DNA of 61,682 nt from an uncultured Eubacteriales bacterium (GCA_964572605.1 CAZNFG010000001.1:67459-129140), one strand, 5' to 3'; positions 1 through 61,682 are shown, counted from the first letter of the stretch. Program-made: numbers and translations. The notes: a model not told the origin generated them from the letters alone.

Positions 1-148
1 CCATATAATTTTCTTCTTTTGTCATATACTTTAAGATTTCAAAATCATTACCAGGTGTTGGACCTTCTTCATTTGGAGTAACAACATCAGTACCGCACCC
101 TGTTAGAATTAAGCTTGATAAAAACAACGTTAATAATAGTTTTTTCAT
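1..148 (-). CDS. Lipoprotein, N-terminal part only (runs off the window start)
   Basis: Not in the ORF track because it is partial. Reverse-strand reading from the ATG at 148..146 gives MKKLLLTLFLSSLILTGCGTDVV..., a signal peptide with an L-T-G-C lipobox. AGGAGG lies about 9 nt upstream. Confidence 0.6.
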   Translation of the reverse strand, partial: MKKLLLTLFLSSLILTGCGTDVVTPNEEGPTPGNDFEILKYMTKEENYM

Positions 149-161
149 TTATATTTTCCTC

Positions 162-1340
162 CTATCCTTTTAGACCTAGGTATCTATATATATTTCCCAT
201 ATCTCCTGTTTCTGTAATGTATTTTAAATCGTTATATACTTTTTCTATATCATTAGATTTTACATCTCTTCCACCAATACCATAAACATAGTTTACAGCT
301 TTAACATTTGTAATACCTGCTCCATATAGTGCTGATGTGACTTCTGTATATAATGGTCCTCCAGCTCCGTTTGTACTATCGCATTTATCAAGCATTGCAA
401 CGGCTTTTACATTTTTTAATACTTTTGTTATTTCATCATAAGGAAAAGGTCTGAATACTCTTGGCTTAATAAGACCAACTTTCATTCCTTTGCTTCTTAA
501 ATCATTTACAACATGTTTTGCTGTACCCGCCGTAGAGTTCAAAAGTACAATTGCAAGCTCTGCATCATCCATCATGTATTCTTCAAATAAGCTATATTTT
601 CTTCCTGTCATTTTTTCAAATTCTTTTGAAACTTCTAATATAACATCTTTTGACCCTCTCATTGCTTCAGCTTGTTGGAATTTATGCTCAAACAAATATG
701 ATTGTAAGTCTAAAGGCCCAACCGCTATTTGTTCTTTGCGATTTAACAAATAATGTTCTGGTTTATATTCTCCAACAAATGTTTTTACTTTAGTATCTTC
801 CTCAAGTTCAATATTTTCAATTGAATGTGATGTAATAAATCCATCAAAACAAACCATTACAGGAAGCATAACTTTTTCAGCAATTTTAATTGCCATTATT
901 GCATTATCATATGCCTCTTGATTTGTTTCTGAATATAATTGAATCCAACCAGAATCTCTTGCTCCCATTGAGTCAGAATGGTCATTATGAATATTTAATG
1001 GACCAGATACCGCTCTGTTAACACAAGACATTACTATTGGAAGTCTTAAGCTTGATGCTATATATAACATTTCCCACATAAGTGATAATCCATTTGCTGA
1101 TGTTGCTGTCATAACTCTTCCTCCTGCAGCAGATGCACCAATACAAGCGCTCATTGCACTATGTTCACTTTCAACTGGAACAAACTCTGTTGTAACTGTT
1201 CCATTGTTTACAAAAGTTGAAAAATATTGTGGAATTTCTGTTGATGGGGTTATTGGAAATGCCGCAACAACATCTGGATTAATTTGACGCATAGCATTTG
1301 CAACAGCCTCGTTGCCACTTAATCTATCTCTAATACTCAT
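162..1340 (-). CDS. porA: Pyruvate/2-oxoacid:ferredoxin oxidoreductase alpha subunit
   Basis: 398-aa ORF with typical PorA/KorA-type sequence (GNEAVA...FPITPSTEI...ESEHSA...). I place the start at the second ATG (MSIRDRL, 1340) because AAGGGAG precedes it. Confidence 0.85.
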   Translation of the reverse strand: MSIRDRLSGNEAVANAMRQINPDVVAAFPITPSTEIPQYFSTFVNNGTVTTEFVPVESEHSAMSACIGASAAGGRVMTATSANGLSLMWEMLYIASSLRLPIVMSCVNRAVSGPLNIHNDHSDSMGARDSGWIQLYSETNQEAYDNAIMAIKIAEKVMLPVMVCFDGFITSHSIENIELEEDTKVKTFVGEYKPEHYLLNRKEQIAVGPLDLQSYLFEHKFQQAEAMRGSKDVILEVSKEFEKMTGRKYSLFEEYMMDDAELAIVLLNSTAGTAKHVVNDLRSKGMKVGLIKPRVFRPFPYDEITKVLKNVKAVAMLDKCDSTNGAGGPLYTEVTSALYGAGITNVKAVNYVYGIGGRDVKSNDIEKVYNDLKYITETGDMGNIYRYLGLKG

Positions 1341-1374
1341 TACTATTTCTCCCTTCATAATTTCTTCTAAATAT

Positions 1375-1674
1375 CTATTCTTCCATTTCTATTGCTGCAA
1401 ATGGGCAAGCTTTTGCACACACTCCGCATCCTTTGCAATAATCATATTTATAGTTTCCTCTTGCTCCGCCTTCTTTGATTTCTATGGCATTGTCTGGACA
1501 AACAGGTAGACAAAGTCCACATTGTTTGCATTTTTCTTCTAGCCATATTGGTTTTCTTGATCTCCAATCTCCAGTATGAACTTCTTCAGAGTTTGCTGCA
1601 GTATATATTGTTCCTCCTGGAGTGATTTCTTGCCAAGTTGATTCTGAATTTATATTATATTTTTTTTCTGACAT
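1375..1674 (-). CDS. porD: 2-oxoacid:ferredoxin oxidoreductase delta subunit (two 4Fe-4S ferredoxin motifs)
   Basis: Two CxxCxxCxxxCP motifs ([24 protein letters not shown]). GGAGGA precedes the MSEKKYN start at 1674. Confidence 0.85.
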
Positions 1675-1690
1675 TTTTATTCCTCCTATC

Positions 1691-2269
1691 TTACAGACCT
1701 TTAATTTCATTTAGAGAACGTCTTAATGCTGCCATATTTCCGTCAATAACTTCTGGTTTTTTTGCAAATTTATGTTTGAAAGATTCAACCATATCATTTA
1801 AAAAGTCTTCTTCTTTCATTATTCCACTAACCTTTATTATAGCTGCGAGCATAGGTGTGTTTGGAAAATATTTTCCCAAGGTTTCAACTGAAATTGTTTT
1901 TGCGTCTATTGTACAAACCTTTCCATTATAGCCTTTCAAATGTTCTCTTATTTCTTCTGGTGATTTTGTGGTATTAATAACAATTGCACCTTCTTCTTTT
2001 AATCCTGCAGTAACATCAACACACTCGATTAGAGAGTCGTCTATTACTACTACAAAATCTGGTTCATATATATTGCTATGAATGGTAATAGTCTCATCAC
2101 TTATTCTGTTATATGCTGTTATTGGAGCTCCCATTCTTTCAGGACCATATTCAGGAAAACCTTGAATATATTTTCCTGTGTTAAATGCAGCATCTGCAAG
2201 TAAAAGCGAAGCTGTTTTCGCACCTTGTCCACCGCGACCATGCCATCTTATTTCTATTAAACTACTCAT
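1691..2269 (-). CDS. porG: 2-oxoacid:ferredoxin oxidoreductase gamma subunit
   Basis: 192 aa, with the [14 protein letters not shown] motif typical of the gamma subunit. It is first in the gamma-delta-alpha order. Confidence 0.85.
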
Positions 2270-2354
2270 GTTTATCCTCCTTCTTTTTTCGTCTACAAAT
2301 AGTATATATTCCTAATTAAAATATGTCAAATAAAACGTGTTTTGACATTTAGGA

Positions 2355-2430
2355 GACATTTGACAATTGGGGACGTTCCTTTTTGTCACATTTTTATGAC
2401 AAAAAGGAACGTCCCCAGTTGTCAAATGTC
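2355..2430. repeat. REP-like doublet forming a near-perfect palindrome (34-nt arms, 8-nt spacer)
   Basis: Left arm 2355..2388 is GACATTTGACAATTGGGGACGTTCCTTTTTGTCA. Right arm 2397..2430 is its reverse complement with 1 mismatch. The core TGACAAAAAGGAACGTCCCC..TTGTCA recurs around the RAYT gene at 38.2-39.2 kb. Confidence 0.85.
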
Positions 2431-2520
2431 AAAGTTTTACTAAATTTTTATATTTTCTTCTTTACTTTTTAAAATATTATAATAAAATGATAATATTCTT
2501 AAACATAAGGAGGGATTTGC

Positions 2521-3135
2521 TTGAGAATTGAAAGATTGGCAGAAGATAAAATTAAGATAACAATTACATTAGACGATTTAGTATCTAGAAATATAGATCT
2601 ATCTTCTTTTATGTATAACTCACCCGAGTCGCAAGACCTTTTTTGGGATGTTATGAGTACAGCTGAGGAAGAATACGGATTTAATGTTGATGATTCGATG
2701 ATATATGTTGAAGCAACCACTTCTGGTGGGGGAACATTTACGCTTATTGTGACAAAGACAAAAGAAAAACCTGTAATTAAATTTAGTGCATCAAAACAAC
2801 AGGTAAAAAAAGAAAAAGTAAAGCTAAAGAGGAAAAAAACTCCTATTGTTATGACAGATTCTATTTATGAATTTTCTTCTTTTGATGACTTGTGTTCTTT
2901 CTGTAAAGTAATTGATATAAAAAGTGTTGGTGAAAACTCACTTTATAAAATAAATGACACATACTACTTGAAATCATCTACAATGCCTTATACGTCAATA
3001 GTTGAATATGCAACGGTTCTTAAAAACGCTAGCGTTACATCAGCTAAACTTGCAGAATATGGCGAACTTGTTATAGAAAAAGATGCTTTACAAACAATAT
3101 CTAAATATTTTAATAAAAAGAAAAGAGTGCATTAA
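2521..3135 (+). CDS. mecA: Adaptor protein MecA family
   Basis: TTG start after AAGGAGGG. The N-terminus MRIERLAEDKIKITITLDDL...SQDLFWDVM...EEEYGF matches the MecA N-domain pattern. Confidence 0.75.
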   Translation: MRIERLAEDKIKITITLDDLVSRNIDLSSFMYNSPESQDLFWDVMSTAEEEYGFNVDDSMIYVEATTSGGGTFTLIVTKTKEKPVIKFSASKQQVKKEKVKLKRKKTPIVMTDSIYEFSSFDDLCSFCKVIDIKSVGENSLYKINDTYYLKSSTMPYTSIVEYATVLKNASVTSAKLAEYGELVIEKDALQTISKYFNKKKRVH

Positions 3136-3149
3136 TCATGCACTCTTTT
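3121..3149. terminator. Bidirectional hairpin shared by the 3' ends of two convergent genes
   Basis: AAAAGAGTGCAT-TAATC-ATGCACTCTTTT. Both convergent CDSs end inside it, and A/T runs lie on both sides. Confidence 0.6.
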
Positions 3150-5423
3150 TATTTCATATGTCATTTCGTTATTTTCTATCGTTATAACTATATATTTTGT
3201 ATTTTCAATAACTTCCGTAATATTATTTTTATCTATGTAGCTGTTATTAACAAATAAATATTTAACTCCTCTTTCCATTGAATATCCTGTATAATCTCCA
3301 TTGCAAATTATCCATACGTTTTTATTTGAATCTCTTCTTGTTTCATACATAACATCGATAAATAGTTTTCTTTCTTGCGCATCTGTGAATGAATCGAGAT
3401 TTCCTTTCATCAAAACAATTACATTTTTCGTTTTTGCTTTTGATATGTCTTTTTGAAACTTTGTCCATGCACTAGCATCTGTAAGCCTAAGGCCTCCACT
3501 TGAAACATCTAAATTAATAAATGTTGCTTCGTCTTTTTCTTCAACCTTATATCCACTATTTTGTGAAGTAAATATCATTACGTCTGTATCTCCACTTGTT
3601 AACAAGTCGACTTTTTTATTTGTTAATCTGTCAAGCAAAGTCTTCTCTTCTTTTTTCTCATCGTTTACCATTATTTTAAAAGTGTCTCCAGAAGAAGTAT
3701 TTGGTTTTTGTTTTTCATCTTCGCCTCTGATGTCTTCCGGGATTCTTGTGTTTGTGTCTTCACCAACTTCAACAAGTACATATGATATTGCTTTTCCTGC
3801 AGAAACAGATAATATTGTTGTTCCTTCTGTTCTTGGATAATATGTCATGTTTTCTATCTTTCCATCCCCACTTACTATTTTCCATTCTACTTCGTTGTCA
3901 TTTAATGTTGCATAATATCCATTTTTGTTTTTTGCAATCAATGAAAATTTTACTGTGTCTCCACTACTAATTAGAGTCCTTTTAGGTGTTACGACTATTT
4001 CATTTGGCATACTTAAAACATCTATTGAAATCGTTCCTTTTACTTTTCCAATGCTTGCTGTTATATTTGCTGTTCCAGCTTCACTTCCCGCTGTTATAAC
4101 ATCCTTATTTACTTCAATCGGCACTCCCTCATATGACCATTTAATGTCGTTTAAGTCTATTGAAACTGGATTAAAATATTTATCATATCCTAAAACAGTT
4201 ATTTTCTTTTTTAATCCTACAAAAACATTTTCTTCTGTTTCAAGTTTTATGCCGTTTAATGAACTTGTGTTTGTTGTGTTATATACTCCAATCGCGTTTG
4301 TTACTAATCTTAAGGTTCCACCACTTGGTAGATTGATTGGAGAAATAAGTTCTTTTCCCAACTTTCTTGCAACCATCGTAGTAGATCCACCACCATCTAG
4401 ATTCATTGCATTGTATATGTTTTTGCTTTGTAAAAATTCCGCGAGTTCTGTTTGTGTCATTCCCATACTTTGGGCTTGTCTTCCATCTACAGTTATTAGA
4501 TAAACTGTTTTTTCATCTTTTGAAATACCTATTGCAGTTCTTGGATTTACTCCACTAACATTTGCTGAAAAAGTACTTGGTATTTCTCCTTTTTCGACTA
4601 ACAAAGCTCCTCCAGATACAGCCATCTTTATTTCATCTATATCTAAATCCATCTCTATTTCTAGTTTTACTCTATCTCTTTTTTCAAAGTTATTTTTTAA
4701 ATATTCTGCTGATACTCCATATCCCACAACAACAAATCCGTCTTCAGGTATTTCTATTTCTTTACTTTCGCTTGTAACTTCTTCTATTTTATCTTCTTCT
4801 ACAACTATTATTGTAAGGGGTAATTCAGAAACTATTGGTTCTAGTTTTTCTCCCCATTTTTTTGTATATACAAGAGGTTTGTCAAAATTAAGTGGAATTT
4901 TATTTATTTCACTTATATCAATTGATTCATTACCGCGTGTCTTTTTAAATTCTATCTCGTTTGTAAAATAGTCTATCCATACATTTTCATCTTCATCTAA
5001 AACAAAACTTGCGAATGTATTTTTTGTTTTATTCTCGTAATATGTAGAAGTAAAAAGCTCACCTTCTGATACAGAAAATCCAATTGTATTTCCGTTTTTA
5101 GAATTTCCTGCAAAAAAATCTCCATTTATTGCCGCTATAATATTATTTTTATTTGCCATTTGTAGCACTGTTTGAAATTTATTAAGTCCTGTATCTGGTG
5201 TAAGAAGTCCTAACTTTGTATTATTATCTTTAATGCTAACTTCTAAAATATTTATATTATTCCATCCTTTTTCGTTAAACACTTCATAATTATATAGAGT
5301 TACTCCTGAAGATATTTTTTCTTCTTTTTTTCTTTCGTAGATTGTTGTTGCTGCGTATAAAAAATTATAATTTAAAAATATTAATACGAATAAGAGTGCA
5401 ATTGTTACTGCTGCTTTTTTCAT
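3132..5423 (-). CDS. Secreted phosphodiester glycosidase (NAGPA/DUF2233-like) family protein with Ig-like repeats
   Basis: Signal peptide MKKAAVTIALLFVLIF. GDFF...NTIGFSVSEGE and NLDGGGSTTMV motifs are typical of the phosphodiester glycosidase family, followed by Big_2-like segments. I chose the ATG at 5423 because of AAGGGTGG upstream. Confidence 0.65.
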   Translation of the reverse strand: MKKAAVTIALLFVLIFLNYNFLYAATTIYERKKEEKISSGVTLYNYEVFNEKGWNNINILEVSIKDNNTKLGLLTPDTGLNKFQTVLQMANKNNIIAAINGDFFAGNSKNGNTIGFSVSEGELFTSTYYENKTKNTFASFVLDEDENVWIDYFTNEIEFKKTRGNESIDISEINKIPLNFDKPLVYTKKWGEKLEPIVSELPLTIIVVEEDKIEEVTSESKEIEIPEDGFVVVGYGVSAEYLKNNFEKRDRVKLEIEMDLDIDEIKMAVSGGALLVEKGEIPSTFSANVSGVNPRTAIGISKDEKTVYLITVDGRQAQSMGMTQTELAEFLQSKNIYNAMNLDGGGSTTMVARKLGKELISPINLPSGGTLRLVTNAIGVYNTTNTSSLNGIKLETEENVFVGLKKKITVLGYDKYFNPVSIDLNDIKWSYEGVPIEVNKDVITAGSEAGTANITASIGKVKGTISIDVLSMPNEIVVTPKRTLISSGDTVKFSLIAKNKNGYYATLNDNEVEWKIVSGDGKIENMTYYPRTEGTTILSVSAGKAISYVLVEVGEDTNTRIPEDIRGEDEKQKPNTSSGDTFKIMVNDEKKEEKTLLDRLTNKKVDLLTSGDTDVMIFTSQNSGYKVEEKDEATFINLDVSSGGLRLTDASAWTKFQKDISKAKTKNVIVLMKGNLDSFTDAQERKLFIDVMYETRRDSNKNVWIICNGDYTGYSMERGVKYLFVNNSYIDKNNITEVIENTKYIVITIENNEMTYEIKRVHD

Positions 5424-5443
5424 GCAAACCACCCTTTCTTTTT

Positions 5444-6179
5444 TTACTCTATCTCCTCTTCTTCCTTGCTAATTTTCCAACCTTTAATATCTGATCTTTG
5501 TATGGCTCCAAAAACACAAGCTTTAATTCTTGGAATTGTAACCATTAAATCTCTTATTAGATTTTTTATAAATTCTCTTTTGGTTTTTCCGTCTGCTTCG
5601 CAAGTTTTTTTCATAACGGGAATATTATTTCTTTTAACAAATCCTTTTATCTCTTTTTCTGTTATATATATCATTGGTCTTATTGTTACAATATTTTTTC
5701 TTGATAAATATGTAGTTGGGGCAAATGTATGAACCTTTCCCTCATAAAAAAGACTTAAAAAAAATGTTTCTATTACGTCATCCATATGATGTCCTAAAGC
5801 AACTTTGTTACATCCATGGGCTTCTGCCACACCATTTAATGCCCCACGTCTTAGATTAGCACAAAGAGAACATGGATTTTTTTCTTTTCGTATATCGAAA
5901 ACAACTTCTTTTATATTTGTTTTTTCTATTACATATTCTATACCGCTTATCTTTACAAAGCTTTTCTAATTCAGTTGTGTCAAAAACATTTGATCCAGGA
6001 TCTATGGTTAACGCCATTAATTCAAAATGCTTAGGATAAAACAGTTGTAGGTTTTTAAGCGCCAAAAGTAGTGTAACGCTATCTTTTCCTCCAGAAAGTC
6101 CAACGGCTATTTTGTCTCCTTCTTCAATCATATTGTAATCTTCTATAGCCTTCCTAATGCTGCTTAAAATTTGTTTCAT
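5444..6179 (-). CDS. ttcA: TtcA-family PP-loop tRNA thiolase-like ATPase; the reading frame needs a +1 shift at in-frame CGG (complement 5943..5945)
   Basis: Split in the track into ORFs 5856..6236 and 5444..5830. SGGKDS PP-loop present. After AAG-CGG-T, reading GGT onward gives ...CKDKGIEYVIEKTNIKEVVFDIRKEKNPCSLCANLRRGALNGVAEAHGC..., which is continuous with the downstream ORF. Phase checked: 6179-5945=234 and 5944-5446=498, both divisible by 3. Confidence 0.75.
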
Positions 6180-6192
6180 TTTTTCCCTCCAA

Positions 6193-6622
6193 TTATTTGA
6201 ATAATAACTCTTCAATTCTAATAAAACTATTTGCATTGTAATCTACAACATATGGCGCAGAAATATCTTTGTATTTTCTTGTAATTGCAGATCCGCTTTT
6301 TTCTTTTATTTGATTAATTACTTCCTCTTCTCCACCCGGTATTAGATAGAAGCCTGTACCATATTCGTCTCCGCTTTCGCCAATAACAACTAAACTTCCG
6401 ATTTGAAAGCTCAAGACCTACTTTTTCTTCTGCTCCTGTTGAAACAAATGTTAAAAGAGCCCTGATTTCATCATCATCTGTAGATGTTTGAGCATCATCT
6501 TTTGCCTCTGTTGATTTATCTATCATTACTGTTGAACTATTCATAGCCATTGTTACTAATATAATAATTACAATGACAGTTATAATTAATGTGACCATTG
6601 AAACACCATTTTTGTTCCTCAT
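6193..6622 (-). CDS. Small pilin-like protein (prepilin-type leader without Glu+5); needs a +1 shift at in-frame CGG (complement 6398..6400)
   Basis: Split in the track into ORFs 6314..6640 and 6193..6414. N-terminus is MRNKNGVSMVTLIITVIVIIIL. AAT-CGG-A followed by GGA restores ...ELSNGSLVVIGESGDEYGTGFYLIPGG.... Phase checked: 6622-6400=222 and 6399-6195=204. Confidence 0.6.
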
Positions 6623-6748
6623 TTTTATCATCCTTTTCATATAAGTTTTTACCTATTTTTTGGTTCTAAACACCGTAATTATATCATAATATTTTAGATT
6701 TTGCTATTGCATTTTTATTTAGCCCGTGTTATACTTCATAAGGTGTAA

Positions 6749-6824
6749 CGGGGTGTGGCTCAGCTGGTAGAGTACGTGGTTTGGGACCATGGGGCCGGAG
6801 GTTCGAGTCCTCTCACCCCGACCA
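6749..6824 (+). tRNA. tRNA-Pro (anticodon UGG)
   Basis: Hand-folded cloverleaf: acceptor CGGGGTG/CACCCCG, anticodon stem CGTGG/CCATG, loop TTTGGGA, T-loop GGAGG-TTCGAGT-CCTCT, encoded CCA end. Confidence 0.9.
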
Positions 6825-6870
6825 ATAAAGTGTTTTAGAAAACTTAAAAACACTTAAAAAGAAATTAAAA

Positions 6871-6899
6871 ACGCTAATCAAATTATATTGATTAGCGTT
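6871..6899. terminator. Bidirectional intrinsic terminator
   Basis: ACGCTAATCA-loop-TGATTAGCGT, flanked by A-run and T-run. It lies between tRNA-Pro (+) and the gene ending at 6909 (-). Confidence 0.7.
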
Positions 6900-6908
6900 T
6901 TTATGTTT

Positions 6909-7682
6909 CTATTTTATCCACGTTAAGCTTTTTACATACATCACTTCGCAAGATCTATATCCAGTATCAGTTCTTGATGTACTACTGTTTAGTGAATAGC
7001 TATACGTTTCATTTCCATAATTTACATTTACTAAATACCCTTCTAATTTAACGTAATCGTTTATTTCTATTAACTTTATTTGTTTTTCTATTTCTTCGTC
7101 TGCTGGTATCAAATGGGTATTTGATGAATTTTGATTTATAATATCTTTTCCCCCGATTTCATCAAGCCATTTCTCATCATCAACTCTCCAATTAAGCCAT
7201 CTTGAATTTGTGGCAGACCATTTTATTTTTTTATTATTTTCATCTCTTGCTATAATGCCCCAACTCATCCCAATATCTGTTGGTGAAATCTGATTTTGAA
7301 TGTTATATCCCACATAATCTTCTGTCTCAACCACTCTGCCCTCAATTATATAATCTGCAATATAATCAACATCTACTTCTTTATCACCCACTATTAAAAC
7401 CGTTTCTCCGCTTGTTGTTATTTGTGTTGGTCTTTGTAAATTGCGTGACACTTCTGTTTTTTCTTTGTTTCTTACTACTATAAAGTTACAAACTAAATAT
7501 ATTACTAAGAAAATTGACGCCAGTAAAAGAAACGTCGACTGAATTGTCGCTGTTTCTCCCATTTTGTATTCCATTTCAGCCAATTTTATAAGTCTTTCTA
7601 CTTTCTTATAATACATAACTTTGTCAATTTGGCCTTTTTTTAGCATTACTTCGCAATCTTCTATTTGCTCTTCTATATTCAT
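6909..7682 (-). CDS. Hypothetical single-pass membrane protein
   Basis: 257-aa ORF, AGGGGG RBS, one hydrophobic helix (TFLLLASIFLVIYLVCNFIVV). I recognise no family. Confidence 0.5.
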   Translation of the reverse strand: MNIEEQIEDCEVMLKKGQIDKVMYYKKVERLIKLAEMEYKMGETATIQSTFLLLASIFLVIYLVCNFIVVRNKEKTEVSRNLQRPTQITTSGETVLIVGDKEVDVDYIADYIIEGRVVETEDYVGYNIQNQISPTDIGMSWGIIARDENNKKIKWSATNSRWLNWRVDDEKWLDEIGGKDIINQNSSNTHLIPADEEIEKQIKLIEINDYVKLEGYLVNVNYGNETYSYSLNSSTSRTDTGYRSCEVMYVKSLTWIK

Positions 7683-7742
7683 ATCATACCCCCTTTGTGC
7701 AATGCACAGAGTAGTTTTTGAACATCTTTTTCTTTAGCACTA

Positions 7743-9225
7743 TTATTTCATAATATTCATGTTTTTGTCAAAATATAATACATAGTCTGCTTCATCTGTC
7801 TTACTATTTATAAACACCTTTCCTGTACCAACCTTATTTCTAAGTACTTGTAATTTCCCTTGAACTGCCCAATCTAGTTCTATTATTGCATAAACATCTT
7901 GAACGGTGTCTTTTTGTTTTTTCATATCATCTTCATTATAATTTATTGAAATACTTTTTTCTAGTGAAAATGATTCTTCTGGTAAATTTTCTAATATTTG
8001 TGTTCCAATTTTATTATCAAATTCGTATACTCTTTTATATTCATTCAAACAATTAATATTTATAATTACAAATACAATTAATATAACTGTTACTAGGGCA
8101 TCTGTTATTACTTCTCTAATCTTTTCGGGTTTTACTAGCTTAAGAACAAAATCTATAATCATTTCTACTAATATTGCAACCCCAAAATTCACCATATACA
8201 TATTCCTTTTTTCTATATACATATTGGCTAAAATTAAAAATGGTAATAAAGGAGCAATTGTAAATATTAAACCAAAAGATAGTTTTTTAATATTAAATGT
8301 CTTTTCTTTTTTATCTAATAAGTCTTTTTTATATATATAATAGCGAAGAGCTAGGACTCCCAAAATTATTAACAGCGTAGCTAAATTAAAGCCAAAGTTT
8401 TCTGAAATATTATTAATTGATTCTTTTGTATAAACTATTAAATCTTCAAAAAACTCTGGTATTCTCCTGAAAATTCCTTCCAAGTTATATGAAATTCTTT
8501 CTAGGCTTATTAACCCTCTACTTCTCATTGTTCCACTTGTAATATTTGATAGATAAAATATTCCTATTCCTAATGTGGAAATCGTTGGCACAACTATATG
8601 TCCTCTTTTTTTTATAACTACAAATACAAAAAACGCAAGCATTAAGTTCAATGCTATTGTTTGTTCATAAAATCCGAACGCATAAAAAATTTAATATTGA
8701 AGCAGATATTATTTTCAAAACCGCCATCATCGGATTTTTTTCTTCATCAAATAATAAGAATATGTAGATTGATAGAAGTGATAAAAACAAGCTTATTACC
8801 GTTCGATCTGAAGCAGAAATCCAATATAGTCCTTCAAATATAATTGGCATAAATGCCATAATAATTAGTGATATGTATTTTAATTTAACTCCTATTTTTT
8901 CTGCTATTTTATATACTAAGTATATATTTGCCGAATGCATTAGTATAATTATTATTGCTAATATATATAAATTATTCCAAAAGGAAGAAAATACATATGC
9001 CTCTAAAAAGAAAATCAGTGGTCTTCCTTCTTCATATAATTTATAATGCTGTATTACATTATTATATGTATCATCATTTCTTAAATAATATATTCCCAAT
9101 TGGTTGTTGTCATCTGTTATCTTAAAATACTCAAAACCAAAAAAGGTGAATTGTATTACTAATACTATTGTGATCACGGTAAATATATTTATATATGGTT
9201 TTATGTTTTTGATTTTCTCTAACAT
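7743..9225 (-). CDS. Polytopic membrane protein, glycosyltransferase-like (GtrII/ArnT-type topology); needs a +1 shift at in-frame CGG (complement 8674..8676)
   Basis: ORFs 8665..9225 and 7743..8651 join when GTT-CGG-A is read as V-G: ...ILNFLCVGFYEQTIALNLMLAFFVFVV.... Phase checked: 9225-8676=549 and 8675-7745=930. Many TM helices. The family call is tentative. Confidence 0.5.
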
Positions 9226-9297
9226 ATTTTTTATCCTTTTTAAAAAAATAAGGACAGACGTATTGTTTTAAAACTAATATTTCTGTCCTTTAATTAT

Positions 9298-10662
9298 TTA
9301 TTTCTCTGCTTCAATATATTCTTCAAGCGTTTTAATTATTTCATCAGCTTGTTTCTTTGTCTTTGCTTCTGCTTTAATTGTTAAATTTGGTCCTGTATTT
9401 GAAGCTCTAACAAGTCCCCAGCCTCCTTCAAATAAAACCCTTGCTCCGTCAATATCTATTACATTATATTTGTCAGCAATAAATTTATTTTTAACTTTTT
9501 CAACTATTTTTATTTTAGTTTCATCAGTAACTTTAATCATGATTTCTGGTGTACCTTCATATTTTGTAATGCCTTCTGAAAGTTCTGACATCTTTTTATC
9601 TGTATTAGATAATATTTTTAGCATTCTTGCTCCAGCATACATTGCATCATCATATCCATAATGGTCATCATTAAAATATATGTGTCCAACATATTCTCCA
9701 GCAAAAACTAAATTTTCTTTTCTAATTTGTGCTTTTATTAAAGAACTTCCTACTTTACAAAATTCAGGTTTGCCGCCCAATTTTTCAACTTCTTCATATA
9801 AAGCTTGACTGCTCTTAACATCCATTATTGCTTTTGCACCTGGATATTTTTTTATTAAGTCTCTCCACATTATGGCCATGTATTCATCGCCAAAAATTAT
9901 TCTACCGTTTTCGTCAAAACAAATTACTCTATCTGCATCTCCGTCAAAACCAAGACCTATATCACAATTATTATTCTTAACAAATTGTTTAAACTCTAAC
10001 ATATTGCTTTCTTGTGATGGATCTGGATGATGTATTGGAAAGTCTCCATCAGATTCACAGCAAACATCTAAAACTTCACATCCAAGTCTTATGAAAAGTT
10101 CTTTTGCAAAAAGTGAAGCAACTCCATTTCCACAATCTATTGCAATTTTTAATTTTTTATCTCCTAGTTTTACTTTATCTAAAATATAATTAATATAATC
10201 TTCTTTAATAGATTTTTCTTCTACTTTTCCAGGGGTTTCTGTAGTTGCAAATTCACCTTTTTCAACAAATCTTCTTAAACTTTGAATATCTTCTCCATAT
10301 ATAGTATCCTCGCCCATTCCGCATATCTTTAATCCATTATATTCTTTTGGATTATGACTGGCAGTTATCATTATTGAAGGTTTGTTTTTTAAAAATTCTC
10401 TTGCAAAATATGTCATTGGTGTAACACAAAAACCTATATCTATAATATCTAACCCTGTTGATGTTATTCCTTCAAAAACACCTCTTTGTATCTCTTTGTA
10501 GGTTTTTCTGTTGTCGTGTCCTACAATAATTTTTGTTTGTCCTTCTTTTTTCATAAGCGTTGCAAATCCTTTTGCAATTTCTTTTGCATACTCGTAATTA
10601 ATTTCTGTTGGATATATCCCTCTTATGTCGTACCCTCTATAAATATTCTTTGGTATCTCCAT
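9298..10662 (-). CDS. Phosphoglucomutase/phosphomannomutase (alpha-D-phosphohexomutase family)
   Basis: TASHNP active-site loop and the GFDGDADR metal-binding motif. The ATG at 10662 is preceded by AGGAGGA, which overlaps the gyrB stop. Confidence 0.85.
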   Translation of the reverse strand: MEIPKNIYRGYDIRGIYPTEINYEYAKEIAKGFATLMKKEGQTKIIVGHDNRKTYKEIQRGVFEGITSTGLDIIDIGFCVTPMTYFAREFLKNKPSIMITASHNPKEYNGLKICGMGEDTIYGEDIQSLRRFVEKGEFATTETPGKVEEKSIKEDYINYILDKVKLGDKKLKIAIDCGNGVASLFAKELFIRLGCEVLDVCCESDGDFPIHHPDPSQESNMLEFKQFVKNNNCDIGLGFDGDADRVICFDENGRIIFGDEYMAIMWRDLIKKYPGAKAIMDVKSSQALYEEVEKLGGKPEFCKVGSSLIKAQIRKENLVFAGEYVGHIYFNDDHYGYDDAMYAGARMLKILSNTDKKMSELSEGITKYEGTPEIMIKVTDETKIKIVEKVKNKFIADKYNVIDIDGARVLFEGGWGLVRASNTGPNLTIKAEAKTKKQADEIIKTLEEYIEAEK

Positions 10663-10675
10663 GTACTTCTTCCTC

Positions 10676-12631
<1,956 letters not shown>

Positions 12632-12865
12632 TTAAAAAATATTTGCTTTATCTAATCTTTTCTTTAATGTAGAAACAGAAATATTTGTAATTATCTCTTC
12701 TCCGTTTTTCTTTATGATCACAGAACTGTCGTTTTGTAATTTTCTTGCTTTAATAATATTATTTATTCTTAAATTGTTTCTACTTTCTTTTAGAACATTA
12801 ATATCAAAAATTGCAACTATATCATTTTTATTTAAAATAATATTATTACCAATGTGAACATACAT
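12632..12865 (-). CDS. remB: DUF370/RemB-like small protein
   Basis: 77 aa in the conserved position between recF and gyrB. The N-terminus (MYVHIGNNIILNKNDIVAIFD) resembles this family. Confidence 0.65.
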   Translation of the reverse strand: MYVHIGNNIILNKNDIVAIFDINVLKESRNNLRINNIIKARKLQNDSSVIIKKNGEEIITNISVSTLKKRLDKANIF

Positions 12866-12881
12866 AAAACTTTTCCTTTCT

Positions 12882-13955
12882 TTAGGTTTCTACAACTCCA
12901 TTTGCTATTTTATACAATTTTATATTTTTTGTCAAACCATCAAAGTTCCTTAAAATATTTGTATCCGTACAAGTTATTAATACTTGATAGTCTTTAATTT
13001 TATTAAAAATAAGGCTTATTCTTTCTAGGTCCAATTCAGATGTAATGTCATCTAATAAAAGTACTGGATTCTCATTTACTTCTTCTTTTATAATTTCCAT
13101 TTCAGCAAACTTAAGTGATAAAATAGACGTTCTGTATTGTCCCTGAGAGCCATAAAGATTTAATTCTTTGTTGTTTATAAAAAATTCAATATCATCTCTA
13201 TGTATTCCGTTTCCAGTATATCCTTTTGCAATATCTATTTTTATCGTTTGTTTAAGTAGTTTTAGAAAATTTTCTTTATTTGTAAATTTAGTTTTGTATG
13301 AAATACTAAGTATTTCTTTATTGTTAGTTATCATCGGAGATATTTTAAAAATATGGTTTTGTATTTTTTCGATATATTCTTTTCTGTATTTGAATATTTT
13401 TTCTGCAAAATTTGCAAGTTGTTCATCCCAAACTTCAATTGTATCAATTTGTCTACTTTTAAGCATTGCATTTCTTTGATCTAAAATTCTGTTGTACTCT
13501 ACTAGTGAATATGCATAACTTGGTCTTAATTGACTAATTAAAATATCTAAAAATCTTCTTCTTGATGAAGGAGATTCTTTTAATACAGTAATATCATCTG
13601 GTGAAAATATAACTAAATTTATATTTCCAAGAAGTTCACTACTTTTATTAATTTTAATGTCATTAATATCTATCTTTTTTTTCTCATTCTTACTTAGAAT
13701 AATTCTAATTTTCTTTTTTCTTTTTTCTTTTTCGAATTCTAATTCTATTTTTGCATTTTCTTTTTCAAATTTAATAAGCTCTATACTCTTTGATGTTCTA
13801 AAAGATTTTCCGAACGCACAAAAATATAAAGCTTCTAGAATATTTGTTTTTCCTTGGGCATTATTTCCATAAAAAACATTTATATTTTCTTCTATGTTTA
13901 TCTCTTGTGCTTCATAGTTTCTAAAATTCTCTAAATATATTTTTTTAATAACCAT
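12882..13955 (-). CDS. recF: DNA replication and repair protein RecF
   Basis: Walker A GNNAQGKTNILEA, LLLDDITSELD signature region, and synteny dnaN-recF-gyrB. Confidence 0.92.
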   Translation of the reverse strand: MVIKKIYLENFRNYEAQEINIEENINVFYGNNAQGKTNILEALYFCAFGKSFRTSKSIELIKFEKENAKIELEFEKEKRKKKIRIILSKNEKKKIDINDIKINKSSELLGNINLVIFSPDDITVLKESPSSRRRFLDILISQLRPSYAYSLVEYNRILDQRNAMLKSRQIDTIEVWDEQLANFAEKIFKYRKEYIEKIQNHIFKISPMITNNKEILSISYKTKFTNKENFLKLLKQTIKIDIAKGYTGNGIHRDDIEFFINNKELNLYGSQGQYRTSILSLKFAEMEIIKEEVNENPVLLLDDITSELDLERISLIFNKIKDYQVLITCTDTNILRNFDGLTKNIKLYKIANGVVET

Positions 13956-13962
13956 GTGTTTT

Positions 13963-15081
13963 TTATTCCTTTAATCTTACTGGTAGTACCATATATGTAT
14001 ATTTATTATCTACAACAGGTCTTATAATACAAGGAGATATACTACTTCCAAAGTCTAGACATATTTCTTCATCCTCAATTGCTTTAAGAGCATCTACCAT
14101 ATATTTTGGATTGAATCCAATCTCCAATTCTTCTCCAACGGTTTCTACTAATACTTCTTCTTTAGCATCTCCAACTTGAGAAGTACAAGAAATTATTATA
14201 CTTCCAAGGCTTACATATATTTTTATTGGATATTTCTTTTCTTTTTCAGAAGCAGATATTGAAAATATTGAAGCTCTTTCTATTGCATTTTGAAAAGCAG
14301 TTTTACTAACTTTTATTCTTGTCTTTCTTTCTTTAGGTATTACATTATTGTAATTTAAAAAATCTCCTTCTAACAATCTAGAAACAATTTTGCAATTATC
14401 TATTTCAAATAATGCTTGGTTTTTAGAAATACTTATTTGAATAACATCATTTATATCTTGTAGGTTTTTAACTATTTCATTTAAATATTTGCCAGGAACT
14501 ATTGCACTAAAACTTTCTTCTTTTGTGTTTATAGGAGCTTTTCTAAGAGCTAATCTAAAACCATCAACAGCAACAACATTTAATTCACTATTATTAACTT
14601 CTATTAAACATCCTGTAAATATAGGTCTATTTTCTTCTAAACTAACTGCAAATATTGTTTTCTTTATCATCTCTTTTAATAATCCTTGCGAAATTGATAT
14701 TTTCTTTTCCACATTTATACTAGGTAATGTTGGAAACTCTTCTGCATTCATAGTTGAAAGTTTATAAACCGATCCTTCACATTCAATAACTAATAAATTT
14801 TTATCATTTATAAAAAAAGTAATTTGACTATTAGGTAATTTTCTAACTATTTCTGTGAACATTCTACAATCTACTACAACTTTTCCTTCTTCTATAAGTT
14901 CAAAATTGTTTATTGTATATTCCATTCCCAGATCTAAATCATTTGTTGTTAATATGAGGTTATTTTTCTTTGCATTTATAAGAATACCTTCAAGTATTGG
15001 TGTTGTAGTTCTTCCTACGGAAGTTCTGCCTACAGAGTTTAATCCTAGTATCAAATTTTCTTTCTCACATATAAATTTCAT
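13963..15081 (-). CDS. dnaN: DNA polymerase III beta sliding clamp
   Basis: 372 aa directly downstream of dnaA, with a typical three-domain clamp sequence (MKFICEKENL...VLPVRL). Confidence 0.92.
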   Translation of the reverse strand: MKFICEKENLILGLNSVGRTSVGRTTTPILEGILINAKKNNLILTTNDLDLGMEYTINNFELIEEGKVVVDCRMFTEIVRKLPNSQITFFINDKNLLVIECEGSVYKLSTMNAEEFPTLPSINVEKKISISQGLLKEMIKKTIFAVSLEENRPIFTGCLIEVNNSELNVVAVDGFRLALRKAPINTKEESFSAIVPGKYLNEIVKNLQDINDVIQISISKNQALFEIDNCKIVSRLLEGDFLNYNNVIPKERKTRIKVSKTAFQNAIERASIFSISASEKEKKYPIKIYVSLGSIIISCTSQVGDAKEEVLVETVGEELEIGFNPKYMVDALKAIEDEEICLDFGSSISPCIIRPVVDNKYTYMVLPVRLKE

Positions 15082-15525
15082 AAATAATACCTCAACTTTC
15101 TTTCTATATGTATAATAAAATTTTTATTTATCTTTTTAATATACATTTGTGATTTATTTTTTTTGTTTTTTATTAATATAATAAAATTAAAAATAGTAGT
15201 AGTAATAGTAATGTCTGTTAGTAAAGTTAATAACTTATAAAAATCCTTCTCCCGTAAGAGAAACACTTTGTGAATAATTTGTAAAAATTCAACAAGAATA
15301 AATAACATTAACTAACAAGAAAAAGTTAATAATGAATTTTCAACAACTTTTCGACATAGTTTTAACATTTATATGTTAATATCTCTCTAGTCTCTTGCGG
15401 GTGAAAACGTTTAACGGTTTTGTAAAAAACTTGGTTTCTTGCAAACATCTGATAATGATACAAAAATTGTTATTAACAAACAAAATAAAATTGTGAATAA
15501 CTTATTTCCGTATAATTTTAAAACA
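15082..15525. promoter_or_regulatory. dnaA-dnaN intergenic oriC segment (DnaA boxes plus AT-rich unwinding-type tract)
   Basis: TGTGAATAA (complement TTATTCACA, fits TTATNCACA) at 15269..15277 and 15492..15500. An extremely AT-rich run lies at about 15100..15240. Confidence 0.65.
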
Positions 15526-16866
15526 TTAACTAATTATCATTTTTTTTATATTATCTACTATCATTCTTGTATTTGGATTTGTCTTAATTTGAGATTCAAC
15601 TTTATTAATTGCATATATTACAGTTGCGTGATCTCTACCACCAAACGACTTCCCTATTTCAACTAAAGGCAGACCTGTAAATTGTTTGGCTAAATACATT
15701 GCAATTTGTCTCGGAAATGCTATATCTCCAGATCTACGTTGAATTTTAAAATCATTTTGATCTAGATTGTAATATCTAGCAACAACTTCTTGTATATAAT
15801 CAACCGTAATAACTTTTTCTTTTGAATGTTTCAAATCATTCAATGCCCTTTCAGCAAGATTCATTGTTATAGGTGTGTTTGTAAGTGAAGCCATTGCAAC
15901 AATTTTATTTAAAGTTCCCTCAAGTTCACGAATATTTGATTCAACTTTATTAGCAACTACAGCTAATATTTCCTCATCTATTTGAATATTATCTAATTTA
16001 GTTTTCTTTCTTAATATTGCATATCTTGTTTCATAATCTGGTTTACTTATATCTGCAATAAGTCCCCATTCGAATCTTGATTTAAGTCTTTCTTCAAGTG
16101 GATTTAAATCTTTAGGAGGTCTATCACTAGATATTACAATTTGTCTATTGTTTTCGTGTAATTCATTAAATGTGTGGAAAAACTCTTCCTGACTTCTCTC
16201 TTTTCCACTAATAAATTGGATATCATCTACTAATAATAAATCTATACTTCTATATTTAGCTCTAAACTCTTCATTTTTATTAGATTGAATTGAAGCTACA
16301 AGTTCATTTGTAAATTTCTCTCCAGTTATATATAAAACTTTAGCATCTGTATTTTGAGATAATACATAATTACCAACAGCTTGCATTAGATGTGTTTTTC
16401 CTAGTCCAACTCCACCATATAAAAAAAGTGGATTATATGCTCTACCTGGATTTTCTGCTGTAGCAAGTGCCGCTGCATGTGCTAATTCATTACTCTTTCC
16501 AATAACGAAAGAATCAAAAGTATATCTTGGATTTAAAACACCAGAATTCTGTTTTTGATGATTTTGATTTTGCAACTTCTCTATTTTTGAATTTTCAGTT
16601 TCGCTGTTATTTCCTTCATCAAAAGTACAAACAACGTCTAAATTAAAAACAGTTCCTGTAACAATACGAAAAGCTTCAATAATAATCTCTCTTAACTCTC
16701 CTAGTATCCTACCTTTTTGATAAACAGTTTGAACTTTTAGACGCAAAGTATTACCTTCGATAGAAACAATACTAATGGGATTGATCCAAAGGTTATATCT
16801 CATTTCAGATACTTCGTCTTGTATAAGCTTCTTTGCCGTAGCTAAAATTTCTTCATAGTCTTGCAT
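15526..16866 (-). CDS. dnaA: Chromosomal replication initiator DnaA
   Basis: Walker A GGVGLGKTHL, LLVDDIQF, and C-terminal DNA-binding helix (FGGRDHATVIYA). AGGAGG RBS. Confidence 0.97.
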   Translation of the reverse strand: MQDYEEILATAKKLIQDEVSEMRYNLWINPISIVSIEGNTLRLKVQTVYQKGRILGELREIIIEAFRIVTGTVFNLDVVCTFDEGNNSETENSKIEKLQNQNHQKQNSGVLNPRYTFDSFVIGKSNELAHAAALATAENPGRAYNPLFLYGGVGLGKTHLMQAVGNYVLSQNTDAKVLYITGEKFTNELVASIQSNKNEEFRAKYRSIDLLLVDDIQFISGKERSQEEFFHTFNELHENNRQIVISSDRPPKDLNPLEERLKSRFEWGLIADISKPDYETRYAILRKKTKLDNIQIDEEILAVVANKVESNIRELEGTLNKIVAMASLTNTPITMNLAERALNDLKHSKEKVITVDYIQEVVARYYNLDQNDFKIQRRSGDIAFPRQIAMYLAKQFTGLPLVEIGKSFGGRDHATVIYAINKVESQIKTNPNTRMIVDNIKKMIIS

Positions 16867-17431
16867 GATTTCCTCCTAACAAGATTGACAAAGTTATTAA
16901 CATTTTACTCACAAATGTTAATAAAATTGTGAATAAAAACTAAACAACTTGCAAAAATGGCTATTTCCCCAACAAAATTGAATGTTCAAATTGTGAATAA
17001 TTAAAAAGCTTGATTTAAAGGCTTTTAACAACAAAATCCTATTTTCTACACCTTTTTTATACGAACATATATTTGTTGGCTTATAAAAACATTATGTTTA
17101 TTACACATAATAAATTACAACAAATTAAGTGCCGTAAACTCAGATGTATCAATATTTGTAGAAGTTATCAACATTATATCTTTTAATCCCGCTTTTTGCA
17201 AGCAAATAACCTAAAAAATTGAAATATCAGCTTCCGTAAACTTTGTAGGACATATTGTAAACTTTACATAAGTTTCATAATATGTTTTTATAAATTTTGG
17301 CTTTGTTTTCAACATATCTTTTTTAGTAAATTTTTTTTATAATTAAAAAAGTTCAAGCAACTATTAATATTTATTGAATAATTAAGTAGATCTGGTATAT
17401 ATTTTATATGGAGTCAATTTCTAAATTTTAG
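16867..17431. promoter_or_regulatory. dnaA-upstream oriC segment / dnaA promoter region with DnaA boxes
   Basis: AAATTGTGAATAA at 16928..16936 and 16992..17000 (core coordinates). Related boxes are TGTTAATAA near 16916 and TTATCAACA at 17165..17173. About 670 bp are noncoding. Confidence 0.65.
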
Positions 17432-17461
17432 TTGACAAAAGTCTTATATATAGTGTAGAAT
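17432..17461 (+). promoter_or_regulatory. Sigma-A type promoter for the rpmH-rnpA operon
   Basis: TTGACA (17432..17437), an 18-nt spacer ending in TG, then TAGAAT (17456..17461). Confidence 0.55.
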
Positions 17462-17536
17462 ATGCATGCTGTTGTTTTTAGACTATTATTTTTAATAATA
17501 TGAAATAGATATAAATTATCGGGAGGTGCAAGATAT

Positions 17537-17671
17537 ATGAAAAGAACATTTCAACCTAAAAATAAACAAGAAAAAAGAGAGCATGGCTTTAGAGCTAGAA
17601 TGGCTACAGCGGGTGGAAGAAAAGTATTAAAAAGAAGAATGCAAAAAGGTAGAAGCAAGCTTTCTGCATAA
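17537..17671 (+). CDS. rpmH: 50S ribosomal protein L34
   Basis: Not in the track (44 aa). It reads [44 protein letters not shown], with GGGAGG RBS. Confidence 0.95.
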
Positions 17672-17752
17672 TTTAAGTAGTAAAAACAGTGTGATAAGGG
17701 CCCAATAGGGCCTTTTTACATATGTATAAACTTTTATAAATAAGGAGAGTAT

Positions 17753-18097
17753 ATGTTATCACTTAAAAAAAGCAGTGAATTTCAAAGACTATTTAAGTCT
17801 GGAAAATGGTACGGAGACGGAGTTTTAAGTATTTATATTGAAAAAAATAGTAAAGATTCAAACAGAGTTGGCGTGGCTGTGGGAAGAAAAATTGCTAAAA
17901 GTGTTAAACGTAATAGAATAAAGAGACTTATTAAAGAATCTTATAGAATACATGAAAAAGAAATTAATCAGGGGTATAATATAATAGTTGTTTGTAAAAA
18001 AGACATAGATGTTGAAAAGATTAATTTTAATGAAATTGAAAAAAATCTTGTAAGTTGCTTGGAGAAGGCATCTTTAATGAGTTGTGAAATTAACTAA
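17753..18097 (+). CDS. rnpA: Ribonuclease P protein component
   Basis: 114 aa, basic, directly after rpmH. The KRNRIKRLIKE (RNR-type) motif is present. Confidence 0.9.
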   Translation: MLSLKKSSEFQRLFKSGKWYGDGVLSIYIEKNSKDSNRVGVAVGRKIAKSVKRNRIKRLIKESYRIHEKEINQGYNIIVVCKKDIDVEKINFNEIEKNLVSCLEKASLMSCEIN

Positions 18098-18119
18098 CAA
18101 AGACAATAGGAGGATATAT

Positions 18120-19097
18120 ATGTTTGAAATGTTTTCATCTATATTTGGATATCTTATGAATTATATTTATATGATAGTTCAAAACTATGGTGTTGCAATA
18201 CTTATATTTACAGTACTTGTAAAGGTTTTATTATTACCATTAACTATAAAACAACAAAAATCAATGGCTGCAGCACAAAAGATGCAACCTATAATAAAAG
18301 AGTTACAAAATAAATATGGCAAAGATCAACAAAAATTCAACGAAGAATATCAAAAAGCATTGAAAGAAAACAATATGACAATGATGTCTAGCATGGGTTG
18401 TTCAGGGTGTTTGATAAATCTTATTCAAATTCCAATATTGTTTGGAATGTTTTATATGATGGTAAGTCCTCTTAAGTATATAATGAAAGTTGATGAAGCA
18501 GAAATATTAAAATATAAAGATGAGATAAACGATTCAAGAAAAGCCATAGCAATTGAGCAACTCGTTGCAAATAGTGGAGATTATCCAACATTAGAAGAGT
18601 ATAATATAGCAATGCAAGCAGCACAAGAAAAGCTATATGTTCATGAAAGATATTATGAAATAGATATTATAGAAGATAAAAAACTAATGGACATGAATTT
18701 CTTAGGAATAAACTTAAGCGACATAGCAAGTGAAGATAAAGAAAACAAGATTTTACTTATAATACCAATACTTTCAATGTTATTTACTTTCTTGTCTACA
18801 AAGATTACAACAAAGCTTACAGAAATAAAGACGGGAAAAACACAAAAACAAACAATGGAAGAAACAGAAGTTCCATTACCAGACATGAGAGTTATGAATA
18901 TTACAATGCCCATAATGCTTGGATTTGTAGCATATTCAGTACCTCAAGGTGTAGGCCTTTACTGGACCGCAAGTAATTTGCTTGGAATAATTCAAATGTT
19001 AGCAATAGAGTCTTTCACAGAAAAAAACAAACTAAAAGTAAAGTATAAAATGATTGAAGAGAAATCAACTATTGAAGATAATAAAAAAGATAAATAA
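18120..19097 (+). CDS. yidC: Membrane protein insertase YidC/Oxa1 family
   Basis: ATG at 18120 after AGGAGG. Motif GVAILIFTVLVKVLLLPLTIKQQKSM, with synteny after rnpA. Confidence 0.9.
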   Translation: MFEMFSSIFGYLMNYIYMIVQNYGVAILIFTVLVKVLLLPLTIKQQKSMAAAQKMQPIIKELQNKYGKDQQKFNEEYQKALKENNMTMMSSMGCSGCLINLIQIPILFGMFYMMVSPLKYIMKVDEAEILKYKDEINDSRKAIAIEQLVANSGDYPTLEEYNIAMQAAQEKLYVHERYYEIDIIEDKKLMDMNFLGINLSDIASEDKENKILLIIPILSMLFTFLSTKITTKLTEIKTGKTQKQTMEETEVPLPDMRVMNITMPIMLGFVAYSVPQGVGLYWTASNLLGIIQMLAIESFTEKNKLKVKYKMIEEKSTIEDNKKDK

Positions 19098-19156
19098 GAT
19101 AAAAACTAGGACACAAAATAAGGATTCCTAGAATTATATAGAAGGAGGTCTTTTAG

Positions 19157-19843
19157 ATGGCTAAAGTAGCTGAAGGAGTAGGCAAGACATATGATGAGGC
19201 TGTAGAAGAAGCATTAAGTAAGGTTGGATTAACTAAAAATCAAGTGTCAATTGAAATGATTGAGGAACCAAAAAAAAGAATATTTAGTATATTAGATCCA
19301 AGACAAGTAAAGGTAAGGGTAACAGAAATCGTTACAGAGGTTGAAACTCCAACATATACAAAGAAAGAAGAAAGAGAATTTTCAAAAGAAGATGCAAAAA
19401 AAGTAGAAGAAAAAGTATATAAATTCTTAAGAGAATATTTCGAAAAAATGGAATTAGAATTAAGTATAAAATCAAGCGTTGAAGAAGATGCATTAAAATT
19501 TGATATAACTGGCGAAAATACGGGAATCATAATAGGCAGAAGAGGAGAAACACTAGAAGCATTACAACTATTAGCATCAACAATTGGCAATAAAAATGAA
19601 GATAATTTTGTTAGAGTAATAATTGATATTGAAGGATATAGAAGAAAGAGAATTAAGGCGTTAGAAGAACTAGCACTTAAGAGAGCAACTTTAGTAGTAT
19701 CAAAGAAGAAGAGCATAACACTAGAACCAATGAATGCATTCGAAAGAAAAGCAATACATAATGCACTTCAAAATCATCCCAAAGTAAAGACTATAAGTAC
19801 AGGCGAGGAGCCATATAGAAAAGTTATTATTTCATTAAGATAA
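19157..19843 (+). CDS. jag: Jag/KhpB RNA-binding protein (KH and R3H domains)
   Basis: GIIIGRRGETLEALQ (KH) and a C-terminal R3H-like segment EPMNAFERKAIHNAL, with synteny yidC-jag. Confidence 0.88.
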   Translation: MAKVAEGVGKTYDEAVEEALSKVGLTKNQVSIEMIEEPKKRIFSILDPRQVKVRVTEIVTEVETPTYTKKEEREFSKEDAKKVEEKVYKFLREYFEKMELELSIKSSVEEDALKFDITGENTGIIIGRRGETLEALQLLASTIGNKNEDNFVRVIIDIEGYRRKRIKALEELALKRATLVVSKKKSITLEPMNAFERKAIHNALQNHPKVKTISTGEEPYRKVIISLR

Positions 19844-19858
19844 GTGATAAAAATCTAC

Positions 19859-19889
19859 AAACCCATCGCAGAAAAGAAGCGATGGGTTT
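19859..19889 (+). terminator. Intrinsic terminator after jag
   Basis: AAACCCATCGC-loop-GCGATGGGTTT followed by a T-rich tract. Confidence 0.7.
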
Positions 19890-19993
19890 ACTATTTTTTA
19901 ATAGATTTAAGTACATTATGTAAATATTTATTGAATATATTGTAAAAAAATAGTATAATATCGTAGACTTATAATATCGAGAAAGGAGCAGAT

Positions 19994-21343
19994 ATGAAGA
20001 CAATTGCAGCAATTTCAACGCCACCAGGAAATGGCGGCATTGGAATAATAAGAATTAGTGGAGAAGATGCTTTAAGAATAATAAATAAGATTTTCGTGCC
20101 AAAAAAGGCAGGAGAACTAACCCCATTTGTCTTAAAATTGGGAAATATCATAGATGATAATAATGAAAAACTAGATCAGGTACTTGTTTCATATTTCAAA
20201 GCTCCTAAATCTTATACTGGAGAAGATGTTGTTGAAATTAGTTGTCACGGCGGAAATATCATATTAAAGAATATTCTAGATATTGTTCTAAAAAATGGTG
20301 CTTTTTTAGCTGAAGCCGGAGAATTTACAAAAAAAGCATTCTTAAATGGGAAGATGGATTTAACTCAAGCAGAAGCGGTTATGGATTTAATAAATAGCAA
20401 AAGCGAAAAAGAAGAAAGAGCCTCAGCAAAGCAACTAGAAGGCAGAGTGGGACAAGAAATAAGACGAATAAAAGATAATATTATTAACATGTTAGCAGAC
20501 ATAGAAGCAAATATAGATTATCCAGAATATGAAGATATTGAAGAAGTACAAAATGAAAAAATTAGTAAAATATTAGAGGAGCAAGTAACTTCGCTTAAGA
20601 CGTTAGAGCAATCGTTTAAAAACGGAAAAATATTAAAAAATGGAATATCAACCGCTATTATTGGAAAACCTAATGTAGGAAAATCTTCATTACTAAATAT
20701 TTTGTTAGATGAGGAAAGGGCAATAGTTACAGAGATACCCGGTACAACAAGAGACACAATTGAAGAATATATAACCATAAATGGAATTACATTAAAACTT
20801 ATTGATACGGCAGGTATTAGAAGTACAGAAGATTTAGTAGAAAATATAGGCGTTGAAAAAAGTAAAAAAGCAATTACCGATGCAGAACTTGTACTATTTA
20901 TATTAGATGGTAGCTGTGGTTATTCTAATGAGGAAAAGCTACTATACGAGCAAATTAAAGATAAACCACATATTGTTGTTATCAACAAAATAGACCTAAA
21001 CTGTGAAAAAATAGACATTAAAAATGAGAATGTTATAAGGATATCTACAAAGACAAGAGAGGGATTGGAAGAACTCGAAAAAAGAATAGAAAAGCTGTTT
21101 GACTTAAACAATATAGATACAGAAAATTCACTTATTATAACTAATATTAGACATAAAGATCTTATAACTAAAGCAATTCAAAACATTGAAAAAGCAAAAG
21201 AAGCAGTCGAAAACAAAGTTCCAGTAGATATGGTATCTATTAATATACAAGAAGCTATAAACAGCTTGGGAGAAATACTGGGAGAATCAATATCTGAAAA
21301 TGTATTAAACAAGATTTTTGAAAAATTTTGTGTAGGAAAATAA
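19994..21343 (+). CDS. mnmE: tRNA modification GTPase MnmE
   Basis: G1 GKPNVGKSSLLN, DTAGIR, NKIDL, and the C-terminal CVGK motif. Confidence 0.95.
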   Translation: MKTIAAISTPPGNGGIGIIRISGEDALRIINKIFVPKKAGELTPFVLKLGNIIDDNNEKLDQVLVSYFKAPKSYTGEDVVEISCHGGNIILKNILDIVLKNGAFLAEAGEFTKKAFLNGKMDLTQAEAVMDLINSKSEKEERASAKQLEGRVGQEIRRIKDNIINMLADIEANIDYPEYEDIEEVQNEKISKILEEQVTSLKTLEQSFKNGKILKNGISTAIIGKPNVGKSSLLNILLDEERAIVTEIPGTTRDTIEEYITINGITLKLIDTAGIRSTEDLVENIGVEKSKKAITDAELVLFILDGSCGYSNEEKLLYEQIKDKPHIVVINKIDLNCEKIDIKNENVIRISTKTREGLEELEKRIEKLFDLNNIDTENSLIITNIRHKDLITKAIQNIEKAKEAVENKVPVDMVSINIQEAINSLGEILGESISENVLNKIFEKFCVGK

Positions 21344-21347
21344 ACAT

Positions 21348-21363
21348 TGTTTCATGTGAAACA
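21348..21363. promoter_or_regulatory. parS-like centromere site
   Basis: TGTTTCATGTGAAACA, 15/16 match to the Firmicutes parS consensus TGTTNCACGTGAAACA. It lies between mnmE and mnmG. Confidence 0.7.
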
Positions 21364-21388
21364 ATATAGATAAAAAGGAAGAAAGAAA

Positions 21389-23272
21389 ATGGATTATAAA
21401 GCAGAAAGTTATGATGTGATTGTAATAGGTGCTGGACATGCGGGTTGTGAGGCTGCGCTTGCTTCAGCAAGACTTGGACTTAAAACATGTATATTTACAA
21501 TTAATGCAGATACAATTGCAAACATGCCATGTAACCCAAACATCGGGGGTACATCAAAGGGTCATCTTGTAAGAGAAATAGATGCATTGGGCGGTGAAAT
21601 GGGAAAAAATATTGATAAAACATTTATACAATCAAAAATGCTAAACACATCAAAAGGACCTGCTGTTTTTTCATTAAGAGCGCAGGCTGACAGAAAAATG
21701 TATCATATAGAAATGAAACATATGCTTGAGTTGCAAGAAAACCTTGATGTAAAGCAAGCAGAAGTTGTAGAGTATATAGTTCAAAATAATGAGATTAAAG
21801 GAATTAAAACACATATAGGGGCAATATACGACGCAAAGGCTGTGGTACTGTGTTCTGGAACTTATTTAAGAGGAAAGATTCATATAGGAGAAGTAAATTA
21901 TGAAAGTGGTCCAGATGGAATATTTCCAGCGAAATATCTTACAGCAAGCATAGAAAAACTTGGACATACTATAAAAAGATTTAAGACGGGAACTCCTGCA
22001 AGGGTTAATAGAAGAAGTATAGATTTTTCTGTGATGGAAATTCAAAATGGAGATGAGGAAATAGTACCGTTTTCATTTGAAAATACAGACATCTATAGAA
22101 AGCAAGTTCCTTGTTATCTTACATATACAAACGAAAAAACACATCAAATAATAAGAAATAATCTTCATAGATCACCACTATATTCTGGAGTAATTAAAAG
22201 CACAGGTCCTCGTTATTGTCCATCAATAGAAGATAAAGTTGTTAAATTTGCAGATAAAGAAAGACATCAAATATTTATAGAGCCAATGGGAGAAAATACA
22301 GAAGAAATGTATGTGCAGGGAATGTCTAGCAGTTTGCCAGAAGAAGTTCAAATAGAAATGTATAGAACAATACCCGGAATGGAACATGTGGAATTTATAA
22401 GGCCAGCATATGCTATAGAATATGATGTCATAGAATCAACAGAATTAAAGCTTTCATTAGAATCAAAAATAATAAAAGGAATGTTTTTTGCTGGACAAGT
22501 AAACGGCTCTTCAGGATATGAAGAAGCTGCAGCACAAGGAATAATTGCAGGAATAAATGCAGTAATGTTTGTTAAGAAAAGAAAGCCGTTAATTTTAGAT
22601 AGATCTGATGCATATATTGGTGTTTTAATTGATGATTTAGTTACAAAGGGAACAAGCGAACCGTACAGAATGATGACTTCTAGAGCAGAATATAGACTAT
22701 TGTTAAGACAAGATAATAGTGACTATAGACTAACACCTCTAGGATATGAAGTTGGACTTATATCAAAAGAAAGATATGAAAAGTTTTTAAAGAAATATGA
22801 AAATATAAAAAACGAAATAGAAAGAATTAAAAAGACTAATATAAAGCCATCAAAAGAATTAAACGATATCTTGAAAAGCGTTAACACTACTGAAGTTACA
22901 ACCGGAATTAAATTAGTAGAGTTAATAAGAAGGACCGAGCTAGATTATGATATGTTAGCACCAATTGATAAAGAAAGGCCAGATCTTTCAAAAAACGAAA
23001 GAGAAGAAGTAAATATTGAAGTTAAATATGAAGGGTATATAAAATTACAAAAAGATCAAATTGAAGAATTTAAAAAAATAGAAAAGAAAAGCATACCTGA
23101 AAATATCGATTATGAAAAAATAAAAGGCATAAGATTAGAGGCTAGACAAAAGTTGGAAAAATTTAAACCATTGTCAATCGGTCAAGCGTCAAGAATTTCA
23201 GGGATTTCTCCTGCAGATATAAATGTATTGCTTATATATTTAAATACCGAAGCAAAAAGCATTACTAAATAA
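21389..23272 (+). CDS. mnmG: tRNA uridine 5-carboxymethylaminomethyl modification enzyme MnmG (GidA)
   Basis: FAD motif [35 protein letters not shown], 627 aa. Confidence 0.96.
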
Positions 23273-23397
23273 CGTGCGAGGATTTAATATTAGCGATTTA
23301 TATTTTAAATTAGTGAAACTACATACATCAAAAATAAAAACCAAAATAACACCAAAAATTTGCCAAATAAAACAAACGTAAACAAAGAAAGGAAATT

Positions 23398-24111
23398 ATG
23401 GAAACAATAAAGGAACTTTTGAAAGAAGAAGCAAAAAAAATAAATATAAATCTTTCTGAAGAGATGATAGAAAAATTTTTTAAATACAAAAATTTATTAA
23501 AAGAGTGGAATAAAAAAATAAATCTAACAGCTATCATAGAAGACGAAGAAATTATTATAAAACATTTTATTGACTCTCTTACTATAGAAAAATATATTCC
23601 TAAAAACGCAAAGATTATAGACGTCGGCACAGGTGCGGGGTTTCCGGGAATACCAATAAAGATTATAAGAGAAGATGTGGATGTTCTGTTGCTAGATTCT
23701 TTAAAAAAACGCGTTAATTTTTTGAAAGAAATAATAAACGAATGTGATTTGAAAAATATAAACGCATTACATGGAAGAGCAGAAGATGTGGGACAAAACA
23801 AAAAGTACAGAGAAGCTTTTGATGTATCAACTGCAAGGGCTGTTGCAAACATAGCTACGCTTACAGAAATCTGCACACCTTTTATAAAAGTTGGCGGATC
23901 ATTCTTGTGTATGAAGGCAGATGCAGACGATGAAATAGAAGATGCAAAAAAAGCATTAGAAAAACTTAATTTAATTTGTGAGAAAATTGATAAATTTAAA
24001 CTATCTAAAATAGATGCGAATAGAACAATAATTATATATAAAAAGAAAAATCCCACACCAAAGATATATCCGAGAAAAGCCGGAACACCAGCAAAAGACC
24101 CAATAAAATAA
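23398..24111 (+). CDS. rsmG: 16S rRNA (guanine527-N7)-methyltransferase RsmG
   Basis: SAM motif DVGTGAGFPGIPIKI, with synteny mnmG-rsmG-soj. Confidence 0.93.
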   Translation: METIKELLKEEAKKININLSEEMIEKFFKYKNLLKEWNKKINLTAIIEDEEIIIKHFIDSLTIEKYIPKNAKIIDVGTGAGFPGIPIKIIREDVDVLLLDSLKKRVNFLKEIINECDLKNINALHGRAEDVGQNKKYREAFDVSTARAVANIATLTEICTPFIKVGGSFLCMKADADDEIEDAKKALEKLNLICEKIDKFKLSKIDANRTIIIYKKKNPTPKIYPRKAGTPAKDPIK

Positions 24112-24125
24112 AATCTTAAAAAGAA

Positions 24126-24141
24126 TGTTTCACATGAAACA
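24126..24141. promoter_or_regulatory. parS-like site (may double as the rsmG terminator stem)
   Basis: TGTTTCACATGAAACA embedded in AAGAATGTTTCACATGAAACATTCTTTTTT. 15/16 match to the parS consensus. Confidence 0.7.
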
Positions 24142-24240
24142 TTCTTTTTTAAATTAATTATAACTTTTGTAAAAATTTATGTACAAAAAAAACTTTTACA
24201 TATATAATGAATTTATACAAACGAAAAAACAAAGAAGAAA

Positions 24241-24256
24241 AGTTTCACATGAAACA
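24241..24256. promoter_or_regulatory. parS-like site immediately upstream of soj
   Basis: AGTTTCACATGAAACA, 14/16 match to the consensus, about 14 nt before the soj start. Confidence 0.6.
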
Positions 24257-24269
24257 TTTGGAGGAAAAT

Positions 24270-25040
<771 letters not shown>

Positions 25041-25073
25041 ATATAAGTAATGTAATAAAAGGAGGACTTTATT

Positions 25074-25958
25074 ATGACAGTTGGGAAAAGCGGACTTGGA
25101 AAAGGCTTAGAAGCTTTGTTTCCATCAAATGTTGATGTGGATATGTTGGGAAGAGATGGTAAGGACATAGAAAAAATTATAGAAATAAAAATTTCTGAAA
25201 TCGAGCCAAACACAAATCAACCTAGAAAATCTTTTAATGACGAAAAAATGTTAGAACTTGCAGATTCAATTAAGCAACATGGTGTGCTACAACCGATAAT
25301 TGTATCAAAAAGAGACAATTACTATCAAATAATTGCGGGAGAAAGAAGATGGAGAGCTTCTAAGCTTGCAGGTCTTAAGACTATTCCTACAATTGTAAGA
25401 AATTATGACGAAAGAAAAACAAGAGAAGTTGCTTTAATTGAAAATATTCAAAGAGAAAACTTAAATCCTATTGAAGCTGCAAGAGCTTTAAAGGAGCTTA
25501 TGGAAGAGCATAATTTAACACAAGAAGAATTATCTAAAACACTTGGAAAAAGTAGAAGCGCAATAGCAAATACAGTAAGAATATTAAATCTTGATGAGAA
25601 AGTTTTAAATCTAGTTAGCGAGGGAAAACTTTCAGAAGGTCATGCAAGAAGCCTTGTTACTGTAGCAAATCCACAAAAACAGTACAAGCTTGCAATGGAT
25701 ATAATAAACTTAGATTTAAGCGTTAGAGATGTAGAACAAAGAGTTAAGGAAGAAAAAGTTGCAAAAAAACCAACAAAAGATAAGAAGGCAAAACATACAA
25801 AAATCGAAGTAATATATAAAGATATAGAAAATAGATTAAAGAAAAAACTTGGAACAAAAGTTATTTTCAATCCAACAACAAAAAACAAAGGAAAGATTAT
25901 TATCGAATACTACTCAAATGAAGAACTAGAAAGAATTTTAGAAGTATTAGAAAAATAG
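25074..25958 (+). CDS. spo0J: Chromosome partitioning protein ParB/Spo0J
   Basis: GLGKGLEAL, IIAGERRWRA (ParB box) and an HTH segment. Confidence 0.93.
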   Translation: MTVGKSGLGKGLEALFPSNVDVDMLGRDGKDIEKIIEIKISEIEPNTNQPRKSFNDEKMLELADSIKQHGVLQPIIVSKRDNYYQIIAGERRWRASKLAGLKTIPTIVRNYDERKTREVALIENIQRENLNPIEAARALKELMEEHNLTQEELSKTLGKSRSAIANTVRILNLDEKVLNLVSEGKLSEGHARSLVTVANPQKQYKLAMDIINLDLSVRDVEQRVKEEKVAKKPTKDKKAKHTKIEVIYKDIENRLKKKLGTKVIFNPTTKNKGKIIIEYYSNEELERILEVLEK

Positions 25959-25987
25959 ATTTTCTTGAATAAATATGGGGTGATAAA

Positions 25988-26518
25988 TTGAATAATATAA
26001 TTGATTTTCTTAGAAGCGATACGTCTGTGATTATTATTTTCACGCTACTTATAATAGAGGCTGGGTTACTAATATATACATTTATTAAAACATTGAAATT
26101 AAATAAAAAATATGAGAACTTTCTTTGCAAACTAAGCAATGGAGAAGACTTTGAAGACATGCTTAAAAAATATATAGTAGATGTTGAAAATGTCAAAGGG
26201 GAAAATAGAGCAATAAAAAACACATGTAAAGAAATTGAAAAAAACCTTGAAAGGTGTATACAAAAAGTTGGAATAGTTAGATATAGCGCTTTTCAAAATA
26301 CAGGAAGTGATCTTTGTTTTGCACTTGCGTTACTTGATTTTGAAGATAATGGGATAATTATTAACGGAATATATTCAAGAGATAATACAACAACAACATA
26401 TGCAAAACCAATAGAAAAAGGAACATCAAAATACACACTTGTAAAAGAGGAAGAAGCAGCTTTAGAAATGGCTAAGCACAGCGGATACAAGTATTATATA
26501 AACATAAATAACACGTAG
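25988..26518 (+). CDS. DUF4446-like protein
   Basis: N-terminal TM helix and a VGIVRYSAFQNTGSDLCFALALLD...GIYSRD core, as I recall for DUF4446 proteins that follow parB in Clostridia. TTG start. Confidence 0.55.
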   Translation: MNNIIDFLRSDTSVIIIFTLLIIEAGLLIYTFIKTLKLNKKYENFLCKLSNGEDFEDMLKKYIVDVENVKGENRAIKNTCKEIEKNLERCIQKVGIVRYSAFQNTGSDLCFALALLDFEDNGIIINGIYSRDNTTTTYAKPIEKGTSKYTLVKEEEAALEMAKHSGYKYYININNT

Positions 26519-26531
26519 GGGGGAATTGTAT

Positions 26532-27239
26532 ATGAACAAAGGAAAAGCATTAACTAAAATAATTTATGTGTTAGCAGCAATTTTAGTTTGTATAGTATTA
26601 ATAGCTTTTTTCAGACAAGAAGTTATAGAAAAAGAAAAAACAAAGCAAGAAGAAGAGATGGAGAATGAGTATAATATTATTGGAAACACTTCAACATCAA
26701 GTATATACGGTGAAACAAATAATGTCGAGGAGTTCTTAAAGATAGCAAAAGATCAAAAAATTTCACTAGAAGGAGAAACGCAAGAAAAGATATTTAATAT
26801 TACACCAAGATTTGTTATAGAAAATTCAGATTACGAAATTTTTAAAGATGGAGTTTCAGCAGAAAGTTACCTTTTATATGATGATAATATATATAAAATA
26901 GGTGAAGGTAAGTCAGGGTTAGGCATATTAAGTTTCGCACTAGCAGATATGAATAAGGATGAAAAACATGAATTATATTATACATATCAATGGAGAACCG
27001 GCATTGATCGTTCAAATGTTGCCATGTTTGATCCATCAGAAAAGGTTCAAAAAGGCTTTGACATGGTGTATTATAAAGACAAAAATGTAATATTAATAAC
27101 GAAAATTGGAGTGCTTTATCTGTGTGATGCTACATTTTCAAAACATGAAGATGTAACTAACTTTAAGCTAAACGCTGGAAATGTTCTAAGTAAGGTAGTT
27201 AGCAAGAATGGAAATATTTATATTGAAGAAAATCAGTAG
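26532..27239 (+). CDS. Hypothetical membrane-anchored protein
   Basis: ORF with GGGGGGA upstream and an N-terminal TM helix (IIYVLAAILVCIVLIAFF). I recognise no family. Confidence 0.45.
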   Translation: MNKGKALTKIIYVLAAILVCIVLIAFFRQEVIEKEKTKQEEEMENEYNIIGNTSTSSIYGETNNVEEFLKIAKDQKISLEGETQEKIFNITPRFVIENSDYEIFKDGVSAESYLLYDDNIYKIGEGKSGLGILSFALADMNKDEKHELYYTYQWRTGIDRSNVAMFDPSEKVQKGFDMVYYKDKNVILITKIGVLYLCDATFSKHEDVTNFKLNAGNVLSKVVSKNGNIYIEENQ

Positions 27240-27249
27240 TATTTTTGTA

Positions 27250-27278
27250 TTGACAATGAAGTGTTAAAATGTTAATAT
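27250..27278 (+). promoter_or_regulatory. Sigma-A type promoter for the tRNA-Ser pair
   Basis: TTGACA, 17-nt spacer, TAATAT. Confidence 0.5.
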
Positions 27279-27304
27279 ATCTCTTGTCGACAGCGACAAA
27301 ACGT

Positions 27305-27395
<91 letters not shown>

Positions 27396-27418
27396 TTTTT
27401 ATATTTATTGATATTCAC

Positions 27419-27510
27419 GGAGACATACCCAAGCAGGTCGAAGGGGACAGTTTGCTAAACTGTTAGGGTTCGCAAGGGCCGCGAGAGTTCGAATCTCTCT
27501 GTCTCCGCCA
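27419..27510 (+). tRNA. tRNA-Ser (anticodon GCU)
   Basis: GGAGACA.../...TGTCTCC acceptor, anticodon stem ACAGT/ACTGT with loop TTGCTAA, long variable arm, AGTTCGAATCT T-loop, CCA end. Confidence 0.9.
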
Positions 27511-27514
27511 TATA

Positions 27515-27543
27515 AAAGACAACTGCTAAGGTTGTCTTTTTTT
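27515..27543 (+). terminator. Intrinsic terminator after the tRNA-Ser genes
   Basis: AAAGACAAC-loop-GTTGTCTTT followed by a T-run. Confidence 0.75.
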
Positions 27544-27612
27544 GTGTTCAAAAATGATTGTTCAACTTACCAAGTTTGATATATAATGTAAGTGAATTTA
27601 AAGGAGGTTTTT

Positions 27613-28182
27613 ATGAGAATAATATTAGCATCACAATCACCAAGAAGAAAAGAGTTGCTATCACTTATAACCAAAGATTTTGAAGTTATAGTAAGTAATG
27701 ATGATGAGATTGTAGATAAAAATTTGCCTGCAATTGAGCAAGTAAAATTGATTGCAAGTAATAAAGCACATGATGTTGCAGAAAAAATAGAAGGAGACTC
27801 TATAATAATTGGAAGTGATACTATTGTAGTTGTTGATGAAGAAATACTAGGAAAGCCAAAAGATGAAGAAAATGCGATTTATATGTTAAAAAAATTAAAC
27901 GGTAGATATCACGAGGTTATGACTGGGATTTCAGTAATAGTAAAAGAAAAGGGCAAAGTAATAGAACATAATGATGTTTGCGTTACTAAAGTTCATATAA
28001 AAGATATGACAAATGAAGAAATAAAAAAATGGTTAAATACAGGAAATGCATGGGATAAGGCGGGTGCATATGCTGTTCAGCAAGAATTCGCAGTACATGT
28101 TGATAAGATAGAAGGTAACTTTGCTAGTGTTATGGGGTTTCCTGTTCATGATGTATATGATATTATAAAAAAATATATATAG
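27613..28182 (+). CDS. maf: Maf-like nucleoside triphosphate pyrophosphatase
   Basis: MRIILASQSPRRKELL, GSDTIVV, AGAYAVQ motifs. AAAGGAGG RBS. Confidence 0.9.
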   Translation: MRIILASQSPRRKELLSLITKDFEVIVSNDDEIVDKNLPAIEQVKLIASNKAHDVAEKIEGDSIIIGSDTIVVVDEEILGKPKDEENAIYMLKKLNGRYHEVMTGISVIVKEKGKVIEHNDVCVTKVHIKDMTNEEIKKWLNTGNAWDKAGAYAVQQEFAVHVDKIEGNFASVMGFPVHDVYDIIKKYI

Positions 28183-28191
28183 GGGGATAAA

Positions 28192-29181
28192 ATGGATAAG
28201 GAGAGAAAAAAGAAATATAAAATATTTCTATACAAATTTCTTGCTGTACTTGTAATACTTGGTTTGGGTATAGGTGTTGGAATAACAGAAGTGGGATGGG
28301 AAAATATAAATGAAAAAGGTCTTATTGCAATAGTAGAAAGTTCAGAAGAATACTTAAAAAATATGCAAGATTATTTGTATTATGAAAATTACGAAAATCA
28401 GCAAACAACTGGTAGTGGTGATTTTGAAATATTTGTATTTAATGTTGGGCAAGCCGACTCCATTTTAATAAGAAGTGAAGATGAATATATGTTAATTGAT
28501 GCAGGTAATAATGCAGATGGAACATTAATAGTAGATGAATTAAAAAAGATGGGGGTAACAAAACTAGAATATTTAATAGCAACACATTCACATGAAGACC
28601 ATATCGGAGGAATGGATGATGTAATTAATAATATAGAAGTTGATAATTTTTTCATACCAGATGTTCAATACAATACAACATCATATATAGATATTATAAA
28701 AGCTTGTAATAACAATAAATTAAAAATGTTAGAACCACCAATAGGATATATTTTTAAGTTGGGAAAAGCATCCTGCGAGGTAATGCTTGTGGGATCAAAT
28801 ACTGAAAATCTGAATTTAACATCAATTGTTATAGAAATAACAAAAGGAAATAACAATTTCTTGTTTATGGGTGATGCAGAAATAGAAAATGAAGAATTAA
28901 GAGCATGGAATGATATAGATATATTAAAAGTTGCACACCATGGTTCAAGTACTAGCACATCAAAAGATTTTATAGAACAAACAAAACCAGAAATTGCATT
29001 AATTTCTGTAGGAGAAAATAACGACTATGGACATCCACACAAGGAAATACGTGACTTATTAGAAGAGAAGAATATAAAAACATATAGAACAGATTTAAAT
29101 GGTACTATTTACATTACCAGTAACGGTGAAACATATAACGTGGAAAGTTTAGATATAAATTTGAATGGTAATGAAAAATAA
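28192..29181 (+). CDS. Membrane-anchored MBL-fold metallo-hydrolase (ComEC C-terminal domain-like)
   Basis: N-terminal TM helix, VGQADSILI, HSHEDHIGG and VAHHGS motifs. Confidence 0.7.
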   Translation: MDKERKKKYKIFLYKFLAVLVILGLGIGVGITEVGWENINEKGLIAIVESSEEYLKNMQDYLYYENYENQQTTGSGDFEIFVFNVGQADSILIRSEDEYMLIDAGNNADGTLIVDELKKMGVTKLEYLIATHSHEDHIGGMDDVINNIEVDNFFIPDVQYNTTSYIDIIKACNNNKLKMLEPPIGYIFKLGKASCEVMLVGSNTENLNLTSIVIEITKGNNNFLFMGDAEIENEELRAWNDIDILKVAHHGSSTSTSKDFIEQTKPEIALISVGENNDYGHPHKEIRDLLEEKNIKTYRTDLNGTIYITSNGETYNVESLDINLNGNEK

Positions 29182-29190
29182 AAAAGAATA

Positions 29191-29221
29191 AAAAAACCGC
29201 ATTTTCTTATGCGGTTTTTTT
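29191..29221 (+). terminator. Intrinsic terminator
   Basis: AAAAAACCGCAT-loop-ATGCGGTTTTTTT. Confidence 0.85.
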
Positions 29222-29361
29222 GCCATTTTCTACCCAAAAAGTCCCAATTTCTCATATTCTTTAGCCTTATTTTCAGTCTAAAACTCATAAAATTTGACAA
29301 AAAATCAAAACAGTAGTAAAATGCAAAATGTTCGAGCTTTTATATCAGAAAGGAGCGTTTA

Positions 29362-30006
29362 ATGGGAGAACAAAGCAGTATACTCGTGCAAAAGAAAATG
29401 TTTTTAGCACTTACAGTAGTAATTTTCACATTAACAATATATTTAGTTAATTTTTACACAAAAGATAAAGATATTCAAATAGCGGTTGTAAACAATAAAA
29501 TTGTAAGGATAGAAAAAAATGAAGATGATAGTATAAAAAGTGAACCTATTCAATACACTGCAATAGAGAGGATAGAAGAAGATACAAAAGAAGACATCGA
29601 AGAAATAATTGAACAGCCAATAACGGTTAATAAAACTGAAACTGTGCCAGTTGATGATCCACCAACAGAATACAAAGAGGTAATGGAAGCAACAGCAACA
29701 GCATATTGTTTATGCGTGAAATGTTGCGGAAAACTACCAACACATCCAGGATACGGCATTACAGCATCAGGATATAAAATAACGCCAGGTATAGGAGAAA
29801 AGGTAATAGCGGTAGATCCAAATGTAATAGAGTTGGGAAGTAGAGTTTATGTTGAAGGATTAAATGGAGCAAAAAACTATGGATATGCAATTGCAGCAGA
29901 TACAGGCAGTGCAATAAAGAATATAAAAATAGATTTATATATGGATTCACATCAAGATACATTAAACTGGGGAGTTAAAAAAGTAAAAGTATATGTAATG
30001 AATTAA
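29362..30006 (+). CDS. 3D (MltA-like) domain-containing cell-wall protein
   Basis: N-terminal TM helix. The C-terminal part, ATAYCLCVKCCGK...GITASGY...IAVDPNVIELGSRVYVEG...IAADTGSAIK..IDLYM, is typical of 3D domains. Confidence 0.75.
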   Translation: MGEQSSILVQKKMFLALTVVIFTLTIYLVNFYTKDKDIQIAVVNNKIVRIEKNEDDSIKSEPIQYTAIERIEEDTKEDIEEIIEQPITVNKTETVPVDDPPTEYKEVMEATATAYCLCVKCCGKLPTHPGYGITASGYKITPGIGEKVIAVDPNVIELGSRVYVEGLNGAKNYGYAIAADTGSAIKNIKIDLYMDSHQDTLNWGVKKVKVYVMN

Positions 30007-30174
30007 GAAAGATGGGGCTTATTATAAGCTCCATTTTTTTGAAAAAAATGTCTATAAAACTTAATTATCAATTCATTTGTAAAATTTATTAAAAAAAAGA
30101 AAGAAGTTAAAATGAAGTTTTAAGAAGACTTGCAATAAAAACAGAAAATACTTATAATGAATTTGAGGTGAAAT

Positions 30175-31020
30175 ATGAACTTAGAACAAGAAACGAGATT
30201 TTTACTAGAAAAATATAAATTAAGGGCAAACAAAAGCTTGGGCCAAAACTTCTTGATTGATGAGTCCGTATTAGAAGAAATTATTAGCAAGTCAGAAGTT
30301 TCAAAGGAAGATACTATTATAGAGATTGGACCGGGTTTGGGTACACTTACAGCAAAGCTGGCGGAAACATCAAAAAAAGTTATTGCAGTAGAGCTAGATG
30401 AGAATATGGTAAATGTACTAAATGAAAGGTTTTCACTATATAAAAATGTAGAAATAATTCATAAAGATATTTTAAAAACAGATTTAAAAGAAATGATTAA
30501 AGGTGAATTAAGTGTAAAGGTTGTAGCAAACCTGCCTTACTATATTACAACTCCAATAGTAATGAAGTTGTTAGAAGACGAACTTGACATAAAATCAATT
30601 ACAGTAATGGTTCAAAAAGAAGTTGGCGAGAGGTTTTGCGCAGACCCGGGAGGTAAAGAATATGGTGCTATTACAGTAAGTATAAATTATTATACTGAAC
30701 CTAAAATCATAGCTGAAGTTCCAAGGGATTGCTTTTTACCATCGCCTGATGTAGACTCATGTGTAGTAATACTTAAACTAAAAAATGAACATATAGAACT
30801 AAAAAATAAAAAAGAGTTTTTTGAAATCGTAAAACTAGCATTTACAAAGAGGAGAAAAAACATTGGGAACTCTTTGATATCAGCCGGAAGAAATAAAGAC
30901 TATGTAAGAAAAATGTTAGAAAAACTAAACCTAGACATAAATAAAAGAGCAGAAAATTTGTCTTTAAAGCAATTTGCTGAAATTGCAAATTATGAGGAAA
31001 GGAAGAATACAAATGATTAA
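30175..31020 (+). CDS. rsmA: 16S rRNA (adenine1518/1519-N6)-dimethyltransferase RsmA/KsgA
   Basis: LGQNFLID, EIGPGLGTLT, NLPYYITTPI motifs. Confidence 0.95.
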   Translation: MNLEQETRFLLEKYKLRANKSLGQNFLIDESVLEEIISKSEVSKEDTIIEIGPGLGTLTAKLAETSKKVIAVELDENMVNVLNERFSLYKNVEIIHKDILKTDLKEMIKGELSVKVVANLPYYITTPIVMKLLEDELDIKSITVMVQKEVGERFCADPGGKEYGAITVSINYYTEPKIIAEVPRDCFLPSPDVDSCVVILKLKNEHIELKNKKEFFEIVKLAFTKRRKNIGNSLISAGRNKDYVRKMLEKLNLDINKRAENLSLKQFAEIANYEERKNTND

Positions 31021-31978
31021 CACCAGATATGTAATAATAATTGACGATGAGGGTAGCGTTTTGAAAATGGCAAATAAACTATTCGAAAAAGAGCACGAAT
31101 ATCAAATTATAAAAGTCGACTCTACTAAAGATGAAGTTAAAAAAGCTATTATTGCAACGGTTCCAGATTTAGTAATAATTAATGAAGATGATCTTAATGA
31201 ATTAGATTCAGTTGCCATAGTAAATACAATTAATAAAGCAAATGAATTGGGTGGAGCGCCGATTGTTATTGTATCTAGTATAGAAGGAAAAGCACATCGA
31301 ATAGAATTACTGAAAAGAGGTGTTGAAAATTTTATTAAGAAGCCACTAGATGAAGAGTATTTTTATTATACGATAAAAAGTTTAGTAAAATTGATAAGTA
31401 ATAATAGATGTATAAGCGCACTTACTTGTCTTCCTGGAAACATACAAATAGGAAATGAATTAAAAAGAAGAATGGCAATGAGAACTGGAGAATATGCGGT
31501 TTTATATACAGACCTAGATAATTTTAAATCATATAATGATAAATATGGATTCATGAATGGTGATGAAGTTATTAAATTTACTAGTGATGTTATTCAAAGA
31601 GCAATTCAAAAATATGGAGTAAGAGGAGACTTTTTAGGGCATATTGGTGGAGATGATTTCGTTGCAATAGTAGATTATGCTAATGCAAGAAAAATAGGAA
31701 AAAATATTGTTAAATTATTTGATGAAGAAATAATTAAGTTTTATACAAAAGAAGATGCAGAAAAAGGTTGGATTAGAGTCCCAAATAGAAAGGGAAAACT
31801 TGAAAAATATCCAATAATGACTATAACAGTAGCAATGATTAGTAATAAGTATAAAAAATATAAATCTGAACTAGAAATAGGAGAAGATGGAGCATCAATT
31901 AAGAAGAAAGCAAAAACGTTGCCAGGAAGTAACTTCATGGAAGATAGAAGAAAAAAACAACGTAAAAGTCTTATGTAA
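31013..31978 (+). CDS. Receiver-like domain plus GGDEF-family diguanylate cyclase domain (GGDDF variant)
   Basis: The start at MINTRYVIIIDD overlaps the rsmA stop. The GGDEF-domain core is YTDLDNFKSYNDKYGFMNGDEV...HIGGDDFVAI. The usual phospho-acceptor position reads LVIINED. Confidence 0.7.
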   Translation: MINTRYVIIIDDEGSVLKMANKLFEKEHEYQIIKVDSTKDEVKKAIIATVPDLVIINEDDLNELDSVAIVNTINKANELGGAPIVIVSSIEGKAHRIELLKRGVENFIKKPLDEEYFYYTIKSLVKLISNNRCISALTCLPGNIQIGNELKRRMAMRTGEYAVLYTDLDNFKSYNDKYGFMNGDEVIKFTSDVIQRAIQKYGVRGDFLGHIGGDDFVAIVDYANARKIGKNIVKLFDEEIIKFYTKEDAEKGWIRVPNRKGKLEKYPIMTITVAMISNKYKKYKSELEIGEDGASIKKKAKTLPGSNFMEDRRKKQRKSLM

Positions 31979-31987
31979 TTTGTAATA

Positions 31988-32026
31988 AAGGGAGCAACCG
32001 AATTAGGGTTGCTCCCTTTTTGTTTT
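31988..32026 (+). terminator. Intrinsic terminator
   Basis: AGGGAGCAACC-loop-GGTTGCTCCCT followed by TTTTTGTTTTT. Confidence 0.85.
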
Positions 32027-32038
32027 TATAATTTAAAA

Positions 32039-32054
32039 AGTTTCACGTAAAACA
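32039..32054. promoter_or_regulatory. Weak parS-like half-degenerate site
   Basis: AGTTTCACGTAAAACA, 14/16 match to TGTTNCACGTGAAACA. Confidence 0.35.
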
Positions 32055-32367
32055 TTCAATACTAGGGAAATATAAAAATGTGATTTAACCCTTCTAGAAA
32101 CAGAGATGTGAGAAATATTAAATTAATAAAAAAATATGAAATTCTTAAAAACTAACAAAGAAAAATGCAATTGTTCATAATGTTATATTACGGAAGAACA
32201 GATTGTGGAGAATTATTTTTTTAAAATAACAATAAAGTTACAAAGTTGTAATATGTTTGTAAATTAAATTTAATATTCACTAAAAGTTCAGATGTGTGTA
32301 ATAAGCTCTTTTTGCTTCCGTAGATATATTTTGGGGCTTTTTTTTTACAAGAACCTACTATATGTTA

Positions 32368-32388
32368 ATGCGCGTGCGCGCGTGTATA
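32368..32388. repeat. Perfect alternating purine-pyrimidine, GC-rich tract
   Basis: ATGCGCGTGCGCGCGTGTATA. It is isolated in an AT-rich 440-bp noncoding leader, about 77 nt upstream of the 1916-aa gene. Confidence 0.8.
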
Positions 32389-32464
32389 GACAATAGAAGC
32401 TGTAAGTGATAAAAAATAATTAGTAGTGTAGTTTTTATGAAACAATATACAAGGAGTGAGATGA

Positions 32465-35400
32465 ATGAAAAATCAAAGAGGCGTGTCGATGATAATGCTG
32501 GTTATTATGATAATCGTAATAATTGTTTTATCAACGATAATATTTTCATCAAAAGATAGCATAAATGAAGCTGGAGAAGCAAAGTTTTTACAAGAGCTAT
32601 CAGAAGTCAGAAAAGGAATTACCACAATACAAGGTATAAATTCAAAACAAGGTAGAGATGAAAAAACCGTCAATAAAGGTTTTATAAAAGTTAATATAAA
32701 TAATGCTCCAGAAAGTTTCGTAAGCTACACAGATGATGGAATTACTGGTTATGTTGTTGACCTTTCAGTTATTGATTATCAAAAGTCGAGTAAAGGTCAA
32801 GGTTATCTAGACATTATACAAGGAGATACTATTTCATTCGACGAAGACGATGTATATATATATGACGCAATTGGAAATGTATATTATGCAAAAGGATTTG
32901 TATTAGAATCAGGAAAATCATATTATGCGGAAGAAGAAGTTGAAAAGAAAAACCCACCTATGGTTAATATTGTTGATACTACAGGTGGAAATATAGTGGT
33001 AAAGGTAACGCCAGCATATAATGGAAACGTTATAGTTACTATTGGTGGAAAAAAAGCAAACACAAGCGATGGAGAAACATTCACATTAAATGTAACTGAA
33101 AATGGAACATATATTTTAATTGCAGAAGAAGAAAACGGAAGCTCAACAAGAACCACTGTATCAGTAAGTGATATTACAAAAGAAATATCGCCATTGTCTG
33201 TAATAACAAACGTAAGAATAAATAATGGGGAAGGATATACAAATGATTTAAGTGGACAAGCAACAATGTACATAACTGCAGAAAATACAGAATACATAAG
33301 CGTTATGGTAAATACTTTAGCAGTACCAGATGTAAACGATTCGGCAAAATGGAGAAAATATTCAAACACAATGACAATAACATTAAATGATGGGTTAAAT
33401 AGATATTATATCTGGGGTAAAAATGATGAAAATAGATGCTCCAATAGTGCAGGAGTGGCAGAAATAACATTAGATAAAACAGTTCCAACAAGGGAAGAGC
33501 CTACATATGTAATTAATGGATTTGAAATGACTGTAACATGTAAACAAACAGATGCTTTACCTTTGGATGTTATGTTTGGATATAAAACATTAAGTCAAAA
33601 CGAATTTGTTTGGCAAGAAAGTAATGTAATAACAGATATTGTGCCAGGAGAAAAATATATTTTAACAACTAAAGCAACAGACAGAGCAGGAAATACTTCC
33701 ATATCAAGAGAAAAATTAACAGTAGCTATACAAGAATTGCCTGGTGGAGTAACAATTGTACCAAGCTCTACAGAGTGGAGCAAGTCGGTTGATGTATTAA
33801 TTACATATCCAGACAATATGTATCAAAATATTTATAGAATCAATGACGGAGATTGGAGAGTTGTAACAGCATCACAAACAAGAGTTAAGCTTATTGCAAA
33901 CTCAGTTGTCGAGGCTGGAGTTTCAATAAGTAAAAATGCAAACGAACGTGAAATTGGAGAAATAACAAGACTAGATGTAAATTGGATTGATAGAGTAAAG
34001 CCTGCAATCTATGAAATAAATACAGGAAGTGGAGATCCAACACAAGAAGGATATTATGTTACAGCCAAAATTAGAGATGATGAATCTGGAATAGTTGCAT
34101 GGACAGTGACGGGTGTAAATGAAGAACCAACAACATGGACAAATGAAATTACAAAAACAAAAGAAGAACAAACAATAAGTATATTTGTAAATGATAATAA
34201 ACCATATTTCATTTGGGCAAAAGATCAGACAAATCAAGCAACAATGGCTAATTTTATTATACAAAACATAGATAAAACAGATCCAGTAATAAAAACATAT
34301 AATCTTTCATACGAACAATCAATGGCAACAATAGATGTTGTTGCACAAGATATTGCGCTTGGACTTAATGGATATGCAGTAACAAGAGGCGAAAACGTTT
34401 CACCAACAGAGTCTGACTGGGTAGAAATTACAAAAACAATACAAGAATATAATATAAGTTATGAAGTAAGAGATGGTGACACGTATAATGTATGGGTAAG
34501 AGACGTATCGGGAAGGAAAAAAAGCGTCTCGCAAAATATACGAGTTAGATACAATGTGACATATGATTATGCTACAAATGGAGGAACAAGTATAGATATA
34601 CCTAACAATGTTGTGGAATTTGGATGTAATACAAATATAGACTTAACGCCAATATCATCAAGAAGTGGATATATATTTGTTGGATGGAACACAGACCCTA
34701 ATGCAACGGATGCATTAAGAGAATTTGTAATAGGAACTGAAGATGTAACGGTTTATGCAATATTTAAAAGAGCAATTTCGGTTACAATTCAATATTATGA
34801 TGTAGATAGATTGGTAACAGATAATATAGAACGATTCTTATACAATGGTGAAGAAGAGGGAGTAATAACAGTACCAAATGTTACAGCAGAATATACGGGA
34901 TATATAAAAGAAGGTTGGACAGAAGATATTTCAAATAATGCTACAGTAAAATATAGTGGAGAAAATATAGAAATAACAACATCAGGAGATGTCAATCTAT
35001 ACATGATGTATAGAAAAAATATTTCTGCAACATATAGGTATTATTCATATGTTATAGAAGATACAGAAGCAGCAGCAAGAGAACATATGGATTATCTTCC
35101 ATTTCAAGAAGATGGTATAACCAAATATAGATGTTACGATCAAAAAAATGAAATCTTATATGGAAGAATAAGAACGAATTCATATAATATAGCAAGCACG
35201 ACGACAGCTTCAATCACATCGCCATCAATTCAAACAACGATACCAAAATCTAGCGTGTGGGTGTTGAGAGGATGGAGCCAAAGCTCTGAATCAGATGGTG
35301 CAATATCACATGCAAATAATGAAGTAGTAAATATTAATATAAATAAAACATACTATGCATCATATGCATCAGAGATAAACGCATATAAATACAAATATGG

Positions 35401-38215
35401 AGTATCTACACCATATGAGACTTTAACCGTGAATGCAACGATGTCATACAATGCACAAATAAAATCAGCAAGAGTGTTACTTGGTGCAGCCGCAACAGAA
35501 AATATATCTGGGCAAGTGTGGACAGCAGAGGGTTGGTGTAAAAATTCTGGTACAGATATTAGAGTAGATATAGTAAATGAGGCATACGATGAAATACTTG
35601 TAGATACTTCGTATTATGCAATCTATGTAAGAGATATATCAGTAACAGAAATAGCATATGGACTAGTTACAAATGTACATTCAGGAAGGGTATATCTAAA
35701 CGTTGGTGGAATCAATAAAAAAGCAGAAATAACAATGTCAAATTTAAATAATGTAGATTTTAATGGACAAACCTGGCAGCCAAGAGGTTTTTCAACAAGT
35801 GAATTGCCTAATGCAACTACTACGCTACAACAAGGAGAAATGTTTTTAACAGATGTAAGTGCCACATATTATGTGTCATATTATACGAATTTAACAATAA
35901 CAACAAAAATATTGAACGGAACATCTAACAAAGGAGCAATAGCATATTTAGGTTATGACAGTGCAATTCATGGGGCAACAGTTACTCTTGGAACAATAAC
36001 TCAAGAGCATTATGATGAAGACATATGGACAGGAATAGGGTGGACAAAAGATAATACACAAACCATAGGTGATCTGATTGAAATAAATAGCACAGAAACG
36101 GTAAGCACAAGTACGACATATTATGCAATGTACGAACGAAACGTAAGCGTAACAAAAAATACATACAATAATCAAACCGAGGTAATAACAGCAATAGCAA
36201 GATTAAACGCAAGTGGAGTGGTTGGAGATGCAATAATACCAGTTGGTACAGCAGAAGATGTTATGTTGTCATCAACATTGTGGACACAATATAAATGGAG
36301 CACAACACCAGGAACAAATGATCAATCAGCAACATTAATAAATCAAAATTCGAATATGCAAACACATAAAGATTCAAACATATATGCAATATATATGTCA
36401 GGAATAAGAGCAAGAGTACACTATTATGAAAATGGTATTAAGTATACAGATATAGATATAGGCTCGAGAATGAATTATATCGGCAACATAGTAGCTCAAG
36501 AAACAAAATACATGCCTGCAATTGCTTCGGTCACAAAAGATGGAAAGACATGGAATGGGGTTGGTTATTTATCTAGCACAAATGGATATACATTAGCAGA
36601 TAAAGAAGGACAAGTCACATATGTTGGTGGTGAAGAAATTAGTATAACAACTCAAACAGAATATTATGCAATATATGCAACTACTATTACTCTAACAAAA
36701 GTGGAAATGTTTCAAACAAACCAGACTAACTATGCAATAAAGATGAACTCGCTTGGCGAAGAATTAGGATACACATTTAAACTAGGAACAATAAGCGATG
36801 TATCACTTGAGGGAAAAGTATGGGTTGGAATAGGCTGGAATACAAATGGAAATATTCCAACAAGTCTTCCAGAAGTTTCACAAAATCAAGACATAACGAT
36901 ATTAAACAGTATAGAATACTACGCATTATATAATAGAGAAATAATAGTAGAATTAAACGAATATAAAGATGGAATCACAACAAATAAGAAGACACAATCA
37001 AGTAGTATATATATGAGTCAAGATGGAACAATGACGAGCACGACAATAGTAATATCAAGTCCAACAAATCAAACACTAACAGCACAAGGCACGACATGGA
37101 ATTTCAAAGGTTGGTCAGCATTACAAAATTCATCAACAATTACAGCGATGGCTGGAGCGACACTAAACCTACAAGACGATACAATTTTATATGCAGTATA
37201 TTCAAAAATAGCAGAAGCAATATTATATAAATATGATAATACGGTACAAAACACATTAAGTGGAGACGCATATATGGATGTAATGGGAAGAGTGAAAAAA
37301 GCAAACATCTTATTAGATGGAATAGAGAGCATAGAGATTGAAGGAAAAGCATGGAATCCAAGATGCTGGAGTACAGGAATAGCAGGAAATGCAGGGCTGG
37401 GCAGAGTAGAACCGGGGGCAACAGCAAGTATATACATAGACACAACTTACTATGCATCATATACTAAGGATATAACAGTAGGATTTTACTTATTGCAAAC
37501 AACCGAAGACAATATAATAGTACAAGACAAAACAGCAACGGCATATGTAAATTATCAAGGAGAAATAATTAACGCAACAATCAGTGCACCAACGCAAGCA
37601 AATGTTGGCAGATGGATAGCGGATGGTTACACGGAATCGACAGAGAATCCTAGCATTGCAATAAATGGTATATTGTATGGAGGAACAATGGATGTAATTG
37701 AAGGAAAAACATTATATGGACTTTATCATGATGACGTTATAATAACGTATAATGCAAATGGAGGAACACCAACACCTGCAACAACTTCGGGAATAGCAAG
37801 ATATAAAGCGGGAACAGAAGGAATAAAAGAAGATGCATTAATTACAATTACAACTACTAATATAGTTAAAACAGGTGGAATATTTAATGGAGCGTGGGGA
37901 GAATCACCAACATCAACAGAAGCATATGCAATAAATGGTGAAGAAAAAATTGTCGAAATAGATAAGACACTATATGCAATTTTTGAACCAAGAACATATA
38001 ATGTCGATTATGCAAATAATATTTTATCAAGACAAATAAAAACACATGGTATACCGTTAACAATACATGAAGAAGAACCTGAAATGGAAGGATTTACATT
38101 TAAAGGATGGACTCTATCAGAGAGTTCAACAACTGTTATATATTCACCAGGATCAACCTATATAGCAAACGAACCAATAACACTTTATCCGGTATGGGAG
38201 GCATGGCCAGACTGA
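32465..38215 (+). CDS. Giant (1916 aa) cell-surface protein: pilin-like N-terminal anchor, Ig-like modules, about 14 divergent Listeria-Bacteroides (InlB B-repeat/Flg_new-like) repeats
   Basis: N-terminus MKNQRGVSMIMLVIMIIVIIVL. From about aa 693 there are modules of roughly 85-100 aa, each with a (G/R)W(S/T/N) element and ending in an aromatic motif (TVYAIFKR, TYYASYAS, SYYAIYVR, TYYAMYER, EYYAIYAT, TLYAIFEP, TLYPVWEA ...). The last modules are canonical (ITYNANGGTP..., GFTFKGWTL...LYPVWE). No LPXTG or choline/SLH-type anchor is visible. Confidence 0.75.
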   Translation: MKNQRGVSMIMLVIMIIVIIVLSTIIFSSKDSINEAGEAKFLQELSEVRKGITTIQGINSKQGRDEKTVNKGFIKVNINNAPESFVSYTDDGITGYVVDLSVIDYQKSSKGQGYLDIIQGDTISFDEDDVYIYDAIGNVYYAKGFVLESGKSYYAEEEVEKKNPPMVNIVDTTGGNIVVKVTPAYNGNVIVTIGGKKANTSDGETFTLNVTENGTYILIAEEENGSSTRTTVSVSDITKEISPLSVITNVRINNGEGYTNDLSGQATMYITAENTEYISVMVNTLAVPDVNDSAKWRKYSNTMTITLNDGLNRYYIWGKNDENRCSNSAGVAEITLDKTVPTREEPTYVINGFEMTVTCKQTDALPLDVMFGYKTLSQNEFVWQESNVITDIVPGEKYILTTKATDRAGNTSISREKLTVAIQELPGGVTIVPSSTEWSKSVDVLITYPDNMYQNIYRINDGDWRVVTASQTRVKLIANSVVEAGVSISKNANEREIGEITRLDVNWIDRVKPAIYEINTGSGDPTQEGYYVTAKIRDDESGIVAWTVTGVNEEPTTWTNEITKTKEEQTISIFVNDNKPYFIWAKDQTNQATMANFIIQNIDKTDPVIKTYNLSYEQSMATIDVVAQDIALGLNGYAVTRGENVSPTESDWVEITKTIQEYNISYEVRDGDTYNVWVRDVSGRKKSVSQNIRVRYNVTYDYATNGGTSIDIPNNVVEFGCNTNIDLTPISSRSGYIFVGWNTDPNATDALREFVIGTEDVTVYAIFKRAISVTIQYYDVDRLVTDNIERFLYNGEEEGVITVPNVTAEYTGYIKEGWTEDISNNATVKYSGENIEITTSGDVNLYMMYRKNISATYRYYSYVIEDTEAAAREHMDYLPFQEDGITKYRCYDQKNEILYGRIRTNSYNIASTTTASITSPSIQTTIPKSSVWVLRGWSQSSESDGAISHANNEVVNININKTYYASYASEINAYKYKYGVSTPYETLTVNATMSYNAQIKSARVLLGAAATENISGQVWTAEGWCKNSGTDIRVDIVNEAYDEILVDTSYYAIYVRDISVTEIAYGLVTNVHSGRVYLNVGGINKKAEITMSNLNNVDFNGQTWQPRGFSTSELPNATTTLQQGEMFLTDVSATYYVSYYTNLTITTKILNGTSNKGAIAYLGYDSAIHGATVTLGTITQEHYDEDIWTGIGWTKDNTQTIGDLIEINSTETVSTSTTYYAMYERNVSVTKNTYNNQTEVITAIARLNASGVVGDAIIPVGTAEDVMLSSTLWTQYKWSTTPGTNDQSATLINQNSNMQTHKDSNIYAIYMSGIRARVHYYENGIKYTDIDIGSRMNYIGNIVAQETKYMPAIASVTKDGKTWNGVGYLSSTNGYTLADKEGQVTYVGGEEISITTQTEYYAIYATTITLTKVEMFQTNQTNYAIKMNSLGEELGYTFKLGTISDVSLEGKVWVGIGWNTNGNIPTSLPEVSQNQDITILNSIEYYALYNREIIVELNEYKDGITTNKKTQSSSIYMSQDGTMTSTTIVISSPTNQTLTAQGTTWNFKGWSALQNSSTITAMAGATLNLQDDTILYAVYSKIAEAILYKYDNTVQNTLSGDAYMDVMGRVKKANILLDGIESIEIEGKAWNPRCWSTGIAGNAGLGRVEPGATASIYIDTTYYASYTKDITVGFYLLQTTEDNIIVQDKTATAYVNYQGEIINATISAPTQANVGRWIADGYTESTENPSIAINGILYGGTMDVIEGKTLYGLYHDDVIITYNANGGTPTPATTSGIARYKAGTEGIKEDALITITTTNIVKTGGIFNGAWGESPTSTEAYAINGEEKIVEIDKTLYAIFEPRTYNVDYANNILSRQIKTHGIPLTIHEEEPEMEGFTFKGWTLSESSTTVIYSPGSTYIANEPITLYPVWEAWPD

Positions 38216-38226
38216 ATGACAAAGAG

Positions 38227-38256
38227 TTGACAAAGAGGGACGTTGCTTTTTGTCAA
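38227..38256 (-). repeat. REP-like hairpin unit
   Basis: TTGACAAAGAGGGACGTTGCTTTTTGTCAA. Its reverse complement matches about 24/28 of the core TGACAAAAAGGAACGTCCCCAGTTGTCA. The ends TTGACAAA/TTTGTCAA pair. Confidence 0.8.
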
Positions 38257-38309
38257 TGAAGAAAGCTTGACATTTCAAAGAATTTTGATATATTAAATTC
38301 ATAAACATG

Positions 38310-38355
38310 GGGCAAAGATTCTAAGTAAAACAGAATCTTTGCCCTTAATTTTTTT
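38310..38355 (+). terminator. Terminator-like 13-bp hairpin plus T-run just upstream of the RAYT RBS
   Basis: GGGCAAAGATTCT-AAGTAAAAC-AGAATCTTTGCCC followed by TTAATTTTTTT. It may end the giant-gene transcript and/or attenuate the transposase. Confidence 0.6.
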
Positions 38356-38366
38356 AGGAGGAACAA

Positions 38367-39119
38367 ATGCCAAGAAAATCAAGATCAGAAACGCTTTCAG
38401 AATATTGTCACATAATAATACAAGGTGATGAAAAGAAAAACATTTTTAATACAAATAGAAAGAAAGAGAAAATTCAATATTTAATGTTAAAAAATGCATT
38501 TCGAAACGATGTAAAAATATTAGCTTATTGTCTAATGGATAATCATGCACATATACTGCTACATAGTACTGAAATTAAACGTATTGAAAAAATGATGGCA
38601 CAGACTAATACAGCGTATGGGGTTTATTATAACAAAATTAGAAACAATGTGGGTCATGTTTTTAGAAATCGATATAAAATAGAAGAAATTTCATCACAGA
38701 ATCATTTAATTAATTGTATAAAATATATTCATAACAATCCCGTAAAAGCAAAAATCGTAAGAGAATGTGTGGAATATCAGTTCTCCAGTTATATGAACTA
38801 TATAAAGAAAGATGGAATTTTTGATAAAACCTTAGTTAAGCTTTGCAAAATAAATGAGGAAGATTATCGTAATATTGTGAATCCGATTATTATTGAATAC
38901 TGTTACATGGAAGAATCATTTAATAAAGAAGATGTGGAAAAAGTAATAAACGAAATAAATCTAGAGTATGATTTGAATGACTTAAGCAACGATGAAGTTA
39001 TTGAGGTATATGATAAAATTAAAAAACGATGCAAACTTCCAAACATTCATATTGCCAAAATACTTAATATTGAACGCAGAAAACTGAAAAAAATAATTGA
39101 CAAACAGGAGCGTCCCTAA
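38367..39119 (+). CDS. IS200/IS605-superfamily Y1 (HUH) transposase of the RAYT type
   Basis: HUH motif in CLMDNHAHILL, and catalytic-Tyr region IKYIHNNPVKAKI. 250 aa, AGGAGG RBS. The last codons overlap a REP unit. Confidence 0.8.
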   Translation: MPRKSRSETLSEYCHIIIQGDEKKNIFNTNRKKEKIQYLMLKNAFRNDVKILAYCLMDNHAHILLHSTEIKRIEKMMAQTNTAYGVYYNKIRNNVGHVFRNRYKIEEISSQNHLINCIKYIHNNPVKAKIVRECVEYQFSSYMNYIKKDGIFDKTLVKLCKINEEDYRNIVNPIIIEYCYMEESFNKEDVEKVINEINLEYDLNDLSNDEVIEVYDKIKKRCKLPNIHIAKILNIERRKLKKIIDKQERP

Positions 39120-39125
39120 TTGTCA
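39098..39125 (+). repeat. REP-like hairpin unit
   Basis: TGACAAACAGGAGCGTCCCTAATTGTCA. It overlaps the RAYT stop codon. Confidence 0.8.
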
Positions 39126-39157
39126 CTAATTAAATTAATTGATATAATAAGCTTGAT

Positions 39158-39185
39158 GGACAAAAACGAACGTCCCCAAATGTCA
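39158..39185 (+). repeat. REP-like hairpin unit abutting the transketolase RBS
   Basis: GGACAAAAACGAACGTCCCCAAATGTCA, followed directly by AAGGAGGAG and the GTG start at 39200. Confidence 0.8.
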
Positions 39186-39199
39186 AAGGAGGAGAAAAA

Positions 39200-39970
39200 G
39201 TGGAGGAGTTAAAAGAAGTTGCAAAACAAATTAGAAGAGATATATTGTTTCAAGTTCATAATGCTAAGGCTGGACATCCAGGAGGAGCACTATCTTGTGC
39301 CGATATTTTAGTTGCAATATATTATAATCAAATAGAAGAAGGTGATAAGGTTATTTTGTCGAAAGGTCATGCTTGTGCAGCTCTATATGCAGTGCTTGCT
39401 GAAAAAGGTTTCTTCAATAAAAGTGAACTTGCAGGTTTTAGAAAATTAAATGGAAAGTTAGAAGGTCATCCTTCTACAAAAACACCGGGTGTGGATGCAC
39501 CAACTGGATCACTTGGTCAGGGATTATCAATTGCAAACGGAATTGCACTTACATATAAAGCAGATAAAAAGAATAATCATGTTTACTGCATTATAGGAGA
39601 TGGTGAAACAGATGAGGGTCAAATCTGGGAAGCTGCTATGACTTCAAATCATTATAAATTAAATAATTTAATTGTGTTTTTAGATTATAATAAATTACAA
39701 ATAGATGGAGCAAATGATGATGTAATGACAATTATGCCTATAGATAAGAAATTTGAATCTTTTGGATGGTATGTACAAAGAATTAATGGTCACAATTTTG
39801 ATGAGATAATTAGCGCCATAAAAAATGCAAAAAAACAAGATAAGCCAAGTATTATAGTGGCAGATACAATAAAAGGAAAAGGTGTTTCATTTATGGAAAA
39901 TAGATCAGAATGGCATGGCAAAGCACCAAGTGATGAGGAATATGAAATTGCTATGAATGAGTTGAAATAA
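39200..39970 (+). CDS. Transketolase, N-terminal (TPP-binding) subunit
   Basis: GHPGGALS, GHPS...PGVDAPTGSLGQGLS, GDGETDEGQIWEA motifs. Split-gene arrangement. Confidence 0.92.
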   Translation: MEELKEVAKQIRRDILFQVHNAKAGHPGGALSCADILVAIYYNQIEEGDKVILSKGHACAALYAVLAEKGFFNKSELAGFRKLNGKLEGHPSTKTPGVDAPTGSLGQGLSIANGIALTYKADKKNNHVYCIIGDGETDEGQIWEAAMTSNHYKLNNLIVFLDYNKLQIDGANDDVMTIMPIDKKFESFGWYVQRINGHNFDEIISAIKNAKKQDKPSIIVADTIKGKGVSFMENRSEWHGKAPSDEEYEIAMNELK

Positions 39971-39997
39971 TCATTTGTTAGAAAAAAGGAGGAAAAT

Positions 39998-40915
39998 ATG
40001 AAAGCCACACGAGAAAGTTATGGAGAAGCTCTTGCAGAACTTGGAGAAAAGTACAAAAACATTGTGGTATTAGACGCAGATTTATCTAATGCTACTAAAA
40101 CAAATATTTTCAAGAAAAAATATCCAGATAGATTCTATAATGTTGGAATTGCAGAGCAAGATTTAATGGGGACTGCCGCTGGTTTTGCACTTGCTGGTAA
40201 AATACCATTTGCAAGCACATTTGCAATGTTTGCATCAGGAAGAGCATATGATCAAGTAAGAAACACAATTTGTTATGGAAATATAAATGTAAAAATATGT
40301 GCAACACATGCGGGAATTACAGTGGGAGAAGATGGTGCAACACATCAAGCATTAGAAGATATAAGTCTTATGCGTGGTTTACCAAATATGAAAGTATATT
40401 CTCCAAGTGATGATAAAATGACAAAATGGCTTATTGGAGAAATTGTAAAAGAAAAAGGACCAACATATGTAAGACTTGCAAGACCTGCGACTGAAGAAAT
40501 ATATAAAGAGGCAGAAACATTTGAGTTTGGAAAAGCGAAGCAACACGGAAGCGGTATTGATGCAACTATAATTGCAACAGGAGTTACTGTTTCTGAGGCT
40601 TTAAAAGCCCAAAGAAATTTAATTGGTATGGGGAAAGATGTAAGAGTAGTAGATATGTGGTGCCTAAAACCAATAGATAAAGAAATAATAATTAAAGCTG
40701 CAAAAGAAACAAAAAAAATAATTACTATAGAAGATCATAGTATAGTTGGAGGACTTGGTTCTGCAGTCTGTGAAGTACTTTGTGATGAATACCCAACAAA
40801 GGTTACGAGAATGGGCATAAAAGATGAATTTGGAAAATCAGGTGGCTGGAGCGAATTAATTGAATACTTCAAGATTGATTCAAATGCGATAATTGAGGAA
40901 GTAATTTCAAAATAG
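39998..40915 (+). CDS. Transketolase, C-terminal (pyrimidine-binding) subunit
   Basis: DADLSNATKT, GIAEQDLMGTAAG, THAGITVGEDGATHQ motifs. Confidence 0.92.
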   Translation: MKATRESYGEALAELGEKYKNIVVLDADLSNATKTNIFKKKYPDRFYNVGIAEQDLMGTAAGFALAGKIPFASTFAMFASGRAYDQVRNTICYGNINVKICATHAGITVGEDGATHQALEDISLMRGLPNMKVYSPSDDKMTKWLIGEIVKEKGPTYVRLARPATEEIYKEAETFEFGKAKQHGSGIDATIIATGVTVSEALKAQRNLIGMGKDVRVVDMWCLKPIDKEIIIKAAKETKKIITIEDHSIVGGLGSAVCEVLCDEYPTKVTRMGIKDEFGKSGGWSELIEYFKIDSNAIIEEVISK

Positions 40916-40941
40916 ATTAAAAAAATAAAGGGGGAATTCTG

Positions 40942-42171
40942 ATGAACAACAGAGAGTATAAGCTCGTAGACTCAAATTTGCTGGAACTAGTAAATAACAA
41001 TATTATTTCTAGTGAACAGTACAAAGAAGCAAATAACTATATAAACAAAACAAGAAAAAAAAGAGTGTCGATTACTACAATTTTCATGGCAATAGGCATT
41101 TTATTAATAGCTCTTAGCATAATTACAATATTTGCATTTAATTGGGATGATATTTCAAAAGAAATAAAAACTATTGTTTCATTTGTACCAATAATTATAA
41201 CAGCAGTTATGTTATATTTTTGCATTAAAAATGAAGATAAAAACATGAAATTATATACAGCCATATTTGCACCGATTTCAATATTAGCAACCAATTCGCT
41301 TATTTCGCAAATATTTCACATCCAAACAGAAATATATGAATTACTTTATATTTCACTTTTCATGTATTTACCAATTGCATTTATTATAAGAAATCACATA
41401 TCAATTATTATATATGGAGTGGGTGCAATTTTTTATACTATGTCTGCTATAGGACCATATAGCGACACGTGGGTGATAAATTCAATATTAATTTCTTTGC
41501 CACTATTTATCTATAATATCGTAAATTATGTAAAAGATAGGGCAAGTACAAAAAACATTATAATGTGGATTATAAATGTAATAATTATATCATTAATATT
41601 GTTTTCAGAAGAGATATTAAGAGAAGATGTCTTTTTAATATATGTATTTACAATATATCTAATAACACAAGTCTTATTTAAAAAAGAAAATATGTTAAAT
41701 ATGATATTAAAATTTTGTTTTGTGGCTTATCTGATTATATCTTGTATAGACTCAAATCTTGTTTCATTTGCAAGTGAGGTTGAATATGGATTTGATACAT
41801 TAATAGTAACATTGGCAATGGCCGCATTTATATTTTTATCAAGAGCATATAAAAGACCACAAGAATATTTTATATTTGTATTTATAGCTTTAATGCAATA
41901 TACAAAAATGCCTACAGATACTTTATTTATTTTCGTAAATATAATCGCACTTGCTCTTGGAGTTTATACAATTATTATGGGAAACAAAGAAAATTCATAT
42001 AACAAAATTATGAAAGGTGTATCATTAATACTACTTATCATATTATTTAGATTTATGAATTCTGACTTTGGATTTTTAGAAAAAAGTACAATGTTTTTAA
42101 TTACAGGATTAATATTTATAATTAGTTCAAATGTTATGAAGAAGAGGATAGGGGGTAAAAAAGATGAATAA
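40942..42171 (+). CDS. Polytopic membrane protein (DUF2157-like)
   Basis: 409 aa with more than 10 predicted TM helices. It is translationally coupled to a GDYXXLXY-type gene, a pairing I recall for DUF2157. Confidence 0.5.
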   Translation: MNNREYKLVDSNLLELVNNNIISSEQYKEANNYINKTRKKRVSITTIFMAIGILLIALSIITIFAFNWDDISKEIKTIVSFVPIIITAVMLYFCIKNEDKNMKLYTAIFAPISILATNSLISQIFHIQTEIYELLYISLFMYLPIAFIIRNHISIIIYGVGAIFYTMSAIGPYSDTWVINSILISLPLFIYNIVNYVKDRASTKNIIMWIINVIIISLILFSEEILREDVFLIYVFTIYLITQVLFKKENMLNMILKFCFVAYLIISCIDSNLVSFASEVEYGFDTLIVTLAMAAFIFLSRAYKRPQEYFIFVFIALMQYTKMPTDTLFIFVNIIALALGVYTIIMGNKENSYNKIMKGVSLILLIILFRFMNSDFGFLEKSTMFLITGLIFIISSNVMKKRIGGKKDE

Positions 42172-42694
42172 ATTAACAAAACAAATTGTTCTTGTAGTTG
42201 TATCTTTTATTATTCTTTTCTCTATTCCAATTTATTCAATAATTGTGCATAATGATGTGTTAAAAAACGGAGAGGAATTTTTATTTAAAGTTGAAACTTA
42301 TGATCCTTATGATATGTTTAGAGGAAATTATCTAAATATTAGATTTCAAGAAGACTCGGTTAGGAAAGAATATGAAGATTCTATATATAATGACAGCGGT
42401 TTTGAAGCCTATTTTACAATTAAAGAAGATGGTGATGGATTTGCCTATTTTAATAATATGAGCACAACAAAACCAAAAGATACAACAGATTACTTCAAAG
42501 GCTTTTATCATGAATATGCAAATCAGATAAAAACACCGACCAGGTATTATATGAATGAAAACAAATCTTTTAATGCAGAAGATATATATTTTGAAAATAT
42601 TGATAATACGTATGTTAAAGTTAGAGTAAAAAATGGAAAGATGGTTATAGTAGGAATATATGTTAATGGAGAACTAATAGATAGCATAGTATAA
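42164..42694 (+). CDS. GDYXXLXY domain-containing protein
   Basis: N-terminal TM helix and the motif DPYDMFRGNYLNIRF (GDYxxLxY-type). It overlaps the upstream stop by 8 nt. Confidence 0.6.
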   Translation: MNKLTKQIVLVVVSFIILFSIPIYSIIVHNDVLKNGEEFLFKVETYDPYDMFRGNYLNIRFQEDSVRKEYEDSIYNDSGFEAYFTIKEDGDGFAYFNNMSTTKPKDTTDYFKGFYHEYANQIKTPTRYYMNENKSFNAEDIYFENIDNTYVKVRVKNGKMVIVGIYVNGELIDSIV

Positions 42695-42717
42695 AAAATA
42701 TTTTGAACAATAAATAA

Positions 42718-42752
42718 GGCCTTCTTGATAAGTTATTATTATCAAGAAGGCC
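42718..42752. terminator. Bidirectional intrinsic terminator between convergent genes
   Basis: GGCCTTCTTGATAA-loop-TTATCAAGAAGGCC. Confidence 0.8.
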
Positions 42753-42776
42753 GTTACATTTTCTTATTAATTATTA

Positions 42777-44192
42777 TTATTTCATAAAAACTTTATAAGC
42801 TTTATATGTCATATATACATCAAACTTACTTGTTACTTCATACGGTGAATGCATTGAAAGTACTGGAGTACCACAATCGATAACATTCATACCTTTATTT
42901 GCTAAAATATATGCAATTGTGCCTCCGCCGCCTTCATCAACCTTACCAAGTTCACTAATTTGGAACTTAACTTTATTATCATCAAATAGCTTTCTTATCT
43001 TTGCAATGTATTCTGCATTTGCATCGTTTGCCCCACCTTTTCCTCTAGCACCTGTATATTTGTTTAAACCAACTCCCATACCAAAGAAACTTGCATTTCT
43101 TTTTTCTGAAGCTGATGCATATATTGGATCAAAGGCGCCATCAACGTCGGCTGAAAGCATATTTGAATTTGCAAGTAATCTATTTAAAACGTTTATGTCT
43201 GAATCTTCTTTAGAAAGATGAAGTAGTTCCCCTACGAAAGTTTCAAAAGCTCGTGATTCCATTCCAGTATTACCAACACTTCCTATTTCTTCTTTATCAA
43301 CAAGAGCACATATTGCTGTACGCTCTGGATTAACAACATCAAACATCGCCATTAACGATGTATAAGCACAAACCCTATCATCTTGTCCATATCCGGCAAC
43401 CATACTTCTATCGAAACCTAGGCTCTTTGCTTTTAAAGCTGGAACTATTTCAAGTTCAGCGCTTATAAAGTCTTTCTCAACGATTCCATATTTGTCGTTT
43501 AATATTTTCATAATGTTTAATTTTACTTTTTCGTTTAGCTTCTCATCTTCAAAAGGAATATTTCCAACTAGTAGATTTAAATCTTCACCTTCTATACCTT
43601 CTGAAAGTTTCTTTTCCATTTGCTTTCTTGCCATGTGTGGAAGAAGATCCGTTATAACGAACGTATAATCATCATTATCATCACCAACGTTTATACTAAC
43701 CGTTTTACCATCTTTAAGTGCAATAACACCATGAATTGCAAGTGGAATAGTAACCCATTGATATTTTTTAATTCCACCATAATAATGTGTTTTTAAATAA
43801 GCAAAATTTGAGTCTTCATATAAAGGATTTGGTTTTAAATCAAGACGTGGTGAATCAATATGAGCACCAACAACATTGATACCTTGAGAAATTGGCTTAG
43901 TACCAATTACAGCAAGCATAATGTTCTTATCTCTATTAATATAATAAACTTTATCTCCCGCTTTTAATAATTTAAATTTATCTAACGATTTAAATCCTTG
44001 TGCTTCAACAAGTTTTTTTGAATACGAAACGCATTCACGTTCTGTTTTACATTCATTTAAAAATTTAATATATCCATCACAAAACTTAAAAATGTTTTTC
44101 TTTTCAGATTCTGAAACTTCTTCCCAACCTATTTTATCGTCCATTAGAAGAGCGCTTTTTAGTTTTTCTCCAACTGTTTTTGTCTCTGCCAT
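42777..44192 (-). CDS. M18-family aminopeptidase
   Basis: 471 aa with GAHIDSPRLDLKPNP, GYGQDDR and VLSMHSPYE motifs typical of M18 (aspartyl-type) aminopeptidases. Confidence 0.85.
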   Translation of the reverse strand: MAETKTVGEKLKSALLMDDKIGWEEVSESEKKNIFKFCDGYIKFLNECKTERECVSYSKKLVEAQGFKSLDKFKLLKAGDKVYYINRDKNIMLAVIGTKPISQGINVVGAHIDSPRLDLKPNPLYEDSNFAYLKTHYYGGIKKYQWVTIPLAIHGVIALKDGKTVSINVGDDNDDYTFVITDLLPHMARKQMEKKLSEGIEGEDLNLLVGNIPFEDEKLNEKVKLNIMKILNDKYGIVEKDFISAELEIVPALKAKSLGFDRSMVAGYGQDDRVCAYTSLMAMFDVVNPERTAICALVDKEEIGSVGNTGMESRAFETFVGELLHLSKEDSDINVLNRLLANSNMLSADVDGAFDPIYASASEKRNASFFGMGVGLNKYTGARGKGGANDANAEYIAKIRKLFDDNKVKFQISELGKVDEGGGGTIAYILANKGMNVIDCGTPVLSMHSPYEVTSKFDVYMTYKAYKVFMK

Positions 44193-44480
44193 ATAAAAAC
44201 CTCCTATATTTAAAATTGTAACTCTATTAAAACATTATATACATAAGGTTTTTTATAATCAAGCATGGAAGAAAAATAAATGAAAACAAGATGGAAAAAT
44301 TTGTTATAGAGAACACAAACAACAAAATACAATGTTTGTCTAAGTTCTAGTACTGTAAGACGTCAAACTCAAAAAAGACTTGACTTTTAGGCCATAAATA
44401 TATAATATAAAAATGGTACGGAAGTAGGGGTTTGCAAGATTTTTAAGTGCCCTACCGAAATGATAGGAGGATTTAGTTTT

Positions 44481-45278
44481 ATGGGAGAAGTAATTGTTAT
44501 AACATCAGGAAAAGGTGGAGTTGGTAAAACAACAAGTGCAGCAAATCTTGGAACAGCACTTACAATGATGGGTAAAAAAGTTGCGCTAGTCGATACTGAT
44601 ATCGGACTTAGAAATCTAGATGTAGTAATGGGATTAGAAAACAGAATTGTATATGATATCGTAGATGTTGTTGAAGAAAACTGCAAACTAAAACAAGCTT
44701 TAATTAAGGATAGACGTTATGAAGGATTATTTTTACTTCCAGCGGCTCAAACAAGAGATAAGAATGCAGTAAATGAAGAGCAAATGAAAAAAATATGTGA
44801 AGACTTGAAAATGGAATTTGATTTCGTAATAATAGATTGCCCTGCAGGAATAGAGCAAGGCTTTAAAAATGCTATTGCAGGTGCAGATAAAGCATTTGTA
44901 GTTACCACACCAGAAGTTTCAGCGGTAAGAGATGCCGATAGAATTGTAGGATTATTAGAATCGAGTAATTTGCCAAAACCACAATTAATATTAAATAGAA
45001 TTAGAACAAAGATGGTTCAAAAGGGCGAAATGATGAATGCAAATGACATAGTAGAGCTACTATCAATTAAATTAATTGGAGCAATCCCTGATGACGAAAA
45101 TGTTATTATACAAACGAATAAAGGTGAGCCATCAGTAACAAATTCAAAATCACTATCTGGGAAGGCATACATGGAAACCGCAAGAAGAGTTATGGGAGAA
45201 GAAATAGAAGTAACAATACCTGGTAAACAAGAGGGATTTTGGAACAAAGTAAAATCAGCATTTGGTGGGGGTAAATAA
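44481..45278 (+). CDS. minD: Septum site-determining ATPase MinD
   Basis: VITSGKGGVGKTT deviant Walker A, DTDIGLRNLD, and a C-terminal amphipathic tail. Start at MGEVIV after AGGAGG. Confidence 0.93.
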   Translation: MGEVIVITSGKGGVGKTTSAANLGTALTMMGKKVALVDTDIGLRNLDVVMGLENRIVYDIVDVVEENCKLKQALIKDRRYEGLFLLPAAQTRDKNAVNEEQMKKICEDLKMEFDFVIIDCPAGIEQGFKNAIAGADKAFVVTTPEVSAVRDADRIVGLLESSNLPKPQLILNRIRTKMVQKGEMMNANDIVELLSIKLIGAIPDDENVIIQTNKGEPSVTNSKSLSGKAYMETARRVMGEEIEVTIPGKQEGFWNKVKSAFGGGK

Positions 45279-45337
45279 GTTTCTTTATGTTGAACGAAAG
45301 AGTAAGTGCAATGAAACAAAGATTAGGAGGCAAAATA

Positions 45338-46024
45338 ATGGAATTGAAAGAAGTTTTTGAACCAGTACTAAACTTTATCAAAAGCTTGCAAAAAAAAGAA
45401 AAAGAGCCCGCCTCTAAGCAAGCGGCAAAAGATAGATTAAAATTAGTTTTAATGCAAGATAGAGCAAGCGTTTCGCCAGATTTCTTTGAGATGATGAAGA
45501 GGGAAATAATAGATGTAATTAAAAAATATATAGAGATAGACGAAGAAGCGTTAGAAGTACAATTAACAAGAGGTCTGGAAGCTGGACTTGAAGGACCGGC
45601 ACTATATGCAAACATTCCAATAAAAAATGTTAAACCAATGGCTCCAAAAGGCGAGAGTGAAGATGAAGAAGATATCGAATTAGAAATAGTTGAAGAAGTA
45701 GTTGAAGAAAAAGTACCGCTAACAGAGGAAGAAGCCGAAAAAGTAGCGGAGGATATATTAAATGATTTAGAAAAAGTTGCAAAAAAAGAGAAAAAACAAG
45801 AAGATATAACTCAAGTTGAAGAAATATATGAAGAAGAAGTAATTTCAGAAGAAATAGATGAAAAAATAGACGAAGAAGAAAAAGAAAAACAAGAAGAAGA
45901 AAATAAAGAACAGAAAGTTAAAAAGACAGCAGCACCGAAGAAAAAGACAGCAACATCAAGCAAAAAAAAGACTGCAACAAAAAAGAAAACAACAACAAGG
46001 AAGAAAAAAGAAGCAGAAGAATAA
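45338..46024 (+). CDS. minE: Cell division topological specificity factor MinE with a long charged C-terminal extension
   Basis: AKDRLKLVLMQDRASVSPDFFEMMKREIIDVIKKYIEIDEEALEVQL matches the MinE core. About 130 further residues are E-rich then K/T-rich. ATG at 45338 after AGGAGG. Confidence 0.8.
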   Translation: MELKEVFEPVLNFIKSLQKKEKEPASKQAAKDRLKLVLMQDRASVSPDFFEMMKREIIDVIKKYIEIDEEALEVQLTRGLEAGLEGPALYANIPIKNVKPMAPKGESEDEEDIELEIVEEVVEEKVPLTEEEAEKVAEDILNDLEKVAKKEKKQEDITQVEEIYEEEVISEEIDEKIDEEEKEKQEEENKEQKVKKTAAPKKKTATSSKKKTATKKKTTTRKKKEAEE

Positions 46025-46091
46025 CGAAATAACAAGGGAGGCTGTTTATTGCCTCCCCTTTTCAAGTTAAGAAAAAAGGATGTGAAAATAT

Positions 46092-47193
46092 TTGTTCAAA
46101 AAAATAATCAAATCAATAGATTATATTATAATTGCTATCTTAATTGTACTTTTTATAATAGGTATAATTGCGCTATATAGTGCAAATGGAGGATCACAAG
46201 GAAATCAATCTGAAGCAGAAAAACAAGTAGTATGGTTTTTTATTGGTTTTACAGTAATGATGGCAATAGTTTTTATAGATTATGAATGGATCGCAAAATT
46301 ATGGATTCCTATATATATCGTGTCAGTTATAAGTTTAATTGCAGTGCTCTTTACTGCACCAGTAAATGGAGCAACAAGCTGGTTTAATGTTTTTGGTGTT
46401 GGTATTCAGCCAAGTGAGTTTGCAAAAATTGCAATCATATTGGGATTAGCACAGATAATAGTTTTATATAAGAAAAAAATAAATAAACCTTTGACGTTAT
46501 TGTGTATAATACTATTTGCAATGATTCCAATATTTTTAGTAGTTAAGCAACCAGACTATGGTACAGCAATGGTTTTAGTTGCAATCTTAGCATTTATGTT
46601 ATTTTTAGGTGGAATAGATTATAAATATATTATTGTTGCAGCAATTCTTGCAGCAATATCGTTACCAATGCTATATAATTTTATATTGCCAGAACATGCA
46701 AAATCAAGAATTGAAGTGTTTTTAAATCCACAAACTGATCCACAAGGAGCGGGATATAATATTATACAAGCAAAACTTGCGGTTGGTTCTGGACAATTAT
46801 GGGGAATGGGATTATTTGAAGGAAACCAAACACAGCTTCGGATATTTACCAATGAAAGTTACAGATTTTATATATGCAGTAATAGGTGAAGAGATGGGAT
46901 TTGTGGTATCAGCCATTGTAGTGATACTTTTTGTTTTATTAATAATAAGATCATATTATATTGCAAAGACAGCAAAAGATGAGTTGGGATCATTAATAGC
47001 AGCAGGAATTGCAACTATGTTTTTGGCACACTTTTTGGAAAATGTAGGAATGAATATAGGTCTAATGCCAATAACGGGAATACCTCTTCCTTTTATAAGT
47101 TACGGTGGAAGTTCTCTACTTACAAACTTTATTGGAATTGGATTATTACTTAGTGTAAATGTTAGACGAACAAAGAAAATGTTTGAATGGTAG
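46092..47193 (+). CDS. rodA: SEDS-family peptidoglycan polymerase RodA/FtsW; needs a +1 shift at in-frame CGG 46839..46841
   Basis: ORFs 46092..46889 and 46777..47193. CTT-CGG-A read as L-G gives ...[31 protein letters not shown]..., the conserved SEDS motif. Phase checked: 46839-46092=747 and 46840-46777=63. Confidence 0.85.
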
Positions 47194-47201
47194 GAGAAAA
47201 T

Positions 47202-48132
47202 ATGAAAATAGGAAATGTAGAAACTAGAAACAATATTTTTTTAGCACCGATGGCAGGAATAACAGATAAGACATTTAGAATGATATGTTTAGAATATGGT
47301 GCAGGCCTTACATATACGGAGATGATAAGTGCAAAAGGTATATATTATAATGATAAAAAAACAAAAGAATTAATGGATATAGATAAAAATGAATTTCCAG
47401 CAGCGGTTCAGATATTTGGTTCAGATGCGAATATAATGGCAGAAGTAGTAAAAAATATTGGAGAAAGTATAGATATAATAGATATAAATATGGGATGCCC
47501 AGTACAAAAAATAGTTAAAAATGAAGACGGTAGCAGGCTATTACTAAGACCAGATTTAATTGATGAAATAACAAAAAAAGTAGTAGAAAATGCAAGAGTA
47601 CCAGTAACAATCAAGATAAGAAGTGGCTGGGATAATGAACATATAAATGCAGTTGAAATAGCTAAAATAGCAGAGAAGAACGGAATATCTGCAATAACGG
47701 TGCATGGAAGAACAAGAGATCAATATTATACAGGGAAAGTAGATTTAGATATAATAAAAAAAGTAAAAGAAAGTGTTAAAATACCCGTAATTGGTAATGG
47801 AGATATAGTTGATAAAGAAACAGCAGATAAAATGTTTGAATATACAAAATGTGATGCGATAATGTTGGGTAGAGCAACTCTTCGGAAGCCCATGGATTTT
47901 TAAAGAAATATTAGAAGAAGATTTTATAAAACCTACGTATAAAGAAATATGTGAAATAATAAAAAGACATTTTAATATGATAGAAGAAGCAAAAGGTGAG
48001 TATATTGCGGTCAGAGAAATGCGCAAACATATAGGATGGTATCTAAAAGGTACACCTAATTCAGCAAAACTTAGAGCTAAAATTAACGCCCTAGAAACAA
48101 AACAAGAAGTTTTTGAGGCTCTAGAACAGTAA
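47202..48132 (+). CDS. dusB: tRNA-dihydrouridine synthase (DusB-like); needs a +1 shift at in-frame CGG 47883..47885
   Basis: FLAPMAGITD and MGCPVQKIV motifs. CTT-CGG-A read as L-G gives the conserved ...LGRATLGSPWIFKEI..., and the frame then runs to TAA at 48130..48132. Phase checked: 681 and 249 nt. Confidence 0.85.
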
Positions 48133-48202
48133 TAGTATTGCACAATTTTCAAAATTATGGTAAAATGAGATTGTATTATGTGAAGTGAAAGGAAGCCTGT
48201 AT

Positions 48203-49471
48203 ATGGATATAAAATTTTTAAATCAACCAAAAGAGACTAAATTAAGCGAGATATTAAATAAAAAATTAATGGCAGGGTTTGACGAAGTATATCTAATTGC
48301 GGGAATGGCAAAAGACAGTGGATTTGAAATTATATATGACAATATAAAACAGGGTACCCAAAATGGTAGTAAGGTACAGATTTTTACGGGAATAGATCGT
48401 AAAAATATATCAAAAGATATGCTACTTAAACTTCTTTCAATAAATTGCAAAGTTCATGTACATATAAATACTGAATCTGATAAAGTTGAAACAAGAATAT
48501 ATATGTTTGAAAGTAAAAATAATGATTCATATATATATGTTACAGGAGCAAAATTTTCAGAAGGCGGACTAGAAGGTAATAGTTGCACAATTTCAGAAAT
48601 AAAATACTCAAAAGAAGAAAAGAAAAACTATGAAATCGCTAAGCATAGCATTTTGCAAGGAATTACACAAGATTTCCATGCTGTAACAGAAGATGAGATC
48701 GTGTTACTTGCTGAAAAAGGAGAAATTGTTGCAAGAATAACAGATAGAAAGATTCCAAAGATAACAGAAATGTATGGCGGAAATTCAGAACAATCTTTAG
48801 GAGAACAAATCTATGATGAGGGTGGAAGTACATTAAATATAGACTTTGATGAATTTGAAGATATTGATATTGATATAGATCAAAATATTGTTGTAAGAGA
48901 AAATGTTGAGCTAGAAATTGAAAGAGAGCAAAAAAGAGAGAAAAAAGAAAAAGAAGAAATCCTTGAGAACATTGCATTAAAGGGAACAAGCATAGATAAA
49001 TTGTATGAAAAAACAAAAAATAATAATGAAGAAAAAACAAAACCAACAATACGTTTGTCAGGAACTCCAGACTTCAAAAATATGACAACATTAGTAATTG
49101 AATCAAACAAGATAATTGAAAAAGGTGTTGGAGCAGGAGAAGTAAAAATACCAAAAGAACTTTCTGAAAACTTAACAGACTTTTTTAAAGATGCTGATAA
49201 ATCTGAATTTTATGTGTTAGATAATAAAAATAATGAAGAAGAAAAAGATGAAACAATTGAAATAAAAAAGACGGAGAAAGGCATTTCTATTCTATCTGAA
49301 AAAATGATTCAAGCAGAAATAGTAGAAGGAGATATACTTAGAGTTGTTAAGATGACAGATGGAAAATATAGATGTGAAATAATACGTAAAGAAAGTAAAG
49401 AATATGATATTTGGATTTGCTTTTGTACAAACAGTATAAGAGGACAAAAAAGAAGATATGGAATAATATAA
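48203..49471 (+). CDS. Hypothetical protein: degenerate PLD/HKD-like N-domain plus possible B3-like (pseudobarrel) C-domain
   Basis: The N-domain resembles PLD-fold nucleases, but the HxK position reads E-T-R (VETRIYMFE...GAKFSEGGLEGNS). An acidic linker follows. The C-terminal GEVKIPKEL...ILRVVKM..YRCEIIRK resembles B3/AbrB-like DNA-binding barrels. Tentative. Confidence 0.35.
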   Translation: MDIKFLNQPKETKLSEILNKKLMAGFDEVYLIAGMAKDSGFEIIYDNIKQGTQNGSKVQIFTGIDRKNISKDMLLKLLSINCKVHVHINTESDKVETRIYMFESKNNDSYIYVTGAKFSEGGLEGNSCTISEIKYSKEEKKNYEIAKHSILQGITQDFHAVTEDEIVLLAEKGEIVARITDRKIPKITEMYGGNSEQSLGEQIYDEGGSTLNIDFDEFEDIDIDIDQNIVVRENVELEIEREQKREKKEKEEILENIALKGTSIDKLYEKTKNNNEEKTKPTIRLSGTPDFKNMTTLVIESNKIIEKGVGAGEVKIPKELSENLTDFFKDADKSEFYVLDNKNNEEEKDETIEIKKTEKGISILSEKMIQAEIVEGDILRVVKMTDGKYRCEIIRKESKEYDIWICFCTNSIRGQKRRYGII

Positions 49472-49509
49472 AGATATAAAAAATACTATCCAAAGAAGGA
49501 TAGTATTTT

Positions 49510-50373
49510 TTATGATTTTTCATATATAAGCAACGTTTTTTCATGAAGTTCTTTTCGAATTTGACTTGGTTTTTCAATTACTGAAGCAAGTTTTTCTTTA
49601 GTATTTAATGAATCTTCACATCCATCAGAAAAAGCAAGTATATATTTTGCATTGGCTAACGGAAAAGAAAATGTAGTAACAAAAGGCGTAGCTTTGTGTT
49701 CGCCAGTAAGCGCACCAAAGGTGTGTCTTTTTATATATTTTAATAAAGAATTATTTCTAACAGTCTTTCTCATAAATTTTCTAAAGTTAGGATTAGACCA
49801 ACTTGCATCAATTTTAAATAGCTTGAAATATAACGGAAGTTCACGACCACCTAATGTAGATATATTATTTTGGTTTGAATCAAATAATGTGTCTAAATTT
49901 TTGTTTAAAACGATAACTCGACAGTCACCAATTGCAAAGCCTAATAAACTATTATTAGAAAATACTCCACCGACTGCAACGGCAGCATAATAGTCGTTTA
50001 CAAGATAATCAATCTTCCTATTTGCATTCAAAGCATATATATCATTATTTATTTTCTTAACAACATCTAAGATATCTCTTTCAGAAATTGAATTTATATT
50101 AAATCCTGATACATATTTTATAAAATTATCTGAGCAAATAGTAGCAGCTCGTGTGGCACCACTAGGATTTGGATATTTTTTTATTATATCTAGTGCCTCT
50201 TCTAGATTTTTTGGATATTCAAGAGGTGTACAATCTGTTAAATCACGTGTGATACCATCTGCAATGCAAAAAGCTTCCTTTGAAATCGAAAAGTGATCCT
50301 CAATAACATGCTTTAAGTGGTTTTCGAGCATAACTGAAAAATCATATGTATTAGCAAATTTTAAAGTAAACAT
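49510..50373 (-). CDS. PP2C-like protein phosphatase family protein (tentative)
   Basis: CIADGITRD, IGDCRV and AFSDGC segments resemble PP2C/SpoIIE metal-binding motifs. ATG at 50373 after AAAGGAG. Confidence 0.45.
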   Translation of the reverse strand: MFTLKFANTYDFSVMLENHLKHVIEDHFSISKEAFCIADGITRDLTDCTPLEYPKNLEEALDIIKKYPNPSGATRAATICSDNFIKYVSGFNINSISERDILDVVKKINNDIYALNANRKIDYLVNDYYAAVAVGGVFSNNSLLGFAIGDCRVIVLNKNLDTLFDSNQNNISTLGGRELPLYFKLFKIDASWSNPNFRKFMRKTVRNNSLLKYIKRHTFGALTGEHKATPFVTTFSFPLANAKYILAFSDGCEDSLNTKEKLASVIEKPSQIRKELHEKTLLIYEKS

Positions 50374-50585
50374 AAAAACTCCTTTTATACATAATTTATA
50401 CACATTTTTATTATAACATAAACAAAACGAAGTTCAAGTCCATGCCCGAGTATAGAATGTATAAAATAACTTTTAAGAAGGTTAAGTATAACTTATCTTC
50501 TCTTACGGAAATACTTGAAATAAGGCGCAAATACATATATAATTAAATCGAAAAATGTACTAAAGAAGAAGTGGGGGTTTTATAT

Positions 50586-50840
50586 ATGACTAGCAAAAAA
50601 TCTTGGATTTTTTTAATATTTTTATTTTCAGGTATTATTATTGGAGGACTGCTTGGAGAACTTGCAAGTACCGTTCCATATTTATCATGGCTCGCATATG
50701 GGAAAAGCTTTGGATTAACAGATCCACTAGTACTTGATATAAATATATTGAAAATCACATTTAGCTTTTTAGTTCAGCTAAATGTTGCAAGTATTATAGG
50801 AATAGTAATTGCGGTTTTGATATATAGAAAAACAAAATAA
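50586..50840 (+). CDS. Small membrane protein (DUF4321-like)
   Basis: Two TM helices, located upstream of radC-mreB, as I recall for DUF4321 in Clostridia. Confidence 0.5.
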   Translation: MTSKKSWIFLIFLFSGIIIGGLLGELASTVPYLSWLAYGKSFGLTDPLVLDINILKITFSFLVQLNVASIIGIVIAVLIYRKTK

Positions 50841-50877
50841 ATTACATGGGGCAAATTTATATATGAGAGGACATTAA

Positions 50878-51562
50878 ATGAAGATTAAGGATTTGCCAGA
50901 AACAGAAAAACCATATGAAAGATTAGAGTGTTTAGGAGCAGAGATTTTATCTGATGCTGAATTACTTGCAATAATCATACAAAGTGGTACTAAAGAAAAA
51001 AGTGCAATTAGTATTGCACAAGAAATACTTTTATTAGATAAAGACAATAAAGGATTGTCATTCTTAAAAAGTATTACAAAAGAAGAATTAATGAGTATAA
51101 AAGGATTGGGAAGAATAAAATCACTACAATTGAAAGCGATTGCTGAGTTAAATATTAGAGCAAATTGTCCAAGAAGAAATATAAGACAAGTTATTAAGTC
51201 GCCAACAGACGTAGCATTGCTTATTATGCCAGAAATGAGAGAAGAATCGCAAGAACTTTTTAAAACAATAGTACTAAATACACAAAATCAGGTTTTGAAA
51301 ATTGTGACATCTGCAATCGGTACAGCCAACGGGGTGATTGTTGAGCCACGAGATATTCTAAAAGAAGCTATTAAATATAATGCTCCTAGGATAGTAGTTG
51401 CACATAATCATCCAAGTGGAAATTTAACTCCAAGTGAGGAAGATATAAAAGTAACTAAAAGATTGATAGAAGCTCGGCAAAATTGTTGGAATAGAAGTAC
51501 TTGATCATATAATTGTTGGTGATAATAGATTTTTAAGTTTAAAAAAAGAGGGGATTTTTTAG
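50878..51562 (+). CDS. radC: RadC-family (JAB domain) protein; needs a +1 shift at in-frame CGG 51475..51477
   Basis: HNHPSG JAB motif. GCT-CGG-C read as A-G gives the conserved tail ...[33 protein letters not shown], ending at TAG 51560..51562. Phase checked: 597 and 87 nt. Confidence 0.85.
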
Positions 51563-51575
51563 GAGGTAGTTTTAC

Positions 51576-52598
51576 ATGGGCTTTTTTGCAAGAGATATAG
51601 GAATAGATCTAGGAACTGCAAATACACTGGTACATCTAAAAGGTAAAGGAATAATAATTAGAGAGCCATCTGTTGTTGCAATAAACAAATATACAGGAGA
51701 GGTCGTTGCAGTCGGAACGGAAGCAAAGGAAATGCTTGGAAGAACACCAGAAAATCTAGACGCGATAAAGCCGCTTAAAGATGGAGTTATAGCAGATTTC
51801 ACAGCAACAAGAATGATGCTTAAATATTTAATAGATAAAGCGTGTCAAAGATATGTGTTTGCAAGACCAAGAGTTGTAATTTGTGTGCCAACTGGAGTTA
51901 CTGAAGTTGAAGAAAGAGCAGTTGAAGAGGCTACTTTAAACGCCGGTGCAAGAGAAGCATATCTTATGGAAGAACCAATAGCTGCAGCGATAGGAGCAGG
52001 ACTAAAAATAAGTGATCCTAGTGGAACTATGATAGTAGATATTGGTGGAGGTACAAGTGAAATTTGTGTAATTTCTCTTGGAGGAATAGTAACCAGTAAA
52101 TCTCTTCGTGTTGCGGGCGATGAGATGAATGAAGCAATAATAGATTATATAAAGAAAAAATTTAATATGGCAATTGGGGAAACTACAGCTGAAGAAATAA
52201 AGATTACGATAGGTTGCGCATATCCATCAATGACAACAGAAGAGATGGATGTCAAGGGCAGAGATTTTACAACGGGACTTCCAAAAACAATAACAGTAAG
52301 TTCAATTCAAATAGAAGAAGCCATGAAAGAAGTAATAATGCAAATTATAGATGGAATTAAAATGACATTAGAAAAAACACCACCAGAATTATCTTCAGAC
52401 ATTATGATAAATGGAATAACTTTATCTGGAGGCGGTGCATTAATAAAGAATTTTGATAGATTATTAGCTCTTGAAACAGGTATCCCTGTTAACATTGCAG
52501 ATAATCCATTAGATTGTGTTGTAAAAGGAGCGGGAAAGGTATTAGAGGACCTAGATTCTTTAAAGAACGTGTTAATTAATTCAAGAAAGAGGAGGTAA
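51576..52598 (+). CDS. mreB: Rod shape-determining actin homologue MreB
   Basis: DIGIDLGTANTLV, EPIAAAIGAG, VDIGGGT motifs. Confidence 0.96.
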   Translation: MGFFARDIGIDLGTANTLVHLKGKGIIIREPSVVAINKYTGEVVAVGTEAKEMLGRTPENLDAIKPLKDGVIADFTATRMMLKYLIDKACQRYVFARPRVVICVPTGVTEVEERAVEEATLNAGAREAYLMEEPIAAAIGAGLKISDPSGTMIVDIGGGTSEICVISLGGIVTSKSLRVAGDEMNEAIIDYIKKKFNMAIGETTAEEIKITIGCAYPSMTTEEMDVKGRDFTTGLPKTITVSSIQIEEAMKEVIMQIIDGIKMTLEKTPPELSSDIMINGITLSGGGALIKNFDRLLALETGIPVNIADNPLDCVVKGAGKVLEDLDSLKNVLINSRKRR

Positions 52599-52609
52599 GA
52601 AAAGAAACA

Positions 52610-61682: not shown

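Follow-up and report, generated by a model that had tools for sequence, protein, structure and literature searches.

Prepilin-type leaders without Glu5 on three proteins from the origin region of an uncultured clostridial genome and their likeness to the pilins of related pilus operons

Three genes with a common N-terminal leader

The DNA analysed here (the window) is a stretch of 61,682 nucleotides from an uncultured Eubacteriales bacterium. Its content is that of a replication-origin region, with dnaA, dnaN, recF, gyrB, rnpA, yidC, mnmE/G, parA/B, minCDE and mreBCD, and its GC skew changes sign at ~16-18 kb. The genome has a GC content of ~30%, and homologs of the proteins encoded in the window are found in MAGs of uncultured Clostridia. 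Three genes start with nearly the same sequence; they and their parts are located as follows, counted from the first letter of the window.

6193..6622, minus strand: small pilin-like gene, ~144 aa when joined, with a frameshift near 6400-6412
6314..6640 and 6193..6414, minus strand: the two ORFs of the broken small gene, from the reading frames
6539..6622, minus strand: leader of the small gene, MRNKNG plus alpha1N VSMVTLIITVIVIIILVTMAMN (+5 = Thr, +9 = Thr), with a 22-residue hydrophobic segment
32465..38215, plus strand: giant modular pilin-like, adhesin-like protein of 1916 aa (Pfam Flg_new, 7e-16)
32465..32548, plus strand: leader of the 1916-aa protein, MKNQRG plus alpha1N VSMIMLVIMIIVIIVLSTIIFS (+5 = Met), from the leader scan
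34550..38212, plus strand: ~13 repeats of the Flg_new-like (Listeria-Bacteroides) type, recurring every ~85-88 aa (Pfam and TIGR02543)
56794..57681, minus strand: two-module pilin-like protein of 295 aa, member of a family of 263 unnamed homologs
57598..57681, minus strand: leader of the 295-aa protein, MKKNNG plus alpha1N ISLITLIITVIVIIILASITIY (+5 = Thr, +9 = Thr), from family conservation and HMM
57256..57597, minus strand: rest of its predicted pilin-like N-terminal module, with alpha1C and a small beta-sheet in residues 29-142 (AF2)
56794..57255, minus strand: its C-terminal W/Y-rich beta domain, residues 143-295, from invariant columns

The N-termini read MRNKNG followed by VSMVTLIITVIVIIIL for the small gene (start at 6622, minus strand), MKKNNG followed by ISLITLIITVIVIIIL for the 295-aa protein (start at 57681, minus strand) and MKNQRG followed by VSMIMLVIMIIVIIVL for the 1916-aa protein (start at 32465, plus strand), as the initial annotation had quoted them. 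Common to all three is a K/N-rich stretch, Gly, [V/I]-S and then a hydrophobic segment of ~22 residues. Thus, the class III pattern that had been proposed for them, consisting of a short, basic and hydrophilic leader, Gly at -1, Ser or Thr at +2 (Ser in every case here) and a long hydrophobic helix, is present in each protein, and so are the deviations from it: position +1 is Val or Ile, and position +5 is Thr in the small and the 295-aa protein and Met in the 1916-aa protein, but never Glu. A six-frame regex scan of the window detected no N-terminal leader beyond these three.

Pairwise, the leaders are identical at 16, 14 and 13 of 27 residues, whereas 18 other TM-like 27-mers from window ORFs, compared in 153 pairs, share 3.4 residues on average and 9 at most. 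The likeness thus far exceeds what chance or composition bias would give, which contradicts the possibility raised at the outset that the leader is a generic TM helix showing no enrichment beyond chance. Neither Pfam N_methyl (PF07963) nor TIGR02532 matched any of the three proteins at E<=1. Their mature parts, which had been described as unrelated, indeed showed no significant pairwise similarity in BLASTP. Each protein has a single hydrophobic segment, located at the N-terminus, and features of a sortase anchor (LPXTG, a second hydrophobic segment at the C-terminus) are absent from all three.

The small gene had been taken for a single intact gene at 6193..6622. This turned out to be incorrect because the frame shifts near 6400-6412 and leaves the two ORFs listed above. 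The joined product of 144 aa aligns from end to end, across the junction, with an intact 148-aa protein (P0397; 38% identity, E 6e-22) whose gene lies upstream of ttcA and a NAGPA gene in another species, which is the orthologous position. An equal break occurs in independent assemblies of this organism (P0125, and L091/L092 with genes called at 102 and 80 aa), so that the frameshift is real and no error of the window sequence. The small gene is probably a pseudogene.

Members of the 295-aa protein family are 44-59% identical overall. Among 71 of them G6 (G-1) is invariant, and S8 (+2), L12 (+6) and T15 (+9) are conserved in at least 90%, while position +5 is Ser, Thr or Ala and in none of 120 members Glu. 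Maintenance of G-1, S+2 and T+9 amid such divergence is more than a plain membrane anchor would need, and judged by this conservation the leader is non-random and under selection. The C-terminal W/Y-rich domain is marked by the motifs WYDYS, WANVML, GSMFVWIPRY and GIWVSKYD. Pfam and NCBIfam hold no family for this domain, and searches of the PDB by sequence and by fold gave no match for it.

AF2 predicts the complete 295-aa protein with a pLDDT of 80.6 and places a separate beta domain at residues 150-290. The module comprising residues 1-142, modelled alone (pLDDT 89), is predicted to consist of a 55-residue helix (residues 9-63) and strands distributed across residues 81-136. The helix at 9-63 and the small beta-sheet behind it appear in both models, and their topology is that of a lollipop, as in pilins. 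With both models Foldseek found no significant match in the PDB (best E 0.67 and 2.8), and the minor pilin PilW of C. difficile appeared only at E 9.5, below significance. Likewise, a sequence-profile search of the PDB yielded nothing significant, geopilin and PilE1 being reached only at E 0.15-0.27. In the structure check suggested by the initial annotation the prediction thus has a long N-terminal helix and a beta-sheet, yet a pilin fold of the N-terminal module was not confirmed by Foldseek.

In the 1916-aa protein each Flg_new-like repeat closes with a ..YYAIY-type motif, and these motifs extend from position 763 to 1906. The protein lacks a C-terminal anchor; its sole hydrophobic segment is the N-terminal one. 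Its N-terminal module is present also in a 3784-aa protein encoded to the right of the window and in two further proteins (P0429, P0471). Giant homologs of more than 2600 aa are encoded 2-3 kb from a gene of the 295-aa family at three loci of relatives (L029, L032, L049).

The leader in protein collections and in pilus operons of related Clostridia

A profile of the leader (46 columns) was searched against a collection of 5.8 billion proteins and matched 2,640 of the 8,000 candidates scored, some of which bear Pfam N_methyl or the JGI names 'pseudopilin PulG' and 'PilE'. Against 1.84 billion cluster representatives it retrieved 20,223 clusters at E<=1e-3. Representatives listed among them range in length from 44 to 1940 aa, and in nearly all of the best 150 of the 20,223 clusters the match is N-terminal. 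A profile of the leader, which the initial annotation had proposed for a search of the whole genome, thus matched further proteins in large number in these collections. In the best 125 of the 20,223 clusters, position +1 is Ile or Val in 124, position +2 Ser or Thr in all 125 and position +9 Thr in 118; position +5 is occupied by Ser (53), Ala (38), Thr (31), Val (2) or Met (1), and in no case by Glu.

One leader match, a protein of 69 aa (P0203; MKQQKG followed by ITLVALVITIVV...), is encoded within a complete type IV pilus operon. The gene order is PilM/N fusion, PilO-like, a 140-aa protein, pilin, PilD, two minor pilins, PilB, PilT and PilC. PilD of this operon contains an A24_N_bact domain (1.8e-31), and PilB is composed of MshEN and T2SSE. 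With 20.8 bits the pilin itself remains just below the Pfam N_methyl cut-off of 21.2. An operon of the same type is present in the NCBI MAG GCA_022791475.1. Seven further small leader-bearing pilins were linked to PilD homologs by contigs of equal length, and no contig of the 295-aa family was so linked.

GTDB species genomes were scanned with a chimeric query combining the 295-aa family and PilD. Among the best 80 of 469 relatives, PilD loci were found in 68 species-level Clostridia genomes, including that of Clostridium sp. CAG:273. The gene order from PilMN to PilC is strictly kept in the 68 loci, except in those ending at contig edges, and each operon contains one to ten tandem pilin copies. 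From its position, size and copy number we infer that the multi-copy small gene upstream of pilD encodes the major pilin. In these major-type operon pilins position +5 is Ala in 87 of 89 and Thr in the other two, and never Glu. The first minor pilin class carries Asp at this position in all 33 proteins detected, and the second mostly Ser, Ala or Thr, with three exceptions that are the sole operon pilins with Glu. Larger proteins are associated with the operon as well: the identical leader type is carried by proteins (540 and 604 aa) whose genes are located 211-385 bp downstream of pilC, and by others (223-532 aa) encoded no more than 5 kb from the PilMN-PilC operon. Glu5 is indeed absent from the three window proteins, as the initial annotation stated; this absence is no special trait of theirs and extends throughout the lineage, the presumed major pilin of related operons included.

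The putative peptidase of these operons is itself unusual. One Asp (in GIDKE) is conserved in 98% of the clade's PilD proteins and a second candidate catalytic Asp in 71%. No Peptidase_A24 family of Pfam and no prepilin-peptidase model of NCBIfam matched the clade, and a PDB profile search with it returned no solved relative, only chance matches to zinc fingers. In the literature we found no description of the present Glu5-less leader or of the PilMN-PilC operon in these bacteria.

An HMM built from 95 operon pilins was compared with the window proteins. The 295-aa protein scored 59.8 bits, and its residues 1-30 alone 40.4 bits; most of the score comes from these residues and some from alpha1C, and when the first 30 residues were removed nothing significant was left. 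The small protein reached 18.8 bits (residues 1-56), and the 1916-aa protein, searched with residues 1-220, 19.0 bits. At the level of profile comparison the window N-termini are therefore homologous to the operon pilins, and since the signal is confined to residues 1-30 and alpha1C, this homology holds for the leader and alpha1 and not for the globular parts. Taken together, profile matches and operon context support a tie between the leader and type IV filament machinery and argue against a generic TM helix.

Machinery and further leader genes in this organism, and alternative explanations

A tblastn search with PilB, PilC, PilD, PilM, PilO and PilT of the clade and with Tad-like proteins detected no machinery in the window, in agreement with the earlier observation that prepilin peptidase, ATPase and platform genes are missing from it. 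Public contigs of the same organism extended the view by ~10 kb past each window edge. The left flank contains porA, a serpin gene, porB, pcrA, two tandem pilin-like genes and a gene for an M23 peptidase, and tblastn revealed no homolog of PilB, PilC, PilD, PilM or PilT in its 10 kb. On the right, HSP33 and three tRNA genes are followed by the gene of the 3784-aa protein, which contains Flg_new and LRR repeats; gene and Pfam listing of this 10-kb flank showed no peptidase or assembly gene. A type IV pilus operon beyond porB, as at locus L005, was considered for this organism and rejected, no machinery having been found in the 10 kb of the left flank. The search for peptidase and assembly genes advocated in the initial annotation was thus successful in 68 relatives, but not in the window and the 10 kb on either side of it. 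Accordingly, processing of the leaders in this genome is something that we infer.

Both flanks carry additional leader genes. The first of the two tandem genes, ~7 kb to the left of the window, encodes a 165-aa protein (MKSNRG followed by VTMVE...) with a canonical Glu5 that scores 18.5 bits with TIGR02532 (cut-off 16.3), and its tandem partner a 170-aa protein (MKKQSG followed by VTALS...) with Ser5. Residues 35-147 of the 295-aa family are weakly similar to the mature parts of these two proteins (E 1e-3 to 1e-4). A scan of JGI metagenomes with the pair retrieved one contig of 1 kb only. The upstream ATG and the leader of the 3784-aa protein, ..EKR[G]VSMISLVATIII, lie in different reading frames, and the N-terminal module of this protein is a clear homolog of that of the 1916-aa protein. 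With three genes in the window and three in the flanks there are at least six leader genes within ~90 kb, one of which encodes a textbook prepilin. Two of the six are frameshifted and so are several housekeeping genes, which could mean that the system is decaying in this organism.

Based on these data, an alternative in which the pilus machine has been lost deserves to be weighed first, even if we consider it unlikely. The leaders would then be vestigial pilin N-termini serving as uncleaved signal anchors of type II membrane proteins that show their C-terminal domains at the surface. Such a model is compatible with the failure to find machinery in the window (61.7 kb) and a further 20 kb of flanking sequence, with the two frameshifted leader genes and a wider decay that also affects PBP2, rodA, ttcA and dus, and with the lone N-terminal TM segment, which is likewise typical of a signal anchor. 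It also fits the finding that, among the best 80 of 469 relatives, none of the 12 assemblies in which the 295-aa family occurs is one of the 68 with a PilD locus; this separation might alternatively be due to greater divergence of PilD in the 295-family lineage. However, the 82 kb covered represent a small part of the genome, the tandem pair encoding the 165- and 170-aa proteins, with its canonical Glu5 prepilin, is intact in the same organism, and the near-invariant G-1, S/T+2 and T+9 of the 295-aa family are features for which a plain anchor has no need.

The filament system involved might also be of a Tad-like type (CpaF/TadBC) rather than the product of a T4aP-like PilB/PilC operon, an explanation that we regard as improbable. 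What speaks for it is a cluster that in 10 of 12 species lies at a distance of 3-5 kb from the gene of the 295-aa family and codes for a CpaF-like T2SSE ATPase, a CpaE-like protein, a TadB/C-like membrane protein, a DUF87 protein and a TraC-like protein; moreover, Kim et al. 2024 (PMC11680825) described a conserved Tad-like cluster in the order TANB77 with seven 'pilin-like' proteins of 143-621 aa. Yet gyrA lies between the cluster and the 295-family gene, the cluster is on the opposite strand, and the leader profile matches pilins of PilMN-PilC operons that adjoin a PilD with A24_N_bact. The leaders of the three window proteins lack the Flp motif (G/xxxxEY), having no Glu5-Tyr6, and the proteins comprise 144-1916 aa as compared with 40-60 aa for mature Tad/Flp pilins. 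As machinery for the leader proteins the cluster ranks low because it is absent from the window according to tblastn and contains no leader-bearing ORF.

Ordinary Sec signal peptides cleaved by signal peptidase I, or a chance likeness of AT-biased TM helices, which at ~30% GC are expected to be Ile-rich with n-regions rich in Lys and Asn, are hardly credible in view of the identities among the leaders (13-16 of 27 residues, as compared with 9 at most among other TM-like segments of the window), the hydrophobic stretch of at least 22 residues without an AxA-type c-region, and the recurrence of the motif on operon pilins of 68 species among the best 80 of 469 relatives.

Proposed function and comparison with known pilins

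The explanation that we favour, and consider probable, is that the three N-termini are prepilin-type (class III) signals of lineage-specific, Glu5-less type IV pilins that are widespread in uncultured low-GC gut Clostridia. Given that the identical leader variant is found within complete pilus operons of relatives, the three window proteins, two of which are large and adhesin-like, are probably pilus-displayed subunits. The initial annotation had suggested that they may be cargo of a divergent type IV filament/pseudopilus-like or other leader-dependent surface-display pathway. Its link to a filament is upheld by the operon pilins of 68 species, whereas the term cargo seems less fitting than that of pilin subunits with grafted modules.

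We propose the following model. The short basic leader would keep the N-terminus in the cytoplasm while the hydrophobic segment of ~22 residues enters the membrane, and a PilD-type prepilin peptidase would then cleave after the invariant Gly. The mature protein, held by its long alpha1 helix, would be taken by the PilB ATPase, the PilC platform and PilM/N/O and inserted into the filament. That the leaders are cleaved, that this genome encodes the machinery, and that the proteins enter a filament and sit at its tip is all presumed here. The small protein, whose gene is frameshifted in this organism, would represent a plain pilin module. The two others would be modular pilins, the 295-aa protein combining a pilin module with a grafted W/Y-rich domain, and the 1916-aa protein a pilin module with Ig-like and Flg_new repeat adhesin domains. 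The most plausible place for such modular pilins is at or near the pilus tip, where a Glu5-less subunit can sit.

With bacterial type IV pilins (PF07963, TIGR02532) the proteins share the short basic leader ending in Gly, Ser or Thr at +2, and ~21 hydrophobic residues that open a helix of ~55 residues followed by a beta-sheet, both of them predicted. In addition, PilD, PilB, PilT and PilC are neighbours in the operons of relatives. The leaders differ by Ile or Val instead of Phe at +1, by Thr, Met, Ala or Ser instead of Glu at +5, and by a near-invariant Thr at +9; Gly14 and Pro22 are absent from the present leaders. Glu5 has been called 'absolutely conserved in bacterial' T4P (PMC10710030). 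A salt bridge connects this residue with the N-terminus of the next subunit, and Glu5 mutants fail to homopolymerise (PMC4471445, PMC10710030). The residue is not required for cleavage but for assembly of the homopolymer (PMC4471445).

Precedents for Glu5-less tip pilins and for modular pilins have been described (PMC10191384, PMC9934059, PMC8179133). The tip caps GspK/PilK and PilA of Streptococcus sanguinis likewise lack Glu5, and prediction tools fail to recognise their degenerate class III signal peptides (PMC9934059, PMC10191384). In those systems, however, a single capping subunit is Glu5-less and the major pilin has Glu5, whereas here the presumed major pilin carries Ala5 and an acidic residue (Asp5) is kept by one minor class only. 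Relative to the tip-cap precedents it would thus be new that Glu5 is missing from the presumed major pilin too. PilB and PilC of S. sanguinis consist of a short N-terminal pilin module with grafted adhesive domains (PMC8179133, PMC9934059), the architecture proposed here for the 295-aa and 1916-aa proteins. In contrast to PilB and PilC, which are both products of the pil locus and of which at least PilC has a canonical Glu5 signal peptide, the window proteins are orphans and can be far larger (1916 aa, and 3784 aa in the neighbouring protein), and giants of this type contain repeats of the Flg_new, Ig-like or LRR kind.

Archaeal type IV pilins and archaellins often lack Glu5, Phe1 and Pro22 as well (PMC4471445, PMC10710030), but the present proteins come from a bacterium, the domain found in the linked peptidase, A24_N_bact, is bacterial, and the operon is T4aP-like with PilM, PilN, PilO and PilT. 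The Tad-like cluster of TANB77 resembles the present case in that it belongs to uncultured low-GC gut Clostridia and includes pilin-like proteins that each have a single TM helix or signal peptide at the N-terminus (PMC11680825). By its description it is set apart, since its genes are CpaB, TadZ, CpaE, CpaF and TadBC and not PilMN-PilC (PMC11680825). The text of that report mentions neither a prepilin leader nor PilD nor position 5.

A more far-reaching interpretation, which we offer only tentatively, is that an entire lineage of bacterial type IV pili exists in uncultured low-GC gut Clostridia, those of the CAG-273 type included. Its filaments would be built from a major pilin with Ala or Ser/Thr in place of Glu5 and a near-invariant Thr9, matured by a PilD with an unrecognisable peptidase domain, and the same leader would mount a very large repertoire of modular proteins of up to ~3800 aa on the pili. 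Such a lineage would overturn the notion that Glu5 is absolutely conserved in bacteria and required there for assembly. Glu5 is regarded as the single functional residue that is universal among bacterial T4P, and prediction tools and curated models rely on it. If the interpretation is true, a major pilin with Ala5 in the operon of at least 68 species would make the role of Glu5 directly testable, and the more than 20,000 leader clusters, Glu5-less throughout their top matches, would amount to a large blind spot of annotation.

The carriers of the leader are abundant uncultured gut Clostridia, and the related order TANB77 has been linked to the response to immunotherapy via its pilin-like proteins (PMC11680825). 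Since giant adhesins built of repeats are numerous among the leader-bearing proteins, it is conceivable that the leader marks a major route by which these bacteria attach to host or particles.

Further leader genes of the organism and their surroundings

Genes of the same organism that carry, or appear to carry, a prepilin-type leader were also found on the contigs to the left (L091) and right (L095) of the window:

L091 16080..17103, some 7 kb beyond the left edge of the window: tandem pilin-like genes of 165 aa and 170 aa
L095 11673..20840, some 0.9 kb beyond the right edge of the window: gene for a 3784-aa Flg_new/LRR_5 giant

The tandem pair adjoins an M23 peptidase gene. The 165-aa protein has the leader MKSNRG|VTMVE with a canonical Glu5 and passes TIGR02532, and its 170-aa neighbor has Ser5. 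The N-terminal module of the 3784-aa giant is homologous to that of the 1916-aa protein encoded in the window. Its upstream ATG and its leader lie in different frames, at 'aaacggagtttctatg', which could mean that the gene is a pseudogene, that it is switched by phase variation or that the assembly is wrong at this point.

In relatives, a gene cluster was found near the 295-family gene, whose window member also bears the leader:

L001 13541..20116, also in L012, L014-L016, L019-L021, L025 and L026: conserved cluster beyond gyrA

In 10 of 12 relatives, this cluster and the 295-family gene are 3-5 kb apart. The encoded proteins are TraC-like, CpaE-like and TadB/C-like (the last a membrane protein), together with a DUF87/VirB4-like ATPase and a CpaF-like T2SSE ATPase; in the same relatives comM-yraN-dprA is divergent from the 295 gene. 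Neither the TraC-to-TadB/C-like cluster nor the divergent comM-yraN-dprA arrangement is present in the window. Giant gene, transketolase genes and 295-family gene adjoin one another in relatives (L029), and their separation in the window may have been caused by rearrangement. Directly 3' of the 1916-aa gene is a transposase gene:

38367..39119, plus strand: IS200-like Y1 transposase (Pfam Y1_Tnp, 2.5e-11)

Prepilin peptidase and leader position +9

PilD encoded in the pilus operons with Glu5-less pilins (P0241 and 119 homologs; L005 10326..11120) has a strong A24_N_bact domain, and neither a Peptidase_A24 (PF01478) nor an NCBIfam prepilin-peptidase match was detectable in it. Among these proteins Asp127 (GIDKE) is kept in 98%, and conservation of the second candidate catalytic residue, Asp177, amounts to only 71%. 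Upstream of PilD, a small Ala5 pilin gene is present in 9-10 tandem copies within one pilus operon (L057, L070).

Position +9, counted from the first residue after Gly, is Thr almost without exception in proteins with the Glu5-less leader (118 of the 125 top hits; for example the window codon 57637..57639). This Thr does not characterize canonical pilins and might provide a replacement polar contact in the filament core.

Frameshifted housekeeping genes and other chromosomal features

Several housekeeping genes of the window are split by frameshifts, PBP2 into three ORFs in three frames and rodA, ttcA and dus into two ORFs each:

53967..56071: PBP2
46092..47193: rodA
5444..6236: ttcA
47187..~48100: dus

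Because identical breaks recur in independent short-read assemblies (L003, L091, L095), the splits are real in the organism. They suggest elongasome decay or else programmed or tolerated frameshifting; mreB, mreC and mreD are apparently intact in the window.

The region around 15500..18100 is the probable chromosomal replication origin, and GC and AT skew switch sign between two genes located there:

15526..16866, minus strand: dnaA
17753..18097, plus strand: rnpA

A further gene, left of the window, is inserted in the 2-oxoacid:ferredoxin oxidoreductase operon, where it separates porA from porB:

L091 11448..12656: serpin, 402 aa
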